Below, piece by piece: positions 1-64,000 of a stretch of DNA of 64,000 nt. Below the pieces are notes generated by a model, which was not told the DNA's origin, made no database searches, and saw nothing but the letters and a program-made list of their open reading frames with translations. Made by a program: the position numbers and the translations under genes. This DNA comes from Patescibacteria group bacterium (GTDB lineage: Bacteria; Patescibacteriota; Microgenomatia; UBA8517). The stretch covers positions 69,053 to 133,052 of the forward strand of contig DASVCV010000001.1 in NCBI GenBank assembly GCA_036381415.1. Reading direction: 5' to 3'. Within the stretch, counting starts at the first letter, position 1. Every line of letters begins with the position of its first letter.

Positions 1-86
1 TCTGCCTTTTTTCTTCTTCTTTAATTAAAGAAAGTATTTTGTCCATTTGTGGCTATTTTAACACGCAGTTGGCAAATAGTTTACTT

Positions 87-689
87 TTACCTATTATTTC
101 TTTTAGGCTTGCCAGGTACTTGGTGGTGGGAAGGGCATCTTGGAGCATATGCTTCTTCTGCTCCTATTAAAACAATTGGGTCGCTGTAGTTTGCGGGCTT
201 TCCATTTACCAGCCTTTGAGTTCTTGTTGCCTCATCTCCACAGATCTCACCATTATCTTTGTATGTGCAAATGGCAGTAAGTCTTGCAATATCATCGGCC
301 AAGGCAAGAAGAGTTGGCATTTGTCCAAACGGCTCTCCTCTAAAATCTAAAGGCAAACCTGCAAAAACAACTTCAACATTGCGGTCAAGAATTTCTTGAA
401 TTACAGGAATAATTTCAGGTCCCATAAATTGGATTTCGTCTATTGCAACCATTTTGGTGTCTTTTGAAAGAAATCCTAAGATTTCTGGTGGTTCGCATAC
501 TGGGATTGCAGGATGTTCTGAGCCGGCATGAGATCTTACATAATCAACTTTATTCCACCTGTCATCAATTGCCGGCTTAAAAACTAAAACTTCACGTCCT
601 GCAATTTCAGCGCGAGTTACTCTTCTTAAAAGTTCATCAGACTTTCCTGAAAACATGCAGCCTGCAATTCCAATTAGTCTTTCACTCAT
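87..689 (-). CDS. tdk: thymidine kinase
   Basis: N-terminal P-loop CMFSGKSDELLRR and C-terminal Cys/His zinc ribbon; the size and architecture are typical of Tdk. Last gene of a co-directional dTMP operon. Confidence 0.8.
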   Translation of the reverse strand: MSERLIGIAGCMFSGKSDELLRRVTRAEIAGREVLVFKPAIDDRWNKVDYVRSHAGSEHPAIPVCEPPEILGFLSKDTKMVAIDEIQFMGPEIIPVIQEILDRNVEVVFAGLPLDFRGEPFGQMPTLLALADDIARLTAICTYKDNGEICGDEATRTQRLVNGKPANYSDPIVLIGAEEAYAPRCPSHHQVPGKPKRNNR

Positions 690-1390
690 CTTTCTTTTCC
701 CTTTCTTACTCCTTCAATATAGCCGCATTGTCTTAGCTGCTGACAGGAAGCTTCTTTTGCAATGTAAAGTACTTCTTCGGGAGAAGCAGTTGCATTTATA
801 ACTACAAATCTACCTTTTGTATCCTGTACGGCTTCTCTTAAATACTCATACCTTACTTTTTTGTGAAATTCTATTTTTTCTAAATCAAGTCTATTAAGGC
901 TACCATCTTTGTTTTTTCTTTCTATTCCTGTTTCAGGATCAATGTCCAAAAGAAATGTTAAATCTGGAACTAGACCTTGGGTGGAAAGATCATTTAGGTA
1001 ATGAATTACATCTACTCCTAAACCTCTTCCTCCTCCTTGATATGCAATTGAGCTATCCATATATCTATCCAATATGACTACTCTGCCATTATCTAAAGCA
1101 GGTTTAATTACTTTTGAGACTAGTTCTGCACGAGATGCTTGAAAAAGAAGTGCTTCAGCCATTGGATCCAACTTCCTGCCTTTTTTAAGAAGAGTTTTTC
1201 TAATTTCTTCAGACACCTCTGTCCCTCCTGGTTCACTTTTTAAGATTGGTCTAATTCCAAACTCATCAAATAGCCAAAGGGCTAGTTCTTTTGCCAAGCT
1301 GCTTTTTCCAGAACCTTCTCCTCCTTCAAGAGTATAAAAAACACCACCTCGCCTTCCTCTTAAGGTAGATCCGACCGGATATGTTTTCAT
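686..1390 (-). CDS. tmk: thymidylate (dTMP) kinase
   Basis: LEGGEGSGKSS P-loop in the Tmk context and a DRY-like motif (LDRYMDSSIAYQG). It overlaps its neighbours by 4 nt, indicating an operon. Confidence 0.8.
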   Translation of the reverse strand: MKTYPVGSTLRGRRGGVFYTLEGGEGSGKSSLAKELALWLFDEFGIRPILKSEPGGTEVSEEIRKTLLKKGRKLDPMAEALLFQASRAELVSKVIKPALDNGRVVILDRYMDSSIAYQGGGRGLGVDVIHYLNDLSTQGLVPDLTFLLDIDPETGIERKNKDGSLNRLDLEKIEFHKKVRYEYLREAVQDTKGRFVVINATASPEEVLYIAKEASCQQLRQCGYIEGVRKGKER

Positions 1391-2358
1391 ATATTTTCTT
1401 TAATGAGTCCTAGGCTTTTAAATTTATCAAGCAATTCTTGTCTTTCTCTTTTATTAGTTAAGCCTTGTGAATCAGCAACTGTAAGAATGTCAGATTTTGT
1501 AAACTGAACATTCCCGTTTAGCAAGGTTGTAAGAACAGTTTTTTCTGGAAGAGTTAGTTGTGTTGCTTTCATTTCATAATCCTCAAAAGCTTTCCAGGAA
1601 ATAGGAAATGCATCCTCTATAATTTTTGCCATGGCTTCTGCATAAACTCTAATTTCATACTGTGCATGAGGATCCGCTCTTAATGCTAAGAAGTGGAAAA
1701 TATTATGAAGATTTGCTTCCCAGTACCATTGTGTATATACATTTACTCCCAGTGGAAGACGTGCTAGTTCTCTAGCAATCATGGGTCTTTCAACATCTTC
1801 CTGCTTTCCATCTTCGGTGCTATTTAAATAATAGTCATATAAATCATATTGGGAGACAGAGTTTGCTTCTAAGTCTTTCCTAAACTGTTCTGCATATTCT
1901 AAATCAACAGTCTCACCTCTACCTTGTCTGTTGCTGCTTGCCTGAACTCCAATTACAGATGGCTCTGGGATATAGAATTCATTGCTGAGAATTGAATACC
2001 TAGCTGATTCTTCGTTTATACTTGCAGTTCTATGTCGTACCCATTGCCTGGCAACAACAATTGGCATTTTTGCATGTATTTTAAGAACTGCCATTTCAAA
2101 AGGTGTTGTATGGTGATGACGCCTTAAGTACCTTACTAGACCCGTGGTTTCATTTACAGACCTAGTTCCTGCCCCATATGAAACCCTTGCTGCTTGTTCT
2201 ACTGATTGGTCATTACCCATATAATCCACAAGATAGAGAAAGCCGTGATCTAGAACAGGAATTTTTACTCCCAACCACTTTTCTGCACCTGGATTTATGG
2301 GTCTTCTGCTTTCTGTAATTGGGAATTGCTGCTCCCTATCTGTATTTTCTATACTCAT
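1387..2358 (-). CDS. thyX: flavin-dependent thymidylate synthase ThyX
   Basis: ThyX signature RHRTASINEESARY (RHR...S motif). Confidence 0.85.
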   Translation of the reverse strand: MSIENTDREQQFPITESRRPINPGAEKWLGVKIPVLDHGFLYLVDYMGNDQSVEQAARVSYGAGTRSVNETTGLVRYLRRHHHTTPFEMAVLKIHAKMPIVVARQWVRHRTASINEESARYSILSNEFYIPEPSVIGVQASSNRQGRGETVDLEYAEQFRKDLEANSVSQYDLYDYYLNSTEDGKQEDVERPMIARELARLPLGVNVYTQWYWEANLHNIFHFLALRADPHAQYEIRVYAEAMAKIIEDAFPISWKAFEDYEMKATQLTLPEKTVLTTLLNGNVQFTKSDILTVADSQGLTNKRERQELLDKFKSLGLIKENI

Positions 2359-2807
2359 TTTTTACCAGTACTACCAAAACCACCTTCTCCTCTTTGGGTT
2401 TCTGACAACTGCTCTACTTGTAAAATTTTTGCTTGTGGAGCATAAAGAAGGACACCCTGGGCAATTTTTTGGCCTTGCTCAAATACAAAAGTACTATCAT
2501 CTGTGTTGTATAAAATTAACTGCCACTCTCCTCTATAAATAGAGTCGATTACTCCTGCCATCACATGTGTTCCTTCTCTATCTGTTTGGCCGCTTTTGTC
2601 TTTAAAAAAAACAACCCAATCTTGAGGTATTTCTCCAGCTATTCCGAGGGCTATTTTTTTTCTTTTTCTTGGCTCAATTGATCCAGCGATTGGAGAGTAG
2701 AGATCAAAACCTGCATCTCCTGGATGTGCGTATGTGGGAAGTTTTGCATCAGGAGAAAGAATTTTAATATTAAGAACAGGCGCTTCTAAATTTAATCTTT
2801 CTGCCAT
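2355..2807 (-). CDS. dut: dUTP diphosphatase
   Basis: Dut motifs AHPGDAGFDLYS and a C-terminal GxGGFGSTG motif; ~150 aa. Confidence 0.8.
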   Translation of the reverse strand: MAERLNLEAPVLNIKILSPDAKLPTYAHPGDAGFDLYSPIAGSIEPRKRKKIALGIAGEIPQDWVVFFKDKSGQTDREGTHVMAGVIDSIYRGEWQLILYNTDDSTFVFEQGQKIAQGVLLYAPQAKILQVEQLSETQRGEGGFGSTGKK

Positions 2808-2848
2808 TATTATGCTCCAGCTAAAATATCACTTAACAAAGAGCGGTG

Positions 2849-3325
2849 TCAATGATTGGTTTCTTTAAATCTAACAACCTCTATTCCTTTTCCCTTAAAT
2901 AGTTCCATTGCAAAAGAGGTTTCTGGATCATGATAATCTCTACTATACACAACTCTTTGAATTCCAGCGGCAATTATAAATTTTGCACAATCGTTGCAGG
3001 GAAAGTCAGTTGTATAAATTGTTCCTCCATCGGTGCTTGCTCCACCCTGAAATGCTACTTGGATAATTGCATTTAATTCTGCGTGAATTACTCTTTTACA
3101 ATGTCCGTCTTCTTCATAACAACCCACATCGTCACAGTGCGGAGTTCCGCGGGGTGATCCATTGTATCCTGCGGATATTAATCTGTTGTCTTTTGCAATA
3201 ACTGCACCAACACTTCTTTTTGGACAGGTAGCACGTTCTGAGACAGCTGAAGCTATTTTCATAAAATACTCATCCCAAGTTGGACGTCTCTCTTTTACTT
3301 CCGGATGTATTCTTTCACTTGCCAT
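2849..3325 (-). CDS. comEB: dCMP deaminase (ComEB family)
   Basis: Cytidine/deoxycytidylate deaminase zinc motifs HAELNAI and PCNDCAKFI, with a dCMP-deaminase-type N-terminus (WDEYFM). Confidence 0.8.
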   Translation of the reverse strand: MASERIHPEVKERRPTWDEYFMKIASAVSERATCPKRSVGAVIAKDNRLISAGYNGSPRGTPHCDDVGCYEEDGHCKRVIHAELNAIIQVAFQGGASTDGGTIYTTDFPCNDCAKFIIAAGIQRVVYSRDYHDPETSFAMELFKGKGIEVVRFKETNH

Positions 3326-3376
3326 GTCTCATCTTTAATACCTATTTTTGAAAGTGTTGTCAAGAAGAAAAGTTTA

Positions 3377-5356
3377 TTACTTAACGACAGGCTGAGTTTC
3401 TGTTTCTTTGTCTTTTTGCAATTTTGGATTTTTCCAGGATGCCCAATCACACTCAGGATATCTGGAGCAGCCAAAGAATGATCTTCTTTTGGCAGTTCTT
3501 TTAATAATCACTTCTCCTTCATTGCACTTAGGACATTTCATTCCTACTTTTTCTATGTATTTATCAGTGTATTTACATTCTGGAAAATTGGAACAGGATA
3601 CAAATTTTCCAAATCTTCCAATTCTTACCACCAAATCTCCTTTTTTACATTCAGGACATTTAATTCCTAATTTTTCTGTTTCTATTTTTACTCTTTTTGA
3701 ATTTTTAGTTACATCTTCAAGTTTTTTCTCAAAAGGCTTATAGAAAATTCCTATTTCTTTTTCCCACTCCTTTTTGCCATTTGCAACATTATCCAAATCT
3801 TCCTCCATGTCAGCTGTAAATTTGTAATCCAAAACTTCTGGAAAGTTGCTCATTAAAAACTCAGTAACGGCATTTCCAACAGGAGTTGGAAAGAACTTTC
3901 CTTCTTTTTTCTCCACATAAGTTCTTGCCTGAATTGTTGAAATAATTGGAGCATAGGTTGAAGGTCTTCCAATTCCTAACTTTTCCAGAGTTTTAATGAT
4001 GGATGCTTCATTGTATCTAGCTGGAGGTTCTGTAAATTTCTGGTCTGAATTAACTTTAATAAGTGTTAGAGAATCATCTTTTACTACCTCAGGCAAAATG
4101 ACTGCAGACTCATCAGTAAGCTTAGCTGGAATTACTTTTCTCCAGCCATCAAATTTCATTATTTGTCCTCCTGCTCTTAACAAATAGGTATCTGCTTTTA
4201 CATCAATTGTTGTTTCATCATATACGGATGGAGTCATCTGACATGCAATAAATCTTCTTGCTATAAGTTCATATAGTTTTTTGGCATCAAGTGCTCCTCT
4301 TCCATTAAATTCTGGAGATTTATTTGAAACATTGGTTGGACGAATTGCTTCATGGGCTTCTTGTGCAACTTTGGAAGTTGTTTTGTAAAATCTGGGAGAT
4401 TCTGGAAGATATTTTTCTCCAAATTCCTTTTTAATATAATCTCTTACTTTGGCAACTGCGGCTGAAGCAATATTGGTTGAGTCAGTTCTGTGATATGTGA
4501 TTAGTCCTTCTTCATATAGTCCCTGTGCAATAGACATTGTTCTTTTTGCACTCCAACCATAGATGCGGGCTCCTGCCTGGGTCATGGTGGAAGTTGTAAA
4601 AGGAGGATATGGATTTTTTCTTACTTCTTTTTTCCTGACATCTGAAACAATATAGCTAGCCTTATTAAGATCACTTACTACTTTGTCTGCTTCTTTTTTA
4701 TTTGAAACAGAGGCAGTTTTTTCACCTATTTTTGTCAGTGAAACTATGAACTCACTTTTACTTGCTTTTACTGGACTAACTGTACAGTAGATTTCCCAGT
4801 ATTCAACAGGCTTAAACTTTTCTATTTCTTTTTCTTTCTCCACAATAAGCCTGACTGCAACTGACTGGACACGCCCGGCTGAAAGGCCACGTCTAACTTT
4901 TTTCCAAAGAAGGGGTGAGAGCTTGTATCCAACCAATCTATCAAGAACACGACGCGCAATCTGGGCATCAACCAGATTTTTATCTACACTTCTAGGGTGA
5001 GCAAGAGCTTCTTCAACTGCTTCTTTTGTAATTTCATGGAAAACAATTCTTTGAGATTTTTTTCCATCAATTAATTCATTAACATGGGATGAAATGGCTT
5101 CTCCCTCACGGTCAGGATCAGTGGCGAGATATATCTTTTTTGCACTTTTAGCTAATTTTTGAAGTTTTTTAATTACATCTTTCTTTGCAGGAACTTCTAT
5201 ATATTCTGGCTTAAATTTTTTCTCCACATCCACACCTAGAGTTGACTTGGGCAAATCTTTAATATGGCCCATGGTTGCTTCCACTTCATATGGCTTTCCT
5301 AAAAACTTAGAAAGTGTTTTTGCTTTGGTTGGTGACTCAACAATTATTAATTCCAT
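3377..5356 (-). CDS. topA: DNA topoisomerase I
   Basis: TOPRIM N-terminus (IVESPTKAKT), the active-site region GLITYHRTDS, and three C-terminal Cys4 zinc ribbons. Confidence 0.9.
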   Translation of the reverse strand: MELIIVESPTKAKTLSKFLGKPYEVEATMGHIKDLPKSTLGVDVEKKFKPEYIEVPAKKDVIKKLQKLAKSAKKIYLATDPDREGEAISSHVNELIDGKKSQRIVFHEITKEAVEEALAHPRSVDKNLVDAQIARRVLDRLVGYKLSPLLWKKVRRGLSAGRVQSVAVRLIVEKEKEIEKFKPVEYWEIYCTVSPVKASKSEFIVSLTKIGEKTASVSNKKEADKVVSDLNKASYIVSDVRKKEVRKNPYPPFTTSTMTQAGARIYGWSAKRTMSIAQGLYEEGLITYHRTDSTNIASAAVAKVRDYIKKEFGEKYLPESPRFYKTTSKVAQEAHEAIRPTNVSNKSPEFNGRGALDAKKLYELIARRFIACQMTPSVYDETTIDVKADTYLLRAGGQIMKFDGWRKVIPAKLTDESAVILPEVVKDDSLTLIKVNSDQKFTEPPARYNEASIIKTLEKLGIGRPSTYAPIISTIQARTYVEKKEGKFFPTPVGNAVTEFLMSNFPEVLDYKFTADMEEDLDNVANGKKEWEKEIGIFYKPFEKKLEDVTKNSKRVKIETEKLGIKCPECKKGDLVVRIGRFGKFVSCSNFPECKYTDKYIEKVGMKCPKCNEGEVIIKRTAKRRSFFGCSRYPECDWASWKNPKLQKDKETETQPVVK

Positions 5357-5411
5357 AACTTTAAGTAAAGTTTAGTTTACCCCATATGTCAAGGGAGTCA
5401 GAAAAAAATTA

Positions 5412-6056
5412 TCACAAAATTGAATTTACATAATTTATGATAATTTCTGGAGACTTTCCAACAGCTGCTCCATTTTCAATTAAAAAATCTGTAATTGGAG
5501 AACCTGGAACTGCAAATACTTCTTTTCCCTGGTCTGCTGCCCAACCTGCAGTTGACCTTGTGCCACTTCTTAGGTCTCCTTCTATTACAAGAACTGCAAG
5601 TGAAAGTCCTGTGATAATCCTATTTCTTTGTAAAAAGTGGACTTGGTATGGGCCTACCTTTGAGGGATATTCTGAGACGACTGCTCCATTTTTCATTATT
5701 TGGGTATAAAGGCTTCTGTTTTCTGGAGGATATATGACATCAAGACCAGATCCTAAGACTGCAATAGTTCTTCCACCTCCCTTTAAAGCTCCTCTATGTG
5801 CGATTGTGTCAATACCTCTTGCTAAGCCAGACACTATTGTGATGCCTGATCTTGCAATGTTATACGAGAAATCTAAGGCAAGACGCTTGCCGCGCTCTGA
5901 CATTTGTCTTGTTCCAACAATTGCCACAGCCTTTTTATCTTGAGGTTTTATTTCACCATTTATATATAAAACTTGGGGTGCATTGTCTATGGTTTTTAAT
6001 GCCTCAGGATAATTTGTTTGGCTGAAATTTAGCTCCTTCATTGTCTTTGAGTCCAA
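5412..6056 (-). CDS. dprA: DNA processing protein DprA (short form)
   Basis: DprA Rossmann-core motifs IVGTRQMSERG and IVSGLARGIDTIAHRGAL. Confidence 0.75.
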   Translation of the reverse strand: MDSKTMKELNFSQTNYPEALKTIDNAPQVLYINGEIKPQDKKAVAIVGTRQMSERGKRLALDFSYNIARSGITIVSGLARGIDTIAHRGALKGGGRTIAVLGSGLDVIYPPENRSLYTQIMKNGAVVSEYPSKVGPYQVHFLQRNRIITGLSLAVLVIEGDLRSGTRSTAGWAADQGKEVFAVPGSPITDFLIENGAAVGKSPEIIINYVNSIL

Positions 6057-7672
6057 TATGAGATTATATCCTTTGCAATTGGAGCTGCAACTTGGGATCC
6101 TTCTCCACCTTTTTCAACAAGTATTGTTGCTACAATCTGGGCATTTGATTTAGAGTAACTAGGATCTACTGGAGCAATTGCATTAAACCAAGCATGCGTT
6201 TTATCTTTTTCATTTGTTTCAGCAGTTCCAGTTTTACAAGCTACCTGTGGCTTAAAATCAAAGAAAGGATAGGCAGTGCCACCTGTTGAGCAAGCTCCAA
6301 TCATCCCTTCTTTAATTTCATCTAGTGTACTTTGACTTATTCCTAGGTCCTTACATTTAACATCTGCTGCTATCATTCGCGGTTCACAGAGTTTTCCTTT
6401 TGTTGAAATTACAGATGCAATTGCATTTGCCTGTAAAGGAGTGACTGTTAAGTCTCCTTGGCCTATTGCCATGTGATATGTATTTCCCAAAAACCACAAT
6501 TCTCCTTTTGCCTGTCTTTTCCAGGCAGGAGATGGAACTAATCCACTTGCTTCACCCGGAAGATTGACTCCTGTTTTTGTTCCTAATCCAAATTTTTGGG
6601 CCCATTTATCAAGAAGGTCAACTCCTGTTAACTCTCCAACTTTATAAAAGAAGGTGTCAGTGGATCTGGCAATTGCTTTTGTTAGGCCAATTACTCCTTC
6701 TGTACTTCCATACTGGGTGAAATACCAGTTGGTGTAGGAGAAATCTCCAATTTTAATTACACCTGTGTCGTTATATGTAAAATCTGGGGTGATCTTTTTT
6801 TCTTCCAAGGCAGCTGAAGCTGTGACAATTTTAAAAATAGAACCTGGGTGGTACTCACCTGAAATAGTTCTATCAAAAAGAGGAAGATCAGGATTGGCTA
6901 GAAGCTCACCTCTTGTTTTTTTTGAAATAAAATCATTTTGTATAAAAACATTTGGATCATATGAAGGAGAAGAATAAAGAGCAAGAATCTGGCCATGTCC
7001 ATCTGTTACTGCGGCTGCACCTTTTTTGTCCTTCATGGAAAGAGCAGTTTTTCTTTGGATTCCTGCATCAAAGGTTGTAACTAAATCTTTACCGGGAACA
7101 GGCTCTTTGGTTCCTAATACTCTAATTTTGTGGCCCATGGAGTTAACCTCAATTAATTCTTCTCCATCAATCCCACGGAGCTGGCATTCAAAACCTGCTT
7201 CTATACCAGACCTGCCTACACTATTAATAGGCTTAATTGGACCATGGTCTGGACAGTCAGGATCAATTTTTCCTACTTCATCACCAGAAGCTGCTCCTAC
7301 ATACCCTGTGACGTGTCCAAAATCAGCTCCATATGGATATTTCCTTACATATTCACTAATTAACTCATCTGGCTTTGCATCTTTAACATCATCTATTTTT
7401 TTGTAGCCTTCTAATGGATCAAAGACAATTCTTTTTTTAATTTCGGTGTTGCCTGCTAATACCTCTCCGCCTCTTGCTAAAATCCTACCTCTTGGGGCGG
7501 GAATTACAATTCTTCTAATTCTATTGCCATCAGCCAAATCTTTGTAATATGCACCTTTAATAATCTGGAGTTCCCCCAGACGGGAAATTAGAATGGCAAC
7601 AGCTAAGAAAAGAAGTCCTCTAAAAAACCAGGAGAGCCAGGACTGGGAGGAACTTGTGTTAAAGGAATACAT
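6038..7672 (-). CDS. mrdA: penicillin-binding protein 2 (peptidoglycan transpeptidase)
   Basis: N-terminal TM anchor, an SxxK active site (SIFK) and a KTG motif (CKTGTAE). It lies next to mreB. Confidence 0.75.
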   Translation of the reverse strand: MYSFNTSSSQSWLSWFFRGLLFLAVAILISRLGELQIIKGAYYKDLADGNRIRRIVIPAPRGRILARGGEVLAGNTEIKKRIVFDPLEGYKKIDDVKDAKPDELISEYVRKYPYGADFGHVTGYVGAASGDEVGKIDPDCPDHGPIKPINSVGRSGIEAGFECQLRGIDGEELIEVNSMGHKIRVLGTKEPVPGKDLVTTFDAGIQRKTALSMKDKKGAAAVTDGHGQILALYSSPSYDPNVFIQNDFISKKTRGELLANPDLPLFDRTISGEYHPGSIFKIVTASAALEEKKITPDFTYNDTGVIKIGDFSYTNWYFTQYGSTEGVIGLTKAIARSTDTFFYKVGELTGVDLLDKWAQKFGLGTKTGVNLPGEASGLVPSPAWKRQAKGELWFLGNTYHMAIGQGDLTVTPLQANAIASVISTKGKLCEPRMIAADVKCKDLGISQSTLDEIKEGMIGACSTGGTAYPFFDFKPQVACKTGTAETNEKDKTHAWFNAIAPVDPSYSKSNAQIVATILVEKGGEGSQVAAPIAKDIISYWTQRQ

Positions 7673-7688
7673 TAGTTTATTCTACAAC

Positions 7689-8732
7689 CTACTTCAACCC
7701 ACTTGTTACTTTTATTTTTGCAAGAAGTTTTGGATCTTCCAATACCTTTCCACACCCTCTAACTACTGATGTGAGTGGGTCTGGTGCAATCCAGACAGGC
7801 ATTTTAGTAATGTCTGCAACCAATTTATCAATTCCTTCTATTAAAGATCCTCCTCCAGTTAGAACTATTCCTTTTTCCATGATGTCTGAGACTAACTCAG
7901 GAGGAGCTTCTTCAAGAGCTCCTTTAATGTTTGTAACAATTTCAGTTAATGTTGGAGAAAGAGCTTCTCTTACTTCATCACTAGAAAGCTTAATAGATTT
8001 TGGAAGACCAGTTTCTAAGTCCCTTCCTCTAATAACTGAGAATTTTTCTTTTCCGATACTAGCTGATCCTATGGTCATCTTTACTGTTTCTGCAGTTGGC
8101 TGGCCTAAAAGAAGTGAATATTTAAGCTTTACATAATTAATTACTGCTTCATCCATTTCATCTCCAGCAATTCTTACTGATCTTCCAATTACCACTCCTC
8201 CTAATGAAATTAAGGCTATTTCACTTGTTCCTCCACCAATATCAACAACAAATACTCCACCTGGATCATCAATAGGAAGACCAATGCCAATGGCTGCTGC
8301 CATTGGTTCTTCTATTAAGAATGCCTGACGGGCTCCTGCAGATAGTGCTGCGTCAGCTACAGCACGGCGTTCTACTTCTGTTACTCCTGATGGAATTCCA
8401 ATTACAACTCTGGGACGAGGTACTTTAGGAATTACTGTTCCTGATTCATGAACTCTTTTAATGTAGTGATCAAGCATGGCTTGGGTTGCATCAAAATCAG
8501 ATATCACTCCATCTTTTAAAGGACGGATTGCTTCAACAAGCTGTGGAGTTCTTCCTACCATTCTTTTGGCAGAGGTTCCAATGGCTAACACTTCTTTTGT
8601 TTTTTTCTGACGGGCTACAACAGATGGCTCTCTAATTACTATTCCTTTTTCTTTCACCCAAACAAGAGTGTTGGCAGTTCCCAAGTCAATTCCTACATCA
8701 TGGCTGAACAAACCTAAAATACGGTTAAACAT
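7689..8732 (-). CDS. mreB: rod shape-determining protein MreB
   Basis: Actin-fold motifs GIDLGTANTLV and DIGGGTSEIA; ~347 aa. Confidence 0.9.
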   Translation of the reverse strand: MFNRILGLFSHDVGIDLGTANTLVWVKEKGIVIREPSVVARQKKTKEVLAIGTSAKRMVGRTPQLVEAIRPLKDGVISDFDATQAMLDHYIKRVHESGTVIPKVPRPRVVIGIPSGVTEVERRAVADAALSAGARQAFLIEEPMAAAIGIGLPIDDPGGVFVVDIGGGTSEIALISLGGVVIGRSVRIAGDEMDEAVINYVKLKYSLLLGQPTAETVKMTIGSASIGKEKFSVIRGRDLETGLPKSIKLSSDEVREALSPTLTEIVTNIKGALEEAPPELVSDIMEKGIVLTGGGSLIEGIDKLVADITKMPVWIAPDPLTSVVRGCGKVLEDPKLLAKIKVTSGLK

Positions 8733-8839
8733 ATGTAATTGGGAGTATAGCTCGTGGGCACAACCTTATAAAGAGCCTGTTCAAATAAGATAAATTAAGG
8801 GGTTTGGCTGTAAGGCAAGCTGTAGTAAAATAAAAGTTC

Positions 8840-10918
8840 ATGGGAATACCATATTTATTTAATTTACTTTTTTTAATTCTTCCTTTAGTTTTTTTTACAA
8901 ATACCTCAGAAGTATTTGAATTTAATAAACTTGTAACTGTCTATCTCTTTACCATTGTTATAGTTGGACTTTGGATTATTAAAATGGTTCTTCAGAGGAA
9001 AGTAATTTTTCGTCGCACAATACTAGATATTCCTTTACTTTTGTTTTTAGGCACTCAGCTTCTTTCTACAATTCTTTCTATTGATATGAGAACTTCTATA
9101 TTTGGCTACTATTCAAGGTTTAATGGCGGACTTGCTTCATTACTTTGCTATGCCCTACTTTATTGGGCATATGTATCAAATGTAAGTGAGAAAGAAAATA
9201 GAAAAAATATAATTGTTTTATTAATTTCTGGGGTAATTGTAGCTATCTATGGCACTCTGGAGCACTTTGGACATTCTGTCAGCTGTGTTTTTGTTACAGC
9301 AAAATTTGATGATGACTGCTGGGTGCAGGATGTTAAATTTAGGGTCTTTGCAACTTTGGGGCAGCCTAACTGGCTTGCTGCATTTTTGACATCTATTATT
9401 CCTCTTACCTGGGTGTTGACTATTAGTAATGTAGGCAAAAATGTTAGACAAACTTTGGTAAACAAGAAATTTTGGATGTGGAGTGTAGTTTCATTTCTAT
9501 TTTTTTCTACACTTATTTTTACAAGATCAAGATCAGGACTTGCTGCAATTGGACTAGGAGCTATTGTTTTTTGGGGAGGGACCTTACTTTTTAATTTTAC
9601 TCAAAAAGGAAAATTAAATTTAAAAAAATTAAGTACTTCAGGGATAGTATTTGTAGTTATTAATTTACTGCTTATATTGGCAATAGCTATATTTGGAACT
9701 CCTTGGACTCCTTCAATATCAGAATTTATTAATAAACAAAAGGTTAAAGTAGAAGCTTCTTCAACTACTGGTACAACAGCCCTTGAGACTGGAGGAACTG
9801 AATCTGGTGAAATTAGAAAAATTGTTTGGAAAGGAACACTTGATATCTGGAAGGCATATCCAATTACAGGAAGCGGAGTTGAGACCTTTGCCTATTCCTA
9901 TTATCAGTTTAGGCCTGTAGAACATAATTTGGTTTCTGAGTGGGATTTCCTATATAACAAAGCACACAATGAGTTTCTAAATTATTTATCAACTACAGGA
10001 ACACTTGGGTTTTTGGGATATATGGGTTTAATAATTGCTTCTTTGTACCAAATTGGCAAAAACAAAAACATTGCACTTTTGGCAGGTTATATCACTATAT
10101 TAGTAACTAACTTTTTTGGATTTTCAGTTGTGCTTATTTCTTTTCTGTCATTTATTTTCCCTGCAATTGCTTTAGTTAATGCAAATTTAGATAAATGGAG
10201 TGAGAAAGAAACTGAACTTAAATTTGATACTGATTCTAAAAAGATTTGGGTAGGAATAGCTGGTTTTGGAATGTTATTTTTACTGGTTTTGGTAGGAAGA
10301 TACTGGCAGGCTGACTACTTCTATTCTCTAGGAAAAAGAGAATATCAGGCAGCAAAATATACAAATGCTGCAAGAGATATTAGAAGTGCAATAAACCTCT
10401 CACCCACTGAGGCAGTCTTTCATCAAGAGTTATCCACACAGTATGCCAACTATGCTTTAGGCTTACTTGAACAAAAGGATGCAACTTCTGCTGCAACTTT
10501 GGCTGAGGCTGCAATTAACCAAGGACAAGATGCTTTGGAGATGTCGCCCCGCAATGTGGTTATTAGAAGAGCATATATTTCTACACTTATTAATCTTTCT
10601 ATATTTGACCAGTCAATGCTAACAAGTGCAAGAGATCTTTTAAAAGACACAATGGCACTTGCACCAACTGATCCAAGACTACCCTTTACTTTGGGCAAGG
10701 TCTATTACAGGATGGGCCAGGATGGTGAGGCAATAACAGCACTTGAGAAAGCAGTGGAGTTAAAGCCCAACTATGAGGATGCAAGAATTGCTTTAGAAGG
10801 ACTTTATAAAAAGGATGGAAAATTAGACAAAGCCAGAGAGCAATTGGAATATGTCCTAAAATACATTGCCCCTGATGATGCTTCTTTAAAAGAAGAGCTA
10901 AACAGCCTTGGAAAATGA
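8840..10918 (+). CDS. polytopic membrane protein, O-antigen ligase/Wzy-like with C-terminal TPR repeats
   Basis: More than ten predicted TM helices. The central region resembles an O-antigen ligase. The C-terminal ~200 aa is TPR-like (AITALEKAVELKPNYEDARIALEGLY). Confidence 0.5.
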   Translation: MGIPYLFNLLFLILPLVFFTNTSEVFEFNKLVTVYLFTIVIVGLWIIKMVLQRKVIFRRTILDIPLLLFLGTQLLSTILSIDMRTSIFGYYSRFNGGLASLLCYALLYWAYVSNVSEKENRKNIIVLLISGVIVAIYGTLEHFGHSVSCVFVTAKFDDDCWVQDVKFRVFATLGQPNWLAAFLTSIIPLTWVLTISNVGKNVRQTLVNKKFWMWSVVSFLFFSTLIFTRSRSGLAAIGLGAIVFWGGTLLFNFTQKGKLNLKKLSTSGIVFVVINLLLILAIAIFGTPWTPSISEFINKQKVKVEASSTTGTTALETGGTESGEIRKIVWKGTLDIWKAYPITGSGVETFAYSYYQFRPVEHNLVSEWDFLYNKAHNEFLNYLSTTGTLGFLGYMGLIIASLYQIGKNKNIALLAGYITILVTNFFGFSVVLISFLSFIFPAIALVNANLDKWSEKETELKFDTDSKKIWVGIAGFGMLFLLVLVGRYWQADYFYSLGKREYQAAKYTNAARDIRSAINLSPTEAVFHQELSTQYANYALGLLEQKDATSAATLAEAAINQGQDALEMSPRNVVIRRAYISTLINLSIFDQSMLTSARDLLKDTMALAPTDPRLPFTLGKVYYRMGQDGEAITALEKAVELKPNYEDARIALEGLYKKDGKLDKAREQLEYVLKYIAPDDASLKEELNSLGK

Positions 10919-10930
10919 TATAATTGAGGC

Positions 10931-11485
10931 ATGATACGTAAAATTGTTGATGTAAAAAACCCTGTTTTGAGGGAAAAATCAAAAGAAGTTAAAAAAATAG
11001 ACAAAAAAATTAAAGAGTTGGTTGGTGATATGATGGAGACTTTGGAGGTACAGGAGGACCCAGAAGGAGTTGGACTAGCTGCACCCCAAGTAGGACGTGA
11101 TTTAAGAATTTTTGTCATGGATTACAGCGGCAAAAAAAGAGTGGTTATAAATCCTTGCGTACTGGAAGTAAGTGAAGGGTTAAAGGCAAAGCCAAAAACT
11201 AAGGCTAAAAATGGAAAGAAAAAGAAAGACAGAAACATACTTGAAGGGTGTTTGTCTCTTCCTAATTACTATGGCCCTATCAAAAGACCTCAGAGAATTA
11301 AAATAAGCTATATGGATTTAAATGGTAAAAAACAGGTAGAAGAATTTAATGGGTTTTTTGCACAGATAGTCCAGCATGAGATGGACCATCTTAATGGAGT
11401 TTTATTTATAGATAGAATACTAGAACAGAAGTCCCCTTTGTACAAATTTGAGGGTGATGAGTGGGAGGAAGTAGAACTCATATAA
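10931..11485 (+). CDS. def: peptide deformylase
   Basis: PDF motifs GVGLAAPQVG, EGCLS and HEMDHL. Confidence 0.85.
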   Translation: MIRKIVDVKNPVLREKSKEVKKIDKKIKELVGDMMETLEVQEDPEGVGLAAPQVGRDLRIFVMDYSGKKRVVINPCVLEVSEGLKAKPKTKAKNGKKKKDRNILEGCLSLPNYYGPIKRPQRIKISYMDLNGKKQVEEFNGFFAQIVQHEMDHLNGVLFIDRILEQKSPLYKFEGDEWEEVELI

Positions 11486-11536
11486 TTATAAGCAAAGCTT
11501 GGCAAAATATATTTATAATATGAAGAAAGGAATTTT

Positions 11537-12391
11537 GTGAAAATAATCTTTTTTGGAACACCTGAATTTGTAATCCCAGTTGCAGAAGCACTCCGTAAGG
11601 AGTTTGATCATGGGGTGGAAAAAAACCTAGTTGCAGTTGTTACACAGCCTGCAAAACCAGCAGGAAGAGAACAAACAATGAAATATTCCCCTGTTGATAA
11701 CTGGGCTTATAAACATAGAATTCCTATTGTTAGGGATTTAAAAAATGATGAATTGCCTGAAGCTGATTTGGGAGTGGTAGCTGCATATGGAGAGATTATT
11801 CCACAAAATGTGATTGATCATTTTAAATATGGAATTATTAATATTCACCCTTCCCTTCTTCCCCTTTTTAGAGGAGCTTCTCCGATCCAGTCTGCTATAG
11901 CAAGCGGAGAAACTCAAACTGGAGTAAGTGTTATAAAAATGGATGAACAAATGGACCATGGTCCAATTATTTCTTATTTTAAGGAAGATATATTGTCTGA
12001 GGATACCAACGAGACTTTGACTAAAAGATTGTTTGAAAGAGCAAGCGATTTTGTAGTAAATCTAATCCCAAACTATGTAAGCGGAAAAATAAAACTTAAG
12101 GAGCAAGACCATTCCAAGGCAACCTTCACAAAGGTTTTAAAAAGAGAAGATGGATTTATTGATTTAGAAAAAGGGACTGCCCAGGAGGCTGAAAGAAAAA
12201 TAAGGGCAATGCAGCCATGGCCTGGAGCCTGGACAAAGCTGGAGAATGGGAAACGATTAAAGCTCCTAAAAGCACATGTAGAAAATGAAAAATTGATACT
12301 AGATGAAGTACAGCTTGAGGGGAAAACCCCAGTAACAGGAGAAGAATTTAGGCGTGGATACCCAGACTTGAAGCTTGGCTTGAACGGGTAA
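11537..12391 (+). CDS. fmt: methionyl-tRNA formyltransferase
   Basis: Formyltransferase N-domain (IIFFGTPEF, INIHPSLLPLFRGASPIQ) and a C-terminal Fmt domain. It lies downstream of def. Confidence 0.85.
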   Translation: MKIIFFGTPEFVIPVAEALRKEFDHGVEKNLVAVVTQPAKPAGREQTMKYSPVDNWAYKHRIPIVRDLKNDELPEADLGVVAAYGEIIPQNVIDHFKYGIINIHPSLLPLFRGASPIQSAIASGETQTGVSVIKMDEQMDHGPIISYFKEDILSEDTNETLTKRLFERASDFVVNLIPNYVSGKIKLKEQDHSKATFTKVLKREDGFIDLEKGTAQEAERKIRAMQPWPGAWTKLENGKRLKLLKAHVENEKLILDEVQLEGKTPVTGEEFRRGYPDLKLGLNG

Positions 12392-12608
12392 GTCCTTTTC
12401 CTTTAAACTTTTTAATACACTTTGCACAGAGCTTCATTTTTGTCCATGTTCCATCTACCAAGACAGTTGCACTTTGCAGGTTTGGTTTAAAGGTTCTTAG
12501 GGTCATTGGAGCTCTTTTCTTCCAACGTTTACCAGCCACACCTCTATGATGAACTTGAGTGCGGCCTGCTACTATTTTCTTTCCACAGCTTTCGCAAATG
12601 TATGCCAT
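12348..12608 (-). CDS. rpmB: 50S ribosomal protein L28
   Basis: L28-like core (CESCGKK..HHRGVAGKRWKKRAPMTLRTFKPNLQ...KMKLCAKC). I used the internal ATG at 12606..12608 (MAYICE) because the 107-aa ORF-track start would give an atypically long L28. It overlaps fmt convergently by ~40 nt. Confidence 0.55.
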   Translation of the reverse strand: MAYICESCGKKIVAGRTQVHHRGVAGKRWKKRAPMTLRTFKPNLQSATVLVDGTWTKMKLCAKCIKKFKGKGLTRSSQASSLGIHA

Positions 12609-12643
12609 GTCTGGTATTATATAGAAAATACGCTTTTTTTTCA

Positions 12644-13306
12644 ATGTTAAGTTCAATATTTGCCGATCCAACTCGTATTATAATTACAATTGTTTCTTTA
12701 ATTGCAGCAGTGACTGTACATGAATTTGCGCATGCATTTATGGCTAACTATTTGGGTGATCCTACTCCCAGACTCCAAGGTAGGCTTACTCTTAATCCTT
12801 TAGCACACCTTGATCCTTTAGGAAGCCTAGTATTTATAATCACATCCTTTTTCCAGTTTCCTTTTGGTTGGGGAAAACCAGTCCAATTTGATCCATTTAA
12901 TCTGCAAAACCCCAAAAGAGACGCAGCTTTAATCTCAGTTGCAGGGCCTATTTCTAACATTATTTTTGCTAGCACTCTTTCTTTAATACTACGATTTACT
13001 TTCGACCCCTTTTCTCCTTATTCACAAGTTTTTGTTCTAATACGTGCCCTAATCGAACTAAATGTTGTACTTGCTGTATTTAATCTAGTTCCAATTCATC
13101 CACTAGATGGTGGCAAAATTTTAGTAGGACTTCTTCCTACTGGCGAGGCCAGAGCTGTTGATAGATTCTTAAGCCAATATGGCCTTTTTGTACTTTTAAT
13201 TTTAATCTTTCCTCTTTTTGGAGGAGTTCCACTAATTTCAATTATTATCTCTCCAGTTGTTCAATTTCTTCTTAGTGTTTTTATTCCTGGAGCTAGGTTT
13301 ATTTAG
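12644..13306 (+). CDS. site-2 protease family zinc metalloprotease (peptidase M50)
   Basis: HEFAHAF (HExxH) inside a TM helix and a downstream LDGG motif. The start is set at MLSSIF (12644) to avoid overlap with rpmB. Confidence 0.6.
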   Translation: MLSSIFADPTRIIITIVSLIAAVTVHEFAHAFMANYLGDPTPRLQGRLTLNPLAHLDPLGSLVFIITSFFQFPFGWGKPVQFDPFNLQNPKRDAALISVAGPISNIIFASTLSLILRFTFDPFSPYSQVFVLIRALIELNVVLAVFNLVPIHPLDGGKILVGLLPTGEARAVDRFLSQYGLFVLLILIFPLFGGVPLISIIISPVVQFLLSVFIPGARFI

Positions 13307-13342
13307 CTACATTCCCAGCTTTTTAGGACTTGTCTTAATTGA

Positions 13343-13348
13343 TATAAT
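13343..13348 (+). promoter_or_regulatory. extended -10 element (TGaTATAAT) driving the candidate ncRNA
   Basis: aattgaTATAATa; the same 13-mer recurs at 14488..14500 in front of tRNA-Tyr. Confidence 0.45.
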
Positions 13349-13354
13349 AAGTAT

Positions 13355-13549
13355 GACCCTGCAAGTGGGTTTAAGGTTAAGGAATTTTTTCCTTACTACG
13401 AGTTTTATAGGGTGCCGATCTTAATTGAAAGGCCGTCTAGGGGCGAATCTCCATCTACCCGTGGGTTTTTGGATGAGCCCACCCACCTAGTTCATAGGTT
13501 AGGGGAAAACTTGTACCTTGGCCTTATTACCCTATGCAGGGTCTTTTTT
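13355..13549 (+). ncRNA. candidate structured small RNA (~195 nt), identity unknown
   Basis: It begins ~7 nt after the extended -10. The 5' GACCCTGCA (13355..13363) pairs perfectly with the 3' TGCAGGGTC (13535..13543), which is immediately followed by TTTTTT. Internal hairpins include AAGGAAttttTTCCTT and CTAGG..CCTAG. No credible ORF is present. Confidence 0.45.
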
Positions 13550-13565
13550 GGTATAATTTGGGCAT

Positions 13566-13637
13566 GCCGATGTAGCTCAAAAGTAGAGCGAGCGATTTGT
13601 AATCGCTAGGTTGAGATTGCAAAATTCTCCATCGGCT
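13566..13637 (+). tRNA. tRNA-Thr(TGT)-like with atypical D/T loops
   Basis: Hand-folded cloverleaf: acceptor GCCGATG/CATCGGC, D-stem GCTC/GAGC, anticodon stem AGCGA/TCGCT with loop TTTGTAA (anticodon TGT), and discriminator T. Deviations from canon: U19 instead of G19, G55 instead of U55, and a U-U at 53-61. Its own TATAAT lies at 13552..13557. Confidence 0.45.
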
Positions 13638-13679
13638 CAGATATTGACTTCGGATGTAATTCGGACTAATCTGAGATTA

Positions 13680-14477
13680 ATGTCCTTTGGTTTTTATTCG
13701 TCTCCTGAGTATCGAAAATCGCAATCAGATATTGCAAAGAGTAATTGGGAAAATGGGACATATTCTTTTCGCATTAAACCTCTAGAAACTCGGATTTGTA
13801 AAAACCCAGATTGCAATAAAACTTTTAGAGTAAAGCCATATGACCTCAAAATATATTGCTCACACCACTGTTCTGCTCATATTGGAAATATGGGTAGAAA
13901 ACTGTCTCTATTAACAAGACATAAAATGTCTATGTCAGCATCTCTACCCCGCTCTTTACATAAACGAAGAATTCTTCCCCGTATAAGCCTGGTATGCGTT
14001 GGATGTGGGAAAAAATTTGAGGTTGTTCCATATTTAGCTAAAAAAAGAAAATATTGCAGTTCTATGTGTGCAATTAAAACCATTGGGTCAAGAACTACTT
14101 CACCTAAGGCATCAAAAGGCAAACCAGGAATTAGAAAAGATATTGATCCAAACATTTGTTTTTATAGTACTTGGGAGGCAAATATTGCAAGAGTGTTTAA
14201 CTTGGTAGGGTTAAGGTGGGTTTATGCTCCTAAGATATTTGACCTAGGCCAACATACTTATAGACCAGATTTTTACCTTCCTGATTTTGATATGTACATA
14301 GAAGTAAAAAACTTTTTGGGTACTTATTCCCTAGAAAGGCATATTCTTTTTAAGAGAAAATATCCAAAGATAAAGCTCAAATTACTTCTAAAAAGTGATT
14401 ATCTTAAAATACAAGAAAATTACAGAGATTTAATTGATAATTGGGAAGGACCAAATGCTCCCTATCCAAAGGTGTAA
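13680..14477 (+). CDS. PD-(D/E)xK nuclease-fold protein with two N-terminal CxxC..CxHxC zinc ribbons
   Basis: Two zinc-ribbon-like modules (CKNPDCNK..CSHHC and CVGCGKK..CSSMC) and a C-terminal YRPDFYLPDFDMYIEVK motif (PD..D..ExK). The ORF-track start (TTG at 13611) would overlap the tRNA, so I used the first ATG after it. Confidence 0.4.
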   Translation: MSFGFYSSPEYRKSQSDIAKSNWENGTYSFRIKPLETRICKNPDCNKTFRVKPYDLKIYCSHHCSAHIGNMGRKLSLLTRHKMSMSASLPRSLHKRRILPRISLVCVGCGKKFEVVPYLAKKRKYCSSMCAIKTIGSRTTSPKASKGKPGIRKDIDPNICFYSTWEANIARVFNLVGLRWVYAPKIFDLGQHTYRPDFYLPDFDMYIEVKNFLGTYSLERHILFKRKYPKIKLKLLLKSDYLKIQENYRDLIDNWEGPNAPYPKV

Positions 14478-14494
14478 ACCAAGGCTTGAATTGA

Positions 14495-14500
14495 TATAAT
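14495..14500 (+). promoter_or_regulatory. extended -10 (TGaTATAAT) upstream of the tRNA-Tyr/tRNA-Thr unit
   Basis: gaattgaTATAATac lies 16 nt before tRNA-Tyr; the same sequence occurs at 13335..13348. Confidence 0.45.
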
Positions 14501-14516
14501 ACATTGTAATTAGTAG

Positions 14517-14599
14517 GCTGGGATGGCGGAGTGGACAATCGCTCGGGACTGTAAATCCCGCGTCGCAAGACTACCTAGGTTCGAATCCTAGTCCCAGCA
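14517..14599 (+). tRNA. tRNA-Tyr(GTA)
   Basis: Acceptor GCTGGGA/TCCCAGC, anticodon stem CGGGA/TCCCG with loop CTGTAAA, a long variable arm (GTC-GCAA-GAC hairpin) as expected for bacterial Tyr, and T-arm CTAGG-TTCGAAT-CCTAG. Confidence 0.85.
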
Positions 14600-14607
14600 C
14601 ACAATTA

Positions 14608-14681
14608 GCCCGATTAGTTCAACGGCAGAACGGAGTCTTGGTAAGACTCAGACGAGAGTTCAATTCTCTCATTGGGCTCCA
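14608..14681 (+). tRNA. tRNA-Thr(GGT)
   Basis: Acceptor GCCCGAT/ATTGGGC, anticodon stem GAGTC/GACTC with loop TTGGTAA, T-arm GAGAG-TTCAATT-CTCTC, and an encoded CCA. Confidence 0.85.
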
Positions 14682-14744
14682 GAGCAAGCTTAGCTTGGCT
14701 GCTTCACAGTAGAATCTAGCCTCATCTTCTGATACAATATAGCC

Positions 14745-14918
14745 ATGGCAAAAAAAGGAGCTAGAGAAATAGTTGCACTTGTATGTTCTGTGTGTAAATC
14801 TCAGAACTATGTAACTACCCGCAACAAAGTAAATATGGAGGAAAAGCTAGTATTAGAAAAATACTGCAAGAAATGCAAGAAGTACACTTCACACAAAGAA
14901 ACTGCTAAGCTTAAGTAG
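14745..14918 (+). CDS. rpmG: 50S ribosomal protein L33
   Basis: The 57-aa product MAKKGAREIVALVCSVCKSQNYVTTRNK..EKYCKKCKKYTSHKE has the L33 CxxC..CxxC zinc ribbon. It is below the 60-aa threshold of the ORF track. TACAAT lies upstream at ~14733. Confidence 0.8.
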   Translation: MAKKGAREIVALVCSVCKSQNYVTTRNKVNMEEKLVLEKYCKKCKKYTSHKETAKLK

Positions 14919-16225
14919 TGGAATCTACTTTAATTCTTTTTACTGCAGCTCCAACAGGTTTAGGACACATTAGAGTAATGGATGCTCTAAAAGATGGATT
15001 ATATCCTGGAGCTAAATATGAGACAGTAGGATTAGGAAATGTTAATGCTGGCAAAATCCATTCTTTAGGAAGCAGAATCCCCTTTTTAACAAAGCTTACT
15101 GAGTTTTACCAAACCAACCCTTTAGCTGAAAGATTTGTTTCTAAGTTTTACCTAGATTATTTAAAAAGACAAAAAGGAGAAACACTTAGCTATTTAAGTG
15201 ATGTAGCTAAAAAACATCCTGACAGTAAATTTTGGGTTGTAATATCTACCCACTATGCTTTGGCTTTTTCCATTCTTTCTGTAAAGAAAGAAGTAAAAGA
15301 AAAATTTGGAGTGGATATAATGCTTTGTGTTGTTGTTACTGATGATTCACCTCAAAGAGTCTGGGCAGTAAAGGGAGCTGATATTATCTTTGCACCAAGT
15401 ACTAAGACCAGAGATGGACTTGTTAAATTAGGAGTTGATCCGGCAGTAGTAAAAGTCATTTCATTTCCAGTTTCACCCAGGCTTGCTCAACACCTATCTA
15501 ATGATGAACTCCAAGGAGTAATTGAGCAGCTTGATCCGGAAGGATCTTACCCTATGCAAATAGAAATTCCAGTATCAGGAGCTGCAGTACAGCTTCCCTA
15601 TTTAGAAACAATAATTAAAACACTTGCTCCTGAAGCATTTCAGTTTACTGTAATTGGACTTTCATCTTCATACACAGTTGGTTTTTTTGAAAGAATAACA
15701 AAACTTCCTCATGTGCAAACAAGCATTGGAACAACAAGCAAACAGACGGTTGAATTGTATGAGTCTCTTTTTTACCAGCCAATTAGACCAGCGGTAGAAA
15801 TCACAAAACCATCTGAACAGACCTTTAAGGCAATTTTAAAGCCCAGAGAAAGAGGTGGAGTTATCTTACTTTTAACTGCTCCTGTTGGAAGGCAGGAATA
15901 TGACAATCTTAACTTCTTACAAAGACATAGATTAATGCCGAATAAAGAAGAACAGAAAATATTAGAGGAAGTTACAAATGGCAGAAAACTAACTGATGAA
16001 GAGGGAGCAAAACTTCATTATATGGCATCTCACTGGAGGGCAATACAGTTACCAAATGATCCTTTAAAAGCAGCTAGTTTTATAAAAGGATTAAGAAAAC
16101 AAAGAATACTTGCTTCCATGCTTTCATATGTATCAGAGACTTCTGATGAACTTACTTCAGATGGAGTAAAAATGATTTGGGATGAAATAAATAGAAGAAT
16201 AGCCAGCTTTAATAAAAATATCTAA
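14918..16225 (+). CDS. putative glycosyltransferase (MurG/MGDG-synthase-like GT-B fold)
   Basis: N-terminal TAAPTGLGH resembles the G-rich loop of GT28/MGDG synthases. It has a GTG start that overlaps the rpmG stop. The family assignment is tentative. Confidence 0.4.
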   Translation: MESTLILFTAAPTGLGHIRVMDALKDGLYPGAKYETVGLGNVNAGKIHSLGSRIPFLTKLTEFYQTNPLAERFVSKFYLDYLKRQKGETLSYLSDVAKKHPDSKFWVVISTHYALAFSILSVKKEVKEKFGVDIMLCVVVTDDSPQRVWAVKGADIIFAPSTKTRDGLVKLGVDPAVVKVISFPVSPRLAQHLSNDELQGVIEQLDPEGSYPMQIEIPVSGAAVQLPYLETIIKTLAPEAFQFTVIGLSSSYTVGFFERITKLPHVQTSIGTTSKQTVELYESLFYQPIRPAVEITKPSEQTFKAILKPRERGGVILLLTAPVGRQEYDNLNFLQRHRLMPNKEEQKILEEVTNGRKLTDEEGAKLHYMASHWRAIQLPNDPLKAASFIKGLRKQRILASMLSYVSETSDELTSDGVKMIWDEINRRIASFNKNI

Positions 16226-16230
16226 ATAAG

Positions 16231-16608
16231 CTATTTTTTGCCGTTTTCTGCTGGCAATTTGATACCTGAATTTTCTTTGTAATCTTCCAAGTTGTAATAA
16301 ACCCTTTTACCTGGTTTTGAGGCAAGGTCAAATACCCAAGCTTTATTAATTTGACTTACTGTATGGTGGTCGGTGCGTAGAAATTTCCCCTTTTTATGGT
16401 TGTAATAAATTAAGGGGCCTTCTAATACAACTACTGTATCTGTACTAGCCCTGGTAAAGAAACCTCTTGCACGGAGGGCATCTAGGGCATTTATGGCATC
16501 AAGATCACAAAGTGTGCCTTCTCCAGCCTGTTCAAGGCTCCCTAGAACCTCTTCCATGGAGGCTTTTATCTCTTCTTTGGCATGTTCTAATATGTCAGGT
16601 CTAACCAT
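16231..16608 (-). CDS. hypothetical protein
   Basis: 125-aa ORF with no recognisable motif; it fills the gap between the GT gene and tRNA-Trp. Confidence 0.35.
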   Translation of the reverse strand: MVRPDILEHAKEEIKASMEEVLGSLEQAGEGTLCDLDAINALDALRARGFFTRASTDTVVVLEGPLIYYNHKKGKFLRTDHHTVSQINKAWVFDLASKPGKRVYYNLEDYKENSGIKLPAENGKK

Positions 16609-16671
16609 TCGTGTATTATATCAAACTAGAACAACTTGAGGAGCAAAACACATGTTATAATAGCTAGGCAA

Positions 16672-16742
16672 AGGGGTGTCGTTCAGAGGCAGGACAGCGG
16701 TCTCCAAAACCGCTAACGAAGGTTCGATTCCTTCCACCCCTG
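16672..16742 (+). tRNA. tRNA-Trp(CCA)
   Basis: Acceptor AGGGGTG/CACCCCT, anticodon stem GCGGT/ACCGC with loop CTCCAAA, and T-arm GAAGG-TTCGATT-CCTTC. TATAAT lies at ~16656. Confidence 0.85.
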
Positions 16743-16746
16743 CAGA

Positions 16747-17469
16747 TTAACTGTTAAACTTTCCCCATCCTCCATATATGTTTTGAGAAAGGCTGTTGTT
16801 GTTGAATATTCCCCAAATCTGCATTATTCCCCCCATGAAGCTGCCTGCAAAAACTCTCAAGATTCCTACTTTTTTGTATCTTCTGTCACAAGGAACAAAT
16901 TTGTAATTTAAGATATCAAATTTATAATCTTTCTCCACTGCTCTATCTATTAAATCTATATCTTCTGCAATTTTTAAATTCTCATCAAATTCACCTAATT
17001 TTTTGAAGACACTCTTTTTAACCCAAAGACATTGGGCTTCTCCATCAGGCCCTTTTGTCTTTCTTCTTAAATATTTACTGCTGTTCCAAACTCCATAGAT
17101 CATTTTCATTTTGAAAGAAAGTGGATAAGTGTCAAAATAACAGCAGGCAATATCAAGCTTCTGGGTGATAAAGCTTTGGTAGCAGTTTCCTAAAAAATTA
17201 ATATCAAAACTAATGTCTGCATCCAGGAAAAGAAGAATATTTCCTTTGGCAAACTTTACTGCATTGTTTCTGCCAAAAGTTTGATGGCCCCCTTCAACAA
17301 CTCTTGCCCCTGACTTTTTTGCAATTTGCCTTGTTTTATCTTTGGACTTGGCATCTGCAACTATAACTTCAAAATTCTGCCAGGTCTGGTTTTTAAGACA
17401 CTCAAGAAGGATTGATATATATTTTTCTTCGTTGAGGGTAGGAATTATAACTGAGATTAGGCTGCTCAT
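16747..17469 (-). CDS. family 2 glycosyltransferase
   Basis: ISVIIPTLNEEKYI N-terminus and a DAD motif (LFLDADISF), consistent with the GT-A fold. Confidence 0.7.
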   Translation of the reverse strand: MSSLISVIIPTLNEEKYISILLECLKNQTWQNFEVIVADAKSKDKTRQIAKKSGARVVEGGHQTFGRNNAVKFAKGNILLFLDADISFDINFLGNCYQSFITQKLDIACCYFDTYPLSFKMKMIYGVWNSSKYLRRKTKGPDGEAQCLWVKKSVFKKLGEFDENLKIAEDIDLIDRAVEKDYKFDILNYKFVPCDRRYKKVGILRVFAGSFMGGIMQIWGIFNNNSLSQNIYGGWGKFNS

Positions 17470-17562
17470 GAGTTCTATTGTAGGTTAAACTTTCTTATTT
17501 TGAAAGAGAGGCAGATAACTATACTATTTGACAGTATTTTAAATTACACACATAATAAGGTT

Positions 17563-18249
17563 ATGAGACAAAAAGGTTTCTCAGCAATTATTGTAGTGAT
17601 TGCAGCTCTAGCAATTGCACTCATTGCAGGTGGGGTTGTCTATTTTGGATCAAAAGGCGGATATAATGCAGTACCAGCCACTCAACAGACCTCTAGTCCA
17701 ACTCCCGTGACTTTACAAACTCCAACACCAACTCCTTCTACAACTAGCGAGATTCAGGGTGGAAAACTGTACACTTCCCAAGCTCTAGGAGCTTCTTTTT
17801 CATACCCTACCACTGCTGGTGTAAAGGAAGTAGGAAATAAGATTTATGTGTATATGACAGATACTGCAACTGGAGCTGAAGGAGGCCAATATATTGAAAT
17901 GTTTGAGAAACCAAAAGACCAGTCAATTGATGATGCAATTAAAGAAAAATTCTTAGCAGGGAAACCTGACTTTTGTACAGTAAGGGTTTCAACTCAAGAT
18001 AATTCATTTACTAATTATCAAAAAAGAGAAATTGCATACCCAACGGATGATAACTCTGGTGAGCCTTGGTTTGCCAAGCAAGAACAGTGTGGTCCATACT
18101 CCATTTCAAATGGGATTGCCTATTTTATATATGATCCAGCACATCCTACCCAATATGCATACTTAAGTATTGGACAGTATGGAATTACTTTTGACAACAA
18201 CTCAAATCCTCCACAGACTTGGCAAAGCACAATTAAGTTTTTGAAGTAA
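17563..18249 (+). CDS. membrane-anchored/secreted hypothetical protein with PT-rich linker
   Basis: N-terminal hydrophobic anchor (KGFSAIIVVIAALAIALIAGG) followed by a TPTPTP linker. The start was chosen at MRQKG, just before the anchor. Confidence 0.4.
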   Translation: MRQKGFSAIIVVIAALAIALIAGGVVYFGSKGGYNAVPATQQTSSPTPVTLQTPTPTPSTTSEIQGGKLYTSQALGASFSYPTTAGVKEVGNKIYVYMTDTATGAEGGQYIEMFEKPKDQSIDDAIKEKFLAGKPDFCTVRVSTQDNSFTNYQKREIAYPTDDNSGEPWFAKQEQCGPYSISNGIAYFIYDPAHPTQYAYLSIGQYGITFDNNSNPPQTWQSTIKFLK

Positions 18250-18276
18250 ACCACTAGAAGATCTCATAAGTAAAAT

Positions 18277-19518
18277 TCAGTCTTTCCACTTGCCTATTTC
18301 GGTTTGGGGAAGCTTTAACTTTTTGGGAGTTACTATTAGGAGAAAGATTGAGACAATAGCGGTGAGTGCTCCCATATAGACAAAGGTCATTCTCTCTCCT
18401 GAGTTTTTTGTTAAGAGGCCTGCAATTGGTGGCCAAATAATGTATGAGACATTAACAATTGAACTGGTAAAACCAATCATGTGCTTTTTTTCTTTTCCAA
18501 GTCTTTCCATAATGTCAGTAAAGACTCCATCTAGTATGGGGTAGCTAATTCCAAGAGCAATTGAGGAGGCAAGAACCATGGCTAACTGCCAAAGAATATC
18601 TCCGCTTAAAATCATTAGAATCAGGAAAAATCCTGTTAAGAATAAATACTTTTGAGAGAACTTCTTTTTGCCTTTTGAAATGGCAATTTTAGCTACAACA
18701 AATCCTGTAAAAAGGGATGGGAGTTGGTAAAAGCCAAGAAAAAGTGCACCTAATGGATTTACTCTTGCCAGTTTTTCAGTAAAGACTGCTCCTGTTGTCC
18801 AGAAAGTGGAGTCTATAAACCCCATAACCAGAGTCATTATTACTATTGGCCAAACATGAACTAAAAGTGTCAGCCAGTACTTTATTTCCTGCCATGGCTT
18901 AATTTTATTAAGGTTGGGCTCTAATGGCCTATCATGCATTTTGCTCCTAAATGTAAAGAGCATAAAAGCAAGAATTAAAAGAATAAGAGTAAAAAGAGCT
19001 GTTTCTATATTTCCTCTTATTAAAAGCCAGGTTGCAAACAAAGGGCCAAGAAAGTATGCAAGGTTTTTAAAAACTCCAAGTATTCCCCAGGCACCTGAGC
19101 GGGACTCAATTGGAACTGTACTTCCTATAAACTGGTAGGTAGCAAAAATTTCAAGTTCATAGTAAAGACCCCAAATGGTCATTGAGATTAGGAAGAAAAT
19201 CATTATTGGAGTTAAAGAAGAAACTAAAAGTGAAACTGAAGTAAGAGCACTCATTATCATTCCTAAAATCATTAACTTTTTTACAGAGGCATTTTTTAAG
19301 AGATTTGGAAAAATCAGATCTGCACCTAAACCAACTACAGATTGAAAACTAATAACTAATCCCATTTTTACCGGATCATGGAGAGTGTCTAGTAAAAGAT
19401 TGGGTACCCAAAAGGAAACTACTGCATCTGCAATTCTAATAAGTAAAACTACTAAAGAAAAACCAATTACCCTAGACCAAACAGGATCCTCTCTTATTAA
19501 ATTCAGGTACCTCTTCAT
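18277..19518 (-). CDS. MFS-type transporter
   Basis: About 12 predicted TM helices across 413 aa. Confidence 0.55.
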   Translation of the reverse strand: MKRYLNLIREDPVWSRVIGFSLVVLLIRIADAVVSFWVPNLLLDTLHDPVKMGLVISFQSVVGLGADLIFPNLLKNASVKKLMILGMIMSALTSVSLLVSSLTPIMIFFLISMTIWGLYYELEIFATYQFIGSTVPIESRSGAWGILGVFKNLAYFLGPLFATWLLIRGNIETALFTLILLILAFMLFTFRSKMHDRPLEPNLNKIKPWQEIKYWLTLLVHVWPIVIMTLVMGFIDSTFWTTGAVFTEKLARVNPLGALFLGFYQLPSLFTGFVVAKIAISKGKKKFSQKYLFLTGFFLILMILSGDILWQLAMVLASSIALGISYPILDGVFTDIMERLGKEKKHMIGFTSSIVNVSYIIWPPIAGLLTKNSGERMTFVYMGALTAIVSIFLLIVTPKKLKLPQTEIGKWKD

Positions 19519-19586
19519 TTATCTAAGATTAACACTAAACAAAGATGTGGTAAACGATTTGGAAATTAAGTGGTAAAATAGCAAGA

Positions 19587-20648
19587 ATGGCTGAGTCAGA
19601 AAGAGGCCTGGGGAGAAGAACTTTTATAAAGCAGTGTGTTTATGCAGGAGCTGCAACTTTACTAGGAGCAGGGACCAAAGCCATAGATATAGAGAACCGT
19701 CAGCCATACACCATTCCTGAAGAAATTCTACTAGAAAGAATAAGTAAACGTCCTGACAAAAACTTTTTACTTGGAATCTATCCTAACTCCCTTCCAGAAC
19801 TTCAAACATTTAAAAAATATATTGGGGGAGATTTTATTGCAGGAGCTTTTGCCAATGAAAGAACTTTTAGAAATGAAAAAAAAGCAAAAGAGTTTGTTGA
19901 TTTAGTTAACTCATATCATAAAGAAGGTGGAATACCTCTTATAGCTATTGGTTTGGCTGAGTCTTTTAATGATCTTCATCCTTTTGATATAAGAAATGAA
20001 GAGCTAATGACTATTTTTGCAGAAGAAACAGGAAACTTTTTAAACCAGTTCCCATATGAAGTTTGGGTAAGGCCATTTTTTGAGCCGGAATTTGAATCCT
20101 TTAGCTACGGCATTAATCATGGCCTTCCACTAGAAGACCACCAGGAAGGATTTAAAAGATCCTTTGCAATAATGTCGAGAGTTATTAAGGCAAAAAGAAC
20201 AGCTAAAACTCAAATTCATTTTTCTCCCTGGGTAGATACATATCCTTACCACAGGTTTCCTATTGATGGATATTATCCTGGAAATGAGACATTAGATGGA
20301 GCAGGAGGAGATGGATATGACTTTTATCCTGGAAGATTTGAACCTTTAAACAGCCATTTTTGGGAGGGGAAAATTTCTCCTGAGGAGACTTTTGGTGATT
20401 TTTTTGGAAAATTATTAAAAAAGACAAATGGACAGAAACCTTTATATGTTTATGAGTCAGGATCTGCAACTGATAATTCAGGATGGCTAAAGCATGCAGT
20501 CTTTTATGCAATGTCTATTCCACAGGTGCATGGATTTGTTCACTTTGGAGAAGATAAAAGAAAATCTAAAGATAAAATAAACTGGACCCCAAGCCTAGCT
20601 ACTATAGAAATGTATGGGAGTGTACAAAAACTTATTATTAATTCCTAA
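19587..20648 (+). CDS. Tat-signal secreted protein, possibly glycoside-hydrolase-like
   Basis: Twin-arginine motif RRTFIK followed by a hydrophobic stretch (AGAATLLGAG). FEPEFESF and WV(R)PFFEPE motifs are reminiscent of TIM-barrel glycoside hydrolases, but this is weak. Confidence 0.4.
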   Translation: MAESERGLGRRTFIKQCVYAGAATLLGAGTKAIDIENRQPYTIPEEILLERISKRPDKNFLLGIYPNSLPELQTFKKYIGGDFIAGAFANERTFRNEKKAKEFVDLVNSYHKEGGIPLIAIGLAESFNDLHPFDIRNEELMTIFAEETGNFLNQFPYEVWVRPFFEPEFESFSYGINHGLPLEDHQEGFKRSFAIMSRVIKAKRTAKTQIHFSPWVDTYPYHRFPIDGYYPGNETLDGAGGDGYDFYPGRFEPLNSHFWEGKISPEETFGDFFGKLLKKTNGQKPLYVYESGSATDNSGWLKHAVFYAMSIPQVHGFVHFGEDKRKSKDKINWTPSLATIEMYGSVQKLIINS

Positions 20649-20664
20649 ATTGTTTATCAAATAC

Positions 20665-21300
20665 TCATTTGTAATTTAAGAGTAAAAGAACTTGATCATC
20701 AGTTATGGCAGAAAAATCATGGTAGAACTCCCCTATATTTTTAAAAGACTTGGGAGATGCAATACAAACAACTTCATCAGCTTCTTTTTCAATTTTAATC
20801 TTGGCATCAAGTGCACATACTGGACAGGCAAAGATGATTAGGTCAGGATTTAATTTCTTTACAGAGAGAATGGCTGCGAGAGAAGTTACACCACGGGCCA
20901 CTCCATCATCAACCACAATTGCTATTTTTCCTTTAAGATATGGAAGGTCTTTTCCTTTTCTATAAAGATCTACTCTTCTTTCCAATTCTTTTTTTTCTTC
21001 ATTTATTTCTTTACCTACTTCTTCTTCACTAATTCCCAATTCTTTAATTAGTCTGGTGTCTAAAATCACAATTCCTTTTTCTGAAATTGCACCAATCCCT
21101 AGTTCATGATTTGCTGGATCTCCTACTTTTCTTGCTACAACTACTTCCCAGGGAATATTAAGTTCTTTTTGAACAGGAAGGGCAACGGCAACTCCACCTC
21201 TTGGGATTGCAATTAAAATTGCATCTTTATCTTTATAGTCTTTAAGAAGATAAGAAAGTTGCTTACCCGCATCAAACCTGTCTTTAAAAATTTCAGCCAT
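20665..21300 (-). CDS. phosphoribosyltransferase-domain protein
   Basis: Type I PRTase PRPP-binding motif IAIVVDDGVARGVT. Confidence 0.6.
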   Translation of the reverse strand: MAEIFKDRFDAGKQLSYLLKDYKDKDAILIAIPRGGVAVALPVQKELNIPWEVVVARKVGDPANHELGIGAISEKGIVILDTRLIKELGISEEEVGKEINEEKKELERRVDLYRKGKDLPYLKGKIAIVVDDGVARGVTSLAAILSVKKLNPDLIIFACPVCALDAKIKIEKEADEVVCIASPKSFKNIGEFYHDFSAITDDQVLLLLNYK

Positions 21301-21322
21301 TAAAAGATTTTAGCAGGTTTTT

Positions 21323-21796
21323 CTATCTACTCTTAATTTTATTAATCAATCTTTTAACAACTATCACTTTTTCTGTGTCTTCCATGCTTGCCTGTCTTAT
21401 GGATGAATCTATTGTTTTATCCAGCAGTTCTACTATATGCTCTTCAACTCCATCTTTTAACCTTTTGGCATTTATGGTTGTTTCAACCAATGGTTCTATT
21501 ACTGATTTTAAAATATCTTCATCTCTTCTTTTATCTTTTACCTGCAATATGAAGGCATCCTGAAGATCTCCAATTTCTAAATCTCCGCCTATCAACATTT
21601 TAGGTGCAACATTGTAAATTTTTTTAAGATAGGTGGTAACAGCCTGATGGGTTTGTTCTTGGTTCTTGTTTCCTAAAATATCTTCTCTTGAAGCTATCTC
21701 AATAGCTCCATCAATCATTCTTATTACAAAGCCAACTCTGCTTGCTCTTCCTACTCTATTTCCAAATTCTTTAAACATTGTATCAAAATATATCAC
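21323..21796 (-). CDS. hypothetical protein
   Basis: 157-aa ORF with no recognisable motif. Confidence 0.3.
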   Translation of the reverse strand: MIYFDTMFKEFGNRVGRASRVGFVIRMIDGAIEIASREDILGNKNQEQTHQAVTTYLKKIYNVAPKMLIGGDLEIGDLQDAFILQVKDKRRDEDILKSVIEPLVETTINAKRLKDGVEEHIVELLDKTIDSSIRQASMEDTEKVIVVKRLINKIKSR

Positions 21797-21837
21797 CTTT
21801 TGATTCTTAGTTAAAGTTCAGGTAGAATGGCTTTTGA

Positions 21838-23022
21838 ATGAATAAAAAGCTTATTTTGGCTTTTGTCTTAGTACCGCTTGCTTTTGTGACTTTAGTTTTA
21901 GTCATAAGCTACAAAAATCGTACTTCACAAAAAAGTGCCGTACTAGCTAACCAAACTGCAGCTAGCACCCCTGGAAATCCTAAGCTAGAAATATATGACT
22001 ACAATGTTTTTCTTCAATACCCTACCAGTAATGAGTGGATTGCAGGGAAAGACAAAGAAGAAGTACTTCCTGGAACAAAAATTAAAACTGATAATAATGG
22101 AGTGGCTCAGCTAATTTATCCAAATGGGACAGTAACCAGACTTGGGAATGACACCCAGATTACTTTGTCTACCTATGAAGCATCTCCACAAAAAGTTTCT
22201 GTGTTTGTGGAAGCTGGAACAATCTGGTCAAGAATTACAAAATTATTAGGTGGAGAGTCATATGAATCTGAATCTAAAAACTTGGTTGCTACTGTAAGAG
22301 GAACTGTCTATGAACATACTGTACTTGCCACAGGTGAAGATAAAGTATCAGTAGACAGTCATGTAGTTCATGTTAACTGTTTAAAAACTAAGGTTGAAAC
22401 TGATGTAACTGAGGATCAACAGACTCAAACTTCCTGCGCAACTGTCCCTGTTGCCGTTGTTACTCCTATTAAAGAAAAACAGACCAAATGGGTAACATTT
22501 AATAAAGAGGAAGACAAAAAATTAAGGACAAGATTTAAAAATGCAAAGTATGATGAGGATGAGGAAAAAGACAAAGAAACTCCCACTCCTACACCAACTG
22601 CAACTTCCTCTACTTTAGGAGTATCAACTACTAAACCAACAACTACCCCAACCCCTACATCTACTCCCACTGTGACACCAACACCCACTCCTACACCTCT
22701 TCCTTTAAGTGTTACAGGGGTAAGCATAGTATGTGTTCCTAGACAGACCAGGTATTCATCATCTGTCTGTCAGGATGGATCAACTCAGATTGAATTAAAA
22801 GGAACTGGTTTTACTGATGGAATTAAGGTGTTTGCAATACCAACCCAATATACTGCAAGCCCTACTCCAATTGCCTCTGATACAAGTGGAGATTGGCCTT
22901 CTATTAAAAGCAGCAGCGACATGATTGCCCGTTTTACAACTGCCCTACAAGGCACTTACTATGTTAGGATTACTTTAAACAACCAGATTATAGATACCAA
23001 TGCATCTTTTACCATCTATTGA
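21838..23022 (+). CDS. secreted FecR-domain-like protein with PT-rich linker
   Basis: N-terminal TM/signal segment, a FecR-like beta region (NGTVTRLGNDTQITL...RGTVYEH), and a long TPTPT linker (22570..22720). Confidence 0.45.
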   Translation: MNKKLILAFVLVPLAFVTLVLVISYKNRTSQKSAVLANQTAASTPGNPKLEIYDYNVFLQYPTSNEWIAGKDKEEVLPGTKIKTDNNGVAQLIYPNGTVTRLGNDTQITLSTYEASPQKVSVFVEAGTIWSRITKLLGGESYESESKNLVATVRGTVYEHTVLATGEDKVSVDSHVVHVNCLKTKVETDVTEDQQTQTSCATVPVAVVTPIKEKQTKWVTFNKEEDKKLRTRFKNAKYDEDEEKDKETPTPTPTATSSTLGVSTTKPTTTPTPTSTPTVTPTPTPTPLPLSVTGVSIVCVPRQTRYSSSVCQDGSTQIELKGTGFTDGIKVFAIPTQYTASPTPIASDTSGDWPSIKSSSDMIARFTTALQGTYYVRITLNNQIIDTNASFTIY

Positions 23023-24985
23023 CACTAAAGCAGTCTCCCGAAAAGTAGTAAGAGGATTTTTAATAGGTCTTGGTATTTTTGTGCTTCTTAATACTGCCTA
23101 CTCACTTGGTCTTTTTTCATCCTGGCAGGCAAGATTGTCTGATTCTTTGTTTGTTGCAAAGCAATCTAATCCAAATATTGTAATTATTGCAATTGATGAT
23201 AAATCAATTGCAAAGATTGGAAAGTTTCCTTGGAACAGAAGTGTATATGCTGACCTTTTAAACAAAATGTCAGAGGGAAATACAAAGCCAGCTAGTATTG
23301 GACTAGATGTTTCCTTTTTAGAAAAAGGAAGTGAGAGTGAGGATAGCGCACTTGCAAGTAGTATTCATAAACTAGGAAATGTCACTATTTCAGCTGAAGT
23401 AAATCCTGATTCAGCTGTTCTTACACCTGTCGAAACACTAAGCAAGGAAGCAAATGTGGGAATTGCAAATACCAGTGCTGATAGTTTTGGAGTAACTAGG
23501 TTTGCCAAACTTCAACTGGTTTCAACTCAGAACAAACACTATGATGGGTTTGCTTATGCAGTAGCTAGAACATACTTAGGAAATAAATCCCTTCCTACTA
23601 CTTATTTAGACAATCTTCCCCTTTCTACACAAAGTGTAAGAATAAACTATATTGGAGGGCCTGGGTCATATATTACTTATTCTTTTAGTGATGTTTTAGA
23701 TGGCGAGGTTAATCCAAGGGTCTTTAGAGATAAAATAGTTTTAATTGGAGCAACTGCACCTGACTTACATGATAATCAGCTTACTCCTACATCTGGGTCT
23801 GATTTTATGAGCGGAGTTGAGATTCAGGCAAATACTATACAAACACTACTAGATCAAAGGTTTTTGGTTGAGGAATCAAAATTAGCTACAATTTTTACAA
23901 TATTTATTATTTCAGCTTTAGCATCTTCACTTTTTGTTCTCCTTCCTTTAATACCACTTACTTTTGCTTTTGTAGCTCTTGGTGGAGGGTTTATAGCATA
24001 TGTTATTTACTCATTTGACCATGGAGTGATTAGAAATATAATCTATCCTTCTCTTGCTATATTTCTAATTGGAATTACAAATATAGTTTATAAATATTTT
24101 TCAGAGATTAGAAAAAAGCAGTTTGTCAGAAAAGCATTTTCATACTATTTGTCTGAATCGGTAATGAGTGAGGTTTTATCTAATCCATCTAAATTAAAGT
24201 TAGGTGGAGAAAGAAGACCACTTACTGTTCTTTTTTCAGATGTAGCAGGCTTTACAACAATATCTGAAAAAATTCCTCCTGAGACACTTCTTGCACTTTT
24301 AAATCACTATTTAACTGTCATGACAAACATAATTTTTAAGTATAGAGGAGTTTTGGACAAATACATGGGAGATGGTGTGATGGCATTCTGGGGAGCACCT
24401 ATAAAAGAGGCTGATCATGCACTTCTTGCCTGTATGGCAGCTTTAGAAATGTATGACAAAGTTGGAGAAATTAGAAGTAATTGGGTAAAAAAAGGAGTTA
24501 GTTTTGATATAAGGATTGGAGTTAACAGCGGAGATATGATTGTAGGAAACATGGGCTCACATCAAAGATTTAACTATTCACTGGTTGGAGATGGAGTGAA
24601 TTTAGGAGCAAGGTTAGAAAGCATAAACAAGGAGTATGGAACACATATTATCATTAGCGAGAGCACATATAACCTTGTCAAAGAGAAAGTTATAGCCAGA
24701 AAGCTTGATATTGTAGCTGTTAAAGGCAAGGAAAAAGGAATTGCAATATATGAGCTTATTGGGGTAAAAACAGGTACATTTGATGAGACATTTTTGAAAG
24801 AATTTGAAGAAGCTAGAAAAGAATATGAAGATGGAAAATTCCTAGAAGCACTTGGTAAATTTAAAATATTGAGTAAGAAATACCCTAGTGATAGCCCAAC
24901 TGGTATATACTTAGCTCGACTACGAATATTATCCAAAGCTCGACCAAGGAATTGGACTGGAGTATATCACTCACAAACTAAATAG
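23000..24985 (+). CDS. CHASE2 sensor-domain class III adenylate/guanylate cyclase
   Basis: Periplasmic CHASE2-like region, then TM helices, then a cyclase catalytic core (LTVLFSDVAGFTT, RIGVNSGDMIVGNMGS, VGDGVNLGARLES). Confidence 0.75.
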   Translation: MHLLPSIDTKAVSRKVVRGFLIGLGIFVLLNTAYSLGLFSSWQARLSDSLFVAKQSNPNIVIIAIDDKSIAKIGKFPWNRSVYADLLNKMSEGNTKPASIGLDVSFLEKGSESEDSALASSIHKLGNVTISAEVNPDSAVLTPVETLSKEANVGIANTSADSFGVTRFAKLQLVSTQNKHYDGFAYAVARTYLGNKSLPTTYLDNLPLSTQSVRINYIGGPGSYITYSFSDVLDGEVNPRVFRDKIVLIGATAPDLHDNQLTPTSGSDFMSGVEIQANTIQTLLDQRFLVEESKLATIFTIFIISALASSLFVLLPLIPLTFAFVALGGGFIAYVIYSFDHGVIRNIIYPSLAIFLIGITNIVYKYFSEIRKKQFVRKAFSYYLSESVMSEVLSNPSKLKLGGERRPLTVLFSDVAGFTTISEKIPPETLLALLNHYLTVMTNIIFKYRGVLDKYMGDGVMAFWGAPIKEADHALLACMAALEMYDKVGEIRSNWVKKGVSFDIRIGVNSGDMIVGNMGSHQRFNYSLVGDGVNLGARLESINKEYGTHIIISESTYNLVKEKVIARKLDIVAVKGKEKGIAIYELIGVKTGTFDETFLKEFEEARKEYEDGKFLEALGKFKILSKKYPSDSPTGIYLARLRILSKARPRNWTGVYHSQTK

Positions 24986-25231
24986 TTAGGTTTATTTTAT
25001 TTATGAGATCAAAGGAACACTATACAAATGCTAAAAGACAAGAAAGGTGCTATTCCTGCAGCGGCATTTACGACTGTCCTCTTTACCTTATTAAAAACGA
25101 TGGGTCTTACCTATCGAGTGCTATTAAAGTGACCCAGAGGCAGTGTGAAAGCTACAACGCAGTTCCTGGCAAAGGTGAACTGGAATATATTATTAAGGGA
25201 GCATTAAAGTATCCAAACATACAATAGCTAT

Positions 25232-26719
25232 TTAAGGCTCAAGAATTGTGTCATATTTACTAACTGGCTTTGGAGCATACCGTTTAGCAACTTTTCCACA
25301 ACCTGTACATTTTTCTTCTTGCACAACTTTCCTAACCATTCCAGTTCCCTTTCCACCTATTAGCTTATTGTAGTTTGAAACTGCTCCTCCACAATGAGCA
25401 CACTCCTCACCTGTTTCTCCAAAAAAGCCAACAATAAAAGTGGAGCCTGGCCTAATGTTTTCCAGTTCTTTTGCCACCTCTTCAAATTCATTTTGCTCTT
25501 CTGGGGTAACTTCAGGACGGGCATCAAAATCAATAGCTTTTTGTTGTAGACCATCTGGAGGAATCTTTTTAGAAGGCTTAGGAGAATCTATCACATCACT
25601 GCCAGTTTTTAAGTATTGGGTAAGTTGGGGTTTGAAAACTCTTATTGCTTTTGCAAGCCAGGCTATTTGTTCATCTGCTTCTTTTCTATTTTCAATCTCA
25701 AATTTTTCCTGGGTAACAACTCCTGTCCTTTTATCAAACCAGTCATAATACAAATCAACAAAACCTTTAACCTGAAAATAGTGGTTTAGATCATATAAAA
25801 GATAGCAGCCATTTTTTCTTTTCATAAATCCTGTTTTTAAATATTTGGTTGCAAATGCTTCTATAAATTGTGTCATGACAAGAGCCTGCCAGTTGTGGAC
25901 TAACAAATCTTGCGGAGTACTTGGCATTTTGCCGGTTTTTAGATCGGTGGAAGCAACTCTTATTGCTCCATTTACTTCATATACTTGTATGGAATCAAAC
26001 CTTCCTGAAAATGTGACACCACATTTGAGGTTTTCTGCTCCTAAGGCTTCATAGTATTCATAGTAGTCATTAGGGCCAAAGCCTTCTTCTTTATAATTCT
26101 TTGCTATATAGTGGCTAACTAGCTTTCTACCTAGATCTAGAGTAGAAGGAGCAGTTCTTAATCTTTGTTCATACCTCCAGTCTTTAAGATCTCCAATTTC
26201 AATTAAATCAGGATCATTGTAAAAGCTTTCCCAAGCACTAAGTGCAACTGACTGGGCTTTTTCTAGAGAGGCTCCAAGAGGAATTTGATGATTTAAAAGA
26301 GCTCTCTGGTAAGGAACATTTCTTCTATCACTACTTGAAGGAAGTATTTTTTTGACATTATCAGGCTTAATTCTTTGTCCTACAAGGCCTGCTAGGACAC
26401 GGGCTTCATGGAGAGCAGTCCCTTGGACTGAAGCAGGAGAAATTCCTAATTCATATGCAGGGGGTACTTCAATATCACACCCCATTTTGTTGTAAAGGTA
26501 AATAATTATTTTTTCAAGATCGCTTATGCTTACTCTTTTGCCTGCTTCATCTTTTCTTAATTTTTGGTAAGTTGCATATTCTGGGGTGTGTTCAAGCCAG
26601 TAGTTAAGCTGGTACAGGGAAAATTTAAGATTGTCTTCAGGCTTAATAGGTTCTGGATTTTTTAGGGGCAAGGGGGCTATGTTTGGATTTGAAAAATATT
26701 GTCCTAGTTCTAATGACAT
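25232..26719 (-). CDS. RecB/Cas4-family PD-(D/E)xK nuclease-like protein with C-terminal CxxC..CxxC cluster
   Basis: GRFDSIQVYEVNGAIRVASTDLKTGK resembles the RecB-family motif II/III (hhhD ... hhDYKTG). The C-terminus carries CAHCGG..CTGCGK. Confidence 0.35.
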   Translation of the reverse strand: MSLELGQYFSNPNIAPLPLKNPEPIKPEDNLKFSLYQLNYWLEHTPEYATYQKLRKDEAGKRVSISDLEKIIIYLYNKMGCDIEVPPAYELGISPASVQGTALHEARVLAGLVGQRIKPDNVKKILPSSSDRRNVPYQRALLNHQIPLGASLEKAQSVALSAWESFYNDPDLIEIGDLKDWRYEQRLRTAPSTLDLGRKLVSHYIAKNYKEEGFGPNDYYEYYEALGAENLKCGVTFSGRFDSIQVYEVNGAIRVASTDLKTGKMPSTPQDLLVHNWQALVMTQFIEAFATKYLKTGFMKRKNGCYLLYDLNHYFQVKGFVDLYYDWFDKRTGVVTQEKFEIENRKEADEQIAWLAKAIRVFKPQLTQYLKTGSDVIDSPKPSKKIPPDGLQQKAIDFDARPEVTPEEQNEFEEVAKELENIRPGSTFIVGFFGETGEECAHCGGAVSNYNKLIGGKGTGMVRKVVQEEKCTGCGKVAKRYAPKPVSKYDTILEP

Positions 26720-26875
26720 CCTTTATTGATTGGGATGACATATCAGCACTAAAGTACTGATATAAAGCCATTAAACTTGCGGCCCTTATCATCCTATTAT
26801 TAAATGGATGAGCATGAAAATAGTCTCTTTTATATCAGACTATAGGCAAAAGGGGTCAATTTAAAGATGAGTTTA

Positions 26876-27139
26876 TTAATAAACTTGATTGTGGGTACCA
26901 ATATCGACTAGATATAACTCATCTTCAATTAATTGATATAAAACTCTTATATCTCCTGTTATTGAAAAGGAGTGAAGGTGGCTTTTAGACCCCTGAAGGC
27001 GGTGATTTTTTAAAATTGGATCATTGGGGTTTTGTGTAAACAAGGCAAATCTTTCTTTAAACCTTGCATCTAAACCTCTGTTTGGTTTAATTCTTTTCTT
27101 GTAGCTTTTCAAAAAATTCTTAGTGTAGTTAATCCTCAT
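26876..27139 (-). CDS. type II toxin, RelE/YafQ family
   Basis: 87-aa protein with the YafQ-like C-terminus HRLQG...ITGDIRVLY...LYLVDIGTHNQVY. Confidence 0.7.
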   Translation of the reverse strand: MRINYTKNFLKSYKKRIKPNRGLDARFKERFALFTQNPNDPILKNHRLQGSKSHLHSFSITGDIRVLYQLIEDELYLVDIGTHNQVY

Positions 27140-27413
27140 TCAAATGCTTCATTAAATCATCTATGCTTTCTGCTCTATATACATTCTTCCCTTTGTCTAT
27201 CTCATCCAATATTTTATTATATCTTTTAACAGCTTTTGGAGACAAATGAATAACAGGCTCTCCAACATTAAAAGATATTTCTCTTTTGGCAAACTTAGTC
27301 AGGATTACTCTTACTGCTTCCTGGAGAGAAGAAAAACCATGTTCTTTGGCTGCTTCCAAGGCAGATTTTTTTAAATCAGTTGAAATTGGAACCTGTAGAT
27401 TAGTCATGCTCAT
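27129..27413 (-). CDS. type II antitoxin (DinJ/RelB-like)
   Basis: 94-aa ORF that overlaps the toxin start by 11 nt and lies immediately upstream of it; the position is typical of a TA pair. Confidence 0.5.
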   Translation of the reverse strand: MSMTNLQVPISTDLKKSALEAAKEHGFSSLQEAVRVILTKFAKREISFNVGEPVIHLSPKAVKRYNKILDEIDKGKNVYRAESIDDLMKHLNED

Positions 27414-27424
27414 ATGTTATGATT

Positions 27425-27444
27425 ATAACAGTTTGATAACAGTT
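27425..27444 (-). promoter_or_regulatory. tandem direct repeat ATAACAGTT-tg-ATAACAGTT, putative TA operator
   Basis: Two 9-nt repeats 11 nt apart, lying 12-30 nt upstream of the antitoxin start codon. Confidence 0.4.
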
Positions 27445-27553
27445 GTCAATCCCCTTCTTTTTGGAGATTATTTACACATCTGTTACAATACCAGGTAGAG
27501 GTGATTTTTGATGAATTATTTCACTGATCAAAAAACAAGGAGGTGTTATTTTA

Positions 27554-27751
27554 ATGGTTGTGGTCAAAAAACAAAAAGGCGAATCAGACGATCGATTGAT
27601 TGCCAGGTTTCGTAAAAAAGTAATTGATTCTGGTATCCTCATGGATTACCGTGACCGAGAACGCTACAAGAAAAAGGCAGAAAGAAGAAAAGAACAAAAA
27701 TACAGAATTGCACATATTAGGGAGCTTGAAAAGAAAAGAGCTAGCCAGTAA
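27554..27751 (+). CDS. rpsU: 30S ribosomal protein S21
   Basis: The basic 65-aa protein (LIARFRKKVIDSGILMDYRDRERYKKKAERRKEQK) matches the S21 pattern. A strong SD (AAGGAGGTG) sits 8 nt upstream. Confidence 0.75.
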   Translation: MVVVKKQKGESDDRLIARFRKKVIDSGILMDYRDRERYKKKAERRKEQKYRIAHIRELEKKRASQ

Positions 27752-27799
27752 TACAGTTCATGTAATATAAATTAATCTTTCCTTCACACTTTTGGAGTG

Positions 27800-28462
27800 T
27801 TATTTACTTAAAAAGGTTTCTACAAAGAGTGATCTATGCAGATTTGTTGTGCCAAACTCTTTAATGGCATTTTGGTGTTCTCTTGTCCCATATCCTTTAT
27901 TTCTCCCCCATCCATAATTTTGGTATTTGGGGTTTTTAGAAAGAGTGAGCATTATTTTGTCTCTATGCACCTTGGCAATGATTGAGGAAGCTGCAATAGA
28001 AATTGATTTTGCATCTCCTTTAATTAAAGGCATCTGGTTTTTACGTTTTAATCCTTTGATATATGGAAGATAGAAAGCATCTATTAAAAGATAATCAATT
28101 GGAGAGTTAATCTTTTTGTTTGCACTAATAATTGCTTTCCTAAAAGCCATGTAAGTGGAAGGAACTATTCCAAGTTTATTAATAACAGAAACTGAAGCTT
28201 CACCTATTCCCCAAGTTAGACAATTCTTTTTAATCCAAATAGATGCTTTTTCTCTTTGGTTTGGTTTTAATTTTTTAGAATCATTAATGAGAATATCAGA
28301 CGGAATAATTAAATCCTTTTGAAAAACTACACAGGAAGATACAACTGGACCTGCAAAGCAACCCCTGCCTACTTCATCACAACCTGCAACCACTCTGTAT
28401 CCTTTTTTCCAAAGAGATTTTTCATATTTAAAATCAGGAAGAACCATTAGGATATTGTACAC
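27800..28462 (-). CDS. rnhB: ribonuclease HII
   Basis: VAGCDEVGRGCFAGPVV active-site motif. Confidence 0.85.
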   Translation of the reverse strand: MYNILMVLPDFKYEKSLWKKGYRVVAGCDEVGRGCFAGPVVSSCVVFQKDLIIPSDILINDSKKLKPNQREKASIWIKKNCLTWGIGEASVSVINKLGIVPSTYMAFRKAIISANKKINSPIDYLLIDAFYLPYIKGLKRKNQMPLIKGDAKSISIAASSIIAKVHRDKIMLTLSKNPKYQNYGWGRNKGYGTREHQNAIKEFGTTNLHRSLFVETFLSK

Positions 28463-28523
28463 CTGTGAACCTTAATATCTGTGTCATCTTTTTATAAATT
28501 CTTATATTATTAATGCGAATAAT

Positions 28524-29435
28524 CTATGGTGTTGGGGTTGATAATTGATTTATTGCTTCATCAAAGAAGTCTACGATTATATTTGGTGGTATTACTACTC
28601 CAAGGTTTTGATAGTTACCCATTAAAACTGCAGATGGAATACCAACAATACACCCATTTTGATTTACTGCCAAACCTCCTGAGTTGCCACTGTCTATTTT
28701 AGCTGAAGTTAATATGTTGCCATCACTAGCAAAACTACTTATGACTCCTTCAGTGATTGTTAAGTTATAACCCCCACTTGTTACAGGATAGCCATATATT
28801 TTGATAGAGTCACCTAATTTTGGGAGTTCATCCGTGCAAATTTCTGGCTTTTTGAATGCCGGAAAAGTTCTTGGATAAGTTCCCCAAACTTTACCATCTG
28901 AATCAGTGTAGGCATCGTATATATTTAATAGAGCTATGTCGTATTGCTCACTTAATTGTGGAACTATTTCAGGTTTCGCTAGATAAATTCCTGTTGGAGT
29001 TCCAGTTGTTGTGTCTGCTAATGTCACTAAACAGAAGGAAGAACCAGTAATAACATGATTATTTGTCACAATTGTACCACTCTCACTAAATATAGTTCCT
29101 GAGCCTCCTCCTTCATTGTCACAAAAAATATTTACAACAGAGGCTATGTTGTCTTTTTGAGCACTATCTGAACTTGGTGTAGGAGTTGAAGTTGAAGTTT
29201 GATTGGTAGCAATAGTTTCTGTATTGGTTGGAGATGTCGACTGTGTGTCCCCTCCTGATATTCTCATTATAAATAAAAGTGCCAATACCGCTAAAACCGC
29301 AACTACTCGCCCATACTTGTTACGCCACAAGCTTAACCTGGTTTGTATGCTATTTATTACTGGGGCTTTGTATCCACAATTATTACAGAAGATGGCTTCC
29401 GATTTAATTCGTTGCCCGCAATTTTTGCAATACAT
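28524..29435 (-). CDS. membrane-anchored trypsin-like serine protease with N-terminal zinc ribbon
   Basis: N-terminal CKNCG..CNNCG ribbon, one TM helix, a low-complexity T/S linker, and a chymotrypsin-fold domain with GNSGG around the catalytic serine. Confidence 0.55.
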   Translation of the reverse strand: MYCKNCGQRIKSEAIFCNNCGYKAPVINSIQTRLSLWRNKYGRVVAVLAVLALLFIMRISGGDTQSTSPTNTETIATNQTSTSTPTPSSDSAQKDNIASVVNIFCDNEGGGSGTIFSESGTIVTNNHVITGSSFCLVTLADTTTGTPTGIYLAKPEIVPQLSEQYDIALLNIYDAYTDSDGKVWGTYPRTFPAFKKPEICTDELPKLGDSIKIYGYPVTSGGYNLTITEGVISSFASDGNILTSAKIDSGNSGGLAVNQNGCIVGIPSAVLMGNYQNLGVVIPPNIIVDFFDEAINQLSTPTP

Positions 29436-29438
29436 CTT

Positions 29439-29963
29439 TTAAATAGTTGCAGGTAGTTTGTTGCCACACTTAATACAGTATTTTGAATCTGAATCTATCT
29501 GCTTGCCGCAATGAGAGCAGTATATTTTATTATTTATACTTAAGTGGTGTACGCGCATATTTTCAACTTTGTAGGCAACATAATAGGCGTGCATATATAT
29601 TGCCCACCACAAAATGGCTAATATTCCACCGTTTCCATCAATAAGACTAATTAATTTTTCTAAAGTCCAAACAACCATTGCTGCAACCATTGCCCAACGA
29701 TGCCCTTTAAAAATAAAGAAGCCCAAGATTAGAAGAATGAAGACATCGAGTAAATTCCATGCATCCGTCGATCCTACTAAAATAAATAATAAAGTAATAG
29801 TAGCGCTAAATATATTTAGGAGAAAACTTTGCCCTTTTGCTGATTGTGTAATCTTAAGTGTTTCATACTCTCTTGTTTGCTTGTTCAGTTCATCTTTCCC
29901 GACCTGCCACCACAACAACCATTCAAGTATGCTCTTTCCTTTTTTATTATTTATCTCGGACAC
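29439..29963 (-). CDS. membrane protein with C-terminal zinc ribbon
   Basis: Four predicted TM helices and a C-terminal CSHCGK..CIKCGN ribbon. It sits 3 nt upstream of the protease gene. Confidence 0.4.
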   Translation of the reverse strand: MSEINNKKGKSILEWLLWWQVGKDELNKQTREYETLKITQSAKGQSFLLNIFSATITLLFILVGSTDAWNLLDVFILLILGFFIFKGHRWAMVAAMVVWTLEKLISLIDGNGGILAILWWAIYMHAYYVAYKVENMRVHHLSINNKIYCSHCGKQIDSDSKYCIKCGNKLPATI

Positions 29964-30296
29964 AATGTACCTCTATAGTTAGATTATAGTACAAAGTTTG
30001 TAAAATAGTCAGTAGCGATGGAGCTGCCAAAGGTTTATGATTAGCTTACATGAAAGAATTCTTTAAAAAACCATTAAACTTTATTATTTTGATTACCTGT
30101 TTGGTGATTATTACTTATTTTGGAATTAAGATTTACAAAGAAATAATACCTTTAAGTCATAAAGAACAACAAATGCAATGCCTTAAACTAGGTAGCGACT
30201 CCAGAGCCGCAGCCTGTTTAAAACTGCTTGATAAACAGTGAGTTAGGGGATGGGTGCCATTAAATTTTCTCAAAAGGGGGTGTATAATTTAGATAT

Positions 30297-30833
30297 ATGA
30301 AGGGAAAGGGTGGAATTATTGGAGCGATAATTACCCTAGCTATAGGTGGCACGGTCTTCACTGTAAGCAAAACAGATATAGTTAAAAATTTTTCAAAAGA
30401 TACAGGCTTATCACAAGAAGAATCTCAACAATATGTTGAAGGTATAACTGAGGATGACCTTGTTTCTTATGATAAATTAGGGTCAGAATTTATTTCCGAT
30501 GGTCAAAAAATTCTAAGTATTGCCTATGATATAAACTGTGTTGACTACTCGTATAAGTGGGAAACAAACACATTATCTTGCGAAGAAGGAAAATCCCAAC
30601 TTATTAAGCTTGGAAATGATGAAAAATCATTGGGAAATGCATACACAATTCTAGCTTCTAAATCGGCCTCTAGGGAGGATATGTCTTCAACAATTAGTTT
30701 TATCGATAAGCTCAACATAGATTTTCGTTCCGAAGTAGTTACGTCTACATTAGATTCTAAGACAATAGATGAAGTTAGAAAAACAAACTCATATAATAAA
30801 GCACTCCTTCAGTCCGCATTGGAAAGCAAATAG
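30297..30833 (+). CDS. hypothetical membrane-anchored protein
   Basis: N-terminal hydrophobic anchor; no recognisable motifs. Confidence 0.3.
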   Translation: MKGKGGIIGAIITLAIGGTVFTVSKTDIVKNFSKDTGLSQEESQQYVEGITEDDLVSYDKLGSEFISDGQKILSIAYDINCVDYSYKWETNTLSCEEGKSQLIKLGNDEKSLGNAYTILASKSASREDMSSTISFIDKLNIDFRSEVVTSTLDSKTIDEVRKTNSYNKALLQSALESK

Positions 30834-30903
30834 TTTTTCCATTTACCGGAAAGGAATAAAGGGTGAGTTAACGTAAGGGACAGATTTATTACTAGTCAAT
30901 AAA

Positions 30904-31407
30904 TTATTTGTCCTGTCTTTTGTTTGAAGTTATAGCAGCTTTAAACATTGCTTCTCCTATTTCCCCCCACTTAACATGCTTTGTAACTTGATTTGACGGC
31001 ACAAACTTCCTTTCCCAATTTTTACCGTTATCTGGATCTGGAGTTTGGGGTAAAAGTTCATCTACTAAGCAAACACATCTTACCTGGTAGTAATATTTTT
31101 CAGGCGCATCTTTTGGATTTACTTTTTGCACACCTACTACCTTTATGTTTTTTACCTTTATATCTGCTTCTTCAATCATTTCTCTTTTTAGGGTTTCTTC
31201 TATTGTTTCATCTTTTTCTGGGTGTCCACCTGGAATAATCCATTCTCCCATCCCTTCTTTTCTTGCTATTAAAATTTCATTTTTGTCATTAAAGCAAACA
31301 CCATAAACTTGGGTAATTGGAGACAGCCCTTTGACAGAATTTGTTTTTATCCATTCAATTACAAATTTTTCACCTTCCCAGTTAGCTTTTTGAGTTGGAC
31401 GTTTCAT
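30904..31407 (-). CDS. NUDIX hydrolase
   Basis: Nudix box GGHPEKDETIEETLKREMIEEADI. Confidence 0.7.
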   Translation of the reverse strand: MKRPTQKANWEGEKFVIEWIKTNSVKGLSPITQVYGVCFNDKNEILIARKEGMGEWIIPGGHPEKDETIEETLKREMIEEADIKVKNIKVVGVQKVNPKDAPEKYYYQVRCVCLVDELLPQTPDPDNGKNWERKFVPSNQVTKHVKWGEIGEAMFKAAITSNKRQDK

Positions 31408-32131
31408 TTTTGTTTAATGTGGTATCAGGACTATAAACTGATTTCTCAAGTTTGTTAAAAACAACTACATTATCAGGTCCAACTGTTTTTATTTCTGAAT
31501 CATTTACATAAATAGCGCTTTCCTCACTTAAAGCAATTATCTTAATATTTTTATTGTCTATGTATTTTTTAATTTTTTCATCATCATCTGGTGTATAGTG
31601 ACACCAGAGTTGAAAGCCGTTTAAGAGATCAAACCCAGATGTATCTTTTAACCCTACTTCATTGACATCTCCAAACACACCTGCTGGGTCTATACTCTTA
31701 CTAAATATGATTGCACCTGCACTTCCTCCATATATCACTCCCCCTTTTTCAATATAATTTTTTAATAGTTCATAAAAACCTGTCTTTCTAAATTCATTTA
31801 ATAGTTTATACGTGTTTCCCCCTCCAATATAAATTGCGCTAAATTTTTTCAAATCATCAAGTTTTTTGTTATTTAGATCAGTCCACATGGTTATTTTGTT
31901 TACTCCAAAGGGAGCTAATTCGCTTTTAATCCAAGCAAGGCACTCAGGGTACGGATGCTTGTCAGCATTTATTGCAATAGGAATATAAAGAATCTCAGGA
32001 TCTTTAGGAAGAAGACTAACAAAAAGCTCTTTTGAATCTTTAGAATCTCCTCCACCTGAAAGAATTAGCTGTTTCATTATTTGTAAGTATAGCACTATAA
32101 TATATTTCACTAATTTACTCGGAGGAAACAA
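31382..32131 (-). CDS. peptidase S51 (dipeptidase E / cyanophycinase-like) family
   Basis: LILSGGGDS N-terminus and the GGSAGAIIFS nucleophile-elbow motif. Confidence 0.55.
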   Translation of the reverse strand: MFPPSKLVKYIIVLYLQIMKQLILSGGGDSKDSKELFVSLLPKDPEILYIPIAINADKHPYPECLAWIKSELAPFGVNKITMWTDLNNKKLDDLKKFSAIYIGGGNTYKLLNEFRKTGFYELLKNYIEKGGVIYGGSAGAIIFSKSIDPAGVFGDVNEVGLKDTSGFDLLNGFQLWCHYTPDDDEKIKKYIDNKNIKIIALSEESAIYVNDSEIKTVGPDNVVVFNKLEKSVYSPDTTLNKNETSNSKS

Positions 32132-32883
32132 TGAAAGCTAAAATATCTGAACCATTTTTAACTGCCTACAATAAAGTTAAAAATCTTCAAAAGTGTGACA
32201 GATACTTAGGGGCATTTATTTTTGGTTCTGTTGTTCGTGGAGAACAAGATAAAAATAGTGATTTAGACGTTATTGTTCTTGTTAACCAGGATAATGACTG
32301 TAAGGAAATAAACCATCCAATTATAAACGGTATTAAGCTAGATATTACATTCCGTTCACTTAAACAGATTAAAGAAGATAATGAAAATACTGCTAAGAAA
32401 GGTGAGAGAATCCCTATTATTTCTGAATCAATAATTGTATTTGATAAAAAGGGAGATTTAAATAAACTTAAAAATGCGTTTAAAAAAGCAAAGCCAAAAA
32501 AGGTAATGAAGAAAGATTTTCAGTTTATTCATTTCATGCTTTATCATTCTGATAATAAAGCAAAAAGAAATCTCGAAGATGATAAACCAAGTGCTCTTCT
32601 TGCAATGAGTATCAATTTAAATGACATATTAAAGTTTCACTATCAGATTAATGGAAAATGGTGGGTCAGCAACAAAAGATTACTTCCAGATTTAGGAGAT
32701 TGGGATCCTAAGCTTGCAAAACTTGTTGAAAAATTTGTTTCAACATCTGTGGTTTCTAAGAAGTATATACTTTGGAGCAAAATATTAGATCATGTTGCAA
32801 AACCAATTGGAGGAAGAAAAGAAATATCTGAAATAAACTGCAGCTGTAAAGTTTGCAAGAAGGATTTGGCTAACCTTATCTAA
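32131..32883 (+). CDS. nucleotidyltransferase-domain protein (ANT/KNTase-like)
   Basis: Minimal NTase motif GSVVRGEQDKNSDLDVIVLV (GS...DxD). Confidence 0.55.
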   Translation: MKAKISEPFLTAYNKVKNLQKCDRYLGAFIFGSVVRGEQDKNSDLDVIVLVNQDNDCKEINHPIINGIKLDITFRSLKQIKEDNENTAKKGERIPIISESIIVFDKKGDLNKLKNAFKKAKPKKVMKKDFQFIHFMLYHSDNKAKRNLEDDKPSALLAMSINLNDILKFHYQINGKWWVSNKRLLPDLGDWDPKLAKLVEKFVSTSVVSKKYILWSKILDHVAKPIGGRKEISEINCSCKVCKKDLANLI

Positions 32884-33520
32884 TGTGCAGGTGATCATTC
32901 AGATATCTTAATTCCCAATGCTTTCTGTCTGGAACATATTCCAGTAAGGTAATGCTAGTATTTGCAACTGATATGCTTCTAAAGATTTGAGAAAAAACTT
33001 TATCATCATAATCTTCTCCTAATAAGGCAAGAATTACAAAGCATCTTATAAATAATCCATGAGTAACTACTAGGATATTTTGATTATTGTGGTGGCTAAT
33101 TAAATGATCTTTAAAAGAAGCTGCTCTTTTTATCACGTCTCTTATAGATTCCCCTTTTCCTTCAAACTTCCAATCCAAGTCTGAACCAAATTTTTCAACT
33201 TCTTCAATATACTTTTTTTGAATATCACTATTCATATTTGCTCCATATAAAGAAGGGTTTTGCTCTTTTTCGTGAATACCCTCGAATGTTTCTAGTTCTT
33301 TACCTATTTTTTTAGAAACTATTTGAGCAGTTTTCCTTGCTCTATCCCATTTACTAGAAAGTACGACATCTATTTTTTCTTTTCCCATCCTTTGAGCTAA
33401 AGCATTTGCTTGTTTAATTCCTTCCAGGCCCAAGGGTGAGTCAGGAGATTGTCTTTTGTCTCCTTCATGATCAGCGCTTTTCCCGTGCCTTACTAAATAA
33501 ACTTCCATGTTTTCTATCAT
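32876..33520 (-). CDS. histidine phosphatase (phosphoglycerate-mutase-like) family
   Basis: RHG catalytic motif (YLVRHGKS). A paralog lies at 44807..45460. Confidence 0.7.
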   Translation of the reverse strand: MIENMEVYLVRHGKSADHEGDKRQSPDSPLGLEGIKQANALAQRMGKEKIDVVLSSKWDRARKTAQIVSKKIGKELETFEGIHEKEQNPSLYGANMNSDIQKKYIEEVEKFGSDLDWKFEGKGESIRDVIKRAASFKDHLISHHNNQNILVVTHGLFIRCFVILALLGEDYDDKVFSQIFRSISVANTSITLLEYVPDRKHWELRYLNDHLHIR

Positions 33521-33559
33521 GGCTTGATTATATAACAGTTAAGGCAGGATAATACAGGT

Positions 33560-33964
33560 ATGGCAAGAACAGGAATTCGAGCATCTGCAATTATTATTAA
33601 AGGCGGCAAAATATTACTTATTCATAGAAAAAAAGATGGAGAAGAATATTGGGTTTTCCCTGGTGGTGGAATTGAAGACAATGAAACCTGGGATGAAGCA
33701 TTAATTAGAGAAGTCAAAGAAGAAACCGCGTTGGATGTTAAAAAACATAAATTATCCTTCATGAATCTTAGTGACATTGACAACAAAGAACATCCTTTTT
33801 ATATATGTGAAGTATCTGAAGGAGAAGCAAAGATGATTGGAGAGGAAACTCAAAGGAATTCACCTGATAATTGGTATCAACTAGAGTGGGTTGAATTAAA
33901 GAATCTTTCAGAACTTCGTTTGCTTCCAGAGAATGCAAAAGAAAAAGTTATAAAGCTTAAATAA
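33560..33964 (+). CDS. NUDIX hydrolase
   Basis: Nudix box GGGIEDNETWDEALIREVKEETAL. Confidence 0.7.
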   Translation: MARTGIRASAIIIKGGKILLIHRKKDGEEYWVFPGGGIEDNETWDEALIREVKEETALDVKKHKLSFMNLSDIDNKEHPFYICEVSEGEAKMIGEETQRNSPDNWYQLEWVELKNLSELRLLPENAKEKVIKLK

Positions 33965-34478
33965 AGTGTTTTTTGTTTAGGTAAGATAGATAAGCGTTTT
34001 GGATAGCTTCTTCAAAGGCTGTCTTCCTTGAAATTAAAGCTTGAACCAAAGGCATTACATTTTTATCTCCTTTATGCTTTGATTCATATTCTCTAATCAC
34101 TTCCCCAAACTGCTCACCCTTTTTAATCCTTTCTGAAACCTCTTTGGGAAGCTGCAACTTGCCTCCAATTCCTATAGACAAATGACCATCAAAATCATAA
34201 ATAGCAGCAACACATACTAAAAAATATCCTTTGTCTGCAATTTCTTGAAGTCCACCCTCAAGACCAACTGAAAAATCTTTATTTTTAGCTTTGGTTAATG
34301 CGTTTTTAGCTCTGTTTGAAGCACCCTGGATAGTAACCTCTTCATTTAGTGGTTGGTCTGTAATCCCAGACTCTACTTCAAAACCCACTATATCGATTTC
34401 GCTCTCAACCAGAGATTTAAGAGCGTCTTTTAAAATTGAAATCTTGCTGTCGCTTGTTGAACCCAATGCTATCTTCAT
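33957..34478 (-). CDS. putative non-canonical NTP pyrophosphatase (YjjX/Ham1-like)
   Basis: KIALGSTSDSKISIL N-terminus and GLEGG central motif resemble the inosine/xanthosine triphosphatase family. This is tentative. Confidence 0.4.
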   Translation of the reverse strand: MKIALGSTSDSKISILKDALKSLVESEIDIVGFEVESGITDQPLNEEVTIQGASNRAKNALTKAKNKDFSVGLEGGLQEIADKGYFLVCVAAIYDFDGHLSIGIGGKLQLPKEVSERIKKGEQFGEVIREYESKHKGDKNVMPLVQALISRKTAFEEAIQNAYLSYLNKKHFI

Positions 34479-34617
34479 AATTTTAAACCTTACCTAATGT
34501 GCAGACGGTCATTAAAATCTTTTAACTTTCAGTGATAATTTCGTACCTTCCACCCAAAATAGGTTGAGTTTTGAAGGCGGTATGAATGTGTCTACTGATA
34601 TTGATTTACCACTCGAA

Positions 34618-35511
34618 TCATACTTTTGTATTGTTTCGATTTATAAACTTGGTAATCTCTTTTCTAGCTTCCTTTTCTCTGGTCTCAAAGCCATGAGTTG
34701 CGTTTTTAATTGCAGAAATAGTAAGTTGCTTAGATCTCGTGTTGGATTTAAACCACTCTTGTAATTTAGAAGTTGGCCTATCTCTATATTCATCTTTATC
34801 TGCAAAGATGATCAAAATTGGTATTTTTACTTTTTGCAAAATTTCTGCACTTTTATCAGTTTGAGCATAGCAAAATATCTCTTCAGGGCTATCGGGAGAA
34901 TATAAACTTAAGAATCTCTGTGCATCATGTAAGTCTGGCCATATATCAAACGGCATCATTTTATGAGGGTTATCTTTTAACATCTCTCTCGCGATTTCGT
35001 ATAGGTGTTTAATTTTTTCAGGTTCAACGGATTTTATAAAAAAGGCATAATCGCTTAGCGGACAAAGCAAGGCCACACCAGCAACACTTTTTTGTTTCCC
35101 TCGTTGGCTCAGATAATATATAGATTTTTGACACCCTGTTGAGTGACCGATCAAATAGATTTCCTTGGCACCTTTTCCCTTAGTTAAATTTATTGCTCCT
35201 TCTATATCATCTACACAATCAGTAAATATCTCATGTGCTTCTCCCATAAGAAAAGAGGTACTCCCTTTTCTTTTTCTTTTATCAATTTTCTTAATTTTAG
35301 ATATTTTGGCAGTCCCCCTATTTGAAAATGTTAATAAGGAGGTCTCTTTATTTACTAATGGAACTAGTATTTTAAGACTCGAAAATGCACTTCCATTCAA
35401 TCCATGAATGAATATAAGTGCTTTTTTGGGATTTTCAGGTCCAAACCAGAGCCCATTAAGTCTGAATTTTTTCGGGGTAATTATGTCTACTGTTTCACAT
35501 TTTTCGCCCAT
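34618..35511 (-). CDS. alpha/beta hydrolase
   Basis: Nucleophile elbow GHSTG; ~297 aa. Confidence 0.6.
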   Translation of the reverse strand: MGEKCETVDIITPKKFRLNGLWFGPENPKKALIFIHGLNGSAFSSLKILVPLVNKETSLLTFSNRGTAKISKIKKIDKRKRKGSTSFLMGEAHEIFTDCVDDIEGAINLTKGKGAKEIYLIGHSTGCQKSIYYLSQRGKQKSVAGVALLCPLSDYAFFIKSVEPEKIKHLYEIAREMLKDNPHKMMPFDIWPDLHDAQRFLSLYSPDSPEEIFCYAQTDKSAEILQKVKIPILIIFADKDEYRDRPTSKLQEWFKSNTRSKQLTISAIKNATHGFETREKEARKEITKFINRNNTKV

Positions 35512-35554
35512 AGTTTTGAACCGAACCTAGTCTGTAGTATACTACATAACTACT

Positions 35555-36124
35555 ATGAATCAAAGCAAACTCGAGTCGCTTTTTGAGCAGGTTGTTGATG
35601 AAATTGATCCTGACTCGATGAGAGCCGGGTTAAAAGAAACGCCGCGACGTGTGGTCAAGTCATTTAAAGAGCTCACGTATTATAATCGTCACAAATCTGA
35701 CCTTGACAAACACTTTGTTTTCTTTCCAACCAAGGCCAGCGATCACTTAATTATTGTTTCTAATATTTTCTTTGCTAGCCTTTGTGAACACCATTTACTT
35801 CCCTATTTTGGCCATATAAGCATCGGTTATATACCGAGTAATAAAATTTTAGGCCTTTCAAAGTTTAAAAGAGTAATAGATTTAATTACTAAACAACTTT
35901 CTGTGCAAGAAGATCTTGCCCAGCAAATCCATGAACTTTTCTGGAAAAAGCTAGAACCGAAAGCTCTTATTGTATATGTTGAGGGCAAGCACACTTGTTC
36001 TTTAGTGCGCGGAGCAAAGGACGAACAATCAACTTTTTCGGTTATAAATAAATCTGACTACTTTTCTAAACATTCAACAGAATTAGATTTATTTCTTAAA
36101 GTAATAAGCAACTCCAAAAAATAA
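35555..36124 (+). CDS. folE: GTP cyclohydrolase I
   Basis: FolE motifs ETPRRVVKSF and CEHHLLPYFG. Confidence 0.8.
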   Translation: MNQSKLESLFEQVVDEIDPDSMRAGLKETPRRVVKSFKELTYYNRHKSDLDKHFVFFPTKASDHLIIVSNIFFASLCEHHLLPYFGHISIGYIPSNKILGLSKFKRVIDLITKQLSVQEDLAQQIHELFWKKLEPKALIVYVEGKHTCSLVRGAKDEQSTFSVINKSDYFSKHSTELDLFLKVISNSKK

Positions 36125-36126
36125 AG

Positions 36127-38106
36127 ATGGAAAGACCAAGACCTGAATCAGAATTAGTTAATAATCTTAAACCCCCTTTTGATTTAAATGTCGAAGAATT
36201 ACAAGATTTAAGTGTTTATTTAAGAAGGAAAGTTTTTGAAATTTGTGTGCGTTCGGCAAGCGGACACATAGGTGGAAGCTCATCTTCGGTAGAGCTAATG
36301 ACATCACTTTATTTTGGTGGGGTTCTTAATTATGACCCTCGAAATCTACACCACCCAGACCGTGACAGAGTTTTGGTTAGAGGACACCTTGGCCCTTTGA
36401 GGTATCCGATACTTTCCTTGCTTGGAGAAGTTGAAGATGAAGAACTTACCACTTATAGAGAATTGGGGTCGAGACTGCAAGGACATGAAGAGCATCAACG
36501 ACTACCTGGTGTTGATTTAACGCCAAGCGGATCTCTTGGTATGCTCTTATCTTATGGTGTAGGTGCAGCTATTGCGTCGAGAGATAGCGGTAGAATTTAT
36601 AAAACTTATGTTTTCTTAGGAGATGGCGAGGAGCAGGAAGGAAACGTGAGCGAGGCTGCCCGCCATGCAGCACATCTGAATTTAGATAATCTAATTGTAA
36701 TCTTGGACAAAAATAAGAAACAGCTTTCTAATCCAACATCAGGAACTGACAACGCAGACATTATAAAGACCTGGTCCGGGTATGGATGGAATACGTTAGA
36801 AATAAAAAATGGACATGATATAAATGAAATCCTTTCTGTCTTAGAGAAAGCCAAAGAGATAAAAGGTCCAGTATTTGTCGTTGCAAATACAGTTAAAGGT
36901 TACGGACTGGAAGGAGCTGAAGAGCATTTTAGCGGTTATCACACCATAAGAACATGCCCCCCCACTATAGCCGAAGCGGCAATAACCAAACTCAACCAGG
37001 AAATTAATATAAATGAAGATAGATATGATGTTTTATTCAATAAAATAAAACAGAAAGGTAAAGACAGCATAGACGCCCGGCCTGAGAAACTATTTGAGGA
37101 AATAACTCTAGATATTCAGCCAACTACCAACACTTCCAGGAATCTGAATGCAGCTCAGGGTGAATACTTCATTAGATTGGGAGAATTATTAAAAAATAGA
37201 CCAGCAGATATGCCTCCAATTTATTTTTTTACAGCCGATGTCGTGAGACAAGACGATGTTGAAGCAGCTAGGCTTAGAGATTTTGCTCAATTTATAAACG
37301 TAGGTATAAGAGAGCAGCATATGGTTGCTATGTCTCATGGATTAAGCCTCTCTTCTCCTGAGGCAAGAATAATAATTAGTAGTTTTGATGCCTTTACTTA
37401 TCGTTCTATTGATCAGCTTAATTCTTTATCTCTTGGGGATGGTAGTGTTGTGATCATTGGTGATATTGCTGGCATAACAAATGCAAAAAATGGAGCCACT
37501 CATCAGGCTGCAAGTCAGCCTGGAGCTTTGTTGAGTATGCCAAAAGTTACGATGCTTGAACCGGCAGATGTTACAGATCTTTTTAACTGCCTAAACTGGT
37601 CAATTGGAAAAAGTCGGGGGCCAGTTTACATTAGAGTGCACAATTCGAGTGTTAAAGATCTAGAACGGATGCCTATTGAGAGTGACTCGAGAAAACTCGA
37701 TTATTATGTTGTGAAACCAGCCAGCAACAAAAAGATTGAACTTACTATTGTTGCAAGCGGTCTTACCACGGGACATTCCATAGAAGCTGCAGGGATTTTA
37801 GACAATATGGGTATTGGTGTACAGGTTATAAATGTTATAAATCAGAAATCGCTTGATAAAGAGTTCGCACAACTATTCCCTGCCAATAAGCCCGTTCTAA
37901 CCGTTTATAACGGCGAACCTCAGATTCTTCAAAATAGTGTAGCAAGAGTGATACTTGAAAATGGAGGCTCATCGTTACCCTCAAAAATAATTGGTCATGG
38001 TTTTCAAGTTGGCACTTCTGGAAGCTTAAGTGATTTAATTAAACACTACAAACTTGATGCTAAAGGTATTGTCAGCGTGGTTTTTGAAAAATTAATTCAA
38101 AGGTAG
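36127..38106 (+). CDS. tkt: transketolase-family TPP-dependent enzyme
   Basis: N-terminal SGHIGGSSSSVELMTSLY and a TPP-binding GDGEEQEGNVSEA..NLDNLIVILDKN motif. It starts 3 nt after the folE stop. Confidence 0.65.
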   Translation: MERPRPESELVNNLKPPFDLNVEELQDLSVYLRRKVFEICVRSASGHIGGSSSSVELMTSLYFGGVLNYDPRNLHHPDRDRVLVRGHLGPLRYPILSLLGEVEDEELTTYRELGSRLQGHEEHQRLPGVDLTPSGSLGMLLSYGVGAAIASRDSGRIYKTYVFLGDGEEQEGNVSEAARHAAHLNLDNLIVILDKNKKQLSNPTSGTDNADIIKTWSGYGWNTLEIKNGHDINEILSVLEKAKEIKGPVFVVANTVKGYGLEGAEEHFSGYHTIRTCPPTIAEAAITKLNQEININEDRYDVLFNKIKQKGKDSIDARPEKLFEEITLDIQPTTNTSRNLNAAQGEYFIRLGELLKNRPADMPPIYFFTADVVRQDDVEAARLRDFAQFINVGIREQHMVAMSHGLSLSSPEARIIISSFDAFTYRSIDQLNSLSLGDGSVVIIGDIAGITNAKNGATHQAASQPGALLSMPKVTMLEPADVTDLFNCLNWSIGKSRGPVYIRVHNSSVKDLERMPIESDSRKLDYYVVKPASNKKIELTIVASGLTTGHSIEAAGILDNMGIGVQVINVINQKSLDKEFAQLFPANKPVLTVYNGEPQILQNSVARVILENGGSSLPSKIIGHGFQVGTSGSLSDLIKHYKLDAKGIVSVVFEKLIQR

Positions 38107-39477
38107 ATGGAAAGAATTCGTTTTTTTGATGCTTCAATTTCACAACATATGGGCAGAAAGATTCCTGCCAATACCGAGGTTACTGTCCAAGAAGTTCTAC
38201 ATGAAGCTAAAGATTTGAATCCTCAAGTCTTCCGTTCAGAAAATTTTATTCAGGACTTTAACAATTGGAGCATAGACCCATTAGCCAGAGCTAAAACTCA
38301 AAAGTGGGAAATGGCAGTGGGGACGGTCATGTATGCAATTTCAGGTCAAATACCTGACAGAGCTGATGTTTTAAGAGGCAGACAAATAATAGATAAACTA
38401 CCCAAAGCAATTAAGGCTGACCTGGATTTACATTTTACGCTATCCTATCTTCCCTATCTTCTCGTAGGTTTCAATATCGATCCTCGTAATGTACATGTTG
38501 ATGAAGCAAATAAGATTGATAATGCCGTTGCATTTATTTTAGAGACTTACAACACTTCATCTGTGACTTCCTTGTCTTTTCTGTGTGCCCATCGTGAGTT
38601 GACCGTAAGGAAACCTATGAGTTTGGTTTCTGAACTTGCAGGAGAAAAAATCAAAAAGACAGTAAATTTGCAGTTAGGCATATTTTGTAACGCGAATATA
38701 GACGGTGCTCTACTTCTATGGAAACAGCAGGAAGCTAGCGAAAAAGCCGGTTCTAATATGTTTCCAGATATGTTTATAAACTATATGACTCATGGTCAAA
38801 TTTCGGACATGCTTCTTCTTTTAGACTCACATTTTCAACAAATGAAGGTAATTCTTGAGGAAAAAAATACTGATAAAGTAAAAATTTTACTTGAAGGACA
38901 AGATGAATACTCTTCACAACTTGAGCAGGAATTATCTCGTATATTCCATGCAAATTGGAAATATTCACCTGCTAGCGACAATTGCGCATGGCCTAATAAA
39001 TTATTATCAATTGCCGAGGAACTAACAATACATGACATTGACAGATTAAAGCCGTACTTTGAAGTTTCAAAAGAAAATGAATGGAAAAGCCACCTTGAAC
39101 AGCTAATTGATAAAAATCTTGCTCGAGCAAGAACCCTTGAAGCTGAAGGGCAAAAACTTTCTTCTGGTAAACCACTAAGTGATCTAACAGAGGCAGCGAT
39201 AAAATGGTTCAGTGAAAATCAAGGTATGACTTTTTCGGCAAAATCTCTTTATGAGACACTCTTTTATTTTTATTGGGGGCAACAAGCGGCAAAAAACAAA
39301 CAAGTTGGGGTAGGAATTGATAGAGATTATTCATCCTTTCAAACAGCTGCTTGGGAGGCCGGATATTGCATGGACAGCTCTAAAAGGGCACCTATATTAT
39401 ACGCAAGAAGAATTGATGATGAGAAGGCCGGCGGAAGGCTTAGGGAAATTTCATACAGACAGTTTTGGAGAAAATAA
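38107..39477 (+). CDS. hypothetical protein (456 aa)
   Basis: Its start abuts the tkt stop; no recognisable motifs. Confidence 0.35.
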   Translation: MERIRFFDASISQHMGRKIPANTEVTVQEVLHEAKDLNPQVFRSENFIQDFNNWSIDPLARAKTQKWEMAVGTVMYAISGQIPDRADVLRGRQIIDKLPKAIKADLDLHFTLSYLPYLLVGFNIDPRNVHVDEANKIDNAVAFILETYNTSSVTSLSFLCAHRELTVRKPMSLVSELAGEKIKKTVNLQLGIFCNANIDGALLLWKQQEASEKAGSNMFPDMFINYMTHGQISDMLLLLDSHFQQMKVILEEKNTDKVKILLEGQDEYSSQLEQELSRIFHANWKYSPASDNCAWPNKLLSIAEELTIHDIDRLKPYFEVSKENEWKSHLEQLIDKNLARARTLEAEGQKLSSGKPLSDLTEAAIKWFSENQGMTFSAKSLYETLFYFYWGQQAAKNKQVGVGIDRDYSSFQTAAWEAGYCMDSSKRAPILYARRIDDEKAGGRLREISYRQFWRK

Positions 39478-39481
39478 TTAT

Positions 39482-40480
39482 TTATCTCAGTTTCTTAACT
39501 TCTTCTTCCAATTTTGTTAAATTATTTTTGTACCAACGGACAATATTAAAATCTTCGCGGATCATTTGTTCTTTAACATCAACTTTATTTACATACAATC
39601 TAATCAATGAATGTATGTTGGTAATAAGAAAATAGTAATAGGCTCTGAAAATCTTTGATGCTGAATTATCTTTAAAACTCGATTTTAAATATGGTTGGAT
39701 TGATGTGAGAATATTCGCTATCTCAGAGACTTCGAGGTTTACCCTTTCAGGATCAGGTTTAAATAGTGTAAATGTAATTGTTTTCATCAGGTCGACTTCT
39801 ACGAAACCATAGTCAGATTTTTCCCAATCAACAATCCAGAAGTTATTATTTTTATCTCTAATAATGTTTTGCTTTAAAAAATCCCCATGAAGAATTTGTC
39901 CTTTTGTTTGAAAATTTAATATTTCCGATCTATTATTCTCCACTTCTGTTTTTAAGAACTCTAAATATTCTAAATCTCTTGGAGCAGAGGGGAATTGGCT
40001 GCTTTTGATTGCGGTTTCAAGCTGGTTTACATTTCTCATAAAAAGCCAATACCTGTCCTCAAAGGACACTGTTCGTTCTTTGCTTATTTTTTTAAGCTCA
40101 GTATTGGTTTGCGAATATAGTGGGAAAAATTCTGGATTATTGTCACGCATTTGCACTTCTGCTTCGGTACGCAAATCTACTCCATCTATATATCTTGAAA
40201 CGGTAAATATACTACCTTGAAATTCAGTTAGATATTCGTTGTCTTTATTTCTTATTAGCTGTGGTATTTGAATTGTTGTGTTGGCCAAATATTGAGTTGA
40301 TTTTTCCACATCGTTTTTTGCCCTGCCTATTTGAGACTGATAATATTTTTTTACAAAGAATATTCCTTGGGTTGTTTCAACTATCGAAAACAAGGATGAT
40401 GGATCATTAAATTTGGAAAAAATCGGCACAAAGGGTTTGACTTCAACCACATCTCCAATAGAATATCTTTCTTTAATCAT
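39482..40480 (-). CDS. APH/choline-kinase-family phosphotransferase
   Basis: Catalytic loop HGDFLKQNII and IVDWEKSDYG (Brenner motif plus DxE). Confidence 0.6.
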   Translation of the reverse strand: MIKERYSIGDVVEVKPFVPIFSKFNDPSSLFSIVETTQGIFFVKKYYQSQIGRAKNDVEKSTQYLANTTIQIPQLIRNKDNEYLTEFQGSIFTVSRYIDGVDLRTEAEVQMRDNNPEFFPLYSQTNTELKKISKERTVSFEDRYWLFMRNVNQLETAIKSSQFPSAPRDLEYLEFLKTEVENNRSEILNFQTKGQILHGDFLKQNIIRDKNNNFWIVDWEKSDYGFVEVDLMKTITFTLFKPDPERVNLEVSEIANILTSIQPYLKSSFKDNSASKIFRAYYYFLITNIHSLIRLYVNKVDVKEQMIREDFNIVRWYKNNLTKLEEEVKKLR

Positions 40481-40482
40481 AA

Positions 40483-41421
40483 TTATATTTCCTTTGCTCT
40501 TTGTTCGGCACTTAAAAGCGCGCCTGGAATGTTAATTTTCTTTTTATTTAATGCAAGGTCTAGGTCTCCTATACAAATAAAATCTTCAACACTACAGTTA
40601 ACCAACTTTGGCCACCTTCCTTCAAAACCTATAAAAACACCTACATATGCTCCATGAGGTGCCTTTATCTGATATTGACTGTCCGTGGAGATGATTTTCT
40701 CAACTAAATTATTTTCATTTAATTTTATTTCTTCTATTTGCCAACAGTTATCAATAATTTGAATGGTTCCTTTTTTAACATAAGACTCTACATCTCTTAC
40801 AAAATCAGGGTTTGCGTGATCGGCAAACTTATTTTTAACAAAAATTGTTATTGGCCCACGAGGAATTTGTGTATATTTTTCCTCTATGTGCTTAGCAACT
40901 CTTGCGGCTTTAAGTAATGTTTTATCCCCACTACCAATAAGAATTATTTCGTGGTTAGAGAAATCGATTTTCTTTAGATCTTCTGCTGAAAAGCTAGATA
41001 TGTTAAATTCCTGGGCGGGCAATCTTCTTATGGCATCAATTTGTTTAAGTCTTGCGCCCGTGGCTAAAACTACATTTTCTGCTTTATATACTTCTCCACT
41101 TTCAGTTGCTAGCTGATATATGTTTTCAGTTTTAGTTATTTGCTTTATTTCGGAATATTGGACTACTCCGTTAAATCCTTTTTGAAAATAATCTGCAATT
41201 CCAGAACCTAGGTGTTTTCCGTCAACTAAAAAGTCCCATTTGGTTTTCTCGTCGGCTTCATGGTTCCTAACAAATAGGCCGTAAGTAGACAGTTCAGAAC
41301 ACAACTCGTTCCCTTTTTCAAATAGAATAATGTTTGTCTTGTGACTTTTGACTAATTCCTGATAGAAAACGATTCCAGCAGGACCACCTCCAACAATGGC
41401 ATATTCGTATTCTTTTTTCAT
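40483..41421 (-). CDS. FAD-dependent pyridine-nucleotide-disulfide-type oxidoreductase
   Basis: N-terminal Rossmann motif AIVGGGPAG and a second GSGD motif; ~312 aa, thioredoxin-reductase-like. Confidence 0.55.
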   Translation of the reverse strand: MKKEYEYAIVGGGPAGIVFYQELVKSHKTNIILFEKGNELCSELSTYGLFVRNHEADEKTKWDFLVDGKHLGSGIADYFQKGFNGVVQYSEIKQITKTENIYQLATESGEVYKAENVVLATGARLKQIDAIRRLPAQEFNISSFSAEDLKKIDFSNHEIILIGSGDKTLLKAARVAKHIEEKYTQIPRGPITIFVKNKFADHANPDFVRDVESYVKKGTIQIIDNCWQIEEIKLNENNLVEKIISTDSQYQIKAPHGAYVGVFIGFEGRWPKLVNCSVEDFICIGDLDLALNKKKINIPGALLSAEQRAKEI

Positions 41422-42377
41422 CTCGAGCTAAGTGCAAGCAGGTGTTGTTCTATTGAAGCCACAAGTGCTTGAGCGTTATATCCTCCTTCCAGGACAGAAA
41501 TGACTGGTATATTAGCAAAGGTGTCTGTTAATTTTTTGGTCATCTCAAAGTAAGCTTTCTCTTCAAGTGAAAATCCACGCATTGGGTCTCTTTTGTGCGT
41601 ATCGAATCCCGCTGAAACCAAAACAATATCAGGAGAGAATGTTTGTTGTATCTTTTCTACCTGACTGGAGAATTTTTTAAGATATTCAGATTGTGTAGAA
41701 GATCGCGGTACTTGAATGAGGCTCTGCCTGTTCTTAATCTCGGGTTTTTTTGGTTTTCCAATGATAGGAAAGTCTATTGTTGATATATCAAAAAAATAAA
41801 TTGAGTCTATTTTCTTAACAACAGAGAATGTGCCATTTCCAAAATGGGTATCCCAATCTATAACCAGCACCTTCTTTTCTGGGTGGAGATTTAGAAAGAA
41901 TTTACTGGCAATCGCAACATTATTGAAAATACAGAACCCGGCCGCTTCCCTGCGAGAAGCATGGTGTCCCGGTGGTCGGATAGCACAAAAAGCATAGTCA
42001 AGCTTATTCTCGGTTATATATGTAATAGCGGCACATGCGGTAGAAGCGGCCAAATAGGCGGCTTCAAACGTTCCACTATCAATGTATGTATCTTTTCTGT
42101 CTAAATACCAGTTTCGTTTTTTAACTTTTCTAGAAATACGCTTAATTTTTTCAATATATTTGGAATCGTGTACAAGTTCTACACACCCAGCTATTAATTC
42201 TGATTGAGGAACGAATTTTAAATTCTGTAGATCTGGATTTTGTTTTAGATGTTCTTCCAAAGATGCTAATCTTTTTCCAGATTCGGGATGGGAAAAATCT
42301 CTACATTCGTGTTGAACGGCGGTGGCAACATAGAAGAGACCAACTCGGTTATTTTTTTCTACTGAAGATCTTTCCAT
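41418..42377 (-). CDS. histone-deacetylase-family (acetylpolyamine/acetoin-type) amidohydrolase
   Basis: HHASRREAAGFCIFNNVAIA and IDWDTHFGNGT metal-site motifs. Confidence 0.7.
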   Translation of the reverse strand: MERSSVEKNNRVGLFYVATAVQHECRDFSHPESGKRLASLEEHLKQNPDLQNLKFVPQSELIAGCVELVHDSKYIEKIKRISRKVKKRNWYLDRKDTYIDSGTFEAAYLAASTACAAITYITENKLDYAFCAIRPPGHHASRREAAGFCIFNNVAIASKFFLNLHPEKKVLVIDWDTHFGNGTFSVVKKIDSIYFFDISTIDFPIIGKPKKPEIKNRQSLIQVPRSSTQSEYLKKFSSQVEKIQQTFSPDIVLVSAGFDTHKRDPMRGFSLEEKAYFEMTKKLTDTFANIPVISVLEGGYNAQALVASIEQHLLALSSR

Positions 42378-42391
42378 TTTAGATTACCTAT

Positions 42392-42916
42392 TCAGCCTTT
42401 CAAGGCATTCGTAAATTCCTCTGAATATGGGTAATCGTGGGTATCGGCAGGTTTAGAAATTACTTTTAGGTTCGGATTTATAGAATGGAGGAATTCTCTA
42501 ATTTCCTCAAAACTGCCGTGGTTGTCTTGTTCGTTTTGAATACAGATAAAGTTGTTATCTGGAAATGTTTTCAATATTTGGTATGACTTTTTCTCTTCTT
42601 CTCCCAAATCTCTTAGTGGAATTCCACAGAGGACCAGTTTATTGACTGTGTTTGGGTTTGTCTTCAGAATATTCATAGCAACTGCGGTTCCAATAGATTT
42701 TGCTAAGATATTTAGCTTCTCGCCTTCCATTTTTTTTGCTACACGAGAAACCTCTACTTTCATCCACTCTCCCCAGTCAGCAAAAGAGGTATTGTTAGTA
42801 GTCCAATGGTCCCATTCCACCACCTCGGCCGGAATTTCAGGTTCCAGTGCCTTTTTGGTCTCGTATGCCCAATCCTTATTTTTGATCGAAAAACCCGGCA
42901 AAATCATTGTTTTCAT
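42392..42916 (-). CDS. hypothetical protein (possible small alpha/beta-hydrolase-like)
   Basis: AKSIGTAV resembles a nucleophile elbow. It is the first gene of the four-gene minus-strand operon. Confidence 0.3.
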   Translation of the reverse strand: MKTMILPGFSIKNKDWAYETKKALEPEIPAEVVEWDHWTTNNTSFADWGEWMKVEVSRVAKKMEGEKLNILAKSIGTAVAMNILKTNPNTVNKLVLCGIPLRDLGEEEKKSYQILKTFPDNNFICIQNEQDNHGSFEEIREFLHSINPNLKVISKPADTHDYPYSEEFTNALKG

Positions 42917-42945
42917 GGAGATAGTTTAACATAAATAGCTGATTT

Positions 42946-43308
42946 ATGAGAATTACTGAGGATAAGTATGACAAGTTTTATCAGTCTTTCTGTGACCGTA
43001 TAGCAGAAATAGATACGCGACTGGCTATGCTTCAGGGCGCCGAAGACAACTATTACATCACGGCTAAATATATACTGGAATTAGCAAATCGAGCGTATGA
43101 TTTATTCAAAAGTTCTGAAATTGAGGAAAGACGCCAACTTTTGAAGCTCACACTTCAAAACATAACCCTAGGTGGTAAAACAGTCCGATTCCAAGCTCAA
43201 AAACTCTTTGATACAATCTTAAATTTCGCAGATAGTCCTTCTTGGCTCCACCTGATGGATGAAGTTAGAACTTATTGTCAAAATATCTGTTGTATAATTT
43301 ATATATGA
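42946..43308 (+). CDS. hypothetical protein
   Basis: 120-aa ORF that overlaps the start of the next gene. Confidence 0.25.
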   Translation: MRITEDKYDKFYQSFCDRIAEIDTRLAMLQGAEDNYYITAKYILELANRAYDLFKSSEIEERRQLLKLTLQNITLGGKTVRFQAQKLFDTILNFADSPSWLHLMDEVRTYCQNICCIIYI

Positions 43309-43709
43309 AAATCAAGATACTTCTTGAGGAACTAGATAAGCTTGGTATTCCAAAGGACAAAATGGCTATCACTTCCTCTGGGCCTTTAGGGATAAGGAAT
43401 TTGCGTGAAATCAATGACTTGGACATAATTGTACTTCCAGAAGTTTGGAGTGATCTTGTCAAAAAATATGATGTAACAAAGGAGGACAACTTTGAATCAA
43501 TTTATATTGGCAACGTACAAGTTTTGGGCGAAGGTTCTTGGTTTACTGATCCGAAGCTTGGAAGTGTAGAAGAAGATATTAAAAACGCCGATGTGATTAA
43601 TGGATACAGATACGTAAAATTAGACAAAATATTAAAAATAAAAAGACTTAAAGATAGAGAGAAAGATATTAAAGATGTAAAAATAATTGAAGAGTATATG
43701 AAAAAGTGA
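43305..43709 (+). CDS. putative nucleotidyltransferase-fold protein
   Basis: SSGPLGIRNLREINDLDIIV resembles a GS...DxD NTase motif. The start is set at MKIKIL. Confidence 0.3.
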   Translation: MKIKILLEELDKLGIPKDKMAITSSGPLGIRNLREINDLDIIVLPEVWSDLVKKYDVTKEDNFESIYIGNVQVLGEGSWFTDPKLGSVEEDIKNADVINGYRYVKLDKILKIKRLKDREKDIKDVKIIEEYMKK

Positions 43710-43788
43710 AGAAGGTCTCCCTTCCTTCCCAAACTATCTAGCTCTACTTGGTGGATAAAGCCAGAACTTGTTGTACAGCAAGATGGGC

Positions 43789-43815
43789 TATGGAGCTATT
43801 TCTCTCCAGATAACT
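43789..43815. repeat. 27-bp direct repeat copy A (tatggagctatttctctccagataact)
   Basis: Exact match to 47936..47962. Read on the minus strand it encodes ..VIWREIAP*, the same C-terminus as the gene at 47935..49650. Confidence 0.8.
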
Positions 43816-43892
43816 GGTTTCTCCAGAGCGCTAAATTTAAATTTTGTCTAGTGCAGCTTGTGTCAGGCTGATATAATGCTTGTTGAATCTAA

Positions 43893-44813
43893 ATGCCAGG
43901 AATAGAACATTTTTCCACAGTTAATACTCCCTTGGATCAATATAGAGAATCTATTGAGTTGGAATTAGTGAAAAGAGTTGAAGTTCCATTCACGAAGGGA
44001 GAAATTATTTATGCACAGACTGAGTCAGGTGTGAGTGTGGTGGTTAAAAAACCTCTGCGCAAAGAGCAAGCAGAGCACGAATGGGTAGGATTAAACAAGG
44101 CACATTCAACAGGAATTTTAGTACCATTGCCGATTGCACTTATAAATTACAGCCAAGAACAGTTGGCTATTGTTTCTGCTCTAGTTGACGGAAATAACCT
44201 ATATTATTTCCCTAACCCCAAAATTAAATCTGAGATTGGTAGGCAAGTCAGGATAATGCATGACCTAGCAGAAGTTGACGGAAGAACTTGGGAATCAAGC
44301 GGACGAAAAACTTTTGAGTATTACGACAAATATAAATTTAATTGGTCTAGAGGGAAAATCGAAGAACTTAGCATTGATAGCGAGACATCTTTATTATTGA
44401 CTTCTCTTGCAATAAATATGGAGGTTTTTTGCAGAGAGTCCCAACCCACCTTTAATCACAACGATTTGCATGACGGTCAGATTATTGTAGATAAAAACAA
44501 CACTCCTGTGATTATAGATTTCGGCAACTGGAATGAAGAAACGTGGCTCAATGACCTGGGTTACTACTTATTTCATTTAATAAGAACTGATAGAAATAAT
44601 GATGACTTTGGAAATTTTTTAGATGGCTACACTGGAGGTAAAAAATTTTCTGATGTTGAGAAATCCAACTTAGCATTCTACTTGTTATTTATATCATCAA
44701 GGGCTCTAGCCTACTTTTACAGAAACAATAGTCCATACCTTGCAATAGCTAAAGATACACACACGAAAGTATTAGCTTACTTAGCTGATGAAGTATTATG
44801 GAAATCTTATTGA
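43893..44813 (+). CDS. APH/protein-kinase-like phosphotransferase
   Basis: Catalytic loop HNDLHDGQII and IIDFGNW (DFG-like). Confidence 0.55.
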   Translation: MPGIEHFSTVNTPLDQYRESIELELVKRVEVPFTKGEIIYAQTESGVSVVVKKPLRKEQAEHEWVGLNKAHSTGILVPLPIALINYSQEQLAIVSALVDGNNLYYFPNPKIKSEIGRQVRIMHDLAEVDGRTWESSGRKTFEYYDKYKFNWSRGKIEELSIDSETSLLLTSLAINMEVFCRESQPTFNHNDLHDGQIIVDKNNTPVIIDFGNWNEETWLNDLGYYLFHLIRTDRNNDDFGNFLDGYTGGKKFSDVEKSNLAFYLLFISSRALAYFYRNNSPYLAIAKDTHTKVLAYLADEVLWKSY

Positions 44814-45460
44814 TTCGACTTTTTTTCTAAGTACTTAAGGTGAGAGTAGTTATTTATATAGTTAATTTGCCAAGTTTGCCATTGGCTGCTGTGGATTAAA
44901 AGCGAGAGACCTGTATTGTTGATTGCTAGATTGTTGATAGCTCTAAACATACTTTCGTGTGAATAGTTCCTGCCTAACAAAACATTGCTTAATAGACACC
45001 TTATAAAAAGATCGTGAGATACAACTAAAACGCGTTTACCTTGGTAGTTTTTTGTTAAAAACAGCAACAACTTAGAAGTACGGTCTAGAACTTCGCGGGT
45101 TGATTCTTCTTTTCCTTCAAATTTCCAGTCCAAATTTCCAAAGTTTTTACGGTATTCATTAGCATATTTCATAGAAATTTCGCTGTTTCTTAAAGCGCCA
45201 TACATATCAGGAAGTTGTTTTCTCTCGTGGATATAATCCAAAATCTCAAAGTCAATTTGAGCTTCTTTAGAAATAATTTCTGCGGTTTTGCGAGATCGCT
45301 CCCAATCGCTCGAAAAAATTTTATCTATTTTGTAAAATTTCACCTGTTTACCAAGAGCTTCGGCTTGTTTCTTACCGATATCGCTAAGCTTTGAATTTGG
45401 CGTTTGCCAACGATCTTTTACGGCTTCACCCTCGGCGTGTCTAGCAAGAAATAAGAACAT
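44807..45460 (-). CDS. histidine phosphatase family protein
   Basis: LARHAEGEA N-terminus. It is a clear paralog of the gene at 32876..33520 (SDWERSRKTAEIISKE vs SKWDRARKTAQIVSKK; VLVVSHDLFIRC vs ILVVTHGLFIRC). Confidence 0.65.
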   Translation of the reverse strand: MFLFLARHAEGEAVKDRWQTPNSKLSDIGKKQAEALGKQVKFYKIDKIFSSDWERSRKTAEIISKEAQIDFEILDYIHERKQLPDMYGALRNSEISMKYANEYRKNFGNLDWKFEGKEESTREVLDRTSKLLLFLTKNYQGKRVLVVSHDLFIRCLLSNVLLGRNYSHESMFRAINNLAINNTGLSLLIHSSQWQTWQINYINNYSHLKYLEKKSNQ

Positions 45461-45473
45461 CTAGAGAATTATA

Positions 45474-46244
45474 CTATAAAGTCCCTATCGCGATAACCCC
45501 AATTACACTTTCGTCTATTTTGTCGAAATCCAGTAATTGGTTTAATCCATCATCTATAAATCCTCCAATAGAACAGGCACCTAACCCAAGCTCTTGTGCA
45601 ATTAGATTTATGTTTTGAGCATAATGCCCATATTCTGTATAAATGTGTCGCAGGCCTCGATCTCCGTACTTACTTTCTGTTCTATCAAAGATAGCAGATA
45701 CAATGATTAAAAGAGACGCTTTGCGTATCCATGGCTGGTTAAATTGCTTTATGGTTTTGATGAAAAATGACTTATCGTAAATTTTTTCCAGTGAATGGCT
45801 TTTAACGTGATAATGATATATTCCTGGTTTTATATTTTCAGATCGAAAAACAATAGGATAAATTTCCAAAGGATATCTTGCTCCTGCCGATGGGTAAAAC
45901 CTTCTCTCACCGGCTTTTTTGAATAATAGTTGTTTTAGACCTCCGGAAAAATATAACAGATTGGAAAGGTCACTAATCTTAATATATTTTTTGGTAAATT
46001 TTCTTGTAGAGACTCTTTTGACCAATGCATCGTTTAGACTCCATTTTGCGGCAACTGGAACAGGTAGCAAAGCTTGGTTCATTCTCGGATAAGCTTTGTA
46101 ATAAATCTTTTTCCACTGTTCAGGCCAAGTACTATATGGAGTTTTTTTGTAATTACTGAAATCCTTTATTTTTATACTATTGTTGAACTTTCTCGACAAA
46201 GAAAGATCCAATTTCTCTAAAATACTTACAGTTTTATTTTTCAT
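45474..46244 (-). CDS. SagB/McbC-type FMN-dependent dehydrogenase (azoline oxidase)
   Basis: RRFYPSAGARYPLEIY...PGIYHYH, the hallmark of the SagB-type dehydrogenase domain, and a nitroreductase-fold C-terminus (GHYAQNINLIAQELGLGACSIGGF). Confidence 0.7.
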   Translation of the reverse strand: MKNKTVSILEKLDLSLSRKFNNSIKIKDFSNYKKTPYSTWPEQWKKIYYKAYPRMNQALLPVPVAAKWSLNDALVKRVSTRKFTKKYIKISDLSNLLYFSGGLKQLLFKKAGERRFYPSAGARYPLEIYPIVFRSENIKPGIYHYHVKSHSLEKIYDKSFFIKTIKQFNQPWIRKASLLIIVSAIFDRTESKYGDRGLRHIYTEYGHYAQNINLIAQELGLGACSIGGFIDDGLNQLLDFDKIDESVIGVIAIGTL

Positions 46245-47560
46245 AAGAATGGATGTGGGTAAGCGTTTAGTTTAGCGTTGCGTTTGTATCCTAACTTAGA
46301 TGGCACGTCATATAGCCTTTTCCCTCCCCATAGTGGAAACTTTTCGTCTAAGTATAAGGGTTGCATACCTGGAACTAAAACTTTTACAGCCTTGAAAGGA
46401 ATATTTTTAAAATACATTGGAGTTATATCTTTATAATAAATTGTATAGTTCCTTTTTCTTAAAATATTCTTTAACTGTGTAATTTGTGCCTGCACTGACA
46501 CTCTCTTATTTTTAGGTCCAATATTTTTGATTTTCAGTTCTTTAATTAAAAAGTTAATTTTAGAAATTGATCTAGGATGGTACCAAAGCAACCCTCTGTT
46601 TTTTATACTTGAATCCTCAAACAGTTTCACTTTCGAAATACTCACAGGGTTTTTAATGTATGCTTCTCTAATCCAACTCCTAGTATGAAAAGCTTCATTA
46701 ATAGATCCGACAATAGCCTTTTCCACATCTAAATTAGCTTTAAGGCCGACAGAGACAGCCTTACTTAACCCTGAACGGTCAATTAATATAGAAGCAACAA
46801 CAGGTATATCTAAATCTGTACTAATATCTACTGAATATAACTCCATGTTATACCTATCTGTAATTTCAACTAATGAACTTATAATTTTATTTTTAGAGGA
46901 TCTCAAATCATATTTTTTTGGCTTCAGTTTGTTCAAATAGTAGATCATAAAAGAATCTCTCTCAATAATTTCGTAAATTCCTGCTAAAATTGCTGAATCC
47001 AAATTAGAATGACCTGCAGCACCTGTGCTTATTGAAGGGTGTATTATTGGTTCGCTTTGAATTGGATCGTATGAAAGATAAATTGATTGGCAAGGGACAA
47101 GGTATTCTTTGCTGTTAGTTAATGATTTAACTTTTGTCCATCTAAACCTAGACTTTTCATCAATTAGAAATTTTTTATACTCGTTAATATGTAGTTGTTT
47201 CTCAGAAAAATACACAAACAACCTTGGGTTTATTGCACTAGTTTTAACATCTGAATATGTACCTGTAAAATCAACATCTTTTTGGAAAAAAGCAAAATTA
47301 CTATATCTCTCCAAAGCCTCAACTAAAGCTTTGAGTACAGCCATCTTTTGTGAGAAAAAAGAAACGCCAGAAGAATTAGAACTAAAGTGCAGACCATCAT
47401 GTGTTAGGTTCTTATCGCTTAACGTTGCAGAGTAAAACCAAAATTTAGGCTCATCATAATGTTGCCTAGTTCTTTCAAAAGACTCAACTAGATTGATTTG
47501 ACCTAGAGCAGAATCAAGCCCTTTGATTATGTTAGAAGTACTTTTTTTCATAAAACACAA
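46241..47560 (-). CDS. YcaO-domain cyclodehydratase (standalone)
   Basis: YcaO N-motif SGVSFFSQKMAVLKALVEALERYS and ATP-binding region ISTGAAGHSNLDSAILAGIYEIIERDSF. It overlaps the SagB gene by 4 nt. Confidence 0.75.
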   Translation of the reverse strand: MCFMKKSTSNIIKGLDSALGQINLVESFERTRQHYDEPKFWFYSATLSDKNLTHDGLHFSSNSSGVSFFSQKMAVLKALVEALERYSNFAFFQKDVDFTGTYSDVKTSAINPRLFVYFSEKQLHINEYKKFLIDEKSRFRWTKVKSLTNSKEYLVPCQSIYLSYDPIQSEPIIHPSISTGAAGHSNLDSAILAGIYEIIERDSFMIYYLNKLKPKKYDLRSSKNKIISSLVEITDRYNMELYSVDISTDLDIPVVASILIDRSGLSKAVSVGLKANLDVEKAIVGSINEAFHTRSWIREAYIKNPVSISKVKLFEDSSIKNRGLLWYHPRSISKINFLIKELKIKNIGPKNKRVSVQAQITQLKNILRKRNYTIYYKDITPMYFKNIPFKAVKVLVPGMQPLYLDEKFPLWGGKRLYDVPSKLGYKRNAKLNAYPHPFL

Positions 47561-47605
47561 TCAAAACTACAAAGACACTATATATCGATTCAAAGAGATA
47601 ATGCC

Positions 47606-47803
47606 TTATTTGTTCGTTTTTCTATTTTTACTACCACCATCGCATCCGCAGCTCGCGCATGATGAGCAGCTACCGCAGCTATTTGACCCACAAGCACAAT
47701 TGGAACAATTTCCACAGCTTTGTGCGCAATCGTCCTCATTGCCTGCTACAGGAATATTTTGGTGTGGTATGGCTTCAGTTAAGCTTCTTTCTTCTCTACT
47801 CAT
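47606..47803 (-). CDS. RiPP precursor peptide with Cys/Ser/Gly-rich core
   Basis: 65 aa. The leader is MSREERSLTEAIPHQNIPVAGNEDD and the core is CAQSCGNCSNCACGSNSCGSCSSCASCGCDGG. A strong SD (AAGGGGGTGA) sits 5 nt upstream of the ATG, and the stop is 45 nt upstream of ycaO. Confidence 0.6.
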   Translation of the reverse strand: MSREERSLTEAIPHQNIPVAGNEDDCAQSCGNCSNCACGSNSCGSCSSCASCGCDGGSKNRKTNK

Positions 47804-47840
47804 TCAACTCACCCCCTTTAGTACAAGACATGTGGATATC

Positions 47841-47869
47841 AATATATTCTTTGTTATAGGGTCTGTCAA
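47841..47869 (-). promoter_or_regulatory. sigma70-like promoter TTGACA-N17-TATATT for the precursor-ycaO-sagB operon
   Basis: Minus strand: TTGACA (47864..47869), a 17-nt spacer, then TATATT (47841..47846), ~37 nt upstream of the precursor ATG. Confidence 0.5.
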
Positions 47870-47934
47870 GAGTAGACAACTTTCAAAACTTGATTTATGG
47901 AGTAAGAGCCTAAGTAATGTTGGTTTATTTTACG

Positions 47935-49650
47935 TTATGGAGCTATTTCTCTCCAGATAACTCTGGTTCTTGTCAGGTCTCTTGGATATGAGAAAAGAAA
48001 GTCAGGAGCATATTGTATAAACTCTGCTGGTGTTGTTGTATTTAAGGCACCTAAATCTCTTTGAAGATTAATGCCAGATAACCCTGCTAAAGAGCCTCTA
48101 ATAGAAAGCTGACTGGCTCCTAGACCTGTTGAAATTACTCCATCTGCCAGAAACAATCCTTCAGCAGCAGGAGTTCCGGGATTGGAAGTAAGTGTAGGAT
48201 CAAAAATTATATTTCCTCCACTTCCTCCTGCATCTTTTCCTGCTATTGCCATGAAGAATCCATCTCCAACTTTTGAAACTCTAATGCTTGATGCAACTGT
48301 AAGATTTCCTCCTTTAACTAGGATTATGTATTTTCTAGAAGAATTAACATTAACATTTCCAGTTAAAGTTAGATCTCCATTTCTTCTAAACCAGACAAAT
48401 CCATGAGATGGGGTTCCGTTTGCTTGAAGGTATGCACCGCTAATTGAATCAGTTGGAATATCATTTACCTGAATATCTGATGGAATAAGTCCTTCAAAGT
48501 AAGCATAGTTATATGTTTTTCCCTGATATGTAGTATTGGTTAACCACTTCTTGGATGATACTGTTCCATTGGTTGCACCTGCTGAAAAGTCTGCAGTTGC
48601 TCCTCCATACGTAACTACTCCTGGAAAAGTTCCTGTTCCATCTAAGTTAAATGAAGGAATGCAGCCTGGAAGAGTACACGTGAGGGGAATTAAAGAAGTT
48701 AAATTTCCATTTGTAATTACATCTCCATCTTTTACCTGCCACCATGCTTTAGATGGGGCTACATTTACCGCTGTTTGTGCACTACACCTTATAGAGCCTC
48801 CCATTACTACTGAAGCACTCATAACTGTATTGCCTATTCCAACTCCTCTTACTGCTGTTCTAAATGGAGAAGAAGTTATAGGACTGGTTGCTGTTGCAAT
48901 TGCCGCATTTCCAGTATTGTAATCAATCTCAGAAATAGACCCGTTTGTAGTAGTTAGTGTTGGGGTAACACTAGTTTCACCTCCAACAAAGGCTTGTACT
49001 GATGGAGGAAGAGAGATTGTACATGTTGGTGGAGGAGGACAAAGACACGTACCTCCCTGATTTGTAAGACCAGGGGCGCAGCCACTACAAGTTCCGTAAG
49101 TAGAACAGGTTGCATCACAGTAATTTCCCTCACCATAGTTACATCTTGGATATCCAGTTGCTCCTGTATCCCAAGCACAGCCTGGAACATACCCACCACC
49201 ACAGCCAACATAGCTTTTAACACAAGACCCATTACCACAACAAATGTTGCTTTGAGCAGGATCACAATTAGATGCATTACAGCCTCCCCCACCTCCACCA
49301 CCAGGAGGAGTAGGTGTGGGACTAGAGCTTGCTATCCAGCATTTACCAGGGTTTGTTGTTGTACTACCTCCACAGTTACCGCTTCCATATTGTCCTGGAG
49401 AACAGCTAAAAGAAAAGGCAGTATAATCACACCATCCTCCCGACCCTGTTTCAAAATTACAGCTCACGTAACGGCAATTACTTGAAGGACCGTTGCATTG
49501 GTATATACCGCCTGGTATTGATGAGCAGACGTAATCATCTGTGCAAACATAGCAGGATTGAGCTTTCACTGGTTTGGGTAACAGCAATAAAACAAGTGAT
49601 AAAATTCCGAACAAAATGGAACCAAAAAGAAGATTTTTGTATATATGCAT
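47935..49650 (-). CDS. secreted Cys/Gly-rich protein (571 aa)
   Basis: N-terminal signal peptide (LFGSILFGILSLVLLLLPKPVKA) and an N-terminal half very rich in Cys/Gly/Ser/Thr with poly-Gly and PTPTPP tracts. The C-terminal half has beta-rich repeats. Confidence 0.5.
   Translation of the reverse strand: MHIYKNLLFGSILFGILSLVLLLLPKPVKAQSCYVCTDDYVCSSIPGGIYQCNGPSSNCRYVSCNFETGSGGWCDYTAFSFSCSPGQYGSGNCGGSTTTNPGKCWIASSSPTPTPPGGGGGGGCNASNCDPAQSNICCGNGSCVKSYVGCGGGYVPGCAWDTGATGYPRCNYGEGNYCDATCSTYGTCSGCAPGLTNQGGTCLCPPPPTCTISLPPSVQAFVGGETSVTPTLTTTNGSISEIDYNTGNAAIATATSPITSSPFRTAVRGVGIGNTVMSASVVMGGSIRCSAQTAVNVAPSKAWWQVKDGDVITNGNLTSLIPLTCTLPGCIPSFNLDGTGTFPGVVTYGGATADFSAGATNGTVSSKKWLTNTTYQGKTYNYAYFEGLIPSDIQVNDIPTDSISGAYLQANGTPSHGFVWFRRNGDLTLTGNVNVNSSRKYIILVKGGNLTVASSIRVSKVGDGFFMAIAGKDAGGSGGNIIFDPTLTSNPGTPAAEGLFLADGVISTGLGASQLSIRGSLAGLSGINLQRDLGALNTTTPAEFIQYAPDFLFSYPRDLTRTRVIWREIAP
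47936..47962. repeat. 27-bp direct repeat copy B
   Basis: Exact match to 43789..43815. It forms the last 8 codons plus stop of the 47935..49650 gene. Confidence 0.8.
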
Positions 49651-49721
49651 AACTATTTCATTATTGGTTTTTTTAGGAGAAAAATCAATGCCTTGATTTT
49701 ATAGGATAATGAAGAACGATA

Positions 49722-52007
49722 TTACTTATTTACGGTTATTCCAACACCGCCTCTAATGTCAATCCAGTCATTAAATTTTTGAGAAGCAAGGCTTAATAAT
49801 ATATCTGAATCGTCTATTGAACTTAATAGTTGCAGCTTTTGAGATAATTCTTCAAATCCAACCCCATTGTTTAATTTTAATTCTAAGACTTTGGCGTAAA
49901 GCTCTTTAGACAAGACAGGCTCGCCCACACCTATCATGATTTGATCGCCAGGTTTCAACATCGACAATAAGTTACTCCAGCTTATTGCCTGATCAGACTT
50001 TCCATCTGTTGAATAGGTTGGATCACCATAGCCCTCAGGTCTTTTAACATCAGAGTAATCTGGGAATAAAAATCTTACTTTGGAATAACCACCCTGAGAT
50101 GAAGGGACTATTGTACTGACTCCAATCCAATTTGTCCCATCTGGTTTTTGGACTTTTTCTCCACCTTTAACAAATATTACTCCTACGCCATACATTTTTA
50201 GATTAATATCTTTGACTTCAAATCTTAGGTGCGCTCCATATTGAGGTTTGACAAATTTACCATTAACCTGTTCAACAACTTTTTTACCTAATGGTGTAAC
50301 TGTAGCTTTCACACCCTCAATCTCGATTGAGCTTATATTCGTGCCTGATCCATTAACTTTTACATTTATATTTTCCGGTTGGCTGGAACTTCCTGCATCT
50401 GGATTTATTTTTGGACTAAATGGTGCTTCTTGAGGAACTTCAGTTGGTGCAATATCAGATAGAACATCTGAATCAGGATTTGCTAGAGGAATTGATCCGT
50501 TGTCTGCAAAAAGAACAAGAGGGCGGCCGTCTCTGGTTAGTTGAGCAAATGTCCAATCTCCTTCTACTGCATCAAATGTGGTTCCATTTTTACCCACTAC
50601 CCCTTTGACTATTTTCTTGAGTGCTTCAGTTACCTTAATTACTTTTGTAACAGTTTCAGGAATTCCTTTGAATTTTATGGGATCTACATATTTAAGCTGA
50701 TTGTCTTTTGCTCCAAAAAGGCCATTGTTGCCAAGGTATATATTTTTATTCTTTTCTGCATAATCAGTAAGAGATACTTTGTTTCCATCATTTAATCCCC
50801 AAACCCTTACAAGAGGATATACATAGATTTCTCCACTTGGAAGCTTGGTTGCTATATATTCAAGATTTAATTTGGCTCCCTGCTCTTTAGCAAATTTCAT
50901 GAAGGGAATTAAGCTTCCAACCATTTGTCCTAATGGAGAATCAGCTTCTAATAACATGGATCCTTCAATATTTATAAATAACTTGCCATCTTTTTGAACA
51001 AGTGGATTTGCTGGGATATTTATATCTTTAGAAATTGCAGCAAAGTCATCTGCTTTAACTTCATATGATTTAAGCAACCTATCCTGTTGGTCAGGAGTGA
51101 GTTTGATACGTGGAAGTGAAATTAAATTCTCAACTTCTCCAGGAGCAAATTCTTTTCCTCCAGCAAGTACAGGAAATGCATATGGAGCATTACTTTCCTG
51201 AATACTATTAGGACTTACTCTTTTTGAAAGATCAAATATTTTGTCTACATTTTTGGCAGCATTTATTCCTGGCCAAGGATCTCCACCTTTAAAATTTTCT
51301 GGAGCTGGAAGAGTTTTGGCAATAGACAGCAGGGTTGCTATTTCACCAATTTTAAATTCAAATGTTTGTGGTTGAGGTTTTCTTTGCTGTTCAGCGTAGG
51401 CCACTGATCCTGCTCCAACTGCTCCTGCTGTTGCAACTGCAACGGCTGCAGCTACTTTTTTATTGACTATGTGTTTTACAGCTGGACCTTCTTGAGGAAT
51501 AGATTGCAAAAATCTTTCTTTTGCATCTTCAATCTGGGCTTTTAACTGTCTTGTTTGAATAGCAGCTTCTGTGTTGTTTTTGCGTTTGTGTTTTAAGAAG
51601 TCTGAAATTTGCCCCAAATTTTCATCAACCTGGTCTAATTTTTTAACTGCATCCAATGCTTTTATTTCTTTGTCTGTCTCAGATATTTCAGTCTTTCCGA
51701 CTTGCTTTTGCACAGCTTTGGTAAACTCTGTGACTCTATCCAAGTCGCTTTGGTGGACTGTTATTACATCTGGGTTAATTGTGAGGTCGTGTGCTTCATA
51801 GAGCTTCTTACCTACAACTTCATTGCCTTCTCTTATTAGTTTGCTGTAGAGGCCAACATTATGCTGGATGGCAGCATCAAGATTCTGTCTCTTTTCTGCG
51901 AGACCTAATTCTTCAAGGGTTTTTGCCCTTCTTGATTGTTCTGATAGGTTTATCTGTTCTGCACTCATATCTTTTAAGTTTTTTACCTCTACTTGCTGAT
52001 CAGTCAT
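49722..52007 (-). CDS. large hypothetical membrane-anchored protein (761 aa)
   Basis: N-terminal coiled-coil region, one TM segment (VAAAVAVATAGAVGAG), and a large C-terminal domain with no recognised motifs. Confidence 0.45.
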   Translation of the reverse strand: MTDQQVEVKNLKDMSAEQINLSEQSRRAKTLEELGLAEKRQNLDAAIQHNVGLYSKLIREGNEVVGKKLYEAHDLTINPDVITVHQSDLDRVTEFTKAVQKQVGKTEISETDKEIKALDAVKKLDQVDENLGQISDFLKHKRKNNTEAAIQTRQLKAQIEDAKERFLQSIPQEGPAVKHIVNKKVAAAVAVATAGAVGAGSVAYAEQQRKPQPQTFEFKIGEIATLLSIAKTLPAPENFKGGDPWPGINAAKNVDKIFDLSKRVSPNSIQESNAPYAFPVLAGGKEFAPGEVENLISLPRIKLTPDQQDRLLKSYEVKADDFAAISKDINIPANPLVQKDGKLFINIEGSMLLEADSPLGQMVGSLIPFMKFAKEQGAKLNLEYIATKLPSGEIYVYPLVRVWGLNDGNKVSLTDYAEKNKNIYLGNNGLFGAKDNQLKYVDPIKFKGIPETVTKVIKVTEALKKIVKGVVGKNGTTFDAVEGDWTFAQLTRDGRPLVLFADNGSIPLANPDSDVLSDIAPTEVPQEAPFSPKINPDAGSSSQPENINVKVNGSGTNISSIEIEGVKATVTPLGKKVVEQVNGKFVKPQYGAHLRFEVKDINLKMYGVGVIFVKGGEKVQKPDGTNWIGVSTIVPSSQGGYSKVRFLFPDYSDVKRPEGYGDPTYSTDGKSDQAISWSNLLSMLKPGDQIMIGVGEPVLSKELYAKVLELKLNNGVGFEELSQKLQLLSSIDDSDILLSLASQKFNDWIDIRGGVGITVNK

Positions 52008-52177
52008 ATGGTTAAATTTATATTAATTATAACCACAAGGCAAGTGGCTTGACTTATAGTGGGAAATTATAACAACTTCTATCCTAAAGTCAAATATTAT
52101 AAGCTGTAACTTATACTTGAGCTTGATCCTAAATATCCTTATATATAGGTTATTTAGCTCAACAATATTTATGGCGT

Positions 52178-52200
52178 AAAAAAGCCGCCCTATTGGCGGC
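52178..52200 (-). terminator. rho-independent terminator (GCCGCC-aatag-GGCGGC + U6) on the minus strand
   Basis: 6-bp GC stem immediately followed by TTTTTT on the minus strand. It lies between the 49722..52007 gene start and the ORF-poor region. Confidence 0.5.
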
Positions 52201-53008
52201 TCCCGGCCTTACCCTTTTTTAGAGTAAGTAACCAACTTACAGCTGGTATATTTAATTGCATTCCGTATACTATTATACCATGTTTCTCAAACAGAAGAAT
52301 AACTTTGTGAACATTGAAGCAGACAAGACTTAAATGAATGAATCGTGACGTCAACAACTAATTTGACACACGTTAGGTTTAATAATATATTATAGGTTGC
52401 ATATTCTTAATGGATATATTTTTCTAAAAGCACGTTTACACAAGGTTCAAATCTTTACTGGTAAGACCATTATTCATTCTGCATAGTTGATATCTTGCCA
52501 ATAAAGACAAGAATCATACTCACCTCTTTTTTGAGGTAACTCCAGACCAGAAGCGGTCTGATAGTTACAACAATGAAAAGATCCTTGAAGGAACAGTCAG
52601 ACAGGCTAAATTGCCCAGATGGTGCAAAACCGCTTACTCTCACCCTGTGAGAGGAAAACTGTAGCGAAACAAGAAAACACCAAGAGTGGCAGAAGCTAGT
52701 CTAAACTCAAACCTTAAGCACGGCTTTAAAGCCAGTAGCCCAATAAAGGGAACCTGTAAGGATTTCTCCTTACGCAAGATCATCGATGAGGTGATAGTTG
52801 ACACAATACGACCAAAACGATGCTGCACGAGACACTGACAGCAGTACTAGTGACGTTCGAGATGCATGGCATGACGCACGTACTGATGCAGAAGATTCGG
52901 GATATCTCGACAGAGGTTCCGATTCTGGTAGCAGCGGACAAGGTGGAAGCGGTACTGATTCGACCGGAACCCATTCGGACGACTAAAGTCAGCCGCTGAC
53001 AACTGAAT

Positions 53009-53048
53009 CATTCGCACCAGGTATGCGTTTTACGCATACCTGCGAATG
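53009..53048 (+). other. long bulged hairpin (core GGTATGCG-TTTTA-CGCATACC)
   Basis: 8-bp perfect core stem extended by TTCGCA/TGCGAA pairing; it lies 40 nt upstream of the M16 peptidase gene. Confidence 0.4.
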
Positions 53049-53087
53049 GTATAAACATTTTTCATTGAGAATGTATATAATAACCCT

Positions 53088-54404
53088 ATGCAATATGATC
53101 TAAATGACCTTTTGATTAAGCCTTCTTCAAACGAAGAAGAGAAATATTGTAAAAAGTACAATATCCATATTAGAAGATTAGAAAACGGCGCTACTATTTT
53201 AGGGATCCCCTGTAAAAAAGACTTTACTTCTTGGGCTCAAATTAAATATGAATTTTTAGAGGGAGCTTATGGCAATAAACCAGGCAGTGTGCATCTTTTG
53301 GAACACTTTATAAACAAAAAAACAAAGCGTACTGCTAACGAAAACTCACTTAATATCGGTGCTTATACGAATTTAACTGAAATCGGAGAAGAAGTATCAG
53401 GCATTGCAAACCCGGCCGCCCTCGATTATGGAGTTTGGACAATTTTAGATCAGATTAGAAAGTCTCTCGAGTCTCCTTTAATAAATGTTGATAATATTGA
53501 AAAAACTCTAGAAACAGAGCGAGATGTCATAAAAGCAGAAATTCAAAAACGCGATAGCGACCAAAACTTTCAGATTAGCAAGCACTTTAACCATGTAGTT
53601 TTTTCTAAGGAAAATCCTCTACACGATGTTTCTTTAATAACTGGAACGGAAAAAGATTTGAATAAATTATCATCCGATATGTTAAAGGACATTGAAAGAA
53701 GGATTTTGATTGCTAAAAATCTTTTGATTAGCTTCTATACCGAAGGAGATCTTTCAATAGCAGATGTTATCGAAAAAGAGTTGGAAAATTCTTTTTCAGA
53801 CTTCCCAACAGATGAAAAAGAAGGATTAAATAGAAGATTGTTGGAAAAAATTAACCCCAACCTTTTGCCTGGCAGTACTTATTCCCAGGATTCAGGTATT
53901 AAAAATGGAATCATTACGACAGAATTTGTGTGGACCCTAAATCATAAATTTCCCTCTGATAAACATTTAGGTTTACTGCTCCTTTATAAAATAATCGCAA
54001 CTGAACTGTTTTTATATTCTAGAAAAATGGGTTGGGGTTATTTTACGGATACTATTTTAACCAGACCAACTAACAATTTAGTACTTTTAAGGTTAAGGAT
54101 TGATGCTAGGAAGGATAACCAAAAAGAATTATTAAAGGGTATAAAAGAAGTGCTGCTTTCTATAAAAAAGGTCAGCCAGTCGGTTGTTGAAAACGAAAAG
54201 AAAAGACAGAAAGCTATTCCAATAAATGCGGTTGCTAGACTCTCTTGGATAGTAAATGGAATTAAAGACTATGGTGCAATGATAGATGCAGATAAAGTTA
54301 GAGATAATAAATTAGGTGTAACACCGCAAATTTTAAATGAATTAGTGGATGAACTAATATCTATTCCACCCACAATAATTGTTACCGGAGACATAAATTA
54401 TTAA
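53088..54404 (+). CDS. M16-family (pitrilysin-like) zinc peptidase
   Basis: Inverted zinc motif HLLEH in the context GSVHLLEHFINKKTKRT (HxxEH...). Confidence 0.5.
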   Translation: MQYDLNDLLIKPSSNEEEKYCKKYNIHIRRLENGATILGIPCKKDFTSWAQIKYEFLEGAYGNKPGSVHLLEHFINKKTKRTANENSLNIGAYTNLTEIGEEVSGIANPAALDYGVWTILDQIRKSLESPLINVDNIEKTLETERDVIKAEIQKRDSDQNFQISKHFNHVVFSKENPLHDVSLITGTEKDLNKLSSDMLKDIERRILIAKNLLISFYTEGDLSIADVIEKELENSFSDFPTDEKEGLNRRLLEKINPNLLPGSTYSQDSGIKNGIITTEFVWTLNHKFPSDKHLGLLLLYKIIATELFLYSRKMGWGYFTDTILTRPTNNLVLLRLRIDARKDNQKELLKGIKEVLLSIKKVSQSVVENEKKRQKAIPINAVARLSWIVNGIKDYGAMIDADKVRDNKLGVTPQILNELVDELISIPPTIIVTGDINY

Positions 54405-54471
54405 TTAATTGTGAAGGGGCTCTTTGGATTTTGGCCTCATTTAATCTCAGTCCTGATTTTAAAACCTATAG

Positions 54472-57108
54472 TTGTGCTATTGTGCTAAAATAGCCATAAT
54501 TCCACTATCGGAATGCACGTTAACAAATCTAGTTCAAATGGAGGGCACAATGGCCGCCAAACGGATAACTCCCACTCTCGTTTTTATTCTTGTTGGATTG
54601 CTCGTTGCAACTCTGACTAGAACCTATGCACAAGGAGGACCATCATTTAACGTTACCTTTAATCCTGGTAGTTCTGCCCAAGTCGGGCAGAACGTCAACA
54701 TTCATGTAAAAGTGAATGCGACAACCTATGGAGCTTCCAAGATTACCCCCTCTTGCGGCGGGGTATCTAAATCCGAGACTTCGGAATTAGAGTATGACTC
54801 AAATTGGGACACCAGCGGTTGCCAGGGTGGTATGCAAAGCGTCCAGGTCTGCAGCAAAATGGCAGCAGATGAACAATGGATGCAAGGCAATTGCCAAAAC
54901 TTTGCCTATTCTTTGACGGGGTCAAATTCGAACATTCCCACTATTTCACTCTTCGGAGCTGATACTGGGAATCTGCAGCCGGGACAGTGTACAACAATGC
55001 ATTGGAGAACAAGCGGAGCAAGCAGCGTCAACATTGATGGCCATACATATAGCCCTAACGGGGATTTGCAAATTTGCCCTACAGTGACAACAAAATACTC
55101 ACTGTCGGCTGCTGGGCCGAATGGTACAGCATATGAAAATTTTGAGGTTACTGTTTCTACAGTTCCCCAAACTCAAAATCAGGGTCCCACGAATGAACAG
55201 GCTAACAACTCTGCTAATGTTCAATCACAACCGGGTAGGCCAACGCTTGCGCAAGCACAGCAGCAAGGAACATCAGGGGGTGTTGATGTAGTTGTCTATT
55301 GTGAAGCAAAAGGGTTGGGTGGTCCAAGCAATGCGCCGGATAACAGCCCAAATGCAGCCTACTCTTGGAAATGTGGTGGAGTTGCGCTTGGAGACTTCTC
55401 GCAGGTTTGCAGAGAGGTGTACGGAGGCGACTATCGCTCACAAAACGTGATGGGCAATAACCGTCTGGGTGGTTGGAGATGTGTGAGAAATGGAAGTGGA
55501 ACAAACAACGTTCCAAACAATCCTCCATCATCGGGATGCGGTCCATCACCAAGCAGGCTGCATGGAGGCGACATAGCGGTTGTATCTGACTATGATGCTG
55601 ATCCACTTGAGGTCTTTAATGAACGAGATGTCAGGTCTGGGTTAAAGTTTACTGTTCCCATTAGGGAAATGGTAAGCATTATCCAAGGCGCATCTTGTGC
55701 ATATGGAGTCACCTGGGTGGAAGTTGGATACCAAGGCAAAGGCGGCTGGGCAGTTGAGGTAACCTCGAAAGGGTTTTACAACCTCATCCCAAATGGAATG
55801 TCCTTGCCAGGACCAGGGGGATCTAACAGCGGCAGCTCTAATCCACAAAACAGTGGACAGCAGGGAAACCCAAGTACAAACCAAACGAATGCGGTGGGTC
55901 AACCTTTAATTGTTCTGCCAAATGGCGATTTGGTCTACCCTATTGCCTATGGGAGTAACCGGCCACCAGCAAGCGGAAGCTACATTCATGTTCCAGGAAA
56001 GTATCATAGTCTATATTTGAGAACCACACAGGTTCCAGATCAGACTAGGAAAAATGTCATTGGAACAATGAATCCAAATGACTACTATTCTGTAGTCCAA
56101 GTTGGAAATGGCTGGATTCAAGTCCAGACATCATTGGGAGTTGGTTGGGTAAGTGCTGACTATGTTGAATTGACTACTAGAAATGGTCAGCCAGTTCAGA
56201 CAGCAACCGTTCCACCTTCTCAAAATCAGAGAGGAAACCAGAGCCAAAACCAGCAGGAAGATCCTTGCGAAGCGTATGCCTACATTGGTGGCATTGAGGG
56301 GATCGCTCTGGCATCTTGGCACTTTAACCCAAAGTCTGGTGGAACGTTGCAACAGCCTACGTCTACATTCTGGCAGTGTGGTGTCTACGTCCGTACCTAT
56401 CTACTCGACCATTATGGTTTTGATATGCTGAACTATAATGGTCAGGTCTGTACATCTAGCCCAGTAAAAAACTGGAAGGATTCAGCCAGTAGATGTGGAT
56501 TGAAAGTGGATCATGATATCAGATCTGCTCAGACCGGAGACATTGCTCTTTGGACCGAGAATTGCGGAATTGCCGGAGACGATGGGCATGTTGCTGTTGT
56601 GCTTGTTCCTCCATCTACCACCAACGACGGCAAGATTGAGGTAACAGATGCAAACCATGTCGATAGCAAGACACACCAGCCAGATGGCCAGATCTATTTA
56701 GATTACAAGTGGCCCATTGCCCCTTGTATGTATGTGATACACACATCTCTTGCATTTGGAAATCATCCAAGTCAAGATGGCGGTGGTATCCAGCCTGGCA
56801 CAGGAGTTGCAAGCGGCAGTACAACAGCTACAAGCATTACTTGGAGCTTTTGTATTGCTTGCACTTCGCATGTATGGGTTGCTTTCACGCTACCAAGTGG
56901 ACACTACAAACTCGATGGTTACAGGATTACTTTTATGGGTAGAGATCTACCTGTAGTGGGAACTCCTGCAATTGAAAAGGGTTCTAGTGTTGACAAGGTC
57001 ATATTTCACATAGGAGCAGATATAGTCCAGCAGCAAATCAATGCTGGAGATGGAGACAAGTTGAATGACGTAAACAACTGGCGTCTGTTTTACACCATCA
57101 TCAAATGA
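54472..57108 (+). CDS. secreted multidomain protein with C-terminal CHAP-like amidase/peptidase and SH3b-like domains
   Basis: Signal peptide (LVFILVGLLVATLTRTYAQG), Ig/PKD-like segments, Q/N/S/G-rich linkers, an SH3b-like segment (GWIQVQTSLGVGWVSADYVEL), and a CHAP-like region (QCGVYV...GDIALW...GHVAVVL). The gene is visibly GC-richer than its neighbours. Confidence 0.5.
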   Translation: MCYCAKIAIIPLSECTLTNLVQMEGTMAAKRITPTLVFILVGLLVATLTRTYAQGGPSFNVTFNPGSSAQVGQNVNIHVKVNATTYGASKITPSCGGVSKSETSELEYDSNWDTSGCQGGMQSVQVCSKMAADEQWMQGNCQNFAYSLTGSNSNIPTISLFGADTGNLQPGQCTTMHWRTSGASSVNIDGHTYSPNGDLQICPTVTTKYSLSAAGPNGTAYENFEVTVSTVPQTQNQGPTNEQANNSANVQSQPGRPTLAQAQQQGTSGGVDVVVYCEAKGLGGPSNAPDNSPNAAYSWKCGGVALGDFSQVCREVYGGDYRSQNVMGNNRLGGWRCVRNGSGTNNVPNNPPSSGCGPSPSRLHGGDIAVVSDYDADPLEVFNERDVRSGLKFTVPIREMVSIIQGASCAYGVTWVEVGYQGKGGWAVEVTSKGFYNLIPNGMSLPGPGGSNSGSSNPQNSGQQGNPSTNQTNAVGQPLIVLPNGDLVYPIAYGSNRPPASGSYIHVPGKYHSLYLRTTQVPDQTRKNVIGTMNPNDYYSVVQVGNGWIQVQTSLGVGWVSADYVELTTRNGQPVQTATVPPSQNQRGNQSQNQQEDPCEAYAYIGGIEGIALASWHFNPKSGGTLQQPTSTFWQCGVYVRTYLLDHYGFDMLNYNGQVCTSSPVKNWKDSASRCGLKVDHDIRSAQTGDIALWTENCGIAGDDGHVAVVLVPPSTTNDGKIEVTDANHVDSKTHQPDGQIYLDYKWPIAPCMYVIHTSLAFGNHPSQDGGGIQPGTGVASGSTTATSITWSFCIACTSHVWVAFTLPSGHYKLDGYRITFMGRDLPVVGTPAIEKGSSVDKVIFHIGADIVQQQINAGDGDKLNDVNNWRLFYTIIK

Positions 57109-57131
57109 TGGCGTGACTATGCGATGTGTGC

Positions 57132-57170
57132 GTTGTGGATCTCATCTGAGATCCACAACCATCTCTTTTG
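57132..57170 (+). terminator. rho-independent terminator (13-bp stem GTTGTGGATCTCA/TGAGATCCACAAC + T-rich tail)
   Basis: Perfect inverted repeat 24 nt after the stop of the CHAP-protein gene, followed by catctcttttg. Confidence 0.55.
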
Positions 57171-57325
57171 AACTAGAACTTAAATTGGAGAGGTAAAACA
57201 ATATTTACTTAATTGCGAGTATTTTTAATTGTTTTTATGTAAAAATTTAAGAAGTATTAAAGCGGTAGATATTATTTATCTTTCACTAAAGCTTGTGAAT
57301 AGATGAAGTGCCTACCGCTTTTTTA

Positions 57326-57934
57326 TTACGGATTCTTTACGACTTTTATGCTTTGTACTATTTTGTAAAATGTTTGTTCTTCATTTTTAGAACAAGTACT
57401 AAGGCCCGCAAAGGTTGTGCTTTGACCTGGATTTGGATTTAGATCTAAGGCGGCAATAAAAAATTCTTGATTTTGATATCTAACTAGTTCTACCTTTCCT
57501 TGTTTATCGTTGACTGTTATGTTTTGGCTAGAGAGAATAGAAGTAGCTGGAAGTTGTGTAATACTCCAATTTGATCCAATGTAAGCTATCTCTTTGTCAA
57601 TGTTTTTGTAATCCTCAGAAATAGAAAACATTATGCACTGACTTTTATCAGGATTATAGATTGTTGCATAGTTCGGATGACCTGCTGCATCTGAATTAGG
57701 ATAGACGATAGTCCAATCAGATGGGTATTTGTAAGAGAGAGTTCCCAACTTTGAATCTGTCCTAGTAATTGTTTTCCAGTCATTTGGAATTTCAACCGAG
57801 TTTGAAGGTAGCAAATTTTGTGTATTGGCTTTTTGCTTAGCCAATATAAGAATTCCAGCCAGAACAACTATCCCCCCCAATATAATGACTAAAATTTTAC
57901 TTACTTTGAGTTTTAGGTTTTCCAGAAATCTCAT
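57326..57934 (-). CDS. hypothetical membrane-anchored protein
   Basis: N-terminal TM segment (ILVIILGGIVVLAGILILA); no motifs. Confidence 0.35.
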   Translation of the reverse strand: MRFLENLKLKVSKILVIILGGIVVLAGILILAKQKANTQNLLPSNSVEIPNDWKTITRTDSKLGTLSYKYPSDWTIVYPNSDAAGHPNYATIYNPDKSQCIMFSISEDYKNIDKEIAYIGSNWSITQLPATSILSSQNITVNDKQGKVELVRYQNQEFFIAALDLNPNPGQSTTFAGLSTCSKNEEQTFYKIVQSIKVVKNP

Positions 57935-58040
57935 ATAAAGAAATTATATCAAATTTCAGACGTAAAAACTAATCGACTATAGGTTTTTTCTAGTTTATGA
58001 CTTTTTTACAAAAAGACAAAATAGATGCTAAAATATATTT

Positions 58041-59102
58041 ATGACTTCTTTACAAAATCCTACTCGGTTCATGTCACTTTTGCGCAGAAAATGGGTTAAT
58101 TTATTATTTTTGTTTATATCTACAATTTGTTTTTCTATTGTAGTTTTAGTAGCTTTTTTTGACGCCATTATTAGATACTCCATTTTAAGCAAAATACCCC
58201 TTGAGACACAAAGGGATCTAATCATTATTCTTATTTTCTTTGGAATCTTATCGCTTTTGATCTGTTTTGCTTTTACAAAAATTAAGGCGCTAAAAATCGC
58301 TTCTGGAATATTTTTGGTAGTTGCTCTTATAAATATTTTTCTGTTTCTGTTTATAATTAAACCGCACCGTATAAGTGGGAGTTCTATGGCTCCAATAATT
58401 TTAGATCAAGAGTACGTATTGGGAAACTGGGCACTTTACAACTTTAGCCCAGTTAAAAGAGGAGACATTGTTATCTTTAGCGCACCGGATTTCCCAGATG
58501 AGGATCGTATATCTAGAATTATTGGCCTTCCTGGTGAATACATATCAATTCGCCAAGGAAAAGTATATATTAACGGTAATCCTTTAAGCGAACCATATCT
58601 CACTTCTGGTACTACAACCGGTTCTGGCAGGTTCATCACTGATAAAGATGTGTTAATACCAAACTTACACTACGTTGTTTTAGGAGACCAAAGACAGCAT
58701 TCGTTTGATTCGAGGTTTTATGGTTTTGTTGGTGCTGGTTCAATAAAGGAGACGGTATTTTATATATATTGGCCTTTAAATCGTATGCGTTCTATCGTGT
58801 CAGGTGTCACCAGTCTACCTTTTTATTCTTGTCGAACATTAAATACAAAAATGATAGTCGGGCCAGATGGTAAGGGTGAAATAGGTTGTGATATTGAGGT
58901 TGATGGACAAATTGATTTATCTCAAAGCTACTGCGAAGGGCAAAAAACTCACACTAAAAAGGCTTTAATTCCCGACTCTTATGAAAGACCTAATAGATAC
59001 TTTGAAACCCTTACTGGACTTTATTTAGATGAAGAAGTTAAAGTGTTTGTGTACACAAACACAGGTTTTAAAATTGAATGTTTGCCTTCTTTAAATAAAT
59101 AA
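58041..59102 (+). CDS. lepB: signal peptidase I (S26) with N-terminal multi-TM extension
   Basis: Catalytic Ser region GSSMAPII and Lys region GDIVIFS...RIIGLPGEYISIRQGKVYING. It carries extra N-terminal TM helices and a C-terminal extension. Confidence 0.65.
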   Translation: MTSLQNPTRFMSLLRRKWVNLLFLFISTICFSIVVLVAFFDAIIRYSILSKIPLETQRDLIIILIFFGILSLLICFAFTKIKALKIASGIFLVVALINIFLFLFIIKPHRISGSSMAPIILDQEYVLGNWALYNFSPVKRGDIVIFSAPDFPDEDRISRIIGLPGEYISIRQGKVYINGNPLSEPYLTSGTTTGSGRFITDKDVLIPNLHYVVLGDQRQHSFDSRFYGFVGAGSIKETVFYIYWPLNRMRSIVSGVTSLPFYSCRTLNTKMIVGPDGKGEIGCDIEVDGQIDLSQSYCEGQKTHTKKALIPDSYERPNRYFETLTGLYLDEEVKVFVYTNTGFKIECLPSLNK

Positions 59103-59119
59103 TATTGACGTTATCGCCC

Positions 59120-61246
59120 TCATTTTTTTGCCCTTCTTCCCCATCTTTCTTGTGAGACTCTAATTACTTTTTCTTTGTTTTGGTTTTTTGATTTAGGTAG
59201 AGGGAGGGTGGTTGCAAGGAAAGGCCTTTGGGAGTGCCCATCTATAATGAGCTTGGTAGCTATTTGATAGTTTTGGAGGTTTATTAAATTTTCTTCTGTA
59301 AAGACTTCTCCAAATTCTTTATTTAAAACATGTGCATCTTCAGCACCAGATGAAAAAGATATTAATGTGCCTGCATTTCCTAATATTGCCTTTTGAACAT
59401 TAGGTGGAATTTGGGCCATATATTGATTGGCAAGCATTAGGTTTAAATGGTATTTTCTTGCTTCTGAAAGGATTTTAATGAAAGAGGTTGTTGCAAAGTT
59501 TTGAAACTCATCTACATATAAATAAAAGTCTTTCCTTTTTTCTTCTTCCATATTTACTCTTCTCATTGCAGCTAGCTGGAACTTAGTAATTAGCATTGCT
59601 CCTAAAAGTTGAGCATTATCCTCACCAATTTTTCCTTGAGACAGATTTGCTATTAAAATCTTTTCTTCATTTATAATTTTTTCCAAATCTACTGAGCTTT
59701 TAGGATGTCCAATAATATTTCTAATGGTTGGTGAGGTCACAAATTGTCCGATTTTATTAAGAATTGGAAAGATTACTTCTTTTTGCAAATTTGGCGGCAA
59801 GTTTTCAAATTCATTAATCCAGAAGTTTTTAAGTACCTGATCCTTAAGGTTACTAACTGTCTTTGTCCTAAAGTCTTTATTTGTAAGAATTAGGGGAACA
59901 TCAAGAAGGGTTGAATTTGGAACTTCTGTTAAGGTTAAAAGTGCATTTCTTAAAACGTACTCTAGTCTTGGTCCCCAGAATTTTCCAAATATTTTACTAA
60001 AGACTGCAATTGTAGCTGACACCACAAACTCAGCTTCATTTTTGTTTGTTACTTCTAATGGATTAATTGAAACAGAAAATTCCTTGTCTGAAGGGTTAAA
60101 GTAAATTACATCATTAATACGCTCTTTTGGAACAAAATTAAGTAAAACTTCTGACAAATCTCCATGGGGATCAATTACTGCCAATCCTCTTCCCTTCTTC
60201 ATGTCATCTATTGCCATATTGGCAATTAATGTTGACTTGCCTGTTCCTGTCTTTCCAATTGCCCAGATATGGCGCATTCTGTCACCATCTTTTATACCAA
60301 ACACTACTTCTTTGTTTTTGAATGTTGTTTTCGCAAAGAAATTAATATTTCTTTTCTCCCCTTCTGAAATATCTTCTGATATTGGTAGATTTGAAGGAGG
60401 CTCAGATAAAACTGATGCTCCCCAGCTTACTCCTTGTGTTTTTATCTTCTCAGATGGCAAGTGCCAAAGAGTAGCCAACTCTTCGATATTTACTATTTGA
60501 TTATCAGACACTTTCCTTTGATTAAAATCTTTCAAAAGTTTTCTTTTTGTTAAAGAAAATGGTCTTTTGACAGTAAAACTATTTCCTTCAGGACGGGTGT
60601 AAACATTAAATGATTGTTCAATTTGGCTTAAGAGATGAGTATTGTTTGATGCAATTCTAACCGAAACTTTAAATCCCGGATTTTTGATTTTTTCTTTGAC
60701 AATGTTGGCATCAGGTCTAGGAATAAAGTTGCCATCTTCCTTTTTTGTTCCATGGCTGGCAAAGTTTTCAGCAAGAACTTGCCAGGAAGTAGAGACTCCC
60801 TCTAAAGCAAACTGGATTATTGCAATATCTTGCGTTTCACCTTTTGAAAGAACTGTTAAAACTGAGGATAATGGATCGACGTCCTTGAAATCTTTAAAAG
60901 TTTTAATTGGGTAGTAGCTTCCATTTTTTAGGACAAGCTTTTCTATTTTAAAGGTTTTATGGGCATCAATTTTCATTCCCTTTTCTATTACTACCAAAGG
61001 ATAAGCTGACTCGAGCTGGCTTTCTATAAAGTTTGTAAGGTCAGGATGGGCTGCTATCTGAAAGGAAATTTCCTGATTTTTTAAAACAATCTCTAGACCG
61101 AGCGGCTTAGGGGATTTTTTAAGCAGCTTATGGAGGCGGCTTGTTTTGTTTATTTCTAGAAGTGAAGCAAAAAAAGTTTGTGCAGATTCAGGTGTTATAT
61201 CTACTTTTCTTGGAAGTTTGAGAGTAAGGCTAATTAATTCATCCAC
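59120..61246 (-). CDS. AAA-like (DUF87/HerA-FtsK-VirB4 superfamily) P-loop ATPase
   Basis: Walker A GKTGTGKST, AVIDPHGDL, and Walker B YVDEFQNF. The 708-aa size is typical of T4SS/conjugation-type or HerA-type ATPases. Confidence 0.45.
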   Translation of the reverse strand: MDELISLTLKLPRKVDITPESAQTFFASLLEINKTSRLHKLLKKSPKPLGLEIVLKNQEISFQIAAHPDLTNFIESQLESAYPLVVIEKGMKIDAHKTFKIEKLVLKNGSYYPIKTFKDFKDVDPLSSVLTVLSKGETQDIAIIQFALEGVSTSWQVLAENFASHGTKKEDGNFIPRPDANIVKEKIKNPGFKVSVRIASNNTHLLSQIEQSFNVYTRPEGNSFTVKRPFSLTKRKLLKDFNQRKVSDNQIVNIEELATLWHLPSEKIKTQGVSWGASVLSEPPSNLPISEDISEGEKRNINFFAKTTFKNKEVVFGIKDGDRMRHIWAIGKTGTGKSTLIANMAIDDMKKGRGLAVIDPHGDLSEVLLNFVPKERINDVIYFNPSDKEFSVSINPLEVTNKNEAEFVVSATIAVFSKIFGKFWGPRLEYVLRNALLTLTEVPNSTLLDVPLILTNKDFRTKTVSNLKDQVLKNFWINEFENLPPNLQKEVIFPILNKIGQFVTSPTIRNIIGHPKSSVDLEKIINEEKILIANLSQGKIGEDNAQLLGAMLITKFQLAAMRRVNMEEEKRKDFYLYVDEFQNFATTSFIKILSEARKYHLNLMLANQYMAQIPPNVQKAILGNAGTLISFSSGAEDAHVLNKEFGEVFTEENLINLQNYQIATKLIIDGHSQRPFLATTLPLPKSKNQNKEKVIRVSQERWGRRAKK

Positions 61247-61312
61247 ACTAAAATTATATATCTTCAGCCAGTTATTTGCATAATTAATGGCAGAAGTTCT
61301 ATATTTAAATTA

Positions 61313-61903
61313 ATGGAATCTAGTGTTTCCAATACTCCTAAAAAGACTGAGCCTCCTTTAGTTGATATTAAAGTTACCAATCCACTCACCTATTTAAAGA
61401 AATGGTGGAATAAAGTTATTGGAAATGAAGGAATTAACTTTAGCTTTAAAATAAGACCTCTTACTGCAATTGCAATAACTACTGTTATTGCATCCATTGC
61501 TTTTGGAGTGGGAAGATTTGTTTTTCCCTTTCAAGTTCCCTTTTTTAGATATGAAGAGATTGGAAATGCAGGACCTACCCCAAGTCCGGAAATTATCTGG
61601 AAATCAACAGCCTTTACTGGCACTTTACAGTATTCTTCTTTAATTTCCAGGTACTATTTAGTTACTACATCAAGCGAGGCCATAAACCTGGATGTCCCCA
61701 GCTATATTGATTTACAAAGTTTAATAGGAAAAAGAGTGCTTGCCATGGGAGACTACAATAAAACAACAAGACTTTTAAAGGTAACTGATGCAAAGGATTT
61801 AGAGGTACTTTCTAAATCTCCAGTTCCAATCCCTACTATTACTCCTACACCTACTCCCACTCTAGAGCCAACACCGACTCTAATGCCTAGTCCTACTCCT
61901 TAA
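61313..61903 (+). CDS. hypothetical membrane-anchored protein with C-terminal PT-rich tail
   Basis: TM segment (AIAITTVIASIAFGV) and a PTITPTPTPTLEPTPTLMPSPTP tail. Confidence 0.35.
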   Translation: MESSVSNTPKKTEPPLVDIKVTNPLTYLKKWWNKVIGNEGINFSFKIRPLTAIAITTVIASIAFGVGRFVFPFQVPFFRYEEIGNAGPTPSPEIIWKSTAFTGTLQYSSLISRYYLVTTSSEAINLDVPSYIDLQSLIGKRVLAMGDYNKTTRLLKVTDAKDLEVLSKSPVPIPTITPTPTPTLEPTPTLMPSPTP

Positions 61904-61957
61904 AAGGATAGAGTTTGTTTTATTGACAGAGTATTTTGCACAAACTATATTGAGGTT

Positions 61958-62236
61958 ATGAACAAAAAAGATTTAGGAGAGATAAAAGAGATTGTTTCAG
62001 ATGCTCTAAACGAAGCTGTGGTTCCCGTTCTTGAAAAAATAGATACTAAAGTAGATAAATTGGAAATGCGTGTGGAGAAATTGGAAGAGCGTGTTGAGCA
62101 TATTGAAGAAAGAGCCGAAAACCATGAGCAGAGCTTAGACAGAATTGAGAGAAAGCTTGATGCAACCATTGAAAGATTTGACGACCATGGCCAACGAATA
62201 GAAGTATTAGAAAAGCAAGCCTCAATTGCCTCCTAA
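61958..62236 (+). CDS. hypothetical coiled-coil protein
   Basis: 92-aa ORF with a heptad-like E/K/R-rich sequence. Confidence 0.3.
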   Translation: MNKKDLGEIKEIVSDALNEAVVPVLEKIDTKVDKLEMRVEKLEERVEHIEERAENHEQSLDRIERKLDATIERFDDHGQRIEVLEKQASIAS

Positions 62237-62453
62237 ATTATATTGTGGTAAAATCAAGCCTGTGACAAGACTCTTGCCTTTTAAGTATTTATCTGAAGTA
62301 AGAAGCGAACTAAGTAAAGTTATTTGGCCTAAAAAAGGTGAAGTAATTAAACTTACAGTTCTAGTAATACTTATATCGGCAATAATTGGAGGCTACGTAG
62401 GAGGGCTAGATTTAGCCTTTACCAAGCTTTTAACAGTAGTTTTGACTAAATAA
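62226..62453 (+). CDS. secE: preprotein translocase subunit SecE
   Basis: [46 protein letters not shown] matches the SecE TM/hinge pattern. It lies directly upstream of nusG. The true start is probably an internal GTG. Confidence 0.55.
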
Positions 62454-62458
62454 ATAAT

Positions 62459-63079
62459 ATGGATTCAACAGACAATAAAAATATAGGAGTAAGCGAGCGC
62501 GGAACCGGGAGTGCAAAAATCCCTGGACACATTGTCATTAAAAAAACTGACAGTCCTTCTGCCATGTGGTATGTAGTTCATACTTCAAGCGGACATGAAG
62601 CAAGAGTTGCTGAAACTCTAAGGCAAAGAGTCCACTCTTTGGGATTTGAAGGAAGAATTTTTGAGCTATTAATTCCTACTCAGGATAAAGTTATTGTAAG
62701 AGGAGGAAAGAAAGCTACTGTAAAAGAAAAGATTTTCCCTGGATATCTTCTAGTTAAAATGATCTTAGATGACAATGCATGGCTAGCTGTAAGAACAGCT
62801 CCTGGAGTTACTGGGTTTGTGGGAGCAGGAAGTACTCCTACCCCACTTTCTGGAAGTGAAGTTGCCAATATACAGAAATTTATTTCATCTCCTGCACCTA
62901 GATTTAAATCAAAGATGACAGTTGGAGAAGCAGTTAAAATTACAGATGGACCATTTACTGATTTTCTTGGAACAATTCATGAGATAGATGAAGAAAAAGG
63001 GAAAGTAAAAGTATTGGTATCAATATTTGGACGTGAGACTCCAGTGGAACTTGACTTCCTACAAGTACAAAAGGTTTAA
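62459..63079 (+). CDS. nusG: transcription termination/antitermination factor NusG
   Basis: NGN domain ([20 protein letters not shown]) and a C-terminal KOW motif ([19 protein letters not shown]). Confidence 0.85.
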
Positions 63080-63123
63080 CTATACCTTGATATTTAAGGT
63101 GTTTTTAAGATATAAAGGATAAT

Positions 63124-63786
63124 ATGGATAATATGAATTGGGTGGAACAAGGTCTATCAATACAAGACATAAAAACAGTTAAAGATTTAAGTAAGGAGCC
63201 AATACCTGGCTGCAGTGTTGTTGATTCAAAAGATAAAGTTCCGCAAGATGAGAGTGTGGTTTATCTAAATGGAGGCCATGCAGAGAATTTACCTATTGGA
63301 TTAATTAAGAATAAATCGGAAATTTATTATGTAAAACAGGTAAACAAAGATACCGGGAAGGTTCATTACTCCAAACATGTAGCCATAAATGTAGATGGTT
63401 TAATTCAGAATCCTTTGTTTAAAGAAAACACTGAAGCAAAAGATGAACTGTTTAAGGGTGTTTATCAACAACTTGGGCAAACAACTCCAACTCAAAGGTT
63501 AGAAGTTTTAGTAGGTTCACTCAAGAGAAGTAAGGCAAATCCAACAAATGAAAGAGCCAGAGAGGCTACTGATTATCTATTAGGCACGATAGAGACAATT
63601 TTAGTAAATGAATATAATCAAGCCTTAGCTGCAAGGAAAGTGCTAAAAGCTGCTGGAGACTATCCCACAACCCAAAAAGGTCGGGAAATTACACAAGAAC
63701 AAGTAGATAGGATTCTTAAAGCAGGAAGCCTGGAAAGCCAACTTGAATTCACAAGGAGTGAAATCAAAAAGACACAGGCAGCTTAA
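63124..63786 (+). CDS. hypothetical protein
   Basis: 220-aa ORF downstream of nusG; it is not rplK-like. Confidence 0.3.
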   Translation: MDNMNWVEQGLSIQDIKTVKDLSKEPIPGCSVVDSKDKVPQDESVVYLNGGHAENLPIGLIKNKSEIYYVKQVNKDTGKVHYSKHVAINVDGLIQNPLFKENTEAKDELFKGVYQQLGQTTPTQRLEVLVGSLKRSKANPTNERAREATDYLLGTIETILVNEYNQALAARKVLKAAGDYPTTQKGREITQEQVDRILKAGSLESQLEFTRSEIKKTQAA

Positions 63787-64000
63787 GGAAGGATTTTCAG
63801 TTCAGGAAGAGCTGGAAACTTTACTTTGTGTTTTGTTGTAAACACCGAAATGTCTGCCTTGTTTAGTTCCCCTTCTCTTTCAAAAAGAACTCCAATGGTA
63901 ACTGATTTTGGCTTAAACAAAACATTCAAACTATTGCCAAAAAATAGCAAGTTGGTTACATTTTGATTTCCAACAATTACAAGATTGTCATCTTCGGGAA

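Follow-up and report, generated by a model that had tools for sequence, protein, structure and literature searches.

In microcin B17, the S-C and C-S dipeptides of the precursor McbA are converted into fused oxazole-thiazole pairs. Precursors of the linear azole-containing peptide type (LAP/TOMM) have been known from the genomes of CPR bacteria since 2020 and, to our knowledge, this kind has never been characterised in these organisms. The CPR clusters described consist of a YcaO, a nitroreductase, a peptidase and a precursor, and 110 clusters were reported in 93 further CPR genomes (Sharrar et al. 2020, mBio, PMC7298704). In the haloazolisin clusters of halophilic archaea, the product of which is uncharacterised, SagB comes after a truncated cyclodehydratase that has no recognisable leader-binding region (Cox et al. 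2015, PMC4603692). With regard to kinases and phosphatases, the AmiN kinase and the AmiO phosphatase of the amicoumacin cluster provide self-resistance and activation, and stand-alone AmiN homologues occur in strains that do not carry this cluster (PMC6156654). In addition, APH-like kinases phosphorylate Ser/Thr residues of RiPP precursors, which are then subjected to elimination by a HopA1-like lyase (PMC9486802).

The locus analysed here lies within a stretch of DNA of 64,000 nucleotides, which was analysed at its full length and is referred to as the window. It shares with the CPR LAP clusters the CPR host and a short Cys/Ser-rich precursor and nitroreductase-type dehydrogenase beside ycaO; a further likeness is that no C-protein is mentioned for those clusters. 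We consider it likely, on the basis of gene content, conservation and family assignments, that the short ORF of this locus is the structural gene of a LAP/TOMM made by the mechanism that we propose below. The features of the locus are collected in Table 1.

Table 1. Features of the azole-peptide locus, with coordinates given as positions in the window.
Feature	Coordinates	Strand	Evidence or remark
Precursor peptide gene, 65 aa	47606..47803	minus	translation, homologues, core conservation
Precursor leader, residues 1-25	47729..47803	minus	motif L-x-(D/E)-A-x-P-(Q/H)-Q-N
Precursor Cys/Ser core, residues 26-54	47642..47728	minus	10 Cys in 29 residues
Precursor variable polar tail, residues 55-65	47609..47641	minus	
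Sigma-70-type promoter-like site, TTGACA-17 nt-TATATT	47841..47869	minus	11/12 positions; upstream of the precursor gene
Shine-Dalgarno sequence, GGGGGTGA	47809..47816	minus	5 nt before the ATG of the precursor
YcaO cyclodehydratase, 436 aa	46241..47551	minus	PF02624, 182 bits; TIGR03604
SagB-type FMN dehydrogenase, 256 aa	45474..46244	minus	TIGR03605, PF00881
Histidine-phosphatase-superfamily (branch 1) protein, 217 aa	44807..45460	minus	PF00300, 102 bits
APH-fold kinase, 306 aa	43893..44813	plus	PF01636, 35.8 bits (cut-off 23.2)
Candidate leader peptidase, 438 aa, HLLEH (HxxEH) motif	53088..54404	plus	weakly supported

The precursor gene and its conservation

Translation of the precursor gene gives MSREERSLTEAIPHQNIPVAGNEDDCAQSCGNCSNCACGSNSCGSCSSCASCGCDGGSKNRKTNK, exactly as quoted in the preliminary description of this DNA. 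The 32-residue segment CAQSC...CDGG contains 10 Cys, 8 Ser, 6 Gly, 3 Ala, 3 Asn, 1 Gln and 1 Asp; the eight Ser previously counted in these 32 residues are present, and the twelve Cys of that count are to be corrected to 10. With a Cys background of 0.65% (6,630 residues in the long ORFs of the window), a stretch of 32 residues would contain 10 or more Cys with a binomial probability of approximately 7e-15, so that the enrichment is far beyond chance. No other ORF of the window contains a comparable Cys block, and a second copy of the precursor was not found in the window.

The 65-aa ORF is a real gene. A protein database was found to contain 16 homologues, with E-values down to 3e-15, on contigs that match those of the YcaO orthologues in length, and about 20 distinct homologues were found overall, each located directly upstream of an orthologous ycaO. 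A homologous ORF likewise precedes ycaO directly in every close locus that was fetched and that reached that far. The ORF is therefore conserved in syntenic ycaO loci, a point on which the preliminary description had made its own reading depend. The family is nevertheless narrow, as a profile search among 1.84 billion representatives retrieved 11 clusters with no characterised member. Given that the precursor matched no Pfam or NCBIfam family at E <= 0.01, it belongs to no curated precursor family, and the heterocycloanthracin/sonorensin, streptolysin S and other curated precursor models of these two collections were all unmatched. The ORF was evidently left uncalled in the source assembly, since an identical YcaO and an identical kinase are present in the protein collection and an identical peptide is absent from it.

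All 10 Cys are invariant in the 17 aligned sequences, in which most of the Ser and Gly residues of the core are also kept and the leader exhibits the motif R-E-R-x-L-x-D-A-x-P-Q-Q-N. The homologues vary freely in the spacer that precedes the core and in their C-terminal tails. Two features singled out previously lose their significance in this alignment. The acidic NEDD patch of the leader is not conserved, apart from the residue before the first Cys, which is mostly Asp, and the KNRKTNK tail belongs to a variable region in which the relatives carry unrelated polar sequences (SNRQGK, AENLK, AENRLGK, SNGVKKARG and DGDGDGDGSEDGK). Identity to the relatives amounts to 79-93% for the core and 28-60% for the leader, compared with 69-77% for SagB, 62-72% for YcaO, 57-68% for the kinase and 56-65% for the phosphatase. 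Within the cluster, conservation is thus highest in the core, above that of the enzymes.

The plus strand carries a longer ORF of 145 codons (47523..47960) across the same region, and according to one alternative reading this frame, or nothing at all, is the real feature. The plus-strand frame shares its third codon positions with the minus-strand ORF, so that wobble variation alone cannot separate the two; a test based on third codon positions was dropped for this reason, and synonymous and non-synonymous counts and the integrity of the ORFs in relatives were used instead. Within the core, the codon differences are 68 synonymous and 32 non-synonymous in the sense frame and 57 synonymous and 45 non-synonymous in the antisense frame, which contains an in-frame stop inside the core in locus L003. 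The preliminary description had allowed for codon statistics in favour of the plus-strand ORF, and these counts go the other way. Across four loci, the antisense open stretch shrinks from 152 codons to 107, 76 and 58, and Ser codons of the sense frame swap between AGY and TCN with Ser retained. The plus-strand ORF also extends into the beginning of ycaO and the last part of a neighbouring 571-aa gene, and both the Shine-Dalgarno sequence and the promoter-like site serve the minus-strand ORF. The reading in which the minus-strand gene does not exist is effectively refuted by these observations.

With regard to expression, the promoter-like site is the top match in the 4.4 kb scanned (43700..48100), and TTGACA/TATAAT-like pairs are found at the equivalent place in loci L001, L003, L006, L016, L019 and L038. 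The duplex of AAAGGGGGTGA-N5-ATG with the anti-Shine-Dalgarno sequence reaches -12.1 kcal/mol and ranks first of 55 when set against the 54 window ORFs of 150 aa or more that begin with ATG (mean -1.6, sd 3.0), which bears out the earlier remark that this is the strongest Shine-Dalgarno sequence of the window. Sites of the GGAGGTGA type are kept ahead of the orthologous precursors. The precursor ORF ends 54 nt upstream of ycaO, and a terminator or attenuator was looked for between the two genes and not found. The precursor gene possesses a strong promoter-like site of its own and a ribosome-binding site far better than any other in the window, and ycaO behind it has none, an arrangement consistent with production of the substrate in larger amounts than the enzymes.

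The YcaO and SagB enzymes and predicted azole formation

The ycaO and dehydrogenase genes that the preliminary description had implied to be adjacent are both present. The start of ycaO was taken as the ATG at 47551, and the ORF list begins at a TTG at 47560; the 436-aa YcaO product P0017 is 100% identical. The protein scores 251.5 bits against TIGR03604, the SagD family model (cut-off 219.25), and 74 bits against the thioamidation model TIGR03266, which is far below the cut-off of 365. Its ExxER glutamates and its proline-rich C-terminus (P-H-P-F) are invariant in 37 sequences. There is a 4-nt overlap between the ycaO stop and the sagB start, and SagB scores 147.5 bits against TIGR03605 (cut-off 78.4), with PDB sequence matches to 3eo7, CyaGox, BmdC and McbC. 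Its Lys-Tyr pair, K192-Y193, is invariant in 66 of 66 homologues. We take these invariant motifs, and those of the phosphatase and kinase described below, to be the functional ones of the respective families.

The closest solved structures to YcaO are MusD, TruD and LynD, which are matched by the YcaO family profile with E-values of 1e-38 to 4e-36, but only over residues 352-778 approximately. These enzymes are fusions of about 780 aa in which the N-terminal half (RRE and E1-like) binds the leader. Since the match is limited to the C-terminal part, the YcaO of the window corresponds to a cyclodehydratase domain devoid of the N-terminal RRE and E1-like domains. The missing half was not found elsewhere in the window, as none of the 50 window proteins was identified as an E1-like (C), CD or Ocin-ThiF (F) partner (TIGR03603, TIGR03882, TIGR03693, ThiF), and no E1-like, Ocin-ThiF or RRE family recurs in the conserved block or in the 78 related loci described below. 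This YcaO accordingly appears to be a stand-alone enzyme with no recognisable recognition domain, and with no partner identified among the window proteins or in the conserved block, its activity in this state is not guaranteed. The 50 window proteins also gave no match to TfuA or to a phospho-lyase, and these families likewise do not recur in the related loci.

A scan of one genome per species yielded 78 related loci, the hosts of which belong to many CPR lineages, to the DPANN archaea and, in a few cases, to the haloarchaea. Nearly all of these loci carry sagB immediately after ycaO and, ahead of ycaO, a short Cys-rich ORF with a related leader motif, typically x-D-A-K-E-F. The cores of these ORFs are very different, being of the Cys-Ser-Gly, Cys-Pro-Lys or Cys-Asn-Gly type. 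The YcaO proteins of the halobacterial loci L065, L067 and L073 are 27-31% identical to that of the window. The most common third gene encodes an M16 peptidase (PF00675 and PF05193), which is found in 22 loci and mostly directly after sagB, the arrangement published for the CPR LAP clusters.

Of the features by which a LAP/TOMM cluster is recognised, the window locus thus exhibits a leader and Cys/Ser-rich core beside the enzymes, a SagD-type YcaO and a SagB/McbC-type dehydrogenase, and it lacks the RRE-containing E1-like or Ocin-ThiF-like partner. The earlier reading of the ORF as a precursor for azole formation by a YcaO and a dehydrogenase gains support from the synteny and from the TIGR03604 and TIGR03605 assignments, all of which are sequence-based. 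In the mechanism that we propose, YcaO and ATP would convert the 10 Cys into thiazolines, and YcaO may possibly also convert some Ser into oxazolines, for which the five S-C sites are the most plausible positions. SagB, a flavoprotein whose gene is translationally coupled to ycaO, would then oxidise the azolines to azoles with its FMN cofactor. These two steps are inferred from what is known of the enzyme families. Recognition of the leader is less certain: the stand-alone SagD-type YcaO may bind it directly via L-x-(D/E)-A-x-P-Q-Q-N. Given that the Cys residues of the core are 2-5 positions apart, contiguous or fused azoles would require cyclisation of Ser at the five S-C sites, and contiguous azole arrays in the product are therefore a prediction only.

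It could also be argued that the peptide is an unmodified or otherwise used Cys-rich metal binder resembling metallothionein, or that the YcaO performs a chemistry other than azoline formation, in which case the place of the precursor beside ycaO would reflect some other relationship. The CxxC and CxC spacing of the invariant Cys resembles that of metal-binding motifs, the core is more conserved than RiPP cores usually are, and the RRE partner is absent from the window and the conserved block. Nevertheless, YcaO exceeds the azole-specific SagD cut-off and falls far short of the one set for the thioamidation model, no family scan gave a TfuA-type match, and the gene is translationally coupled to that of a SagB azoline dehydrogenase with the catalytic K-Y pair. 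Furthermore, the trio of precursor, YcaO and SagB recurs across the 78 loci with very different Cys-rich cores. We regard this explanation as very improbable, and azole formation on the precursor core as the preferred one.

The phosphatase and the convergent kinase

Within the clade of the window, sagB is followed by a phosphatase gene and a convergent kinase gene in place of the M16 peptidase gene. The phosphatase gene has the same orientation as sagB and follows it after 13 nt. The closest solved relative of its product is the phosphoserine phosphatase PspA (4ij5, E 4e-8), and residues R7, H8, R55, E79 and H149 are invariant. The kinase gene is convergent with that of the phosphatase, their 3' ends overlapping by 7 nt, and K52, H189, D191 and D209-F210 of the kinase are invariant. 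The AF2 model of the kinase has a pLDDT of 91.8, and its top Foldseek matches are YtaA/CotI, APH(9)-Ia, macrolide kinases and AmiN (6sum), generic APH-fold neighbours with TM values of 0.5-0.63 that say nothing about the substrate. A sequence search of the PDB gave nothing useful for the kinase. A word-indexed search of 5.8 billion sequences retrieved only 33 homologues of the kinase, nearly all of which are on contigs bearing a YcaO.

The block comprising the precursor, YcaO, SagB, the phosphatase and the convergent kinase was counted in the clade with a YcaO identity of at least about 47%, in loci long enough to show it. It is present in the window and in L001, L003, L006, L008, L010, L015 and L083-L090, that is, in all sufficiently long close loci, and the outer flanks differ among them. 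In the more distant loci L009 and L066, a homologous kinase is found at other positions. The cores linked to the kinase contain no Lys or Arg and in most cases include Ser and acidic residues, and those linked to the M16 peptidase are mostly basic or Pro-rich; this contrast is suggestive, although it is confounded by phylogeny.

No transporter or leader peptidase was found in the conserved block. Related CPR clusters carry an M16 peptidase for removal of the leader, which the clade of the window does not have at this place. The only M16-like candidate of the window is the 438-aa HLLEH protein, the gene of which is 5.3 kb away. It scores 11.7 bits against Peptidase_M16 (E 0.24, below threshold) and matches the M16 protein encoded after sagB in L013 with an E-value of 5e-7. 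As its M16 match is sub-threshold and the arrangement is not syntenic in the closest relatives, it is kept only as a weak candidate for the leader peptidase, and its membership of the cluster is doubtful.

In the scheme that we favour, the phosphatase and the convergent kinase belong to the system and would most likely phosphorylate and dephosphorylate the product reversibly at free Ser hydroxyls. Such a switch would provide producer immunity and activation, as AmiN/AmiO do for amicoumacin. This is the least certain step of the proposed mechanism. Neither protein has a signal peptide and both appear to be cytoplasmic, so that a scheme in which the product is inactive inside and active outside the cell needs an extra assumption.

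Alternatively, the kinase could be a biosynthetic tailoring enzyme that phosphorylates Ser residues of the core, as does the APH-like LanK of class V lanthipeptides and thioamitides. Such phosphorylation would lead either to dehydroalanine or thioethers or to a final product that carries phosphate, and the phosphatase would serve for proof-reading or trimming. Iterative phosphorylation of Ser/Thr in a RiPP precursor is known for the APH-like CaoK (PMC9486802), the kinase of the window is in the same Pfam family (PF01636), the kinase-linked cores are rich in Ser, and the nearest solved relative of the phosphatase acts on phosphoserine. What speaks against tailoring is that no HopA1-like, OspF-like or LanL-type lyase was found in the window proteins scanned or in the conserved block, and that histidine phosphatases remove phosphate by hydrolysis and not by elimination. 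Two degraded loci are also hard to reconcile with pure tailoring enzymes. L101 retains only the last 23 codons of sagB beside an intact phosphatase and kinase, with no precursor or ycaO, and L102 retains only the last 42 codons of ycaO beside an intact sagB, phosphatase and kinase, the precursor being lost. A pair that outlives the biosynthetic genes hints at immunity, which would fit better than tailoring, although these are two events and may be recent deletions. Tailoring by the kinase therefore seems unlikely, if less so than the metal-binding explanation.

A more far-reaching reading, in which an RRE-less YcaO would read the leader directly and the resulting polyazole would be under the control of a Ser kinase and a histidine phosphatase, whether as a phospho-switch or as a new type of phospho-tailoring, is put forward tentatively, with somewhat less than an even chance of being correct. 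If it holds, phospho-control or phospho-tailoring by a kinase/phosphatase pair would be undescribed for any azole peptide, and the near-invariant core would suggest that there is a single, specific and conserved target, which may lie in the host organisms on which these episymbiotic CPR bacteria depend. The genomes of CPR bacteria are tiny, with chromosomes of about 0.8 Mb in relatives, and a life on other microbes is assumed for these bacteria. A conserved and strongly signalled toxin-like peptide is thus a candidate tool for such a lifestyle. In addition, a compact YcaO/SagB pair that seemingly has no leader-binding partner could be useful as a minimal azole-installing system.

Comparison with known systems

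A close parallel to the locus in gene content is provided by the CPR LAP clusters, from which the clade of the window differs in having no adjacent peptidase, a histidine phosphatase and an APH-fold kinase being present instead, and in the near-invariance of its core. Microcin B17 (McbA, McbBCD) shares with it a Gly/Ser/Cys-rich core containing S-C and C-S dipeptides, and YcaO and the FMN dehydrogenase are detectable relatives of McbD and McbC, respectively. In contrast to microcin B17, the window cluster comprises neither an McbB-type E1-like partner nor McbEFG-type immunity and export genes, and Cys is denser in its core. Moreover, its YcaO is much closer to the cyanobactin-type enzymes (E 1e-38) than to McbD (E 2e-5). 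With regard to the dehydrogenase, CyaGox is among the closest to SagB, after the uncharacterised nitroreductase 3eo7; the match covers residues 263-463 of CyaGox, which form the catalytic domain, and the N-terminal domains of CyaGox are absent from SagB.

The haloazolisin clusters resemble the window cluster in their truncated cyclodehydratase followed by SagB. They differ in host domain and in their precursors, which are Ser-rich and highly divergent, whereas the core described here is Cys-rich and conserved, and a kinase/phosphatase pair has not been reported for them.

With AmiN/AmiO, the locus has in common an APH-fold kinase and a phosphatase within a biosynthetic cluster, AmiN being among the structural neighbours of the kinase, and the survival of the pair in L101 and L102 after loss of biosynthetic genes recalls the retention of stand-alone AmiN homologues. 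However, amicoumacin is an NRPS-PKS small molecule and not a RiPP, and AmiO is an alkaline phosphatase and not a member of the histidine phosphatase superfamily. Compared with the LanK and LanY module of class V lanthipeptides and thioamitides, the window has a PF01636 kinase and a hydrolytic phosphatase, and no HopA1/OspF-type lyase was found. The literature searched contained no match for a kinase/phosphatase pair with an azole-peptide cluster, or for a near-invariant core, and the pair may be the first to be attached to an azole peptide. Relative to the CPR LAP clusters, what differs here is the replacement of the M16 peptidase by a kinase and a phosphatase, a core that is conserved above the enzymes, and a YcaO with no recognisable recognition domain.

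Genes near the cluster and elsewhere in the window

The gene that immediately precedes the precursor, in the same orientation, encodes a secreted-looking protein of 571 aa. This 571-aa protein has an N-terminal signal or transmembrane segment and a Cys/Gly-rich region, and it matched neither a Pfam nor an NCBIfam family. Homologues lie immediately 5' of the precursor or of ycaO in four of the related loci (L015, L086, L092 and L100). In four others (L011, L013, L038 and L063), a homologue is found no more than 8 kb away. This protein could be connected with the cluster; alternatively, it could be no more than a widespread CPR surface protein.

The 438-aa protein carries the motif HLLEH, which is of the HxxEH type. 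Its score against Peptidase_M16 was below threshold (E 0.24), and it matches the M16 peptidase encoded behind sagB in L013 with an E value of 5e-7. The protein is possibly a highly diverged member of the M16 group.

Shine-Dalgarno pairing is nearly absent in most genes of the window, with a mean of -1.6 kcal/mol over 54 ORFs. Apart from the precursor, only two ORFs, with starts at 30297 and 32131, have values of -9.5 kcal/mol or lower.

Just past the cluster, three tightly packed genes occupy 39482..42377 on the minus strand, and a second histidine phosphatase paralogue is also present in the window. For the 266-aa protein and the VirD4/TraD-like protein, no link to the cluster emerged.

Additional features of the window and of related loci (coordinates of L-numbered loci are per locus)
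Feature	Location	Strand	Remark
266-aa protein	12506..13306	+	weak hit (E 1e-6), below cut-off, on the model of the daptide HExxH intramembrane metalloprotease
Second histidine phosphatase paralogue	32876..33520
Second APH/CotS-like kinase	39482..40480	-
Pyridine-nucleotide-disulphide oxidoreductase	40483..41421	-
Histone-deacetylase-family protein	41418..42377	-
571-aa protein	47935..49650	-
438-aa protein	53088..54404	+
VirD4/TraD-like coupling protein	59120..61246	-
Decayed cluster, L101	7583..7651		sagB reduced to its last 23 codons
Decayed cluster, L102	8357..8482		ycaO reduced to its last 42 codons
Precursor variant, L083	244..402		core CNSDCASSCGCDC
Two tandem YcaO-SagB pairs, L032	2833..8672

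Decayed clusters and taxonomy of related records

Both decayed clusters retain an intact kinase gene and an intact phosphatase gene. In L102, the block is flanked by a full-length Mg-chelatase/ComM-like gene and by extra Mg_chelatase_C fragments. This arrangement suggests that the Mg-chelatase/ComM-like gene was the site of an insertion or rearrangement.

In many loci of the scan, L005, L006 and L007 among them, close relatives are labelled 'uncultured Gammaproteobacteria' or 'Clostridia bacterium' in the record titles. Contrary to these titles, the same or identical proteins are named 'Patescibacteria group bacterium' at NCBI, and the chromosome of L005 measures 0.81 Mb, which is consistent with CPR. 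The titles appear to reflect placeholder or mis-assigned taxonomy.

Precursor and enzyme variants in relatives

The precursor variant of L083 has an internal deletion and contains only five Cys residues, and it adjoins full-length genes for YcaO, SagB, the phosphatase and the kinase. The enzymes also vary in their arrangement: besides the tandem pairs of L032, the loci L074-L082 encode fusions, single proteins of about 720 aa that match both SagB and YcaO. In most of these loci the next gene encodes a predicted Zn protease of the DUF2268 family.

Follow-up and report, generated by a model that had tools for sequence, protein, structure and literature searches.

The gap of about 1 kb at positions 52008 to 53087 of the window (the whole 64,000-nucleotide stretch of Patescibacteria DNA analyzed here) is seemingly poor in ORFs, rich in hairpins and partly GC-rich, which raises the question of whether it holds genes, a functional RNA or neither. 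A sequence-only reading had proposed a novel structured RNA, a leader for the downstream M16 peptidase or a fragment of foreign DNA. The coordinates, four hairpins, GC rise, 3' hairpin and minus-strand terminator sequence on which it relied are all present as described. The gap is probably a compact, unannotated plus-strand transcription unit together with the divergent promoter region of a 761-aa gene. It contains a true gene for a 62-codon acidic mini-protein and, upstream of it, a conserved folded leader RNA outside the described RNA families. The locus is a modest yet genuine new regulatory-RNA candidate, neither junk nor foreign DNA.

The longest ORFs within the gap encode 62 to 64 aa, so that the description 'ORF-poor' holds, but the gap is not gene-free, the 62-aa ORF being a real gene. 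GC content is 0.45 at 52540-52797 and 0.51 at 52798-52986, whereas the left part of the gap has 0.31 to 0.32 and the window as a whole 0.365. This rise has two sources: the D/G/S/T/A/R codons of the ORF and the base-paired helices of the leader. On the right side it results for the most part from the D/S/G/T-rich composition of the encoded peptide (observed ORF GC of 0.513 versus 0.483 expected from composition and host codon usage). All tested segments of the gap fold more stably than their dinucleotide shuffles, with z-scores from -4.2 to -5.6. Thus, 'ORF-poor, GC-rich' islands of AT-rich genomes can consist of small genes and structured untranslated regions.

The mini-protein gene (52798..52986, plus strand; TTG start, predicted product pI 4.05) is identified by its homologues, its codon pattern and its open frame. 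Four homologues (P0051-54) are 74 to 77% identical to the window protein over the alignment, and differences among homologues fall 13/9/42 over the three codon positions, with 31 synonymous versus 16 non-synonymous codon changes. The 62-aa frame is the sole one open in all four genomes; a 59-aa ATG ORF and a 64-aa minus-strand ORF are shadow frames with stops in the homologues. By these comparisons the 62-aa ORF is under purifying selection and is a genuine gene, rather than the incidental frame it had been taken for. The ORF was also called as a gene on a Logan contig. The family has at least 102 cluster representatives (102 at E ≤ 1e-3), many of which start with M-x-x-Y-D like the window ORF, and it is undescribed; gene callers and domain databases overlook it.

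The protein has two predicted parts, a conserved helix-turn-helix-like head (residues 1-35, DAAxDT...AWHDAR) and a disordered D/S/G/T tail (residues 36-62). AlphaFold gives a pLDDT of about 90 for residues 1-30. The helix-turn-helix at residues 6-34 recalls sigma region 4.2: the top PDB folds are SigD4 (3vfz/3vep), PhyR (3t0y) and sigma-70, and in our own reading V..AWH.AR resembles TVKSRLHRAR of ECF region 4.2. The Foldseek matches are not significant, however (E 5-7 for SigD4 and PhyR and 5-10 overall, TM 0.45-0.5 over about 30 residues), and the surface of the mini-protein is acidic, that of sigma-4 basic. Twenty-five family members gave no Pfam Sigma70_r4 or r4_2 match at E ≤ 1, and a search of this 'type c' domain against PDB sequences returned nothing at E ≤ 10. 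In three genomes (loci L022, L024 and L027) the type c gene lies directly 5' of a small Sigma70_r2-only gene and has no such leader as is described here, whereas no mini-sigma gene is present in the window. Mimicry of sigma region 4 by the mini-protein, if real, would point to an unusual route of transcription control.

Related loci were recovered by profile searches of genome contigs; a single-protein search gave nothing. The order leader, small acidic ORF, hairpin, M16-like peptidase gene occurs at nine independent loci, and in other Patescibacteria the leader likewise lies 5' of small acidic ORFs adjoining M16-like peptidase genes. Three unrelated peptide families use this slot (hhalign probability for type a versus type c, 0.1%), and literature searches yielded no description of these peptide families. 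The window is the single observed case in which a 'class I' leader, the type described below, is combined with a type c mini-protein.

The structured leader (52520..52797, plus strand) is defined by minimum-free-energy (MFE) folding, homologous leaders and a covariance model. It comprises helix P1 (52522-52537), the P2 hairpin CAGACC-agaagc-GGTCTG (52543-52560), the box GAUCCUUGAAGGA (52580-52592) and a long-range helix, P3, that pairs 52599-52607 with 52694-52702. Three nested helices with A-rich linkers occupy 52621-52681 (GGUG/CACC, CGCU/AGCG and CUCUCAC/GUGAGAG), the last forming the hairpin CTCTCAC-cct-GTGAGAG at 52637-52653. These are followed by the Px hairpin GGCTTTAAAGCC (52722-52733), the box AGCCCAAUAAAGGGAA with a CCC/GGG hairpin (52737-52752), the Pb hairpin GTAAGG-atttct-CCTTAC (52756-52773) and the 3' strand of a closing helix, CAAGAUC (52775-52781). 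The segment 52520-52800 folds with a z-score of -4.57, and none of 200 dinucleotide shuffles is equally stable; the corresponding values for the leaders of the window, L012 and L006 are -4.6, -4.3 and -3.9.

Homologous leaders are seen at L012/L040, L006, L002 and L007. MAFFT alignments put the helices out of register; therefore, a covariance model was built from the window alone and the remaining sequences were aligned to it with Infernal. This model retrieves L012 and L040 with E-values of about 1e-9. In the resulting alignment, which is fitted to a structure derived from the window itself, 90.3% of cells are paired, versus 30 to 46% with slid partners, and compensatory changes occur in 17 pairs, versus 0 to 3 in slid controls; none of 500 shuffles attains the observed values. 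The helices whose pairing survives compensatory changes include three of the four hairpins noticed in the sequence-only reading. The independent MFE structures of L012 and L006 have the same nested core as the window, and according to these folds and a curated helix table the three-helix core is formed by wholly different sequences at the three loci.

The exact boxes CCTTGAAGGA and AGCCYAATAnnGGGAA are present in one copy per locus, exclusively 5' of the small ORF, with zero spurious matches on both strands of 217 kb. In viral contigs, the pattern CCTTGAAGGA..AATAnnGGGAA gave 11 matches, every one a chance match inside a phage gene. The comparative base comprises two firm lineages, the window and L012/L040, to which statistical support for the full-length structure is confined, and one probable lineage, L006. 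The latter is identified by the exact boxes, the curated helix table and its independent MFE, its covariance-model score being not significant: model R2 positions L006 and L002 correctly, but with E-values of 1.8 and 0.1, which are at noise level.

None of the 4227 families of Rfam 15 matches the gap at gathering thresholds, at which only four tRNAs are found in the whole window. The best permissive match in the gap is TLS-PK5, with 35.7 bits against a gathering threshold of 70; it covers the 3' hairpin only and is a mere hairpin resemblance. Seven homologous loci likewise had no Rfam match at E ≤ 0.05, and ARAGORN detected three tRNAs elsewhere in the window and no tmRNA or tRNA in the gap. 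Searches of the literature and of Rfam 15 yielded neither an account of this leader nor a comparable RNA motif specific to Patescibacteria. Thus, comparison of the homologous loci shows the leader to be a conserved RNA with compensatory base changes and without an Rfam family. The suggestion of a novel structured RNA or leader is borne out in that 52.54-52.8 kb is conserved, covarying and Rfam-negative, but the RNA lies directly 5' of the 62-aa ORF and not of the peptidase gene.

Two plus-strand promoter-like sites precede the leader. The distal one, TTGACA-17-TATATT (52363..52391), matches the consensus at 11 of 12 positions, and its -10 box with the following ATAGGTTGCA resembles the TATATT-ATGGGTATCG that accompanies the L012, L002 and L007 leaders. 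The proximal one, TTGATA-16-AAGAAT (52487..52514), is weak (9 of 12) and aligns with the L012 promoter in a pairwise alignment. At the other end of the leader, the Shine-Dalgarno (SD) sequence GAGGUGAU (52788..52795) has its GAGG core 6 nt from the TTG and aligns with GAGGTGAAAAATG of L012, the start codons being aligned as well. Its predicted partners are an anti-SD, AUCAUC (52779-52784), or UCACCUC near the 5' end (52520-52526). The anti-SD is predicted to overlap the closing helix in the window and in L012, whereas at L006 part of the SD lies within the closing helix itself.

The most likely role of the leader, on these structure predictions, is control of mini-gene translation in cis, because the anti-SD overlaps the closing helix of the domain. 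The two share three nucleotides and, therefore, domain folding and SD access would be mutually dependent. The logic of SD sequestration differs at L006, so that regulation could run in either direction; the promoters, the transcription start sites, the SD switch and its direction are predictions. In the proposed mechanism, one or both sites would act as sigma-70-type promoters (52363-52391 and/or 52487-52514) and give an mRNA with a 5' leader of 280 to 400 nt. Its domain would consist of the P2 hairpin, the closing helix, the long-range P3, the three nested helices with A-rich linkers and the Pa and Pb hairpins, and its 3' edge would be the ribosome-binding site of the TTG-initiated 62-codon gene. 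The AUCAUC anti-SD would couple leader folding to SD access and thereby control translation in cis. A strong hairpin would follow the mini-gene stop, and a separate promoter would then drive the M16-like peptidase gene, whose mRNA is apparently leaderless.

Directly after the stop codon lies a conserved AAC(U/C)GAAU box (53001..53008, plus strand), which is shared by the window, L012, L006, L002 and L007. Its complement occurs as AUUCGGU in the L012, L002 and L007 leaders and, in the window, as AUUCGG at 52973-52978; in RNAduplex comparisons of leader and 3' untranslated region, shuffled sequences score equally well. The strong bulged 3' hairpin that follows (53009..53048, plus strand; -36 to -38 kcal/mol for the region, z -5.6) is matched by a strong hairpin in the corresponding place at every homologous locus. 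Because the U run of the window hairpin is displaced, this hairpin does not qualify as a canonical intrinsic terminator; it may end or stabilize the mini-gene transcript.

The peptidase gene has its own promoter-like sequence, TAAACA-18-TATAAT (53052..53090, plus strand; consensus scan), with the -10 box (53076-53081) located 6 nt 5' of the ATG (53088) and no SD. The layout of TATAAT followed after 5 to 7 nt by ATG recurs at L012, L014, L008, L011 and L013, and the peptidase mRNA appears to be leaderless and to have its own promoter. The structured RNA abuts the SD and TTG of the 62-aa ORF and not, as in the earlier proposal, the peptidase gene. The 438-aa product was rightly considered M16-like. 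Its H69, E72 and H73 (HxxEH), E144 and E151 are invariant among 19 homologues, and E144 or E151 presumably supplies a zinc ligand. Its profile matches the beta subunit of mitochondrial processing peptidase (MPP-beta, E 4.6e-7) and a bacterial 'processing protease' (3hdi, E 3e-5) in PDB. PF05193 is recorded on three homologues, and the window protein alone has no Pfam match. The mini-protein and the peptidase may be functionally tied.

A sharper version of cis control would make the leader a true riboswitch that senses its ligand through a metabolite or ion aptamer and sequesters the SD through its expression platform; this is a less likely possibility. As in translational riboswitches and ribosomal-protein leaders, a fairly large domain of several covarying helices, with invariant boxes left single-stranded, lies directly 5' of a ribosome-binding site, and as in SD-sequestering leaders one helix strand is shared with the predicted anti-SD. 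The small proteins encoded in the slot, next to a zinc peptidase gene, are also rich in Asp and His, a hint of metal-related cargo. However, gene function gives no clue to a ligand, the SD logic is inconsistent between loci, and RNA-binding proteins or plain mRNA stabilization would account for the same data. The leader further differs from known riboswitches and leaders in lying outside the Rfam families even at permissive thresholds, in having few representatives, all in Patescibacteria, and in regulating a gene of only 62 codons. That the region is instead a free-standing, trans-acting ncRNA merely located upstream of the mini-gene is very unlikely. It is structured, GC-enriched and conserved, as such an RNA would be, but no terminator or 3' end separates domain and ORF, the closing helix abuts and overlaps the anti-SD and SD in each full-length example (three of three), and the conserved alignment takes in both the SD and the start codon. 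Control at the DNA level by operators or promoters, with incidental hairpins and possibly what is left of a foreign or decayed gene, is most improbable. A perfect 11-bp palindrome, TCCTTGAAGGA, is kept in three loci and could be a DNA operator, and the ORF has a slightly higher GC3 than the host (0.37 versus 0.26). Conservation of DNA sites would not be expected to yield 17 pairs with compensatory double changes, however, and composition accounts for most of the ORF GC. The related proposal of foreign DNA or a decayed gene is not supported: all three plus-strand frames 5' of the TTG are interrupted by stops throughout the leader, conservation is RNA-like, and tblastn and blastx-type searches with genes upstream of the peptidase at other loci gave only noise.

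PqqA and the PqqF/G-type M16 proteases form a RiPP precursor/leader-peptidase pair, and the combination of a small ORF, a stem-loop and a neighboring gene for an M16-family zinc peptidase in the window is similar. Under a RiPP-like reading, the acidic ORF would be a precursor or substrate of the peptidase, and the 5' untranslated region and 3' hairpin would provide stable, high expression. This arrangement is kept in nine loci and the window peptidase retains HxxEH and the distal Glu residues; in some RiPP pathways leader peptides are removed by M16 proteases, the class III lanthipeptide PttP1/PttP2 being a comparison case (PMC10885120). Nevertheless, a RiPP-like module is unlikely. No modifying enzyme is linked on the plus strand, and the minus-strand YcaO and dehydrogenase (TOMM) genes come with a Cys-rich precursor of their own (47606..47803), which also removes the gap as host of a TOMM precursor. 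The slot peptides are interchangeable and unrelated, the window peptide has a folded helix-turn-helix-like head and elsewhere has a mini-sigma gene, not a peptidase gene, as its neighbor, and the peptidase has a separate, leaderless promoter.

Cis control of the mini-gene could also be part of a wider scheme, a Patescibacteria-specific riboswitch-like leader that gates interchangeable acidic mini-proteins (three unrelated families, one a possible sigma-region-4 mimic) working with, or processed by, a divergent M16 peptidase. This scheme is speculative and rather doubtful; if true, the candidate phyla radiation would have a new class of regulatory RNA linked to a small-protein/protease module that is likewise new. 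To the small, poorly annotated genomes of Patescibacteria the locus adds a candidate structured leader of about 200 to 280 nt with real covariation, an unannotated mini-protein family with a conserved 35-residue head and a recurrent slot, next to an M16-like peptidase gene, that takes unrelated acidic mini-proteins interchangeably. Were the leader to sense a ligand, it would offer a clue to what uncultivated bacteria of this kind monitor.

The left part of the gap carries minus-strand elements. A promoter-like TTGACT-16-TGnTATAAT (52066..52093; 11 of 12 plus a TG extension) faces the divergent 761-aa gene (start codon at 52007); this is a consensus match only, six sites of such quality being found versus 4.4 expected in shuffles. 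Farther right, GCCGCC-AAUAG-GGCGGC-U6 (52178..52200; sequence and MFE) resembles intrinsic terminators in its GC-rich 6-bp stem, 5-nt loop and U6 tract, although, unlike usual ones, it has no gene or known RNA ending at it. A rule-based consensus terminator scan does not list the site, probably because its predicted stem runs into the U run. The minus-strand transcript that the sequence-only reading derived from this element is plausible. A short candidate (52176..52280), starting behind an extended -10 box, TGGTATAAT (52280 to 52272), would have no Rfam match and, as sole ORF, an unconvincing 55-aa TTG frame. It would be about 90 nt long and fold into three consecutive hairpins, the last being the terminator; the minus-strand segment from 52266 to 52176 has a folding z-score of -4.2, and none of 200 shuffles is as stable.

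Flanked by a divergent 761-aa gene whose minus-strand reading frame starts at 52007 and by a plus-strand 438-aa gene starting at 53088, the gap contains a transcription unit made up of a small gene and a structured 5' leader that is absent from Rfam. It is a real feature, neither a pseudogene nor obviously the foreign DNA that had been one of its proposed origins, and is best classed as a structured cis-regulatory mRNA leader followed by a member of an unannotated mini-protein family. The elements picked out by the sequence-only reading are present: four short hairpins (52543-52560, 52637-52653, 52722-52733 and 52756-52773), a bulged 3' hairpin (53009-53048), a minus-strand GCCGCC-AAUAG-GGCGGC-U6 terminator (52178-52200) and a GC-rich core, with a GC fraction of 0.45 at 52540-52797 and 0.51 at 52798-52986 against 0.31-0.32 in the left part of the gap and 0.365 in the whole window. 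Predicted folding exceeds that of dinucleotide shuffles by a wide margin, with a z of -4.57 for the leader (52520-52797, plus strand) and of -5.6 for the 3' region.

On comparative sequence evidence, the TTG-initiated 62-aa ORF at 52798..52986 (plus strand) is a genuine gene. Four homologous small proteins of 74-82 aa came out of a profile search, with 78-83% identity over the aligned segment in BLAST and 74-77% in a MAFFT alignment; DNA-level alignment is restricted to the ORF, at 72-76% identity. Differences between copies are distributed 13/9/42 over codon positions 1/2/3, and 31 codon changes are synonymous versus 16 non-synonymous. This frame is the sole one open in all four genomes; an ATG-initiated 59-aa ORF, previously noted in another frame, is interrupted by stops in the homologues. 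A 64-aa antisense ORF was likewise rejected as a gene because of stops in the homologues. An exhaustive profile search extended the family to 102 cluster representatives at E<=1e-3, nearly all of 42-160 aa and with the common motif Y-D-x-K-D-A-A-K-D-T-x-x-S-x-x-E/D-V-x-x-A-W-H-D-A-R; Pfam and PDB sequence searches do not recognize it. Many members start with M-x-x-Y-D, like the window protein, which together with a Shine-Dalgarno (SD) sequence, GAGGUGAU, six nucleotides upstream of the TTG supports this start codon. The window protein is very acidic (pI 4.05), and AlphaFold, run with the family alignment, predicts a helix (residues 6-13), a turn, a second helix (17-34) at pLDDT ~90 and a disordered tail. 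Two simple causes account for the GC island, the codons of this ORF and the base-paired helices of the leader: encoding the ORF with host codon usage would give a GC of 0.483 versus the 0.513 observed, so amino-acid composition explains most of the island's right half.

Stops interrupt every one of the leader's three frames, and it has no upstream ORF that is conserved. Among loci fetched around homologues of the peptidase encoded by the 438-aa gene, nine independent ones have, ahead of the peptidase, a small acidic ORF that is itself preceded by a conserved non-coding leader. Class I leaders are full length (a domain of ~220 nt) in the window, L012 (with its variant L040) and L006, and short in L002 and L007; class II leaders (L003, L009, L015 and L020) have the first hairpin and, in L003 and L009, an AGAUCCU box in common with class I, and a different 3' module. 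The window, L012 and L006 share the boxes CCUUGAAGGA, GAGGAAAA(A/C)U, AGCC(C/U)AAUA..GGGAA and the SD. The 3' box of the leader, together with the hairpin that follows it, is seen once in each locus and nowhere else, with no further match in 217 kb on both strands. Across five loci the helices between the boxes keep their positions and change in sequence. Helix P2 is CAGACC/GGUCUG in the window, CAGAAC/GUUUUG in L012, AGAGCC/GGCUCU in L006, AAGACU/AGUCUU in L002 and CAAACU/AGUUUG in L007; Pb, in the same order, is UAAGG/CCUUA, UUGGU/ACCAA, CUGG/CCAG, GUUGG/CCAAU and UUGGU/ACCAA. The nested helices have entries for the window, L012 and L006 only: GGUG/CACC, UCGC/GCGA and CUCG/CGAG (outer), CGCU/AGCG, CGCU/AGCG and GGCA/UGCC (middle), and CUCAC/GUGAG, UUUUC/GAAGA and CUCGC/GCGAG (inner). 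The nested core, Pa, Pb and the long-range P3 appear in all three independently predicted minimum free energy (MFE) structures of full-length leaders. The class II leaders (L003 5100-5281, L009 2990-3156, L015 3650-3828 and L020 1-85), with UUGGAUUCCACACUUUGCGUGGUUUUAAUCCAA and CAGACCGCAYGUAAGCGGA hairpins, lie upstream of small acidic ORFs adjoining the same peptidase family and have no Rfam match.

As a less subjective test, a covariance model with a 51-pair structure was built on the window as its only sequence; it finds L012 and L040 at full length with E ~1e-9. In what is effectively a comparison of two lineages on an alignment fitted to the model, 90.3% of cells pair, against 30-46% with slid partners, 17 pairs are changed on both sides, against 0-3 in slid controls, and none of 500 shuffles reaches the observed pairing values. 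The best hits of a second model in L002 and L006 are correctly placed at non-significant E values (0.1 and 1.8). Of the four short hairpins picked out at first, three (P2, the inner nested helix and Pb) belong to this RNA as covarying helices. Neither the window gap nor seven homologous loci gave an Rfam match. The leader is a structured RNA that has been conserved; its covariation is genuine and the genomic pattern unusual, on a thin comparative base.

A closing helix is predicted between GAUC-C-UUG (52580-52587) and CAAGAUC (52775-52781), and AUCAUC (52779-52784) could pair with the SD GGUGAU (52790-52795). Both pairings use A52779-C52781 and are therefore mutually exclusive; in the window MFE, UCACCUC at the extreme 5' end pairs instead with GAGGUGA. 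The SD of L012 is predicted to lie within a UUCAC/GUGAA hairpin overlapping the closing helix, and in L006 part of the SD is taken up by the predicted closing helix, CCUUG/CAAGG. From these pairings we infer that domain folding is coupled to ribosome-binding-site access: folding of the leader would set, in cis, the translation of the 62-aa gene, either raising or lowering it, with a small ligand, an ion, a protein or temperature as the conceivable effector.

The RNA had alternatively been proposed as a leader or riboswitch for the downstream gene. That gene does encode an M16 peptidase, as had been suggested, although a divergent one. The 438-aa protein is identical to one that NCBI lists under a 'Patescibacteria group bacterium' MAG. 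By itself it has no Pfam match, but HxxEH, E144 and E151 are invariant in 19 homologues, whose profile matches two PDB entries, mitochondrial processing peptidase beta (E 4.6e-7) and an M16 'processing protease' of bacterial origin. Its gene has a TATAAT 6 nt before the ATG and no SD (53076..53090), and the TATAAT-5..7 nt-ATG layout recurs in L012 (~665-688), L014 (~1973-1992), L008, L011 and L013. The peptidase mRNA is thus probably a separate, leaderless transcript, which argues against a peptidase leader; the layout suggests leaderless mRNAs for the M16-like peptidase genes of these Patescibacteria. In L006, a 409-aa protein with HExxH (3196-4425; DLIHEIGHTHY, weak Peptidase_M78 and M2 hits) lies between the small ORF and the M16-like peptidase; type-a loci, which encode a different small protein, have an unannotated 117-125-aa gene in that position.

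After the stop codon of the small ORF comes a conserved AAC(U/C)GAAU box and then, in every homologous locus, a strong hairpin. The box (window 53001-53008, L012 ~599-606, L006 3067-3075, L002 5575-5582, L007 1568-1575) finds its complement in a unique AUUCGGU of the L012, L002 and L007 leaders and, for the window, in AUUCGG at 52973-52978; it may form a 5'-3' pairing that brackets the ORF. Long post-ORF hairpins in L012 (~613-670), L006 (~3085-3175), L010 (~203-255) and L003 (~5534-5607) share covarying stems (GAGAAAGAGUGG.../...CCACUCUUUCUC and AGAAAAUGAGU.../...ACUCAUUUUCU), with a conserved apex GUGGG(U/A)NYCAGYC in the first three; the window's 3' hairpin differs from these at the same place.

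The slot between leader and peptidase is filled by one of three kinds of small acidic protein: type a (His/Asp-rich, 25 clusters), type b (VQGLAxWLG...SGGCxQ) and type c, the window's protein. Profile-profile comparison shows no relationship between types a and c. In L022 (5001-5506), L024 (5001-5526) and L027 (309-795), type c lacks this leader, and does not adjoin a peptidase. Instead, the next gene, which abuts or overlaps it, encodes an 89-112-aa protein made up of sigma-70 region 2 only; the window has no such gene. Taken with the weak fold resemblance of the mini-protein to sigma region 4, the two have the look of a sigma-like pair that is split or degenerate. For the type-c head, the best-ranking folds are those of ECF sigma region 4 (SigD4), the PhyR sigma-like domain and sigma-70, at non-significant E of 5-10, and we take its V..AWH.AR to resemble TVKSRLHRAR of region 4.2. 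Sigma mimicry is a lead, not a finding. Upstream of the type-c gene in L027 (~240-290), GCGGGG...CCCCGC...GCGGGG-U7 looks like an attenuator with alternative terminator/antiterminator pairings. Four genes downstream of type c in L022 (8504-9853) lies a homologue of the window's 571-aa protein (47935..49650, minus strand; 37% identity over 341 aa, E 1e-53); the 571-aa and type-c genes are thus neighbours in both genomes.

The left part of the gap carries a promoter-like site for the 761-aa gene (52066-52093, minus strand) with a good consensus match. Upstream of it, the minus-strand terminator closes a 91-nt stretch with three hairpins (z -4.2 versus dinucleotide shuffles); the stretch starts just after an extended -10 box, TGGTATAAT (52280->52272). 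This element may act as a small RNA or insulate the 761-aa gene from read-through; alternatively, it may mark where an antisense transcript ends. As a candidate small RNA of ~90 nt (52176..52280), it has no Rfam match and no homologue. A rule-based scan did not list the terminator, presumably because its predicted stem reaches into the U tract.

The minus strand to the left of the gap carries a TOMM-type RiPP cluster (45474..52007) with genes for a nitroreductase/SagB-like protein (nitroreductase-type dehydrogenase, 45474..46244), YcaO/SagD (46241..47560) and a Cys/Ser/Gly-rich 65-aa precursor, MSREERSLTEAIPHQNIPVAGNEDDCAQSCGNCSNCACGSNSCGSCSSCASCGCDGGSKNRKTNK (47606..47803); neither Pfam nor NCBIfam recognizes the 571-aa and 761-aa genes upstream. 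With a precursor already in place, the gap need not supply one, and it was discarded as a source. The Logan contig gene caller predicts a different, overlapping 49-aa frame instead of the precursor. Elsewhere in the window, Rfam identifies a fourth tRNA (13566..13637, plus strand; 56.6 bits), absent from the ARAGORN list, that overlaps a mechanically listed 288-aa TTG ORF (13611..14477) at its start.
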